Shown: positions 1 through 32,000, numbered from the stretch's first letter. The stretch is DNA of 32,000 nucleotides from Thermofilum adornatum (GCF_000446015.1 NC_022093.1:1680001-1712000); one strand, 5' to 3'. Numbers and translations: made by a program. The notes: generated from the letters alone by a model not told the origin.

Positions 1-13
1 TAAGGTGAAGAGT

Positions 14-301
14 ATGAGTGAGAAAGTGAAAACAAGCCTGTTTATAAATCGAGCTCTATGGGAGGAGTTTAAGCTCAAAGTAGGAAGCCGTGTTGGGCTG
101 AGAGCTTTGAGCAGAGCTGTGGAAGAACTTCTAGAAGATGAGGTTGCCGAGTTAGTGGTAGCAGATGAGCTCTCAAAAATGGTAGAGACCTCATCACTCA
201 TTGAAGTCAAGCCTGTAAAGCCCAAGGTTCCCACTGACGCCAGCAAGGCTATAAGGGAGCTGAGGGAGAGAGAAAATGAAAAACCCAATAGTGTACCTTG
301 A
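14..301 (+). CDS. VapB-like antitoxin (putative ribbon-helix-helix type)
   Basis: ORF 5..301. The ATG at 14 is preceded by GGTGA (4-8), so it is preferred over the GTG at 5. The N-terminal KTSLFINRALWEEFK...LSRAVEELL fits a strand-helix-helix. The 26-nt overlap with the downstream PIN gene is the usual VapBC layout. Confidence 0.55.
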   Translation: MSEKVKTSLFINRALWEEFKLKVGSRVGLRALSRAVEELLEDEVAELVVADELSKMVETSSLIEVKPVKPKVPTDASKAIRELRERENEKPNSVP

Positions 302-731
302 TTCCAGCACAATCGTTAAACGTTACGTAGAAGAAGCTGGTAGCGAGGTTGCCCGCGATGTATACAACTCAGCATTGGCTGGCAACCTAACTCTTTCGTT
401 TTCAGCCTGGAATATTGGGGAGGTGCTGGGGGTTCTAGAGAGGTATCGAAGAAGAGCGTGGTTGGACGATGAAAGCTATGTAGCTGCAAGGATGATGTTT
501 ATCGGAGAAACTATAAGATTGTTGAAGCTTGGAGCTTTGATCCTTGTGCCTATCCGAGTTAGACTGCTCGCAGAGGCTTGGAGGCTCCAAGAAAAATACC
601 ACATTTACCAGGCTGATGCACTTCAAGTGGTTTCAGCCAAGTACGTAAAGGCGAACAAGATGTATACGGGGGACAGGAGTCTGCATAATGTAGCTCTTGC
701 AGAAGGGCTTCAGAGTGTCATACTTAAGTGA
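276..731 (+). CDS. vapC: PIN-domain ribonuclease toxin (VapC family)
   Basis: 151 aa. The N-terminal IVYLDSSTIVKRY carries the first conserved PIN acidic residue, and there are further acidic positions (E..., QADALQV, TGD). Size and pairing with a small upstream overlapping ORF fit the family. Confidence 0.8.
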   Translation: MKNPIVYLDSSTIVKRYVEEAGSEVARDVYNSALAGNLTLSFSAWNIGEVLGVLERYRRRAWLDDESYVAARMMFIGETIRLLKLGALILVPIRVRLLAEAWRLQEKYHIYQADALQVVSAKYVKANKMYTGDRSLHNVALAEGLQSVILK

Positions 732-865
732 AAATGATGAATTCCCGGGCTTTACAAGTATTGAGAGGCCATTCCATGAGATATAAATTCATAAAGTAAG
801 GTTTTTGAAAATTTAAAACAAAAATGGTTTAAAATAAAAATTTCCTTTTTACCTTCAAAAGCTTC

Positions 866-1579
866 TCAAAGGTTAGCAGGGGGAGGCGGTGGGGGAGGTG
901 CAGTCGGAGCCGTCTTTCTCATCGGCAGGACCATGTTTGCTATGGCGAAGATAGCTAATACTAATCCTAGAACCAAAAATATTGGGTTCCCCGCCATTGA
1001 GAGGCCTGACGCTGTTGGAGGAGTATATTCATATCGCAATGTATTCGTATCGCTTATGAACTTGATGTTTTTTGCCTCTTTTGGCAGGTTAATAGTTGAT
1101 GTGATTATCATTCTAGTATCTGTTGTAACCGCCCCAGCATAAGTGAATACTAAGGTGTTACCCGTCTGGGCTGAAAGTGTTACCTTCTGCTTTTCACTTG
1201 CAATCTTCATTTCCCAGTAATCCTTCTTATATACTGCGGCGCCCTTTATAACGTACTTAGCAATGATCCTGTTGTTTGCCTCGTCGACCTGAATATTGAG
1301 ATTTGTTATCTCGACATCAGTTCTTTTTGATTTGAAGAGTCTAGTTAGCATGCTCAGCATTGGGTACTGTTGTTTAAAGCTGGCGAAGGCAGTTGCAGAC
1401 ATGCTTATAACTTCCTCAACGTATGCATCCCCATTTTCCGCAATATTGTAGGTAGCCTTGTCCTCAAGCTCTAAGACCGCTATTGGCTGAACCTGTGCCC
1501 ACGTGGTAAAGCCATCTAATAGGATTATCGCGAGGAGCATTAATATTAGAATAGACAAGTACCTTCTCATTTTTATCAC
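866..1579 (-). CDS. Membrane-anchored surface protein, function unknown (C-terminal poly-Pro tail)
   Basis: It has an N-terminal signal/anchor (YLSILILMLLAIILL), a C-terminal TM helix (IFLVLGLVLAIFAIANMVL) and a PTAPPPPPPPANL tail. It overlaps the upstream gene by 4 nt (1576-1579). Confidence 0.6.
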   Translation of the reverse strand: MIKMRRYLSILILMLLAIILLDGFTTWAQVQPIAVLELEDKATYNIAENGDAYVEEVISMSATAFASFKQQYPMLSMLTRLFKSKRTDVEITNLNIQVDEANNRIIAKYVIKGAAVYKKDYWEMKIASEKQKVTLSAQTGNTLVFTYAGAVTTDTRMIITSTINLPKEAKNIKFISDTNTLRYEYTPPTASGLSMAGNPIFLVLGLVLAIFAIANMVLPMRKTAPTAPPPPPPPANL

Positions 1580-3159
1580 CCCAGCCTAAACGTTTGAATG
1601 ATAGATTCACATGTATTTATCATGTTCTGGTCGAAGACTTGGTAAAATATGATAAAGCCGTAACCCTGATACTCGAAGTACCTTGCAACTATGATAAAGT
1701 TTTGACCACTGAAACTATACTGATATGCAACTGCGTCAGCCTGGACACCTGATACTGACACCTTTTGTTCCTTTAAGACTTTCAAGTCACCCTGCTGGCT
1801 CATAGCGTTCTCAAAATAACTTCTCAACTCCTGTCTTTTGACGCCTTGAACCCACAAGACAACGATCAGGGCTTGGTCTTGATAGACAAAGTCGACCTCG
1901 TATGATCCATGCTGGGAAACAGTCCAACTCTTCGGATATGACATGCTCCACCTTGGCGAGGGGTTTGTATATTGTAGAGACCCACCTGTGCTAGGCTGGC
2001 CCGGCGAGCCTGAAGACGAGCCTTGTGATGGACTCTCAGACATGCCAGAGGGTAGCTTTATCCCCCACTTCGCGAGTGTGTCTGGCGGCAGGGTTTCGAG
2101 CTCGGGAGGAGTTATACCTAAAGCCTGAAAACCTTTAATATCTACTACATAATGTGGACCATTTATAGCTTCTTTTAACACTTTTACCCCTACCTGTACA
2201 GCCTCCTCGAATGAAACCTTCTGATTTAGTGTTGTTGTCTCTATCGGTATTATTTGTCTACTTTGTGGTAGCACTACAACCGTGAAGGCATGACCTGGCA
2301 TCAGGACTACATATGCGTCGAGACCCTGAGCGATAGCCAGCGAGGCAAAGAAGATTGCCGTGTCTAGACACGTCCCCGCCCTGTCCCTAATCACATCCCT
2401 TGGATACTTTACATACTGTGAAACCTGTCCTGTCCAAAATGCCTGTGGCTCTGTCTTATATGATATTCCATTGTAGACAGAGAGCTCCCACATTCCTGAC
2501 AAGCTTTTTAAGGCTTCCTCATCTGAAAGTGTTGCACCTGCGCCTCCAGCCAGCTTGTTGCCCATGTCTGCGTATTCCCTAACAACGGGGTCAGTGGGTG
2601 TTACAAATGCGGCTATTAGGGGATAGTTGCTGAATATGTCGTAGAACGTCCCGGTGTTTTCCTCTGGAGAGAGACTTGTAAATATAAAGTCATGTGCCCC
2701 GAGAATCTCTATTGATTTACTCTCAGTTATCTCCTTTTGGGCTCCCCTAGCATCGACATAGGTAATCTTGATGTTGACCTTTGAAGGGGTAGATGTCGTC
2801 AGCTTGGCGACCTCGCTGGAAACAATTGGGTAGTAGAGGTTTACAACAGTGCTTCCCGGCAACAGGACAGGGTATTTTCCGCCCTCAACCCAGTCAGAAT
2901 ATTTGTCAATGGAATAGGATATTTTCAAGTCATATATGGGTGATGTCCCGTTATTTGTAAGAATAACCTTTGCAACCCAGAGGCCTAGCTCAGGCCTACC
3001 ATATACCTTATACGCAGCGCTTATAATGTGTCTCGAGGTTAAGATTTTGTATTCTAGCTTTGGTTCGCCAGACGGTCCTCCCGGTATCGGTATAAAGTAT
3101 AGGGCGATTAGGAAAACTGCCAGTACTCCTAGAATTATGGACACAGTTCTTTTATCCAA
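1576..3159 (-). CDS. Membrane-anchored transglutaminase-like (papain-fold Cys/His) domain protein
   Basis: N-terminal TM helix (IILGVLAVFLIALYF). AGTCLDTAIFFASLAIAQGLDAYVVLMPGHAF resembles the Cys...His core of the transglutaminase-like superfamily. A Ser/Gly/Pro linker (SESPSQGSSSGSPGQPSTGGS) is followed by a C-terminal domain of about 130 aa. Confidence 0.6.
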   Translation of the reverse strand: MDKRTVSIILGVLAVFLIALYFIPIPGGPSGEPKLEYKILTSRHIISAAYKVYGRPELGLWVAKVILTNNGTSPIYDLKISYSIDKYSDWVEGGKYPVLLPGSTVVNLYYPIVSSEVAKLTTSTPSKVNIKITYVDARGAQKEITESKSIEILGAHDFIFTSLSPEENTGTFYDIFSNYPLIAAFVTPTDPVVREYADMGNKLAGGAGATLSDEEALKSLSGMWELSVYNGISYKTEPQAFWTGQVSQYVKYPRDVIRDRAGTCLDTAIFFASLAIAQGLDAYVVLMPGHAFTVVVLPQSRQIIPIETTTLNQKVSFEEAVQVGVKVLKEAINGPHYVVDIKGFQALGITPPELETLPPDTLAKWGIKLPSGMSESPSQGSSSGSPGQPSTGGSLQYTNPSPRWSMSYPKSWTVSQHGSYEVDFVYQDQALIVVLWVQGVKRQELRSYFENAMSQQGDLKVLKEQKVSVSGVQADAVAYQYSFSGQNFIIVARYFEYQGYGFIIFYQVFDQNMINTCESIIQTFRLG

Positions 3160-3543
3160 ATTTTCACCAAGCTTTCAGCGAGTATTTCTTCGCAAAACAG
3201 TTATTTAAAAATTCTGCTAAATGTTTTATTTTATTTTTACTATTAATGGGGGTTTCCGTTTAAAATGTATTTATACATGCCTAGTATCTTGTACAATAAG
3301 TATCTCAGGTTAAATAATGAATGTTCTCCTATCATCATAATATTGTGATGTTCATAAAATCTAAGTTAAACGTTTACTTTTAAGATAACAGACCACACCA
3401 TCCAGAAATATATACGTACCCCACCATAAACATATAAGCGGAAAAATCGAGCATCTAAAAACACAGTCTTTGGAGTCCATTCTAGAACACATAAAAAAAG
3501 TTTCTAGAGCGCTTCTGATGTTTGTAAACTTAGAGGGGACCAT

Positions 3544-4098
3544 CTAGGGGACTATATGGTGTTTTCTGCATCTTGCCTCGTATGTTTCTGAGCCGCCTAC
3601 GAGGACTCTTGGGCTGTCTCTTGGTGCAGGCTTGCCGTTTATGAGCCTCTGGGTCCTAGTGGCGGGTTTTCCGCAGACTTTGCATATTGCTGTCAAGCTT
3701 ACAACTTTGTCTGCGTAGGCGAGCAACTTCATTGTTGTTTCGAAGGGTTCTCCCTTGAAGTCTAGGTTTAGAGCTGAGACAACTATCATTTTTTCTATGG
3801 CTAGCTTGTTGAGTTCCTCTGCCAGTATGGATGGGAAGAATTGTGCCTCATCTATCCCTATAACGTCATAGTTTATGGTTTCGCTGGCTATTCTTTTTAC
3901 TCCTTCCTCGTCGGGAGGAACCACCAATGCGTTGATCTTTAGACCATTATGTGATATGACGCTTGATGGGTGATACCTCGTGTCTATTGTTGGCTTGTAT
4001 ATTACGACTCTTCTGCCAGCTATCATTTGTCTCTCGATTCGCCTTATAAGCTCTGTAGTTTTTCCCGAAAACATGGGACCAGTTATTACTACCAGCAT
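3544..4098 (-). CDS. tdk: Thymidine kinase
   Basis: The P-loop ITGPMFSGKTTELIRR, IGIDEAQFF and a C-terminal CxxC...C zinc ribbon (CKVCGKPA...ARCRKH) are present. The ATG at 4098 (MLVVITGPMFSGKT) is preferred over 4131 because an A/T box (cataaatttt) lies about 20-30 nt upstream of it. Confidence 0.9.
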   Translation of the reverse strand: MLVVITGPMFSGKTTELIRRIERQMIAGRRVVIYKPTIDTRYHPSSVISHNGLKINALVVPPDEEGVKRIASETINYDVIGIDEAQFFPSILAEELNKLAIEKMIVVSALNLDFKGEPFETTMKLLAYADKVVSLTAICKVCGKPATRTQRLINGKPAPRDSPRVLVGGSETYEARCRKHHIVP

Positions 4099-4155
4099 CA
4101 CAACTAGTATGATCCAACAAAATTTATGCAAATCCTTTAAAAATTAGGGAAAACC

Positions 4156-5370
4156 TCAATAAGTTTCCAGGTTTAGACCCAGGAGTCTTGCTACGCCGGA
4201 TAGTTCCTCAGTGTGGTCGCCTAAAACCAGTGCGTAGTGGTTTCCAAAGCTCCTATCCAATATTACTCTAGGCTGTGAAAGTTTGACCTTTACTTGTGTC
4301 CTGCAGTGCCTGTTACTCCATGGAGACTCTAGAATTGTGCCTGTAAATATTCGGAGAGTTTCTAGGTTAGGATTAACCCTGTATACTGTGACTTTTTCGC
4401 CTACGGGAAATTTTACCATTATTCCGACACCCCTGCCACTCTCGAAGTGGGTCATTAGAGAGTAGGACGAGATGAGGGGGGCCGTGCAGTGGGCGAAGAG
4501 GACACTGTCTCCACTTATAATTGCGGGGTTAGCCATGAAGACTGGCTGACCAGTTGACCATTCGCCTAGAACCATAGAGACGAGGAGAGGAACGTCTCCC
4601 TCGCAGGCTACTGGAAAGCCCATGGTATTTAGAAGTGAAAGAGCGAGGCAAGCGGTGGTGTCCAGTTCCTTTATAATGTCGAAGCATTTAATGGTCAAGC
4701 CGTCGAGGCTTTTTTCAGCTATAACTTGCTTGATGGCTAGGTACAACCTGTAGGCTTTCTGTATCTCGGACACTGGTATCTTTACTTCAAGTGCATTTTC
4801 TATTATTTCCCTGGGCACTTCTACTTCAGAGACAGAGTTGTAGGTTTTGACTAGTTCCTCTAGGGGGACCTCAACGAGTCCCGCCCCTAATCTCTTGTGT
4901 AGTGTTTCTGGCTCAACCTTGCTGTAGACAAGCCATGGGCTAATGCCACCTATCAGTCCAAGCCTTGCAACCCTTATCTTTTCATATGTCTTTTCTATGC
5001 GTCCAAGTTTCTCCAATAATTCCTGGATCTGCTGGGTGCCTTCCAGCTTTGCGACAGAGACATCTTTACCATTGTTTTTCAGGTATCCAACAGCCTCTAT
5101 GACTGCTGGCAGGCTGTTGTACTCCTCGATGTATAGCAGGTAAAGGAGCTTTGTCTTCTTGGCCAACGAGATTATTGTGTCCTCTGTTCCCCCCGTAGCT
5201 ACGAGGACAACTCTTGTCAGACATTCCCTTGCGTTTTCTCCTGACGTCAGTACACCCTCGTATAAGGCTCCATCTAACTTTCGCAACACTGGAGCCAAAT
5301 ATTGTGACTCTAGCCTGTTGCCTTGTTCAACGCCAAGGCTAGAAGCCGCGATGCTTATGCAGGGCGACAT
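4156..5370 (-). CDS. L-fucose/L-arabinose isomerase-like family protein (substrate unknown)
   Basis: 404 aa. FMANPAIISGDSVLFAHCTAP and the C-terminal FGNHYALVLGDHTEELSGVARLLGL resemble the FucI/AraA-like sugar isomerase family. A TATA-like aaagttttatagg box lies about 25 nt upstream. Confidence 0.55.
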   Translation of the reverse strand: MSPCISIAASSLGVEQGNRLESQYLAPVLRKLDGALYEGVLTSGENARECLTRVVLVATGGTEDTIISLAKKTKLLYLLYIEEYNSLPAVIEAVGYLKNNGKDVSVAKLEGTQQIQELLEKLGRIEKTYEKIRVARLGLIGGISPWLVYSKVEPETLHKRLGAGLVEVPLEELVKTYNSVSEVEVPREIIENALEVKIPVSEIQKAYRLYLAIKQVIAEKSLDGLTIKCFDIIKELDTTACLALSLLNTMGFPVACEGDVPLLVSMVLGEWSTGQPVFMANPAIISGDSVLFAHCTAPLISSYSLMTHFESGRGVGIMVKFPVGEKVTVYRVNPNLETLRIFTGTILESPWSNRHCRTQVKVKLSQPRVILDRSFGNHYALVLGDHTEELSGVARLLGLNLETY

Positions 5371-5430
5371 GTGGAAAATATAGGGCTCAAACCTATAAAA
5401 CTTTATTTGTCACGTGGGAATTTTCAAAAA

Positions 5431-7005
5431 TTAGGTTGTCTTCGGTGCCTTCTGGAGAGCAACTCCTCCCATTAGCATTCCGATTTCCTCAAGTGTAAAG
5501 TCACTGGTTTTTCCTTGTGCTACAAGTTTGCCTTCGTACATCACGGCTATTCTGTCTGACAACTGGAGTATTTCCTCCAAGTCTGCTGACACAAGTAAAA
5601 CTGCTTTGCCAGCATTTCTTGCTTCCAGTAAGAGCTCCCTCACATATAGAGTGGAGGCTATATCCAGGCCCTTCGTTGGGTGGACAGCCACTATAAGGGA
5701 CGACTCTCTGCTGAGCTCACGCCCCACGAGGAGCTTTTGCCTGTTTCCGCCGCTTAGACTCTTTGCTGGAGCAATAATTCTTGGAGCAACGACATTAAAC
5801 CTGGCTACTAGGTGTTCGGTATACTTTCTTACCTTCTCCCAGTCTATGCGGGACCCCTTTAGGAAAGAGGGCTCCCACTGACGGCCAATAATACTATTCT
5901 CCATGACCGTGAAGTCAAGTATCAACCCGTATCTCTCCCTGTCTCCCGGGATATGGGAGAGCCCACTCTTGTACATCTCTATAACGGACCTGTTTGTTAC
6001 CTCTCTGCCATTTAGGTATACTTTGCCCTTTTCAATCTTCCTCAAGCCTGTAACAGCCTCGATCAACTCGTTTTGCCCGTTTCCCTCTACCCCAGCAATG
6101 CCAAAGACTTCGCCAGCCCTTACCTCGAAAGAGACCCCTTTAACCGCTGGAACTCCCATGTCGTTGTTTACCCATAACTCTTCGACTTTGAGAATGGTCT
6201 CTCCTGTAATGGTCATGCGCTCAAGATGTGTCAACGCTTCTAGGTCTACTTCTTTCCCTACCATTAGCTCGGCGAGTTTTTCCGGAGTAGCATCTCCTGT
6301 TTTAAGTTGTCCAGCAACGGCTCCTTTCCTTAGCACAACTATTCTATCGGTTATCTCGAGAGCCTCTTTTATCTTGTGGGTTATGAATACGACGGAACCG
6401 CCTTGTTCCTTAAACCTCTTGACAAAATTGAATAGCTCTGAGACCTCCATCGGCGTCAGGAAAGTTGTGGGCTCGTCGAGTATGAGAACCTTTGTACCCC
6501 TGCTTAACGCCTTTATGATTTCTATTCTTTGTCTTTCTCCAAGCGACAAGCTTTCCACAGGAGTGTCTAGGGGTATCTTTAGGCCTAGCTTACTCGTGAG
6601 CTCCTCTATTTGTCGCCTGCCAAAGTCAAAATCTAGAGGTGTTAACGCCTGGAGAACGCCTTCGGAACCTTTTCCGGTTCCTAGGATTATGTTTTCTAGT
6701 GCAGTCATGTTTGGGACAAGTGTAAATACCTGGTGAACCATCGCTATGCCTCTGGCCAGGGCGTCTCTCGAAGAGGAGAACTTTACACGTTTTCCTTCTA
6801 CATAGATTTCTCCCTTAGTGGGCTTAATGAAGCCCGACAGTATCTTCATTAGTGTGGACTTGCCGGCACCGTTTTCACCGAGAAGTCCCAATATTTCTCC
6901 GGGGTAAATCTCTAAGTCGACACCTCTGAGTGCAACTGTTCCATCAGGGTATGTCTTGTGTATGTCCTTCATCACAACATAGGGCTCCTTCATTGCTAGT
7001 AGCAT
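5431..7005 (-). CDS. ABC transporter ATP-binding protein, duplicated ATPase (sugar/nucleoside CUT2 type)
   Basis: There are two nucleotide-binding domains: GENGAGKST + LSLGERQR + LILDEPT, and GVEGNGQNE + LSGGNRQK. The start is placed at ATG 7005 (MLLAMKEPYVVMKDIHKTY) or 6993. The 7161 start would overlap the divergent permease gene and adds a non-homologous 52 aa. Confidence 0.9.
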   Translation of the reverse strand: MLLAMKEPYVVMKDIHKTYPDGTVALRGVDLEIYPGEILGLLGENGAGKSTLMKILSGFIKPTKGEIYVEGKRVKFSSSRDALARGIAMVHQVFTLVPNMTALENIILGTGKGSEGVLQALTPLDFDFGRRQIEELTSKLGLKIPLDTPVESLSLGERQRIEIIKALSRGTKVLILDEPTTFLTPMEVSELFNFVKRFKEQGGSVVFITHKIKEALEITDRIVVLRKGAVAGQLKTGDATPEKLAELMVGKEVDLEALTHLERMTITGETILKVEELWVNNDMGVPAVKGVSFEVRAGEVFGIAGVEGNGQNELIEAVTGLRKIEKGKVYLNGREVTNRSVIEMYKSGLSHIPGDRERYGLILDFTVMENSIIGRQWEPSFLKGSRIDWEKVRKYTEHLVARFNVVAPRIIAPAKSLSGGNRQKLLVGRELSRESSLIVAVHPTKGLDIASTLYVRELLLEARNAGKAVLLVSADLEEILQLSDRIAVMYEGKLVAQGKTSDFTLEEIGMLMGGVALQKAPKTT

Positions 7006-7015
7006 TGTTTCCCGA

Positions 7016-7051
7016 ATATTTATTCTTTCTGTAGAAATCTTTTTAATTACA
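7016..7051. promoter_or_regulatory. Divergent promoter region between ABC ATPase and permease operon
   Basis: The 70-nt gap contains the A/T boxes aatatttatt (7016-7025) and ctttttaatta (7040-7050). The latter lies about 26-36 nt from both ATG 7076 (+) and ATG 7005 (-). Confidence 0.45.
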
Positions 7052-7075
7052 GAGAGAAATAATAGGGCGTACAAT

Positions 7076-8131
7076 ATGCAGAAGTTCAACCTTGATGTTC
7101 GTGGTGTGGCCGAGACATTAATAGCACTCCTCGCCGGGCTATTGGCATCCTCGATACTCATACTGTCCTACGGCTACGACCCTATCAAGGCGTTTTACTG
7201 GCTCTTTTATGGCGGCTTCGGAAGCCTAGAAAGCATTCTAGACACACTTGGATATGCTACACCACTCATGCTTACCGGCATCGCATTTGGGCTCTGTTTT
7301 AAGGGAGGAATGTTCAACGTCGGCGTCGAGGGGCAAGCATACATGGGAGCAATAGGAGCAATCATATTCGGCGGACTCGTTCCAAGGCTTCTCCCAATCC
7401 TGTCACCCTTCTCCCTAATATTGGCACTGGCCGGATCTATGCTTCTTGGACTTGCCTGGGCACTGCCGCCTGCACTGCTCAAGGCTTATAGAGGAGTCCA
7501 CGAAGTAATCTCCACAATAATGTTTAACTGGATAGCATACAACTTCGTAATGTTTCTTGTAAGGGGCCCACTCGTAAACCCATCCCGCCCAGAGATGTCT
7601 CTACCAGTAGTAGAAAACGCGAGGTTCAGCGTTGTTCCCGGGTCAGCCGTCCTAACCACCGCAATCCTGGTATCTATCTTTTCAGCTGTCTTGATACACC
7701 TCCTCTTAACGTTGACGAGGATCGGCTTTGAGATAAGAATCACTGGCTCAAATATTGACGCAGCTAAATATTCCGGTGTAAACTACAAAAATATCGTGAT
7801 AACATCTTTCCTACTCTCTGGAGCCCTCAGCGGCTTGGCAGGTGGACTTGTAATCACTGGGAGGCCGCCTGTGTGGGCTCTCTACGGAACCCTTGGAAAC
7901 ATAATGAATGTCGGCTTTGACGGTATGGGGGTAGCTCTAATTGGCAGGAACCATCCACTAGCAATCATTTTGTCAGGAATATTTATTGGTGGCCTATGGA
8001 ATGGGAGCAGACTGATGGAACCATACTCTGGTGTTTCCTCGGAGCTTAGCAGGGCAATTATAGGGCTGATTGTAATAGCTTTGTCTATACCCGAGCTATC
8101 AAAGAGGCTTTCCAGAATCCTCAAGGGGTGA
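7076..8131 (+). CDS. ABC transporter permease (BMP/nucleoside transporter type)
   Basis: A 351-aa polytopic membrane protein, divergent from the ATPase and followed by a second permease and a BMP-family binding protein. The motif ITGSNIDAAKYSGVNYKNIVITSFLLSGALSGLAGG is typical of this permease family. Confidence 0.85.
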   Translation: MQKFNLDVRGVAETLIALLAGLLASSILILSYGYDPIKAFYWLFYGGFGSLESILDTLGYATPLMLTGIAFGLCFKGGMFNVGVEGQAYMGAIGAIIFGGLVPRLLPILSPFSLILALAGSMLLGLAWALPPALLKAYRGVHEVISTIMFNWIAYNFVMFLVRGPLVNPSRPEMSLPVVENARFSVVPGSAVLTTAILVSIFSAVLIHLLLTLTRIGFEIRITGSNIDAAKYSGVNYKNIVITSFLLSGALSGLAGGLVITGRPPVWALYGTLGNIMNVGFDGMGVALIGRNHPLAIILSGIFIGGLWNGSRLMEPYSGVSSELSRAIIGLIVIALSIPELSKRLSRILKG

Positions 8132-8135
8132 CGCT

Positions 8136-9115
8136 ATGATAAAGAAAAGCCTTATCATAACAATTGTTGTCTTCGTTGCATTCCTCTTTTTACTTGAGTA
8201 CGCCGGGATAAGCTCCTTGAAAATAATTGACACAGCGCTCCTAGCAATGACTCCACTGGCACTGGCAGCCATAGGCGAGGTCATCAACGAAAAAGCAGGC
8301 GTAACAAACATAGGGCTAGACGGTATACTCCTAATCGGCGCTACGCTTGGAGTATACGGAGCCGAGCTGGCTGGAAACGGCTACATAGGGTTGCTTTTCG
8401 GCGCCTTGGCTGGTGCACTTATTGGATTTATACATGGAGTATTAAGTACATATGGAAGAGCCGACCAAGTGGTAGCAAGCATGGGAATCAACATTTTCGC
8501 GTATGGTTTCGTCCCCTACTTCCTAATGGCAGTATGGCACATGCCCGGCATACGTGTACCTCCAAAAGAGGTACTCGTACAGCTGTGGAATGTACCTCTA
8601 GGGAACTTTTACTTTGTGTTTAGCGAGCTAACTATCCTGGCCTTGCTTCTCACATTCGTATTCAACTGGCTGTTGCAGAAAACAGCCCTAGGCCTCTGGA
8701 TAAGGGCCGCAGGCGAGAGCCTGAGGCAATCGATGCTGCGGGAATAGACGTATACAAGGTCAGGATACTGACAGCCACAATTGGCAGTCTCCTTGCCGGT
8801 CTGGGAGGCGCCTTCATGTCTCTTGTATGGTTCAAGGGAGTTGTCAAGGAGATCTCGGCTGGAAGAGGCTTCATTGCCTTGGCGTGTGTCGTGGCAAGCG
8901 GTTTAGACCCAATTCTAGCCACAGGCTTCGCATTTCTCTTCGGGTTCTCAGAGGCAGTAGCCTATACTTTTGCTGTCACGCCGGGGATAAAGGAGACCAT
9001 TCCATATTACTTTGTATTCATGATACCCTACATTGTTACACTTGTCGTTGTTGCAGTGATGATAGGGAAGCGGAGATTCCCGAGGGCGCTTGGGGTACCC
9101 TATAAGAAAGAGTAA
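8136..9115 (+). pseudogene. Second ABC transporter permease, interrupted by a 1-nt frameshift near 8720
   Basis: Frame 0 reads ...WIRAAGES then LRQSMLRE*, with the stop at 8745-8747. The overlapping frame from 8720 reads PEAIDAAGIDVYKVRILTATIGSLLAGLGGAFMSLVWFKG...TAGRGFIALA, which is the expected continuation of the family. One extra C in the CC run at 8720-8721 would restore one ORF of about 326 aa. GGGGTGA lies just upstream of ATG 8136. Confidence 0.8.
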
Positions 9116-9132
9116 AAAACTTCAGCGTAAGT

Positions 9133-9150
9133 CTTATAAAGTTTATTAAA
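9133..9150 (+). promoter_or_regulatory. TATA-like box upstream of the binding-protein gene
   Basis: cttataaagtttattaaa is centred about 27 nt upstream of ATG 9166. Confidence 0.4.
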
Positions 9151-9165
9151 CCTTATTATTTCTGT

Positions 9166-10503
9166 ATGAAGAAAAGAAACGGCATAAAGACAATTTATGC
9201 AATAATTATTCTCGCCATCATTGTCGTCGCCGGCCTCGCTGCTTATATATTGACCCAGAGACCTGCCGGAGTCACTGCTAAGCCTAAAATAGCTGTAGTC
9301 TCAGACATCGGTGGCAGGGGAGACCTAAGCTTCAACGACATGGGCTTCAAAGGCGCAGAAGAGGCTGCCCGCGACTTTGGATGGGACGTTATGGAGCTAA
9401 TTAGCAAGACAGAGGCTGACTACATACCTAACCTTGAGACAGCCGCAAAGGACCCGAACACTAAGCTAATTGTGGGCGTAGGCTTCCTGCTTAGCGAGGC
9501 CCTAGCCCAGGTAGCAGTAAAGTATCCCGACAAGTATTTTGCAGGCATCGATACATATGCCCAAGACGTAGTTAAACAGAAGTATCCTGACAAGTACCCC
9601 TTGCCAAACCTCATCGACATAAAGTTTGAGGAGCACAAGGGAAGCGCGCTCGTAGGTGCACTTGCATGCCTCCTAGCCATCAACTATGACTATCCACACG
9701 TAGGAATGGTTCTAGGAATTGAGATACCAGTTCTCTGGAAGTTCGAGATAGGCTACAAGTGGGGATGCAACTGGGCCATAGAATGGTACAAGCAGAAGTT
9801 CCCAGACCAGTATGCGTCAAAAATCAAGAACCCAGACAACATATTGGCCCAACCTGTTAAAGAGAGAGTCCTCTGGACCTACACGGGAACCTTTAGCGAC
9901 ATCACCAAGGGCTACGAAGCCGCAAAAGCAATGTATGCCAAAAAAGCCGTCGCTGTATACAACGTCGCAGGCCCACTTGGGCTCGGCATAAACCAGGCAC
10001 TAGACGAAATAGCCAAGGCCAGAGGCCTCAACATGGGTCCACCATTCTGGATAGGGGTAGACGCTGACCAAGACTGGATCAACCCAGGCTTCGTGATTGC
10101 AAGCATGATGAAGAGGGTCGACAAAGGAGTATATTACGCTGCCTACCTAGTACAGAAGGGCAAATTCAAGGACATAGCTGTGAAAAACAACGGGATTCTT
10201 CTCCTAGGAATCGGAACAAAAGTGGACGGCGAATCAATGGAGGGTATATCCGTCAGTACACTCAACGACCTAGATGAATTCATAAAAATGGGACAGGCGG
10301 CTGAACAATATGTAGGCAAGAAAGTCTTACCCATGGATCCAGAACAGATCAGGGCCAAGGTAAAGGCAATGAGGGACTCTGTACCACAGTGGGTATGGCA
10401 GGCGGTAAGCGAGCTAGAGGCACAGATACGTGAAGGCAAAGTACAGGTACCACTCCCACAGACAGAGTCAGATGTAAAGGCTTGGAGAGAACAGCTCGGA
10501 TAA
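9166..10503 (+). CDS. BMP-family ABC transporter substrate-binding protein (nucleoside-binding type)
   Basis: N-terminal anchor (IYAIIILAIIVVAGLAAYIL) followed by KIAVVSDIGGRGDLSFNDMGFKGAEEAARDFG, the hallmark N-terminus of basic-membrane-protein/PnrA-like binding proteins. It lies in an operon with the two permeases. Confidence 0.9.
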   Translation: MKKRNGIKTIYAIIILAIIVVAGLAAYILTQRPAGVTAKPKIAVVSDIGGRGDLSFNDMGFKGAEEAARDFGWDVMELISKTEADYIPNLETAAKDPNTKLIVGVGFLLSEALAQVAVKYPDKYFAGIDTYAQDVVKQKYPDKYPLPNLIDIKFEEHKGSALVGALACLLAINYDYPHVGMVLGIEIPVLWKFEIGYKWGCNWAIEWYKQKFPDQYASKIKNPDNILAQPVKERVLWTYTGTFSDITKGYEAAKAMYAKKAVAVYNVAGPLGLGINQALDEIAKARGLNMGPPFWIGVDADQDWINPGFVIASMMKRVDKGVYYAAYLVQKGKFKDIAVKNNGILLLGIGTKVDGESMEGISVSTLNDLDEFIKMGQAAEQYVGKKVLPMDPEQIRAKVKAMRDSVPQWVWQAVSELEAQIREGKVQVPLPQTESDVKAWREQLG

Positions 10504-10507
10504 AAAA

Positions 10508-10530
10508 TATTTTTATTTTTAAATTTTCTT
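10508..10530 (+). terminator. Oligo-T tracts after the binding-protein gene
   Basis: T5, T5 and T4 runs lie immediately after stop 10501-10503. Archaeal termination commonly uses oligo-T. Confidence 0.45.
10516..10527 (+). promoter_or_regulatory. TATA-like box upstream of the nucleoside phosphorylase gene
   Basis: tttttaaatttt is centred about 26 nt upstream of ATG 10547. Confidence 0.4.
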
Positions 10531-10546
10531 AATTTATGAAATTTCC

Positions 10547-11392
10547 ATGTCAAGCAAAGGCACCGTGAAGAGATTCTCAGCATCAAAGGCATCCACCGAG
10601 GAGGGGCTCCAGTACCATATCAGGTGCAAGCCCGGAGACGTTGCAGAGTTTGTTCTTTTGCCAGGAGACCCTGAAAGAGTGCCGTGGATAGCTAGCTTCT
10701 GGGATGAACAAAGGGAAGTAGCCCGCCACCGCGAATACGTCACATATACAGGCAGATATAAGGGCGTCCCCGTCTCATGCACATCAACAGGCATCGGCGG
10801 GCCCGCTACCGCAATCGCTGTAGAGGAGCTACTAAGGGTTGGGGCCTCGACATTTATAAGGGTCGGGACGACTGGCGCGATACAGCCAGACATCGAGGTG
10901 GGAGACATAATCATTGCTACTGGCGCCGTGAGGCTCGACGGCACAAGCAAGCAGTACGTGAGGGTCGAGTACCCGGCATTCGCGCACTTCGAGGTTGTCT
11001 CCGCCCTCATCCATGCCGCAGAGTCCCTCGGAGCCAGGTACCACGTTGGCATAGTCGCGTCGACCGACTCCTTTTACACGGGCCAGGCGCGTCCAGGATA
11101 CAGGCAGTACGAGCAGAGCTGGATGCGTGACCTCATCCCTGACCTGCAGAAAGCCGGGGTGCTGAGCTTCGAGATGGAGGCTTCAACCCTGTTTACCCTC
11201 TCGAACATATATGGGGCTAGGGCTGGAGCAGTCCTAGCGGCCGTCGCAAATAGGATAAAAAACGAGCTTGTAGAGAACGCAGGCGTGGAGATGGCAATTA
11301 GGGTTGCAAACGAGGCTGTAAAGATTCTGCACGAGTGGGACCAGATCAAAAAAGCTCGGGGCAAAAAATACATGTATCCGGGACTCGTCTAG
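10547..11392 (+). CDS. udp: Nucleoside phosphorylase, uridine phosphorylase-like (PNP/UDP family 1)
   Basis: YHIRCKPGDVAEFVLLPGDPERV, TGIGGPATAIAVEELLRVGASTFIRVGTTGAI and SFEMEASTLF match the hexameric PNP/UDP phosphorylase family. Confidence 0.8.
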   Translation: MSSKGTVKRFSASKASTEEGLQYHIRCKPGDVAEFVLLPGDPERVPWIASFWDEQREVARHREYVTYTGRYKGVPVSCTSTGIGGPATAIAVEELLRVGASTFIRVGTTGAIQPDIEVGDIIIATGAVRLDGTSKQYVRVEYPAFAHFEVVSALIHAAESLGARYHVGIVASTDSFYTGQARPGYRQYEQSWMRDLIPDLQKAGVLSFEMEASTLFTLSNIYGARAGAVLAAVANRIKNELVENAGVEMAIRVANEAVKILHEWDQIKKARGKKYMYPGLV

Positions 11393-11445
11393 GCACTCTC
11401 GGCAATAAAAAAACTTTATTTTTTAGGGCTAAATATAAGGAAACA

Positions 11446-12297
11446 ATGAGTGGAAAAACTATCCGCCTCATGTGGGGAGCTTTACTGATCTATCTAGCTA
11501 TAGGACTAGTATTGGTTTCTGGACAGCCCGTAGAAACACTTTACATAGAGGAGGGTGGGGTCCTAAGGGGCTTCATTTTCTTGCCTCTCTCCAGCGAGGG
11601 AGTGGCAGAGGTAAATCTCCCCTGTAGTGTCCCAACAGTTGCCGTTTACCCAGAGAAAGGTGTCCCAACATACACGCTTAGCGGTTCAACTCTACAAATA
11701 TATGGGGACCCCAATACCAACGTAAACGTAACTTTCACGTGTGACCTAGGAAATGTTTCTACCATTTCTCTTACCTTGCAACCCATAAACCAGAAGCTTA
11801 ACATCTACATTAGCCAGACATATACCGTTCTAGGCATATATCCAACCCCAGACGAGATCTCCTACAAGCCGGGCTATGTGTACCTCGGCTTCGGAAACCT
11901 CTCAACAAGTCTACAGCTCGAGCTGGCTGAGACCGGGCTACCGGGCGAAGGAAAGCCACCTGCACCATCACAAGCGACGACACCTACAAATGTTCCTCCA
12001 AAAGAAGACTATACTCTCTGGATCCTTGTACTAGCCCTAGCGCTGGCCGTAATTATTTTGGGCTTTTTGCTTACTGGGAGAAACAAAAAGGCCCCCGAGA
12101 CACTAGTTGAAGAGGACCAGGCAATCATCGACTACTTGAAGTCCATGGGCGGGAAGGCCTATCTAAAGGAGATACGTGAAGCCCTTGGATTGCCGTCTAC
12201 AACTGCCCTCAGGAGGATAAAAAGGCTTGAATCAATGGGCTTTGTCAAAACAGAGAAGACTCCTGGAGGTCTACTCGTTGTTCTGTTGAGGAAATAA
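11446..12297 (+). CDS. Membrane-anchored protein with extracytoplasmic domain and C-terminal winged-HTH
   Basis: The ATG at 11446 (MSGKTIRLMWGALLIYLAIGLVLV) is a signal/anchor. A second TM helix (LWILVLALALAVIILGFLL) is followed by IIDYLKSMGGKAYLKEIREALGLPSTTALRRIKRLESMGFV, which is wHTH-like. The 11335 start would overlap udp. Confidence 0.6.
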   Translation: MSGKTIRLMWGALLIYLAIGLVLVSGQPVETLYIEEGGVLRGFIFLPLSSEGVAEVNLPCSVPTVAVYPEKGVPTYTLSGSTLQIYGDPNTNVNVTFTCDLGNVSTISLTLQPINQKLNIYISQTYTVLGIYPTPDEISYKPGYVYLGFGNLSTSLQLELAETGLPGEGKPPAPSQATTPTNVPPKEDYTLWILVLALALAVIILGFLLTGRNKKAPETLVEEDQAIIDYLKSMGGKAYLKEIREALGLPSTTALRRIKRLESMGFVKTEKTPGGLLVVLLRK

Positions 12298-12332
12298 GAA
12301 AATATTTATTATGCCAAAGCAATATTAACATA

Positions 12333-12626
12333 ATGAGCCAATTTGTACACGAGATAGTTGTTGGGGAAAAGCATGAGGGATCCTATACTCTTGAGCTCAT
12401 AAACATGCTTGGAAAGGGCGCACAGAGAGTAATCGTTAAGGCCCACGGGAGAAACATCTCGAAAGCAGTATATGTAACCGAGAGCGTTAGGCGCCTAACA
12501 GGGGACAAGATTGGCTACGGCAAGATAAAGATATATTCTACTGAGGTAGGCGAATTAAAAGAGGAAAAGAGCGTTCCAGTTATAGAAATAGAAGTCATAA
12601 ACCTCGGAGTAAAGCCCCAGAGCTAG
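12333..12626 (+). CDS. albA: DNA/RNA-binding protein Alba
   Basis: 97 aa. RVIVKAHGRNISKAVYVTESVRR...VPVIEIEV fits the Alba (Sso10b) fold signature. A TATA-like aatatttatta box is centred about 27 nt upstream. Confidence 0.8.
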   Translation: MSQFVHEIVVGEKHEGSYTLELINMLGKGAQRVIVKAHGRNISKAVYVTESVRRLTGDKIGYGKIKIYSTEVGELKEEKSVPVIEIEVINLGVKPQS

Positions 12627-13171
12627 GGGCCACCTTTCCGAATTATATGTAGCCGGCCAACCTCATAGAAGCCTGCGCCCCAATTGTGTAGCGGCAAATT
12701 AGTCTTTTTCAGATCCCATCCACTCCTCTTCCCGAAAAAGCGCTCGTCAGCCTTGGCAGAGAGAACCTTGCCAAGGTAGAAAACAACGTCTTCCGTCTTT
12801 ATGCTGGTGTATACACGGCACTCAACCACACCGATAGTTTCCTCTGCAACGGGGGCATCGACTTTTTCTCCCTTCCTGTAGCTGATAACCTTTGTCTTGT
12901 CCACGCTTCTACCAGAGACAGTCCCCGCATAGTAGAGCTTCTCGAGCGACTGTAAAGGCAGAACGTTCACAGTGAATTCCCCATACGTGTCGATAAGCTC
13001 CCTTGTATAGCTATTGACGTCAATGGCTACCCCCACCAGTGGAGGCTCTTCGCTCACAGGCGAGACCCAGCTAGCGGCCATAAAGTTGACTTTCTCGCCT
13101 ACCTTTCCGCTTCCAATGAGGTATGCCGGCCTAGGGTGAAGCAAGAGGTAAAAGTTTTCAACTTCCATCAT
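12623..13171 (-). CDS. Flavin reductase-like FMN-binding domain protein
   Basis: LLHPRPAYLIGSG...VNFMAASWVSPVSEEPPLVGVAID...FTVNVL is the split-barrel flavin reductase-like pattern. It is convergent with Alba and overlaps it by 4 nt. Confidence 0.75.
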   Translation of the reverse strand: MMEVENFYLLLHPRPAYLIGSGKVGEKVNFMAASWVSPVSEEPPLVGVAIDVNSYTRELIDTYGEFTVNVLPLQSLEKLYYAGTVSGRSVDKTKVISYRKGEKVDAPVAEETIGVVECRVYTSIKTEDVVFYLGKVLSAKADERFFGKRSGWDLKKTNLPLHNWGAGFYEVGRLHIIRKGGP

Positions 13172-13514
13172 GGCTTTTCACTAAATAGGTCTTTTTGGAT
13201 CCTTATCAATATTTCCCTAGAAAATTTTTATATATTTTAAGAGATCGAGCACGCTATATGAATTAGCCAATGCCCTGCGGTGCTTGCACTTCAAGAGGCA
13301 TGCTTTCTATGTTCCCCAGAAAACGAGGATCGGACGCTCATCGTAGTTCAACAAAGACTTCACCTTTCATCAATTCTTTCGCTCATTTTTAGTTTAATTT
13401 ATTAGACAGGTATGGACTTCCTGAGTTTCAGGGCAAGATTGAGGCTAAATAGTGCTTGGAACATTTATGACATTAAACTTAATACCCAGGTGAGACAAAA
13501 CAAGATTGTAGTGT

Positions 13515-14255
13515 ATGAGTATAGGCGAGACCGAGGAGAGCTCGTATATAGTTGCAAAGCTCTTGAACAGCCTGAAGGAGGTCTATACCTTCAAAGAGCT
13601 CGAGGAGATCCTGGACATGCCCAGCCAGCTTCTCTGGAGGTACACTACTTTTTCCCAGTTTCCCGAGAGGCAGACAGCGAAAAAGATACTTGACGCTATC
13701 CGTGAAAACAGGCTCATCGAGAAGGCCCTGAAGCAGGCCCTTTCCAGGGAGACAGGGGTAGCTGAGGAGTGGCGCCTCCTCTTTAACCCGAGGATATTGA
13801 ACCTTGTGGGCTATCTTGCATGGAAGCATTTTAAGGACGACGAGGTCAATCTAGTCATGACGGCTGGGGAAAAGAATAGTGCCCTCGCAGTTGTTTTGGC
13901 AGAGTGGCTCTCGGCAGACGCTTGTGTAGCTACTGAGCATGCGTGGACAAGCTGGGGCAAGTTTTACTCCGCTCCCTACAACTCCTCTGAGAGAGAGGAG
14001 TATGTCTACCTACATGTCCCTAAGGAGGCTATAAAGAGGGACTCAAGGGTACTCTTCGTTAAGGGCACAGCTAAAAACTTTGAGTCTTTGTCGGCCCTAT
14101 ATAGCATAGCTGAGCAGGCAAAAGCTATTCCCGTGGGGGGCCTAGTTGTATTGGCCTACACAGACAAGTGGACAGAGTTCACGGCTAAGACCGGCATAAA
14201 GAAGTTCTATGTCGTTGCAAGCCTCCGCGGTGGGCAACTTGTTGTAAGCATTTAA
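13515..14255 (+). CDS. PurR-like architecture: N-terminal wHTH plus degenerate phosphoribosyltransferase-like domain (putative regulator)
   Basis: The N-terminus (FKELEEILDMPSQLLWRY) is HTH-like. VNLVMTAGEKNSALAVVLAEWLSADACVA and SRVLFVKGTAKNFESL align in spirit with the PRT-fold strands (VVMTVATKG...; VLIIDDFMKAGGT in B. subtilis PurR), but the acidic PRPP-loop residues are missing. The assignment is by eye only. Confidence 0.4.
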   Translation: MSIGETEESSYIVAKLLNSLKEVYTFKELEEILDMPSQLLWRYTTFSQFPERQTAKKILDAIRENRLIEKALKQALSRETGVAEEWRLLFNPRILNLVGYLAWKHFKDDEVNLVMTAGEKNSALAVVLAEWLSADACVATEHAWTSWGKFYSAPYNSSEREEYVYLHVPKEAIKRDSRVLFVKGTAKNFESLSALYSIAEQAKAIPVGGLVVLAYTDKWTEFTAKTGIKKFYVVASLRGGQLVVSI

Positions 14256-14440
14256 TGTTCAGAACCTCTTCTTTCTTTCATGTTTCCTTCCAAACAGACC
14301 ATCCATAGGATAAGGAATCTCCACGAAAAGCTCGCTGACATAGGACACACATTGTTGATAACTTTGTAGTGCTAAAAATTGCTAAGGGTAGCTTTAGATA
14401 AAATTTATAGCATTCATGAAAAAAGAAAAGCGGATTCACA

Positions 14441-15373
14441 ATGAAGGATAACAGCTTGGAAAAAATACTTGCATGGATGAACGTTATACGGGTCAAGTTC
14501 TTTGCAGCCGGCATACCACCTGTGATTCTCGGTTTTTCAGTTGCATACTATGTTGAGGGCCTATTGAGTCCCGACCTATTTTTGCTGACACTCTTCGGCA
14601 TAGTTACTGCAATGATTGGAAGCTATACTTTCAATGAATACTTTGACTTTAAAAGCGGAGTGGATCTTGTTGTCAAAGATGAACATGTCACTCCTTTCAA
14701 CTCTGGTAGCAGGGTTCTCCCCTCAGGCCTGCTGAATCCCGAAAAAGTTTTTGACGCTGGGCTCTTCGCATCTCTGGTCACGGTCGCAATAGGCCTGTAC
14801 CTAACCTGGCTCCGCGGACCACTGGTTCTAGTTTTAACAATCTTGGGAATGATAGCTGCTCTAGGCTACACGGCTCCTCCCTTTGCTTTTGCGTATCGAG
14901 GAATAGGCGAAGCAATGATAGGGCTTAGCTATGGCCCATTCATTACGCTTGGCAGCTTCCTTGTCCAGACAGGCCGCTTAGACACAGTGGCACTTCTCGC
15001 ATCTCTGGTACCAGGCTTCCTGATCACCGCGGTCATTTGGATCAACGAGTTTCCAGACTATGAAGCCGACAAAACTGTGGGTAAAAGAAACATGATCGTT
15101 AGGCTGGGAAAGAAGAAGGCTGTCCTCGTATATCCATGGTTTTTCATTTTGGCATATGCTACCGTTATTGCCGGTGTCGTTCTTAGAATGTTTCCTCTAT
15201 ATACACTGTTCTCCTTGGTTACGCTTCCCATAGCGATACAAGCTACTAGGAATGCAGTGAAGAATATTGATAATCCTCGAGGCCTCGTCCCGTCCATGAA
15301 AAACACTATTTTGGTTTTTGTTCTCACGACTTTTCTCCTATCACTTGGATTCATTGTAGCCAGGTGGATTTAG
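14441..15373 (+). CDS. UbiA-family prenyltransferase, MenA-like
   Basis: A polytopic membrane protein with NEYFDFKSGVD (NxxxDxxxD) and INEFPDYEADKTVGKRNMIVRLG (second Asp-rich motif, with a GK..T/M.VRLG tail as in MenA). Confidence 0.75.
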   Translation: MKDNSLEKILAWMNVIRVKFFAAGIPPVILGFSVAYYVEGLLSPDLFLLTLFGIVTAMIGSYTFNEYFDFKSGVDLVVKDEHVTPFNSGSRVLPSGLLNPEKVFDAGLFASLVTVAIGLYLTWLRGPLVLVLTILGMIAALGYTAPPFAFAYRGIGEAMIGLSYGPFITLGSFLVQTGRLDTVALLASLVPGFLITAVIWINEFPDYEADKTVGKRNMIVRLGKKKAVLVYPWFFILAYATVIAGVVLRMFPLYTLFSLVTLPIAIQATRNAVKNIDNPRGLVPSMKNTILVFVLTTFLLSLGFIVARWI

Positions 15374-16611
15374 TGCCAGAACGCGCTCCCCATGTTTTAC
15401 CTTTCTATATTCCTCCTACGTTGGTCTTGAGACAAGTAGGCAGTCTACTTGCTTTCAAGGAGTTGACGGGCTGGCCTGGATTGGACAGGTGGCTTCCAGA
15501 GGCCGGACTACTGTTGCGCACTGCCGCAGGGGCTATTGGCTTTGGCTGTTTCGGGATGCCTATACATCCAGTGTACGAGGTTACTGCCGCCTGTAATCTT
15601 AGGTGTAAGCACTGCCACGCCAGAGGGGGTAAACCATACCCAGACGAGCTAGACACTGAGGGAGCTAAAGAAGTAATAAGGAAGCTTGCCGAGGTTCCTG
15701 AGTTCCGCGTACTTGTCTTTACAGGTGGAGAACCACTTGTCAGGCCAGACATTTACGAGCTTATCTCTTACGCTAAGAGTCTCGGCTTCAGTGTTGTATT
15801 AGCTACAAATGCGATTCTAATCACAAAGAGCGTTTCAAAGAAATTGCGGGAACTGGGAGTTGAGGGTATAGCTGCTAGCATAGACTTTGTAAAGCCGGAG
15901 CAACACGACGAGTACCGAGGCGTGCCTGGGGCTTTTCAACGCGCCATAGAGGGAATAAAGAACGCGGCCAGCGAAGGTCTATATATCCACATAAATGTCA
16001 CGCTCTCCAAGCTGAACCTCGACCAATTAGAGGACTTGATGCGGCTTTCTGACAGGCTTGGGGCCTATGTCGTGTTTCTCTACCAGCTGTTGCCGTTTGG
16101 AAGGGGAGAAGAATTAAAGAACTTGCTATTAACCCGTGAAGAATTTCTGCAGGTTATGGAGAGAGTAAAGAAAATACAGCGAGAAGTAAAGCCTGTAATC
16201 GTGCCAGTAGGTCTGCCCGAATACTTCGCCTATCTCCTTAAAGATTCTCCACTGTTCAAAATCTATTCCCCATTCTTTAAGGGATGTAGCGCGGGCAGTG
16301 GAATGTTCTACATAAAGCCCAACGGCGACGTCTGGCCATGTGCATTCGTCCCCATAAAAGCTGGAAACCTGCGGGAACAGTCAGCACTCGAAATATGGAG
16401 AAACAGCCCAGTATTCAGGGCTCTTAGAGACAGAAGTAATCTTAAGGGTCCATGTGCCACTTGTAAGTATAGGGACGTGTGTGGGGGCTGCAGAGCTAGA
16501 ACCCTTGCATTAACAGGAGACCTATTTGCCTCGGATCCAATGTGTCCACTCGCAAGTCACGAGACACAATTAAAGCTGATAAGAACCCCAGACATCAAGA
16601 CGATACAATAG
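15364..16611 (+). CDS. Radical SAM enzyme with C-terminal SPASM-type Cys cluster
   Basis: CNLRCKHCHA (CxxxCxxC), FTGGEPL, and C-terminal CAFVP...CATCKYRDVCGGCRAR. The GTG at 15364 overlaps the prenyltransferase stop by 10 nt. An alternative ATG at 15556 would remove 64 aa. Confidence 0.8.
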   Translation: MDLVPERAPHVLPFYIPPTLVLRQVGSLLAFKELTGWPGLDRWLPEAGLLLRTAAGAIGFGCFGMPIHPVYEVTAACNLRCKHCHARGGKPYPDELDTEGAKEVIRKLAEVPEFRVLVFTGGEPLVRPDIYELISYAKSLGFSVVLATNAILITKSVSKKLRELGVEGIAASIDFVKPEQHDEYRGVPGAFQRAIEGIKNAASEGLYIHINVTLSKLNLDQLEDLMRLSDRLGAYVVFLYQLLPFGRGEELKNLLLTREEFLQVMERVKKIQREVKPVIVPVGLPEYFAYLLKDSPLFKIYSPFFKGCSAGSGMFYIKPNGDVWPCAFVPIKAGNLREQSALEIWRNSPVFRALRDRSNLKGPCATCKYRDVCGGCRARTLALTGDLFASDPMCPLASHETQLKLIRTPDIKTIQ

Positions 16612-16653
16612 CCATAGTATCTCATGTCTATTTTTTCGGAAAGAAAGTCTTAG

Positions 16654-17568
16654 CTAATTTACGTTGCCCCTTGTTCCCAGAAAAATCTTCGCAATTGTGG
16701 CCACAAGTACTAAAGAGAGTATTCCCAATAGGCCATTCCCACCCAGAAGTTCTCCAGTAGCATCCTCTAAATTATTCGTCAATATTGTTAATGCCCAAAG
16801 CGCGTTTAGAGCTCCATGCAGAGAGACTGAGGGAAGTATGCTCCCAGTCCTGGATACTAAGATTAGCATTATAAATGTTAGAGGTATGCATAACACCACG
16901 AAAATTGGAACACCGAGCCACTTCAAGTTTGGATAGTTGTGTCCTAGAAGCCCTATAGCTGTTGCATGCCACAGTCCCCAGACGGTTCCTACGATGAAAC
17001 TGTTTCCAAGGCTTGGAGCAGAGCCTAGCCGCTTATAGAGGTAGCCTCGCCACCCTATCTCTTCGCCCAAAGCGTAGAGAGCATTGATGGTTAGGGCTAC
17101 TAGGTAAGCGGAGACAAGCTGTACAAGCAGGAGTACTCGGGCGGCTTCTATGGATATTTTTCCCTGCTCTGCTATTATCCTTACAGGCTTTTCTAGGTCG
17201 ATGACGTTGAAGGCTAGGCCTATGAGAAAGTAGATTCCTAGTGCAATGTAAACTATTAGGGGTGCCAGAAAATACCAGTAGACAGCTTTATCCCTCACGT
17301 TAAGATAGCTTTTAAATTCTCCGGATATACTCTTCCCAGACATCCGTAAGGCTACAGCCGCACCGACAGTGGGGGTATACATCCTGAAGAGGCCCCACAA
17401 AAGAGCTACCTGTGACAGAACAAGGGGAGATGGCACATTTTGCGAAATCGTGAATACGAGTACGTCGGCCAGGAATGCGAGCCCAAACGAGATAGCGAGG
17501 AACGCGACAACGTCCCTGTAAGCCATATATTCCTTAGGGGCTTTACGATTTAATTTTTTGCGGGCCAT
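16654..17568 (-). CDS. CPBP-family intramembrane glutamic endopeptidase (CAAX protease/Abi family)
   Basis: A polytopic protein with GEEIGWRGYLY (EExxxR), VWGLWH and SLHGALN motifs. Confidence 0.8.
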   Translation of the reverse strand: MARKKLNRKAPKEYMAYRDVVAFLAISFGLAFLADVLVFTISQNVPSPLVLSQVALLWGLFRMYTPTVGAAVALRMSGKSISGEFKSYLNVRDKAVYWYFLAPLIVYIALGIYFLIGLAFNVIDLEKPVRIIAEQGKISIEAARVLLLVQLVSAYLVALTINALYALGEEIGWRGYLYKRLGSAPSLGNSFIVGTVWGLWHATAIGLLGHNYPNLKWLGVPIFVVLCIPLTFIMLILVSRTGSILPSVSLHGALNALWALTILTNNLEDATGELLGGNGLLGILSLVLVATIAKIFLGTRGNVN

Positions 17569-17602
17569 TTATAGTGTTTTTGGGAATTTCAATAGGCCAA
17601 TT

Positions 17603-18079
17603 CTATCCTAGCTTCTTAACAAGGATTATATCGTCCTCGTAAGCATAGAGCGGCCCCTCAAGCTCCTCGAATTCTTTTTCTCCCCGCCTATACAGTGAAT
17701 AGCCCATTTTCGTGAACATACCTATCGAGGCCAAATTGTCTCGCCTAGTGCTGGCCGCAGAATATCTACAGCCATGTTCCCTGAATATCTTTTCTGCCTC
17801 GGCTACAAGGTTTTTACCTATGCCCCTGCCCCTGTAGCCGGGGTCTACGGCTATAAAGCTTATTACGCTTATCTTCCCGTGGGTTTTAGTCTCCTTTGTG
17901 TATATTTCGGCCACACCTACGACTCGCCCATCCATAATGGCAACGAGAGTGTCTAGCCTGCCGAGGAGGAGCTCGCTCCAATACCTATAGGAGCCAGTAA
18001 AAGACTTTCTGAGTATTTCTTTTGCCTGTTTTAGGTCGCCCTTCTCGGCAAACCTTACCTGAAGACCAGTTAAAGCCAC
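17603..18079 (-). CDS. GNAT-family N-acetyltransferase
   Basis: VDPGYRGRGIGKNLV is the acetyl-CoA-binding motif A (Q/RxxGxG/A). At 158 aa, the size fits. Confidence 0.85.
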   Translation of the reverse strand: MALTGLQVRFAEKGDLKQAKEILRKSFTGSYRYWSELLLGRLDTLVAIMDGRVVGVAEIYTKETKTHGKISVISFIAVDPGYRGRGIGKNLVAEAEKIFREHGCRYSAASTRRDNLASIGMFTKMGYSLYRRGEKEFEELEGPLYAYEDDIILVKKLG

Positions 18080-18151
18080 TTCTCCGACCCTCTACAAAAT
18101 TGGGCATCCTGCTACAATAAGTTTATCGCCCCCTAAAATACTATTCTCCAC

Positions 18152-18961
18152 ATGGACTGCAAGGCTAAGGCATACATACTCTCCATTGGAAACGAGCTCT
18201 TAATTGGAAAAGTCACCAATACGAACGCGTCGTGGCTCGCCCAGAGGCTAACACTCCTAGGCTACTGTGTAGAGAGAATAATCGTCCTGCCAGACAACAT
18301 GGACGACATTGTAGAGGAGTTCCATAGGGCGGTTTCCAGGGCAGACCTCGTCATATCTACGGGCGGATTGGGACCCACACCAGACGACATTACAAACATA
18401 GCCCTAGCAAAGGCGCTCAACAGGGAGCTCGAGACAAACCCCGAGGCGCTCGAAATGCTCAAGGAAAAATACGCTAAGCGGGGCTACCCCCTCACCCCTG
18501 AACGCGAAAAAATGGCAAAGCTACCCAAGGGCGCTAGACCCCTGCCAAACCCAGTGGGGACGGCTCCCGGAATAATGGTCGAGACAGATTCACGCCTGAT
18601 CATTGTTCTTCCAGGGGTACCAGCAGAAATGGAAGCAATATTTAAAGACCACGTCGAGCCAATCCTCAAGTCAAGGGGGAGGCCGTACTTCTATAGGGAA
18701 AAAATGATTAGGGTAAAGGGTGTCCCAGAGGCAGACCTTACACCAATACTTAGAAGAGCACTTAAAATCGACGAAAAGGCATACGTAAAGAGCCACCCGC
18801 GCGGTCTCGAGGATGGGGTGCCAGTTGTAGAGATACACGTATATGCTTCTTCCAGCAGCGAGGAAGAGGCAAGCAATATTGTCGATAAGGTGGAAAAGTT
18901 CCTCATCGAAGAAATCAGGAAAACATTTGGACAATCGGCAAGCATATCTCCTCTAAACTGA
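18152..18961 (+). CDS. CinA-like / molybdopterin-binding (MoCF_BD) domain protein
   Basis: AYILSIGNELLIGKVTNTNASWLAQRL and ISTGGLGPTPDDIT are the CinA N-terminal domain signatures. Confidence 0.85.
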   Translation: MDCKAKAYILSIGNELLIGKVTNTNASWLAQRLTLLGYCVERIIVLPDNMDDIVEEFHRAVSRADLVISTGGLGPTPDDITNIALAKALNRELETNPEALEMLKEKYAKRGYPLTPEREKMAKLPKGARPLPNPVGTAPGIMVETDSRLIIVLPGVPAEMEAIFKDHVEPILKSRGRPYFYREKMIRVKGVPEADLTPILRRALKIDEKAYVKSHPRGLEDGVPVVEIHVYASSSSEEEASNIVDKVEKFLIEEIRKTFGQSASISPLN

Positions 18962-19002
18962 TGCCCAAGAAACCTTTTTCCATGATTCTCGTTTAACGTG
19001 GT

Positions 19003-19335
19003 TCACTTATTGGAACTCTCATATATAATGGATAAGACTTCTTCTATGTATTCTTTTTCGCTAAGCTCCGTAGGCTTAGAGTAACACATTAAATCGCCCA
19101 AAAGAACCCTCATCTTTACAATGTTCTTTGTGTTAAGTTCTCCGAAAACCTTCAGCGTTGCCTTTTGCAACAGTTCCCCGCATGTCTTCTTGAGCAACTC
19201 GGCTAGGGGCTCATAGTGGCTTGAGGCTGAGAGGGAATGTAGCAAGAGGTTTCTCATTTTTGGGTCAGAATACTTTGAAATATAGGACTCGGCGATGCAT
19301 CTCAGAAGGTCTTTTCCTGCGATATCTTTCTCCAA
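19003..19335 (-). CDS. Hypothetical helical protein (AT-rich orphan ORF)
   Basis: A 110-codon ORF whose only start at 19335 is TTG (first ATG at codon 27). I recognised no motif. One hand-counted 60-nt sample gave about 30% GC. Confidence 0.35.
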   Translation of the reverse strand: MEKDIAGKDLLRCIAESYISKYSDPKMRNLLLHSLSASSHYEPLAELLKKTCGELLQKATLKVFGELNTKNIVKMRVLLGDLMCYSKPTELSEKEYIEEVLSIIYESSNK

Positions 19336-19514
19336 GCAACCGCTAATTACTTCTGCGGGGAGAGCTTTCGTGTCTCACGGGGAATAGTTGAACTTGGGAA
19401 GACAAGAGTCGTCTTGGATGCTAAAAACGGGAAAGTGCTCCTGGAAAACCCCTAACGGAGAAACTCTTCTTTACGCTCAGATGAGCTTAGGCCTCAAAGC
19501 CTGAGGACAGAGGT

Positions 19515-20042
19515 TCAGGGATCGAGTGATTTCTCCTTGCTCTCTAGGATTTTAATGAACTTTTCATGAATTAGCTTGGCTTGTGGTTTAAATTCTTCCG
19601 GCATATATGGGTCTTCTAATTGACTTCTGATCCTCTCCTTTGCCCAAGCGTAATCTCCTCTCTGCAGTGCGTATTCTATTTCCTTTTCGAGTGCAATATA
19701 GTGAGTTGTGTAAACTAGTGTTCTGGGAGAATCAACAATTATCCTCCTGTGAATTTTAAAACCCCTTTTCTTCCATTCATTTATCTCAACGAGCTCGTGT
19801 ATCAGAAGATATTCGTTTTCGAGAACATCTCTAAAGTTAACCTTGTCCTCAGTGTAGGTATCAGTAGACATGTAGTCGACAAGATCTTGAGCAGAGACAT
19901 CCAGGTGATAGTTAAGTGACTCTAAAATCCTCCGGGCTTTCTCAATTTTACTCTCAATTTCCTCAAGCATTGATCTCGCCTCTAACGTGCCAGTAGCAAT
20001 GAGCTCTTCATTTGTTATCCCAAAAAAGTTCACCTGATTCAT
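19515..20042 (-). CDS. Hypothetical alpha-helical protein (175 aa), overlaps 3' end of ATPase gene
   Basis: The ATG at 20042 (MNQVNFFGITNEE) is preferred over 20087. It overlaps the upstream gene by 35 nt. It contains LIHELVEINEW and RTLVYTTH (an Rx6H spacing compatible with, but not proof of, a HEPN-type motif). Confidence 0.5.
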   Translation of the reverse strand: MNQVNFFGITNEELIATGTLEARSMLEEIESKIEKARRILESLNYHLDVSAQDLVDYMSTDTYTEDKVNFRDVLENEYLLIHELVEINEWKKRGFKIHRRIIVDSPRTLVYTTHYIALEKEIEYALQRGDYAWAKERIRSQLEDPYMPEEFKPQAKLIHEKFIKILESKEKSLDP

Positions 20043-21306
20043 GAGCCTTCTGTGTGGAGATTTTTGTCTCGCTGACCATCTTTGCAAGAGAGACTAATTC
20101 GTCGGGACCAAGCGTCTCAGCGCCCTCTATTTCTGGAGGTTTTTCTTTCAGGCTGATGAGTCCCGCGTGGGGTATTCCTAGGGAGTGTATTCTTTCAAGG
20201 GCTCTCTTGGCCTCGTTTTGCTCAATGCTACCTAGCTTTACCTCGTAGCCTGCGATGGGCCTTTTACCCTTAAGTACAATTACGTCTACGTCTCCAAACG
20301 GTGAAACATAAAACCCTGCTACACCGGAGTACCTTTCAGCCATTAGCTCGGCAATACATGCTTCTGCCTCTCTTCCCAGTGCCGTGTTTGCCGCCTCCGG
20401 GGTAGCCTGGTAGCCCTCACTCACCGAAAATTTTTGATCCAAATAGTAGACCAGCGACAGTAGTGGTGAAGAGTGCCTGTAGTAGACCTTGGCTCCTCCA
20501 GATCTCCAAGCCTTTAACTTCCTGACTAATCCCATTTTCACCATTCGCTCAAGTATACCCACAACAGCAGAGGCTCCACCCTCCACGAGCCCCTTAGGAG
20601 CCAAGACGCCCGCGATTTCGGCCGGCTTCCAATAACCCTCTGCGAGCAACCTCAGCACTGCTTCATACAGCGTTGTGAGTCTCCTCTCTTCCTCCACGAA
20701 CACCTCTCCAACAAGACCCATACTTGCAAGCGCCAGCCTCCCAGCGTTTTCAGCAATGAAAACCGCAGGGGGCAGGCTTAGGTCAACAAAGGGGACAATC
20801 CATGGATCCCTAACAATTATTGCCCAAAGCAGTGCTTTTTCAGGATTAAGCCTTTCCACAAGAGAAGAAACTGCATCCGCATAGCTTACAACATCGACCC
20901 GGAGAGGATTCACCAGGCCCAGCAGGGGGCTCCTCCTGGAAAAAACCTTCTCAACAACACCAAAACTTGACCCAGAAAGCACGAGCCTGCCTAAAGGGTG
21001 CGCAAGGGCCAGCATGTCCCAGTAGTTTTCAGGAAGCCTCTGGAACTCATCAATGACTACGCACTCCCCCCTTCTGAGGGCATCTACGACACGCTGAAGC
21101 CCCTCCTCTAAACCTGTCTTCTCGATGCCCCCATTGCTTTCAAGAAAAATCTCCCTAGACCTCGTTACAGTTGCATAAATGCTCCAAGAAAGCTCCCTTC
21201 TAAGCAGAAAAGTTTTACCAACCTTTCTCCTACCATATACAAGTAGCCAGCCCCTCGCCTTCTTAAGTTCCTCAGCTTCTCTCCGCCTAAGCACAATTTG
21301 CTCCAT
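20008..21306 (-). CDS. Archaeal ATPase (Arch_ATPase-type P-loop) with wHTH and C-terminal DUF234 / PD-(D/E)xK-like module
   Basis: Walker A YGRRKVGKTFLL and Walker B VVIDEFQRL. The C-terminus FGDVDVIVLKGKRPIAGYEVKLG has D...E-x-K spacing typical of DUF234 restriction-endonuclease-like domains. Confidence 0.8.
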   Translation of the reverse strand: MEQIVLRRREAEELKKARGWLLVYGRRKVGKTFLLRRELSWSIYATVTRSREIFLESNGGIEKTGLEEGLQRVVDALRRGECVVIDEFQRLPENYWDMLALAHPLGRLVLSGSSFGVVEKVFSRRSPLLGLVNPLRVDVVSYADAVSSLVERLNPEKALLWAIIVRDPWIVPFVDLSLPPAVFIAENAGRLALASMGLVGEVFVEEERRLTTLYEAVLRLLAEGYWKPAEIAGVLAPKGLVEGGASAVVGILERMVKMGLVRKLKAWRSGGAKVYYRHSSPLLSLVYYLDQKFSVSEGYQATPEAANTALGREAEACIAELMAERYSGVAGFYVSPFGDVDVIVLKGKRPIAGYEVKLGSIEQNEAKRALERIHSLGIPHAGLISLKEKPPEIEGAETLGPDELVSLAKMVSETKISTQKAHESGELFWDNK

Positions 21307-21366
21307 GTGAATATTCTGGTAGGAATATTCGCATCTGTTATAAAAATCTTTCCAAAAGGTGCCTGT

Positions 21367-21373
21367 AAAAAAA
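21367..21373 (-). terminator. T7 tract downstream of the RHH gene
   Basis: An A7 run on the + strand (T7 on the coding strand) lies about 48 nt after stop 21421-21423 and before the ATPase promoter-like box. Confidence 0.4.
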
Positions 21374-21420
21374 GACTTTCTAGCTTACTAAACTGTTCCA
21401 GTTGCGCTAGGAAGAGACGC

Positions 21421-22092
21421 CTACTCTTCTTTGAACTGGCTCTCCACTTCTCTTCTGAGGGATTCCTGGAGCTCCTTGATTTTCCTCGCTTGGTCCAGTG
21501 CCCTTTGCACCCAGTCTTTGCTTGCCTCAATGCCCTTGGACACGAAGAATGCTACAGCCTCGCTTCTAGTCCTGAATATGCCCGCCTGGACGAGCTCGTC
21601 TATAATTTCGAGGTCTTTCCTGTTTATTCTCGCCGAGACAATGTTGGGGGTCTTGCCAATTGTTTTGAATGTTTCTTCTAGGCCTTTCGTGACGGAGTCT
21701 ATTGCTTGACCTATAATCACGCCAATATTCTCTAGGCTCTTAGAAATCGTGCTGAGTGACTGCGATATTTGTGACTCGAACTGTGAGGGCTTCGAAAGCT
21801 TCTGCGAGATTTTCTCTAGGGAAGACTTTATCTCCCTGAATTTCTCCTCGAATATTTTTTCGAGCTCTCGCTGTGTAGCCTCGTCGCTTGTCTTGGCTTT
21901 CTCGCGGAACTTTTCGAATGACGCCTGAAAATCACTCATCATGCTTGTGGATTCCTGTTTCCAAAGATTGTATGCTTCCTGGGTTTTTCCCTCCGCAACC
22001 AGCCTATCTATACTAGCGAGCAAGTCGTTTAGCCTTGTTTCAATGTTTTTCAGCATTTGTTCTAGTTCGTTTTTTAGTTCTTCTCCTGACAT
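21421..22092 (-). CDS. Coiled-coil protein with C-terminal ribbon-helix-helix (CopG-like) domain
   Basis: The N-terminal 150 aa or so are heptad-rich and charged. NIVSARINRKDLEIIDELVQAGIFRTRSEAVAFFVSKGI is an RHH pattern. It has its own A/T boxes (cttatatagg, tataatttatac) 10-35 nt upstream and an oligo-T tract downstream. Confidence 0.6.
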   Translation of the reverse strand: MSGEELKNELEQMLKNIETRLNDLLASIDRLVAEGKTQEAYNLWKQESTSMMSDFQASFEKFREKAKTSDEATQRELEKIFEEKFREIKSSLEKISQKLSKPSQFESQISQSLSTISKSLENIGVIIGQAIDSVTKGLEETFKTIGKTPNIVSARINRKDLEIIDELVQAGIFRTRSEAVAFFVSKGIEASKDWVQRALDQARKIKELQESLRREVESQFKEE

Positions 22093-22133
22093 GTATTTTC
22101 GTATAAATTATACACAAATACCTATATAAGTTT

Positions 22134-23597
22134 TTACGTTTCCTTTATCCTCTCTATCTCTTCTCTTGTCATCGGCACCCACTTGTCGCCTACTAGCTTC
22201 ACATATCCCAGCGTATATTTCTCGTATAGGTCGAGAACCTTTCTCCTCAGCCACTTGTGCGGTATAAAGGTGGGCGTAGCATTGATGTTGTCGAAGTGTA
22301 GCATCTCGACGTGCCACACTGGCTCCGCTTTTCCCTGCTTCCACACGCCCCTCTGTGTAGCAAGGTATATCGAGTGCTGTATCAGTGATGGCTCTAGCCT
22401 TATTAGTCCCCTGGCTATTCTCTGCGGCAGGGTCTCTATGTGTTTGTCTTCGTATCTTAGGAGCCTAGGGTCTATTCCGACTGCTAGGAGCATTAGCTGT
22501 ACCCCGTTGCACTTGAAACAGGTTCCGCATGGCTTTACTACGCCGTTCTCTATGTGTGTGGAGTGGCAACTAGTTATAAGTGGGATTAGGTCTGGATACC
22601 TGTCTTTGAATATTTTCAGCATGCTTATGGGCGTCAGTGGCCTCAGTGGGGACCACTGCTTTATGTCGAGCCCCTTGGCCTTGAAGTAGCCTGTCATGTA
22701 GTTGTCGAAGTCTAGGCTCTGGTCAAAGGTTGCATAGTAGTGCCTTATGCCCTTGTACTCGAATGTGAGGCCGGATGGGTCGTCGAACTCGTTGCCCATA
22801 ACTATGTTGCCGACCCCATGTTTAAGCGCTATTGGTATAAATGAGAGGATATAGTTAGCGTACCAGAAGAGCCTTACGGGGTAGATTTCCCTGTTTTTCC
22901 TCCAGTAGTATGGGACAACTATCTTCATGTTTTTCTCGATAAAGGCAAAAAGCCTGTCAATGTTGCTCCAGACCTTCCTGGTGTTTGGGTCCCTCCTCGC
23001 CAGCTCCCTGTACGCTGTTAGGGCTGTCCACCAGTGTCTCCCAGACTCGTTGAGGAAGAATGAGTAAACATTGCAGCCCATTTCTCGGAGCAACCCATAC
23101 GTGAAGAGACTTTCCTTTCCACCTGACGACATTACGCCGCAGCTCTTCTCGTCGAGCTGGACGGGGCCAATATCTTTGCTAGTTATTTTCTCGGCCGAGA
23201 CGTGTGCCTTCGGCTCTGCGTCTTCCGGGGTTACGTCTTCTGGATTGGGAAGGTACTCTTCCCTTATGAGCCCAGTCCGGTTGACTATCCTATTTACAAA
23301 TATGTCTCTTGCCGTTACACGTGACATGTCCTCGAAAAACTTCAAGTCTACCTGGTCGAGCTCGAGGTCAAGCTTTATCTCGTCGCTGAACAAGGTATAG
23401 TTTATGGCTGGGACAATGCCGGCAACATTGAAGAAGGCTGATAGGACCCTTTGGTCGATGTCTTCGGGATAAACGTTGACTAATTCATACTCTTTCCTGA
23501 GCCCGTCGAACTCCAGCGTGTATTTGACGCTAGTCCTTCTACCCTTTACCTCGGCTGGACCAACGATGATCCTGTCGAAGCACTTCAGATTTACCAA
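22134..23597 (-). CDS. QueC-like PP-loop ATP pyrophosphatase superfamily protein with unassigned N- and C-terminal extensions
   Basis: CGVMSSGGKES (an SGGxDS-type PP-loop with E in place of D), VMGNEFDD, and TSCHS...PCGTCFKCNG parallel the QueC layout (PP-loop, G.n.D, SCY...CGxCxxC). About 150 aa N-terminal and about 90 aa C-terminal carry no motif I recognise. The TTG start at 23597 lies 4 nt after the upstream stop, within TAGAGGATTG. Confidence 0.55.
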   Translation of the reverse strand: MVNLKCFDRIIVGPAEVKGRRTSVKYTLEFDGLRKEYELVNVYPEDIDQRVLSAFFNVAGIVPAINYTLFSDEIKLDLELDQVDLKFFEDMSRVTARDIFVNRIVNRTGLIREEYLPNPEDVTPEDAEPKAHVSAEKITSKDIGPVQLDEKSCGVMSSGGKESLFTYGLLREMGCNVYSFFLNESGRHWWTALTAYRELARRDPNTRKVWSNIDRLFAFIEKNMKIVVPYYWRKNREIYPVRLFWYANYILSFIPIALKHGVGNIVMGNEFDDPSGLTFEYKGIRHYYATFDQSLDFDNYMTGYFKAKGLDIKQWSPLRPLTPISMLKIFKDRYPDLIPLITSCHSTHIENGVVKPCGTCFKCNGVQLMLLAVGIDPRLLRYEDKHIETLPQRIARGLIRLEPSLIQHSIYLATQRGVWKQGKAEPVWHVEMLHFDNINATPTFIPHKWLRRKVLDLYEKYTLGYVKLVGDKWVPMTREEIERIKET

Positions 23598-23601
23598 TCC
23601 T

Positions 23602-24663
23602 CTACACCTTTAGCTCGGGGAAATCTCTCAGCATCAAGTCGACGATTCTGCCTACCCCTTCCAGTAGCGGGATGACCGTTGGTATGCCTGTCTCCTTCTC
23701 GATTCTCTCTTTTTCTCGGAGCGCCTCCTCTCTGCCGAGGCCCTCGGTGTTGATCGTTATTGCATATACCCTTCTATCCGTTATGAGCTCCACGAGCCTT
23801 AGGAACTTTTCCAGGGGAGGCATGGGGTACTCTGGGAAGCCGTCTAGATGCTTCCTTCCAGGGGCATGCTGGAGAACGACTACTTCAGGCTTCAGGAGGT
23901 TGAGGATCTCGTAGCTACCTGGAAAAACTGGATGCAAAGGCGACCCCTGGCCGGGCACAACGATTACCTTGGGTTTTTCCTCTACGTATGCCCTCAAGAC
24001 AGTTTCCTCGAGAACCCCCGGGATAAAGTCGTTGATTACGCTGTCGAGAACAAACACGTATTTTGCACCCTGCATCCACGCGGTCTGGCCGGTCCCCACG
24101 AATACGGCCTTTACACTCCTCTTATTAAGCTCGTCTGTAATCATGTGGGCTACGGTCCTCTTGCCTATCGCTGAGTCAGTCCCGATAACTACGACCTTGA
24201 GGGCTTTGACTTCTCTTATCCTGCCAGTATAGAAGACACGTTTATTATAGTAGATCTTCCTGACATCAATTATTTCTGCGCCGTGCTCCCTTGCGAGCCG
24301 CATTAACTCTGGGTCATCGCTCAGAAACTCGTGGAGACCAGAAACTATGCTTAGACCCTTCTTCAGGGCCTCTTTCACTATGGCCCTATAGTTTTCTGGC
24401 AACTTTCCGCCGGCTGTAGCGACGCCTATTATTAGAAACCTTGTGTCTGGGTGCTCTCTTAAGGCTTCCCCTAGTGAAGAATAGATCTTTATCCCCCTAG
24501 GCTTGCCGTCCAGCACTTCTCCCGCGTCCCTTCCAGCCAGCGTGCTGTCAATAACTCCAACGATTTTGTATCGAAGGCTTTTCCTCACGAGGCCGTGCGC
24601 CGTCTTGCCGTCTGTCGAAGAATACAAACCCTCGGCCAGTACTACTGCTTTTCCCTCCTCCAT
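23602..24663 (-). CDS. DUF1611-family protein (DgcN-like)
   Basis: VVLAEGLYSSTDGKTAHGLVR, VSGLHEFLSDDPEL, IGTDSAIGKRT, VGTGQTAWMQG and PGQGSPLHP match the conserved blocks of the DUF1611 family as I recall them. Confidence 0.8.
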   Translation of the reverse strand: MEEGKAVVLAEGLYSSTDGKTAHGLVRKSLRYKIVGVIDSTLAGRDAGEVLDGKPRGIKIYSSLGEALREHPDTRFLIIGVATAGGKLPENYRAIVKEALKKGLSIVSGLHEFLSDDPELMRLAREHGAEIIDVRKIYYNKRVFYTGRIREVKALKVVVIGTDSAIGKRTVAHMITDELNKRSVKAVFVGTGQTAWMQGAKYVFVLDSVINDFIPGVLEETVLRAYVEEKPKVIVVPGQGSPLHPVFPGSYEILNLLKPEVVVLQHAPGRKHLDGFPEYPMPPLEKFLRLVELITDRRVYAITINTEGLGREEALREKERIEKETGIPTVIPLLEGVGRIVDLMLRDFPELKV

Positions 24664-25622
24664 CTCCCAGTAATCACCGCTACGACTGGCCCGTCGACCT
24701 GCTCCCGAGACAGGAAGTCCCTCACAGCCAGAAGGGAAGAAGACGACGCTGGGAGAGCGTTTACCCCCTCGACAGCCCTCAGCAACAGCGACATCTCGAC
24801 CATCTCATCGTCCATGTAGGCGTAGGCGACGCCTTCAGAGTGGTATATAGCCATGAGTGCTTCCTTTGCGTTTAGGGACTGTATTGCGACCAGGGGCTCG
24901 TTGACAGGGGTCTCCCTTGCAAGGTACGTGTTCACTGGCAGTGGGTCTATGGAGCCCATTAGCCACGAGTATACAAGCTGGTTAACATGTATAGTGCTCG
25001 CCGCTATGATTCTAGGAATCCTCGTCGTGTCTCCCGCCTTGTACATCCTCCTAAAACCGTTATAGACGCCTACCAGCGTGGTTCCGTTGCCCACAGGTAT
25101 AGCTATCGCCGCAGGCGCGTCGCCGAGCTGTTCAACTATCTCACGGGCTATCTCAGAGTAGGCGTCGAGGCTCGCGTGGTCATTTATGCTCCCAGGGTTA
25201 GCGTCGTACCATCCATTCGCCTTCGCGGCCTCGACACTCAGCGATACGGCTGTCTCGTATGGGCCCTCAACAAGGACTACCTTTGCTCCGTATCTCTTCA
25301 TCTCGGAGACCCTGCTGTGCTTGTACCCTTTGGGTACATAGATAACAGCCTTGACGCCGGCCCTCCGTGCATAGTACGCTATGGCTGCACCATAGTTCCC
25401 ACAAGTGCCAACAGTAATCGTGTCATAGCCGTTTACCAAGACCTCCCTCACGTGTGAAATGGCCGCTCTATCCTTATGTGTGCCTGTCGGGTTTGCACCC
25501 TCATATTTTAGGTAAACTGGGGCACCATCAAAGCCCAACAATTTCTTGATAGAAGTCAGCCGAATAAGCGGCGTCGCTACCAGTAACAGTTTACTACTCG
25601 ATGAGTCCTCCTCCACCTTCAC
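24642..25622 (-). CDS. Pyridoxal-phosphate-dependent enzyme, fold type II (threonine synthase/cysteine synthase-like)
   Basis: TPLIRL...YLKYEGANPTGTHKDRAA contains the PLP-lysine motif, and VGTCGNYGAAIAYYA and PVGNGTTLVG are also present. GTG start at 25622. It overlaps the DUF1611 gene by 22 nt. Confidence 0.8.
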   Translation of the reverse strand: MKVEEDSSSSKLLLVATPLIRLTSIKKLLGFDGAPVYLKYEGANPTGTHKDRAAISHVREVLVNGYDTITVGTCGNYGAAIAYYARRAGVKAVIYVPKGYKHSRVSEMKRYGAKVVLVEGPYETAVSLSVEAAKANGWYDANPGSINDHASLDAYSEIAREIVEQLGDAPAAIAIPVGNGTTLVGVYNGFRRMYKAGDTTRIPRIIAASTIHVNQLVYSWLMGSIDPLPVNTYLARETPVNEPLVAIQSLNAKEALMAIYHSEGVAYAYMDDEMVEMSLLLRAVEGVNALPASSSSLLAVRDFLSREQVDGPVVAVITGRWRREKQ

Positions 25623-25762
25623 CTTTCACCGTCACTATTACGCTTCTTGTACTCTGGGTTAAATCTTAGTCATCTTTCATTGGTTTAATAACTAATACAA
25701 TCATTGGAAAAAAGGGTGAAGTAAACGTCGAACGGTATAAATCCAAGTAACAGGATTGCATG

Positions 25763-25798
25763 TTTTAACTTTCGCCCTATATACTTCAACTGAAAAAC
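25763..25798 (+). promoter_or_regulatory. Promoter-like repeat, copy A (TTTTAACTTTCGCCCTATATACTT...GAAAAAC)
   Basis: The TATATA at 25778-25783 lies about 52-57 nt upstream of the DUF554 start. It is near-identical to copy B at 27213-27242. Confidence 0.5.
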
Positions 25799-25834
25799 AT
25801 GCAACACAGAGTAGCAAACACTTAAAAACAATGC

Positions 25835-26515
25835 ATGAATAGATTGGTAAATATGATTGGAACCATAACCAACACAATAACGGTTATCCTCGGCTCGCTC
25901 GCCGGGCTCCTCCTCAGAAGAAACATATCCCCAGAAAAGACAACCTTCATAACAGACGCCCTCGGCCTATTCACGGTCGCAATAGGCATACAGATGTCCC
26001 TCCAGACAAAAAACCCAATAATACTCGTAGCCTCCCTACTGGTCGGAACCTTCATTGGAGAAATAGCAGGCATAGAGCACAAGCTCGAAAGGCTCTCAGA
26101 AAAAATCTCGAGGTCCAGCTCCCAGAGCATAGTCGACGGAATGCTCACAGCCTTCCTAACATTCTGCGTCGGGCCAATGACTATAGTAGGCTCAATAAAG
26201 GACGGCCTCGGTGACCCAAGCATCCTACTCGCAAAGTCAGTAATGGACGGGGTAGCCTCGATAGCCTTCGCGGCAAGCCTAGGCATAGGAGTCCTACTAA
26301 GCTCAGTGCTCGTCCTAGCCTTCCAGGGATCCCTAGCAGTATTCGGCGCACTCACAGGCACAATGCTACCGCAAAAAGCAATAGCAGAACTTACAGCGTC
26401 TGGAGGAGTCCTCCTAATAGGCGTAGGCATCAACCTCCTAAAACTCAAAAAGATACGCGTAGCCAACATGCTCCCCACACTACTCTTCTCCCCCCTACTA
26501 GCACTATACTTCTAG
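25835..26515 (+). CDS. DUF554-family membrane protein (YdfK/YqgA-like)
   Basis: MIGTITNTITVILGSLAGLLL..., a polytopic Gly/Ala/Leu-rich protein with the repeated half-structure typical of DUF554. The start is ATG 25835 or 25853. Confidence 0.75.
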   Translation: MNRLVNMIGTITNTITVILGSLAGLLLRRNISPEKTTFITDALGLFTVAIGIQMSLQTKNPIILVASLLVGTFIGEIAGIEHKLERLSEKISRSSSQSIVDGMLTAFLTFCVGPMTIVGSIKDGLGDPSILLAKSVMDGVASIAFAASLGIGVLLSSVLVLAFQGSLAVFGALTGTMLPQKAIAELTASGGVLLIGVGINLLKLKKIRVANMLPTLLFSPLLALYF

Positions 26516-26684
26516 CTCCAAACATCCGAAAACAAATTCTAAATTTTTGAGCAAGACATGAACTATTTCCCCGAAACATACGACACGTTTTTAGGAAAAA
26601 TTTCAGAACCTATAGTCTTTTTCTGCAAAAATTTCATAAAAAGGGCAGAAGAACATATAAACACCAAGAAACTTAGAAAGCCCA

Positions 26685-26746
26685 GGGGCTCTAGAGGGGC
26701 AACCTCACCCGGGGTAGCGGATGAACGTGTGCGCCCCTCTAGCCCC
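26685..26746. other. GC-rich imperfect inverted repeat (14 bp stem, 2-nt bulge, 32-nt loop)
   Basis: GGGG(26685-88)-CT-CTAGAGGGGC(26691-26700) pairs with GCCCCTCTAG(26733-42)-CCCC(26743-46). It sits in an otherwise A/T-rich region that appears non-coding. Confidence 0.5.
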
Positions 26747-27212
26747 CTAAAAAGCTACATTCTAGCCTTAAACTTTTCCATGAACAAGCCCTTAAAACCT
26801 TCCTCGAAAACTAAAAAATGTATAAGTTTAGCGCGCGCTCTAGGACACCTGCCCTTATGTCCTCTCTTGATTTCCTCCCTTTTACTGAGCTTGCCCCTTT
26901 TTGCTTGGCCTGGCGAATAAGCGGATGACCATAGTGGTCCTCTTCTTCTTGGACATGCCTGCACCCATGCAGTATGTGCAACGCCTACTAAAGAGTTTCA
27001 CAATACTGTAAGTATTAGCAGGTATGGGGGGTTAGCACTAGGAAAAGGACAAAGGGAGGAGTATTCCCGCAATAAAGCGTCTTTAGACATAAGCTGGGGG
27101 GCGCATCAAGCCTCCTAATAGGTGGTAGGCCTGCCGGAATTCTAAGGCGCGCTATCCGTTTATCAGTTGTCTTGCTTGGTTGACCCATTCTCCTGGATCT
27201 TAGTTTTTTAAG

Positions 27213-27242
27213 TTTTACTTTCGCCTATATAATTGAAAAAAC
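27213..27242 (+). promoter_or_regulatory. Promoter-like repeat, copy B (TTTTACTTTCGCCTATATAATTGAAAAAAC)
   Basis: The TATATA at 27226-27231 lies about 43-48 nt upstream of ATG 27274. About 27 of 30 positions are identical to copy A when three small gaps are allowed. Confidence 0.5.
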
Positions 27243-27273
27243 TTTTTCTGGCTGTGCCGAATTATGATGGTCG

Positions 27274-28464
27274 ATGAAGGACAAGAGCCTGGGCTTAAGG
27301 GCAGTGATAATCTTCATTATTGCCCTGGCTCTGGCGCAGTCCTTAACCATATACGCAGTGCCTTGGAACTACAGGCGTAACTTTGTTCTAAGCGATGACA
27401 CTCAGCCAGATTCGCCAAGTAAACCACTACTACAACCTGTTCCACCTCCAATAATAAATCCAATAACTCCTACTATTCCAACTGGTCCATCTACCCCAGT
27501 CGGTCCCCAGACGCCCACAGGTCCAAGCTCCCCCACTTCTCCAAAGCCAACTTCACCACCAGGGCAAAAGCCGGCCCAGCCAGGAAACCAGCCTTCCCAG
27601 CTCCCAAAGCCAACCCAGCCAGGACAACAGCCCTCCCAACTTCCAACCCCCACCAATCCATCAACATTACCACCCTCACCAGTAAACCCAGTCCCCAGAG
27701 AGGCGACCGTTGAGGGCGTGAAATACATAATCAGGCTCAGTAGCGATAACGCAGAGATCTTGAAAGATGTGCTTGCAGGGAAGGGCATTAAAGTTGAGGA
27801 ACTAAAGCCTGAAGAGAAGAGGATAAAAATTGATAATCCCGATGAGGAAGTGGAGAAAGTGGCGCGGAGGCTACAAGAGACTGGGCTCTACGACAAGCTC
27901 GATAGAGTCCTTCGGGAATTATACTACACCACACTCGAAAAAGTCCTCAAAACAGCCAAGTGGGGTATACGTGAGCATGATGGGCGCATAGGTTCGGCCA
28001 GAGCCGAGCTTAAAGCTGCTTATGACTTAGCGAATGATTTCCCGCGTGCTGTCAAGCAGATGATACAAGACGGCATCCTCCAAAAGCAGGGCAAGGCTGT
28101 AGTCAGATGGTTCATAAACACTGGAGCCAGAAACTTTATAAGTGAGACCGCTCGGGCAAAGTTTGATGTTGCTCGCGATTTGATTATTGAGCTTGCAAGA
28201 CTCCTCGGTGTCTCTGTGGAGGAGACAACCGAAGATGAGGTTCTAACGGGGTTGATAGCGATAATACCCAAAGATATGTTGTCCAAGTTGCCCAGAGATA
28301 GAAGCACCACTATAAGCGTTGAGGGGCTTACCTTAGAGATTACACCAGTTGCAAAGTTCAAGACCGTGGGAAAGCCAGTGGCTTGCCTCAACTTCGGCGA
28401 GAAGGTCTACTGCTTCGACCAGAATGGTAATGAGGTAAACCCAGCCAGCGTGGTAGTCAGGTAA
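27274..28464 (+). CDS. Secreted/anchored protein with long Pro-rich linker, function unknown
   Basis: N-terminal anchor (AVIIFIIALALAQSL), about 100 aa of P/T/Q/S-rich sequence, then a globular domain of about 250 aa with no motif I recognise. Confidence 0.6.
   Translation: MKDKSLGLRAVIIFIIALALAQSLTIYAVPWNYRRNFVLSDDTQPDSPSKPLLQPVPPPIINPITPTIPTGPSTPVGPQTPTGPSSPTSPKPTSPPGQKPAQPGNQPSQLPKPTQPGQQPSQLPTPTNPSTLPPSPVNPVPREATVEGVKYIIRLSSDNAEILKDVLAGKGIKVEELKPEEKRIKIDNPDEEVEKVARRLQETGLYDKLDRVLRELYYTTLEKVLKTAKWGIREHDGRIGSARAELKAAYDLANDFPRAVKQMIQDGILQKQGKAVVRWFINTGARNFISETARAKFDVARDLIIELARLLGVSVEETTEDEVLTGLIAIIPKDMLSKLPRDRSTTISVEGLTLEITPVAKFKTVGKPVACLNFGEKVYCFDQNGNEVNPASVVVR
27406..27699 (+). repeat. 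Pro-rich low-complexity coding repeat (imperfect KPTxPGQxPSQLP units)
   Basis: PKPTSPPGQKPAQPGNQPSQLP / KPTQPGQQPSQLP. At the DNA level, ccaaagccaac...ccagg.caa..gcc...tcccagct/aactt recurs at about 27541 and about 27604. Confidence 0.6.
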
Positions 28465-28465
28465 A

Positions 28466-28495
28466 CATAAAAAATTATTTTTTTTCTATTTTAAG
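28466..28495. terminator. Bidirectional oligo-T/oligo-A terminator region between convergent genes
   Basis: A6 (28469-28474) and T8 (28478-28485) lie in the 37-nt gap between stops 28464 and 28502. Confidence 0.5.
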
Positions 28496-28501
28496 CTAGG
28501 T

Positions 28502-29155
28502 TTAGTCCCACCAGAACCTTATGTACACTTTTCCCTTTGCCAATATCGCCTCGAACTCTTCGCGGGTTAGGCTATACTCCTTCCCTTTCACTGAGAATAC
28601 GTCGGTGTACATTATATCGCGCCAAGGCTTGACAAACATAAGGCTTTCTTTCCCATCTTCCTCCTCTTTCTTAGGCACTTCAAAATCTTCATATATTTCT
28701 TTCAGTAGAGGAGCTAAGATTTTGTCCTCAAGTATTAAGGGGGAGACGAATGTCCTTCTTCCTTCTACGTCCAGCTCGACAGCTAGGGAAACCTCATCGG
28801 GATGCAAGTCTCGTTTTTTGAGCTCCTTGTAGACGGCTATCGCAAACTCCACTTTGTCCCAGGGGATGAGCATGTCCTCTACAGTCACGCCAACGCCCAT
28901 AAGTACCTCAATGAGGAAGAGGATGCTCGGCTCCCTCTTTGCAAGCTCGGCGAAGTCCTTGATGGGCGGGATGTTGTTGACCACCACCTCCAGCTCCTCC
29001 TTTGGGAGGAGCCTCGCCACCTCTATTAGTTGCTGGGAGGTTATCACGCCCTTGTAGGTGCCCCCGTCCCCATGTATGTCCACGAGCTGGCCCCTAAGCG
29101 TCTCTAACACTTTCTCCGTGAAGTGCACAGAATGCGAGGATGCCGTGACAGTCAT
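28502..29155 (-). CDS. Hypothetical protein (217 aa)
   Basis: A clean ORF with GGGGTGA immediately upstream of ATG 29155. It is acidic and has no motif I recognise. It is convergent with 27274..28464. Confidence 0.6.
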   Translation of the reverse strand: MTVTASSHSVHFTEKVLETLRGQLVDIHGDGGTYKGVITSQQLIEVARLLPKEELEVVVNNIPPIKDFAELAKREPSILFLIEVLMGVGVTVEDMLIPWDKVEFAIAVYKELKKRDLHPDEVSLAVELDVEGRRTFVSPLILEDKILAPLLKEIYEDFEVPKKEEEDGKESLMFVKPWRDIMYTDVFSVKGKEYSLTREEFEAILAKGKVYIRFWWD

Positions 29156-29290
29156 TCACCCCAACACAGTATCTCATTTAGGATAAAAAAAATCTTTCTG
29201 TAAGGGAAGTGTGAAAGTATTTTCCCATTATTTTAGACTGTCGGGCCACAAAGCGTAAAGGCTCCGCTGGCGCGCGACCGGGTATAAGTG

Positions 29291-30331
29291 CTATTTTATT
29301 TTGAGGACTGGTGCCCCTATTGTTTTTGCGGCTTTTAGGTCTCTTAGTGCCTTGTTTACTTTTTCTAGCCTGTATTCTTGGACGTGTGTGTCGACCCCGT
29401 GGGTGGTATAGAAGTTTATGAAGCTCTTCACGTCTTCCCTTGTTACGTTTGCGACGCTTTTTATCTCTTTTTCTTGCCATAGGTGTGTCGCGTAGTCTAG
29501 GACGACTGGTGTCTGCTTCCTTATTGCGTTTATTACGAGCCTGCCTCCCCTGTCTATGAGCTCCATGGCCCTTGGGATTGTTTCGCCGACGGGCGTGAAG
29601 TCTAGTGCGAAGTTCAGCTTTTTCGGCGGGTCCTCGCTTGGAGGCCCTGCCCAGTCGGCGCCGAGCCTCTTGGCGAGGTCTCTGTGGTGCTCGCTCCTGG
29701 TGAACACGTAGATTTCTGTGGATGGGTGGAGCTTCCTGATGACCTGTATAGCTATGTGTGCCGAGGAGCCGAAGCCGAAGAGCCCTACGCGTGCCCCGTC
29801 ATGCATGCCTAGGAGCCTATATGCCCTGAAGCCAACGGAGCCTGCACACATGAGTGGGGCTAGCCTTACAGCCTCTACGTTTCGGGGCAACGTGTATACG
29901 TAGTCTGCGTAGGCAACGGTATACTCCGCGTACCCGCCGTCGAGGTCGCAGCCGGTAGCCTTGAAGCTTTGGCAGAGGTTCTCGAGGCCCTTCCTACAAT
30001 ACTCACAGGTTCCACACGTGTGGCCTATCCATGCTACACCAACCCTTTCCCCTACGAGCCCGTCAACGCCGGCCGATTCTACTACCTTGCCTACGATCTG
30101 GTGGCCAGGTATGAGTGGGAGCTTGCACCTTATCCTGCCCTCTATGATGTCTATGTCTGTATAGCAGACGCCGCAGGCCTCGATCTCTATAAGGACTTGA
30201 CCCTTTTTGGGGGCAGGCATAGGAACCTCTGTGACCTCAACTGGATCCTCCTTTAGGGGCAACGATGGGTACCGCCTAGCTGAGCCCTCTACAAATATCT
30301 CGGCGTTTTCATGGACAATGCCAGCCTTCAT
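29291..30331 (-). CDS. adh: Zinc-dependent alcohol dehydrogenase (MDR family)
   Basis: CGVCYTDID (catalytic Zn Cys), GHQIVGKVVE, structural-Zn cluster CGTCEYCRKGLENLC, and Rossmann GLFGFGSSAH. Confidence 0.9.
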   Translation of the reverse strand: MKAGIVHENAEIFVEGSARRYPSLPLKEDPVEVTEVPMPAPKKGQVLIEIEACGVCYTDIDIIEGRIRCKLPLIPGHQIVGKVVESAGVDGLVGERVGVAWIGHTCGTCEYCRKGLENLCQSFKATGCDLDGGYAEYTVAYADYVYTLPRNVEAVRLAPLMCAGSVGFRAYRLLGMHDGARVGLFGFGSSAHIAIQVIRKLHPSTEIYVFTRSEHHRDLAKRLGADWAGPPSEDPPKKLNFALDFTPVGETIPRAMELIDRGGRLVINAIRKQTPVVLDYATHLWQEKEIKSVANVTREDVKSFINFYTTHGVDTHVQEYRLEKVNKALRDLKAAKTIGAPVLKIK

Positions 30332-30506
30332 TATGGATGCCTCTTTAAGATATGCTTGTAACCATAAAAAAGTAGTGCATTTTACAGAACTATGAATAAT
30401 GTCTTAATCACCTTTACCAATTCTTTTTTTGAGATGTACTTGAATCTTTGGGAGCTAGCTGTAGAATTTTTGAGTATCTAAACTAATGATTAGATTTCCA
30501 AACCAT

Positions 30507-30520
30507 AAGTTTAAATATTT
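30507..30520 (+). promoter_or_regulatory. TATA-like box upstream of the peroxiredoxin gene
   Basis: aagtttaaatattt is centred about 33 nt upstream of ATG 30547. Confidence 0.4.
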
Positions 30521-30546
30521 CTACATTTTTATTTGTTTGACCAACT

Positions 30547-31206
30547 ATGAGCGAAATTAGAATGCCATTGTTGGGTGAAAAAGCGCCAGAATTCACAGCT
30601 AAGACGACTCACGGCGTTATCCACTTCCCAGACGACTTTAAAGGGAAATGGGTTGTACTATTTAGCCATCCAGCTGACTTCACGCCTGTATGCACGACTG
30701 AGTTTGTGGCTTTCCAGAAAAGGTTCGAGGAATTCGAGAAGCTCAACGTCCAGCTGGTAGGTCTAAGCATTGACCAGGTCTTCAGCCACATTAAGTGGGT
30801 TGAATGGATAAGGGAGAAGCTTGGAGTTGAGATAAAGTTCCCAATCATTGCGGACGACACCGGGGAGATAGCTAAAAAATATGGAATGATTCACCCTGGA
30901 AAGGGCACCAACACTGTTAGGGCCGTCTTCGTTATCGACCCCAACGGGATAGTGAGGGCTGTACTGTACTACCCGCAGGAGATTGGAAGGAACATGGACG
31001 AGATCCTGAGGCTTGTCAAGGCGTTGCAGACCTCTGACAAGTATGGCGTGGCTCTGCCTGCTAACTGGCCGAACAACGAGCTGATTGACGGCAAGGCAAT
31101 TATTCCGCCTGCAAGCGACGAGAAGACTGCGAAGGAGCGCCTAGAGAAGGCAAAGAAGAAGGAGATCGAGTGCTTTGACTGGTGGTTCTGCTACAAGTCC
31201 ATCTAA
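30547..31206 (+). CDS. Peroxiredoxin (archaeal Prx6-like/thioredoxin peroxidase type)
   Basis: [16 protein letters not shown] is the peroxidatic Cys motif. The C-terminal [10 protein letters not shown] Cys pair resembles that of Aeropyrum/Pyrococcus-type Prx. Confidence 0.95.
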
Positions 31207-31240
31207 AAATATTTTTTCTTTTTCTATCCTATTTTTGTTA
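31207..31240. terminator. Oligo-T terminator region between convergent Prx and MNT genes
   Basis: T6 (31212-31217), T5 (31219-23) and T5 (31232-36) follow the Prx stop. A5 (31205-09) serves the minus-strand gene. Confidence 0.45.
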
Positions 31241-31568
31241 ACTCTTTTATTCTCGAGTAGAAACTCATCTCCTCGCTGTTGGCTAGATGTATTTCGAATG
31301 GGTGAAAGGGAGGTAGACCAGCTAGCTCCTCTATTTTCAGCTTTAGCTCTGCTCTCTCGATGTTGCTTTTTGGGATCATGTCTGACCTTATGAGTAGGTC
31401 TACGTCGCTCCCGCCAACTGCTTCGCCCCTTACGACGCTACCGAACACGTAGACCTCTGCGTCTGGGAGGACTCTTTTTGCGGCCTCTGCTATTTTTTCT
31501 GTGTATGGTCTCCAGTTTTTGAGTATTTTTGCTCTCTCGATTAGTGCCTCAATGTAGTTCTCGATACT
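31224..31568 (-). CDS. Minimal nucleotidyltransferase (MNT, Pol-beta superfamily); start codon unresolved
   Basis: VFGSVVRGEAVGGSDVDLLI is the GS...DxD nucleotidyltransferase motif. The frame is open from 31568 and encodes a plausible N-terminal helix (IENYIEALIERAKILKNW...), but there is no ATG, GTG or TTG before the GTG at 31448. Confidence 0.7.
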   Translation of the reverse strand, partial: SIENYIEALIERAKILKNWRPYTEKIAEAAKRVLPDAEVYVFGSVVRGEAVGGSDVDLLIRSDMIPKSNIERAELKLKIEELAGLPPFHPFEIHLANSEEMSFYSRIKELTKIG

Positions 31569-31934
31569 TCAACACCTCGTGTGCTAGTTTTATGGCTTCT
31601 TGTGCTTCTTCTTTGCTGTATTCTCTTGGGAGATACCTTGTAGCTATGTAAGCATCTTCCAAGAATGCTACTAGACGCTTGTTGTTCTGGTAGACATCAT
31701 ATAGGTTTCTGAGCTCCTCAATTTTTGGAGTAGCTGGAATAGATATGTTAAGGAGTGGGTTCTAGGGTAGTCTCCTAGTTCTTCTAAGAGGATAGATTTT
31801 AGATGGAGTTGTATGGCTTGTTCATGGAGGTAAACGGTGAGGTCGTATTCTCCGTCTTGGTAAGCTGTTTCAGCGGTTTTCCGGAAGGCTTTTGCCCTTT
31901 TTCTAAGAATTTTTACTTCGTCTATGTGTGGCAA
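31549..31934 (-). pseudogene. HEPN-domain protein, interrupted by a 1-nt frameshift in an A5 run (T-run 31722-31726 on the + strand)
   Basis: The N-terminal frame (TTG 31934, GAGGG upstream) reads ...QAIQLHLKSILLEELGDYPRTHSLTYLFQLLQK and then runs to a stop at 31671. The adjacent frame reads KIEELRNLYDVYQNNKRLVAFLEDAYIATRYLPREYSKEEAQEAIKLAHEVLKY..*, with the stop at 31549-31551. This is the expected HEPN C-terminal half. 386 nt is one short of a multiple of 3. Confidence 0.7.
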
Positions 31935-32000
31935 GGCTCGTCCCTCAAATCCTAGTCAATATACAGTAACATAGTTATTTAATTATTCTTGGCCAAAGTC

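Follow-up and report, generated by a model that had tools for sequence, protein, structure and literature searches.

A cluster of three genes, which encode a fold-type II PLP enzyme, a DUF1611 protein and a MurL-like PP-loop ATP pyrophosphatase, forms one operon in Thermofilum adornatum that is conserved across several archaeal phyla, and the closest reference enzyme for the product of its last gene is the epimerase MurL. In the window, that is, the whole stretch of 32,000 nucleotides that was analyzed, three closely packed minus-strand ORFs were confirmed: gene 1 for the PLP enzyme (24642–25622; 326 aa, GTG start), gene 2 for the DUF1611 protein (23602–24663; 353 aa, ATG start) and gene 3 for the MurL-like protein (22134–23597; 487 aa, TTG start). 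Direct reading of the sequence bore out the tight packing described in the original prediction: the stop codon TAG of gene 1 (24644–24642) falls within gene 2, whose ATG lies at 24663, so that the two genes overlap by 22 nt (24642–24663, minus strand), and the TAG of gene 2 (23604–23602) is followed by AGGA (junction TAG-AGGA, 23598–23604, minus strand) immediately before the TTG of gene 3 at 23597, a start that is backed by homologues beginning at the same position (M-x-LKCFD). Before the next gene, a short spacer with the TATA-like boxes CTTATATAGG and TTTATAC was read (22093–22133, minus strand), where the operon probably ends. Related loci have no conserved counterpart of the downstream 223-aa gene at this position.

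The full triad is present in 51 of the 79 assessable loci, with gene 1 as its leading gene, and DUF1611 immediately precedes the MurL-like gene in 72 of the 79, in several archaeal phyla; the two are also fused in one protein (P0135). The arrangement is more than chance, as dozens of genomes of different phyla show it. In four loci where the MurL-like gene lacks a DUF1611 neighbor (L002, L005, L007, L024), a co-directional GNAT is found instead, MurD2 stands beside MurL, and ATP-grasp ligases are the partners in L083, L086 and L087; each branch of the superfamily thus adjoins an enzyme that forms N-acyl or peptide bonds. Other partners are variable and include GNATs (co-directional in 14 loci), methyltransferases (fused in P0136; co-directional in L016 and L027), a PaaK-like AMP-binding ligase (L044), a dipeptide (L-Ala-D/L-Glu) epimerase family, an M14 peptidase and a beta-aspartyl-peptidase-like gene, the last three recurring near related loci. 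A creatininase-family hydrolase is fused to the PP-loop protein or lies beside it, the same fusion occurring in a remote bacterial branch (P0273), whereas the window and most related loci have no creatininase gene. About 10 Thermoplasmatales and Bathyarchaeia loci carry an M14-type peptidase and a dipeptide epimerase of the YkfB/YcjG family on the flanks of the cluster. In some lineages an EamA or MFS transporter is close by. The conserved cluster, the fusions and the amino-acid and peptide enzymes among the neighbors fit the earlier proposal that the three enzymes act jointly on an ATP-activated molecule derived from an amino acid. No publication on the triad and no characterized pathway for it was found in the literature searched, in agreement with what had been supposed, and the operon appears to be uncharacterized so far.

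All motifs quoted in the original prediction were found, and its three family assignments hold, for genes 1 and 2 by Pfam and for gene 3 by structure. In a profile search, the product of gene 3 matched no Pfam family at E <= 1, and no significant match to QueC (PF06508/COG0603) was obtained, only one remote relative (P0263) reaching 23 bits. Its homologues number 149 and are nearly all archaeal; some of their JGI records carry the automatic name '7-cyano-7-deazaguanine synthase'. When the AF2 model (pLDDT 92) was compared with the PDB by Foldseek, QatC, Cap9 and QueC were retrieved with E values from 4e-5 to 2.5e-4 and target-normalized TM scores of 0.6–0.7 for QueC and Cap9 (2pg3 and 3bl5: E about 2e-4, 0.61–0.69), and the modeled core is thereby confirmed as a PP-loop/QueC-like fold. 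The PP-loop SSGGKES (23109–23129, minus strand; residues 157–163) is an SGGxDS-type loop at the start of a Rossmann-like domain, as in PP-loop ATP pyrophosphatases; among 28 homologues it reads S158-G-G-K-E/D-S163, with S158, G159, G160 and S163 invariant, and its counterparts in alignments are GGGKDS of MurL and the PP-loops of TtuA and Cap9. As in the QueC fold, a four-Cys site follows in the C-terminal part (22509–22571, minus strand), composed of SCHS (residues 343–346) and CGTCFKC (357–363); in the same 28 homologues C344, C357 and C360 never vary and the conservation of C363 is at least 90%, and the cluster aligns with SCN...WCGxCxKC of MurL and CxxCxxC of Cap9.

The core is preceded by an N-terminal alpha/beta domain (23163–23597, minus strand; residues 1–145) with the invariant blocks PxxNYxLF and DIFVN, for which Foldseek gave at best a weak RNase-H-like topology (AF2 pLDDT 90; TM 0.35–0.41), and followed by a C-terminal helical/beta region (22137–22472, minus strand; residues 376–487; pLDDT mostly >84). 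Both had been considered novel. This view does not stand, as the N-domain aligns by hhalign with the N-terminal part of MurL-family proteins and the C-terminal region is common to a related family of about 455 aa (hhalign 100%, aligned up to residue 460). Gene 3 alone scores only 16.8 bits (E 0.0019, residues 256–381) with the NCBIfam MurL model NF041275, whose cut-off is 700 bits. When the archaeal gene 3 family was compared with the MurL family, represented by seven proteins that each score 221–345 bits with the NCBIfam model, hhalign gave 98.3% and E 1.6e-14 over 320 columns (query 5–377), an alignment spanning the N-domain, the PP-loop and the Cys cluster, and intermediate families match both profiles. 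These profile comparisons show that gene 3 is a distant MurL homologue with an architecture shared at the superfamily level. MurL is an ATP/Mg2+-dependent, AMP-giving epimerase that acts, from L to D, on the C-terminal glutamate in an N-acylated substrate, and its gene is paired with MurD2 in murein-producing bacteria without glutamate racemase. The likeness to QueC proposed earlier is thus retained for the fold and not for the sequence, and MurL is the more precise reference because of the N-domain match and the C-terminal part common to the ~455-aa family.

For gene 2, both Pfam domains exceed their gathering scores (DUF1611_N, PF17396, E 3.7e-32, 111 bits; DUF1611, PF07755, E 1.6e-63, 214 bits), and the motifs DGKTAHGLVR, GTDSAIGKRT and GQGSPLHP were found in a protein with an N-terminal Rossmann-like domain and a C-terminal P-loop domain, GTDSAIGKRT being the Walker-A-like P-loop of the latter (24154–24183, minus strand, within the PF07755 match). 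Its PDB relatives are 2g0t, 7xrj and 2obn. With the NCBIfam model for DgcN (NF041892) it scores 169 bits, under the cut-off of 480, and gene 2 is accordingly classed as a DgcN homologue, not an orthologue, that is, a DUF1611 member outside the DgcN equivalog. DgcN itself reportedly N-acetylates D-glutamate.

The product of gene 1 matches PALP (PF00291, E 8.5e-59, Pfam profile search) and scores 431 bits, above cut-off, with the NCBIfam model PRK06381 'threonine synthase', which describes the paralogue group of gene 1; its best PDB relatives are threonine synthases (about 111 bits). With TIGR00260 (thrC), it remains at 102 bits, under the cut-off of 167. Lys50 in the PLP-lysine motif GANPTGTHKDRAA (25461–25499, minus strand; residues 42–54) aligns with Lys61 of Thermus thermophilus ThrC and Lys56 of serine racemase, and K50, D51 and R52 are invariant in an alignment of 43 gene 1 orthologues. 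The substrate loop T-C-G-N-Y (25392–25406, minus strand) aligns with S84-T85-G86-N87-T88 of ThrC and S83-S84-G85-N86-H87 of human serine racemase, and none of the 43 orthologues departs from its C74, G75 and N76. Cys74 is thereby aligned with Ser84 of the human enzyme, the second catalytic base of the racemase; Cys74 is a candidate second acid/base residue on the si face and gene 1 a candidate racemase. In T. thermophilus ThrC structures, the block N-S-x-N-P-x-R-x-E-G-Q-K binds the substrate phosphate. In an alignment to 1uim, the corresponding stretch NSVNPHR-LEGQK falls on GSINDHASLDAYS of gene 1, where a YDANPG block (25191–25208, minus strand) replaces N-S-V-N-P-H-R(160) and Arg160 is lost; Y139, D140, N142 and G144 are invariant in the 43 orthologues. 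The fold-type II PLP assignment holds and can be refined to a paralogue of the ThrC family that lacks the phosphate site of ThrC and carries an invariant Cys at the racemase-base position.

The reading that we tentatively prefer, and consider quite possible if short of probable, is that the operon changes or fixes amino-acid stereochemistry via an N-acylated, ATP-activated intermediate, N-acylation being followed by ATP-driven epimerization or activation. The DUF1611 protein would N-acylate a free amino acid, with acyl-CoA as the probable donor, and the MurL-like enzyme would adenylate the alpha-carboxylate of the N-acyl amino acid, so that the alpha-proton would turn labile, possibly via an oxazolone. 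After inversion the activated species would be hydrolyzed, a step in which the creatininase-type hydrolase may act in lineages carrying one, and the PLP enzyme, as a racemase with Lys50 and Cys74 as its two bases or as a lyase, would supply the free amino acid or consume it. Both D to L salvage and L to D production would be allowed. The homologies to MurL and DgcN, the linkage of genes 2 and 3, the N-acyl or peptide-bond-forming neighbors of all superfamily branches, the nearby epimerase, peptidase and creatininase-family genes, Cys74 and the lost Arg160 argue for this reading. Against it, the relationship to MurL is remote and the same fold supports amidation and nitrile formation in QueC and ligation to protein amines in Cap9 and QatC; an enolase-superfamily dipeptide or N-acyl-amino-acid epimerase is also present in L081, on the P0135 contig and in the ~10 Thermoplasmatales/Bathyarchaeia loci, and that enzyme would be redundant if gene 3 were a simple N-acyl amino acid epimerase; the methyltransferase and acyl-CoA-ligase partners would rather suggest the tailoring steps of a biosynthesis; and it is not obvious why one pathway would need a PLP racemase beside an ATP-driven epimerase. 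More doubtful is the wider proposal that many heterotrophic archaea (Thermofilaceae, Thermococci, Korarchaeia, Conexivisphaera-type Nitrososphaeria, Thermoplasmata and Bathyarchaeia are the named carriers) invert amino-acid chirality in one direction by a hitherto unrecognized route powered by ATP and acyl-CoA, in which a PLP enzyme resembling a Cys/Lys racemase, DUF1611 as N-acyltransferase and an adenylating epimerase of the MurL type would take part. If true, the route would let these archaea use, or make, D-amino acids, and the so far unique chemistry of MurL would extend to a large enzyme superfamily.

Unlikely, but still to be weighed seriously, is the biosynthesis of a small N-acyl (D-)amino-acid derivative, in which the PLP enzyme would racemize or build the amino acid, DUF1611 would N-acylate it, and the PP-loop enzyme would be a QueC/Cap9-type ligase instead of an epimerase, converting the adenylate with ammonia or an amine to an amide, or to a nitrile, before a GNAT, methyltransferase or acyl-CoA ligase modified the product. 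QatC, Cap9 and QueC are the nearest folds to gene 3, the order PLP, DUF1611, PP-loop resembles a pathway order, and the varied downstream partners and transporters would suit such a route. However, the nearest characterized sequence relative of gene 3 is the epimerase MurL and not QueC, the recurrent neighbors degrade or epimerize peptides or are creatininase-type hydrolases, and these archaea are not known to contain a metabolite of this kind. Very unlikely is a reaction that opens or forms a cyclic amide at the expense of ATP, for instance a lactam resembling 5-oxoproline; the PP-loop enzyme would adenylate an amide or carboxylate oxygen, as with the QueC amide intermediate, and the creatininase-type domain would hydrolyze the ring. 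The pairing of the two enzymes by fusion or adjacency in two distant superfamily branches and the substrates in NCBIfam names of the creatininase family, which include cyclic amides, formamides and peptide bonds, agree with it, but the hydrolase is missing from the window and most loci, a lactam has no free amine for a DUF1611 N-acyltransferase and the near-universal DUF1611 partner is not accounted for. QueC-family nucleobase or defense chemistry, be it 7-deazaguanine synthesis or protein conjugation as by Cap9 (type IV CBASS) or QatC (QatABCD), is highly improbable in spite of the top Foldseek hits and the JGI names, given the missing Pfam match, the N-domain and conserved blocks common to MurL, a metabolic neighborhood syntenic across phyla and the lack, both in the window and in 80 related loci, of QatA/B/D, CD-NTase and further genes for queuosine or archaeosine, and the gene context likewise lends no support to the thiolation or nucleobase conjugation suggested earlier. 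Just as improbable is ordinary threonine biosynthesis with gene 1 as a threonine synthase merely beside two unrelated genes, to which the PRK06381 score and the closest solved structures would point: gene 1 has neither a TIGR00260 score above cut-off nor the phosphate-binding block, it stays together with DUF1611 and the MurL-like gene in 51 loci, with frames that overlap, and no other threonine-pathway genes were found near the triad in the window and related loci.

Compared with known systems, gene 3 shares with QueC, Cap9 and QatC the core fold, the PP-loop and the four-Cys site with CxxCxxC spacing, but has an additional N-domain of 145 residues and C-region of 110 residues, and its loci lack deazaguanine and defense genes. 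With MurL it shares the N-domain, the PP-loop SGGK[DE]S, NE/Q/R blocks and the S-C...C-G-x-C-x-K-C cluster, and each of the two genes adjoins one whose product makes the presumed substrate's N-acyl or peptide bond; the chemistry to be expected is activation of a carboxylate that depends on ATP and yields AMP. However, identity is about 19%, the C-terminal region differs, the archaeal hosts are mostly without murein, and the partner is DUF1611 and not MurD2, no Mur ligase being found in the window or 80 related loci. The substrate must differ from that of MurL and, the relationship being remote, the function may have diverged as well. Gene 1 resembles threonine synthase and serine racemase in the PLP fold, the Schiff-base lysine motif and the PLP-phosphate loop PVGNG, but lacks the phosphate-binding Arg block of the former and carries Cys instead of Ser or Thr at the Ser84 position of the latter, and its invariant YDANPG and NEPL blocks are in neither reference. 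Murein-peptide recycling modules (MpaA/YcjG, YkfA-C) resemble the ~10 loci flanked by an M14-type peptidase (a weak match of 26.5 bits) and a dipeptide epimerase, whereas the window and most loci lack these flanks. The DgcN-DgcA pathway of D-glutamate catabolism, known from marine bacteria and haloarchaea, has been described as an irreversible racemization route for D-acidic amino acids (PMC12363236). The constant partner of DUF1611 in the triad is a MurL-like ATP-dependent enzyme and not an enolase-type racemase, although a DgcA-related enolase-superfamily epimerase occurs in some triad-related clusters, and the triad adds a ThrC-like PLP enzyme that the DgcN-DgcA pathway does not have; common to both are the DUF1611 protein and a logic of N-acylation followed by inversion at the alpha-carbon.

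In this Thermofilum-like archaeon, three open reading frames lie tightly packed on the minus strand, exactly as the original prediction had described them, and all the motifs quoted in it were located in the three encoded proteins. Gene 1 (24642-25622, 326 aa) encodes a PLP enzyme, gene 2 (23602-24663, 353 aa) a DUF1611 protein and gene 3 (22134-23597, 487 aa) a MurL-like PP-loop protein. The PLP gene ends 22 nt within the DUF1611 gene. At the junction between genes 2 and 3, the DUF1611 gene ends in TAG, with AGGA and a TTG start codon coming next; this start is credible because homologues share the same first residue. Gene 3 is followed by a 41-nt spacer and then by an unrelated minus-strand gene (21421-22092), whose 223-aa product is a coiled-coil protein carrying a ribbon-helix-helix (CopG-like) motif at its C-terminus. 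TATA-like boxes in the spacer, directly past the triad stop codon and ahead of the 223-aa gene, suggest that the latter forms a separate, possibly leaderless transcript, and neighbourhood comparison detected no counterpart of it at this position in related loci; spacer and lack of conservation together thus probably delimit an operon of three genes. Long plus-strand open reading frames within the triad genes (22183-22689, 23071-23400, 23848-24174 and 24987-25457) were treated as antisense shadows and not as genes, as they are alike across loci solely because the sense genes are conserved. No tRNA or Rfam families were found in the window, and a scan for sigma-70 promoters and terminators, uninformative for an archaeon, gave counts at the level of shuffled sequence.

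The gene 3 protein is 74% identical to a protein from Thermofilum pendens and 98% identical to a metagenomic protein, and a Pfam search with it returned no match. Its AlphaFold model, obtained with 28 homologues, is confident (pLDDT 92), and the significant Foldseek matches of this model in the PDB are solely QatC, Cap9 and QueC, confirming at the level of the modelled fold that the core is a QueC-type PP-loop domain with a four-cysteine site, as had been claimed from the sequence. A sequence search of the family against the PDB gave only marginal PP-loop matches, to TtuA and Cap9 (E about 1). The sole sequence-family match of gene 3 is a weak one to the NCBIfam model for MurL, an ATP-using, AMP-forming epimerase of C-terminal glutamate. 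When 1.8 billion representatives were searched with a profile, 507 relatives emerged, among them proteins of roughly 455 aa that also match the MurL model, and this second family can be aligned to the archaeal one all the way from PP-loop to C-terminus (hhalign probability 100%). A search with the roughly 455-aa family brought up proteins that reach 221-345 bits on the MurL model, and when these were compared with the archaeal family, hhalign aligned them over residues 5-377 (probability 98.3%, E 1.6e-14), so that N-terminal domain, PP-loop, NE, Q and R blocks and Cys cluster are all included. From these two alignments it follows that the extensions of gene 3 are features of the MurL superfamily; the original prediction stands with regard to operon and families, but not in its view of the extensions as unassigned. 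No RNase-H-like identity was assigned to the isolated N-terminal domain, as the Foldseek match was weak (TM about 0.4, rmsd about 10 Å) and without catalytic residues. The discoverers of MurL found no recognisable domains in it, and a review still states that it "lacks known conserved domains"; our results place MurL in a QueC-fold PP-loop superfamily with a large archaeal branch, for which 149 homologues were obtained at E <= 1e-3 in a database clustered at 90% identity.

Gene 2 carries both DUF1611 domains and a Walker-A-like loop. It scores 169 bits against the model for the D-glutamate N-acetyltransferase DgcN, far under the 480-bit cut-off, and on sequence grounds it is homologous but not orthologous to this protein, which PMC12363236 describes as key to a route by which D-acidic amino acids are irreversibly racemised. 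Gene 1 encodes a fold-type II PLP enzyme (PF00291 match) that is labelled threonine synthase by the NCBI model PRK06381 and misses the cut-off of the thrC model TIGR00260. In the alignment, the block N-S-V-N-P-H-R160-L-E-G-Q-K of Thermus thermophilus threonine synthase, which in ThrC structures holds the substrate phosphate, is replaced by G-S-I-N-D-H-A-S-L-D-A-Y-S. The loop [TS]-C-G-N-[YF]-G is invariant in 43 gene 1 orthologues from related loci, and Cys74 of gene 1 aligns with Ser84, the si-face base, of human serine racemase. The missed cut-off, the replaced phosphate block and the position of Cys74 suggest that gene 1 encodes a paralogue within the ThrC family whose chemistry differs and which may be a two-base racemase.

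Scanning GTDB with one genome per species detected 197 loci, the best 80 of which were fetched. Among these, DUF1611 lies immediately upstream of the MurL-like gene on the same strand in 72 of 79 assessable loci, and the complete order PLP-DUF1611-MurL-like is present in 51 loci, bearing out the expectation that the triad would recur in other genomes. In 9 loci from Thermoplasmata DUF1611 is adjacent and the upstream PLP gene is missing, and 7 loci (5 from Thermofilaceae/Thermofilum and 2 from Myxococcales-labelled MAGs) have no adjacent DUF1611 gene. Carriers are found in Thermofilaceae, Desulfurococcales-like Thermoproteota, Methanodesulfokora, Conexivisphaera-type Nitrososphaeria, Thermococci, Thermoplasmata and Bathyarchaeia; the triad itself is present in T. 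pendens Hrk5 and in Thermococcus genomes. It thus proves to be a genuine operon of archaea, broadly conserved and so far uncharacterised. In one homologue DUF1611 and the MurL-like protein are fused (P0135); others are fused to a creatininase-family hydrolase (P0134, P0137, P0162, P0169), a fusion repeated in a remote bacterial branch (P0273), or to a methyltransferase (P0136).

Genes recurring beside the cluster include a dipeptide (L-Ala-D/L-Glu) epimerase of the enolase superfamily, found at locus L081, on the P0135 contig and at about 10 loci of Thermoplasmatales/Bathyarchaeia, where an M14-like peptidase also occurs. A beta-aspartyl-peptidase-like gene adjoins the DUF1611-less Thermofilaceae loci, methyltransferases and a PaaK-like ligase occur at three loci (L016, L027, L044), and EamA or MFS transporters at some Thermoplasmata and Thermococcus loci. 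GNAT genes seemed to accompany the cluster in about 60 loci, but this was an artefact: single-linkage clustering had merged two unrelated subfamilies, one co-directional (14 loci) and one convergent and RimI-like (30 loci). Remote MurL-like proteins (about 455 aa) are adjoined by ATP-grasp ligases. Further conserved clusters of these relatives were seen at L083 (3785-7368), L086 (275-5707) and L087 (758-4899); one combines a lysine-2,3-aminomutase-like radical SAM protein, a D-Ala-D-Ala-ligase-like ATP-grasp protein and a MurL-like protein, and another a GARS-like ATP-grasp protein, a MurL-like protein, a second ATP-grasp protein and an Orn/DAP decarboxylase, with one member (P0269) coming from a Thorarchaeota MAG. 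They look like further uncharacterised ligase-plus-epimerase pathways.

Within the window the cluster consists of the triad alone, flanked by a DUF554 membrane protein and unrelated genes. The DUF554 gene (25835-26515, plus strand) is divergent from the triad, an arrangement also seen in Thermofilum sp., Infirmifilum sp. and T. pendens (L001, L004, L090), and may reflect lineage synteny or an associated transporter. A minus-strand GNAT acetyltransferase gene 4 kb downstream of the triad (17603-18079) was rejected as a missing fourth gene, as it falls outside both cluster-linked GNAT groups (27-37 bits). Also on the minus strand (19515-21306), a gene for a 432-aa AAA-type ATPase (AAA_14/AAA_22) and a 190-aa ORF without family match overlap by about 80 nt; related loci lack both at this position, so they may have been inserted. 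On the plus strand, a 396-aa protein with only a faint DUF2067 match (27274-28464) has an N-terminal hydrophobic segment and then a Pro/Thr/Ser/Gln-rich low-complexity stretch of roughly 90 residues, and genes for a UbiA-family prenyltransferase and a radical SAM/SPASM protein (14441-16611, 10-nt overlap at 15364-15373) may act as a pair in modifying a cofactor or lipid. In T. pendens Hrk5, a 170-aa hydrophobic protein without Pfam match is encoded 13 nt downstream of the triad on its strand (L090, 8468-8980) and has no counterpart in the window.

Adjacency and fusion firmly indicate that the MurL-like enzyme and DUF1611 act together, and the fusion further predicts that the two proteins form a complex. 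The MurL-like enzyme is confidently predicted to be a carboxylate activator of the ATP-pyrophosphatase type, and every branch of the superfamily has beside it a gene for an enzyme that forms N-acyl or peptide bonds. Based on these three points, we propose that gene 2 would make an N-acylated amino acid as the substrate of gene 3, which would adenylate the alpha-carboxylate and so make possible an inversion at the alpha-carbon, as has been proposed for MurL. N-acylation might block self-reaction of the adenylate and permit an oxazolone-type intermediate, and the recurrent creatininase-type hydrolase might serve to open up the activated or acylated species or to hydrolyse it. An independent theme of stereochemistry and D-peptides comes from the racemase-like PLP enzyme and from the neighbouring dipeptide epimerase and peptidase. 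We regard stereo-inversion as a tentative model, its chances somewhat short of even. Its main rival is a biosynthetic role in which gene 3 would be a ligase of the QueC/Cap9 type, the proteins matched by its modelled fold; the enolase-type epimerase and the tailoring enzymes that co-occur with the cluster favour such a role, which we consider less likely. A simple swap of DgcA for the MurL-like enzyme is weakened, as both are present in some clusters.

No other ATP-dependent peptide epimerase of this kind has, to our knowledge, been characterised; MurL would now gain a superfamily that includes a large uncharacterised archaeal branch, tied to DUF1611 as its partner and to N-acyl amino acids as a class of substrates open to testing. 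Should stereo-inversion be true, it would account for the handling, by peptide-fermenting and sediment archaea, of D-amino acids that come from bacterial cell walls or arise by heat-induced racemisation, and would provide a function for archaeal DUF1611 and for the widespread, mis-named "threonine synthase" group PRK06381. The hypothesis is directly testable in cultured T. pendens Hrk5 (CP000505.1, about 1,484,900-1,488,400) and several Thermococcus species. Literature searches yielded nothing on the archaeal family or cluster, in agreement with the earlier statement that no characterised pathway with this combination is known. Every component of the triad belongs to a known superfamily, and the triad is not a categorically new system: its predicted logic resembles that of DgcN-DgcA, the D-glutamate route, and also that of MurL with its gene partner MurD2.
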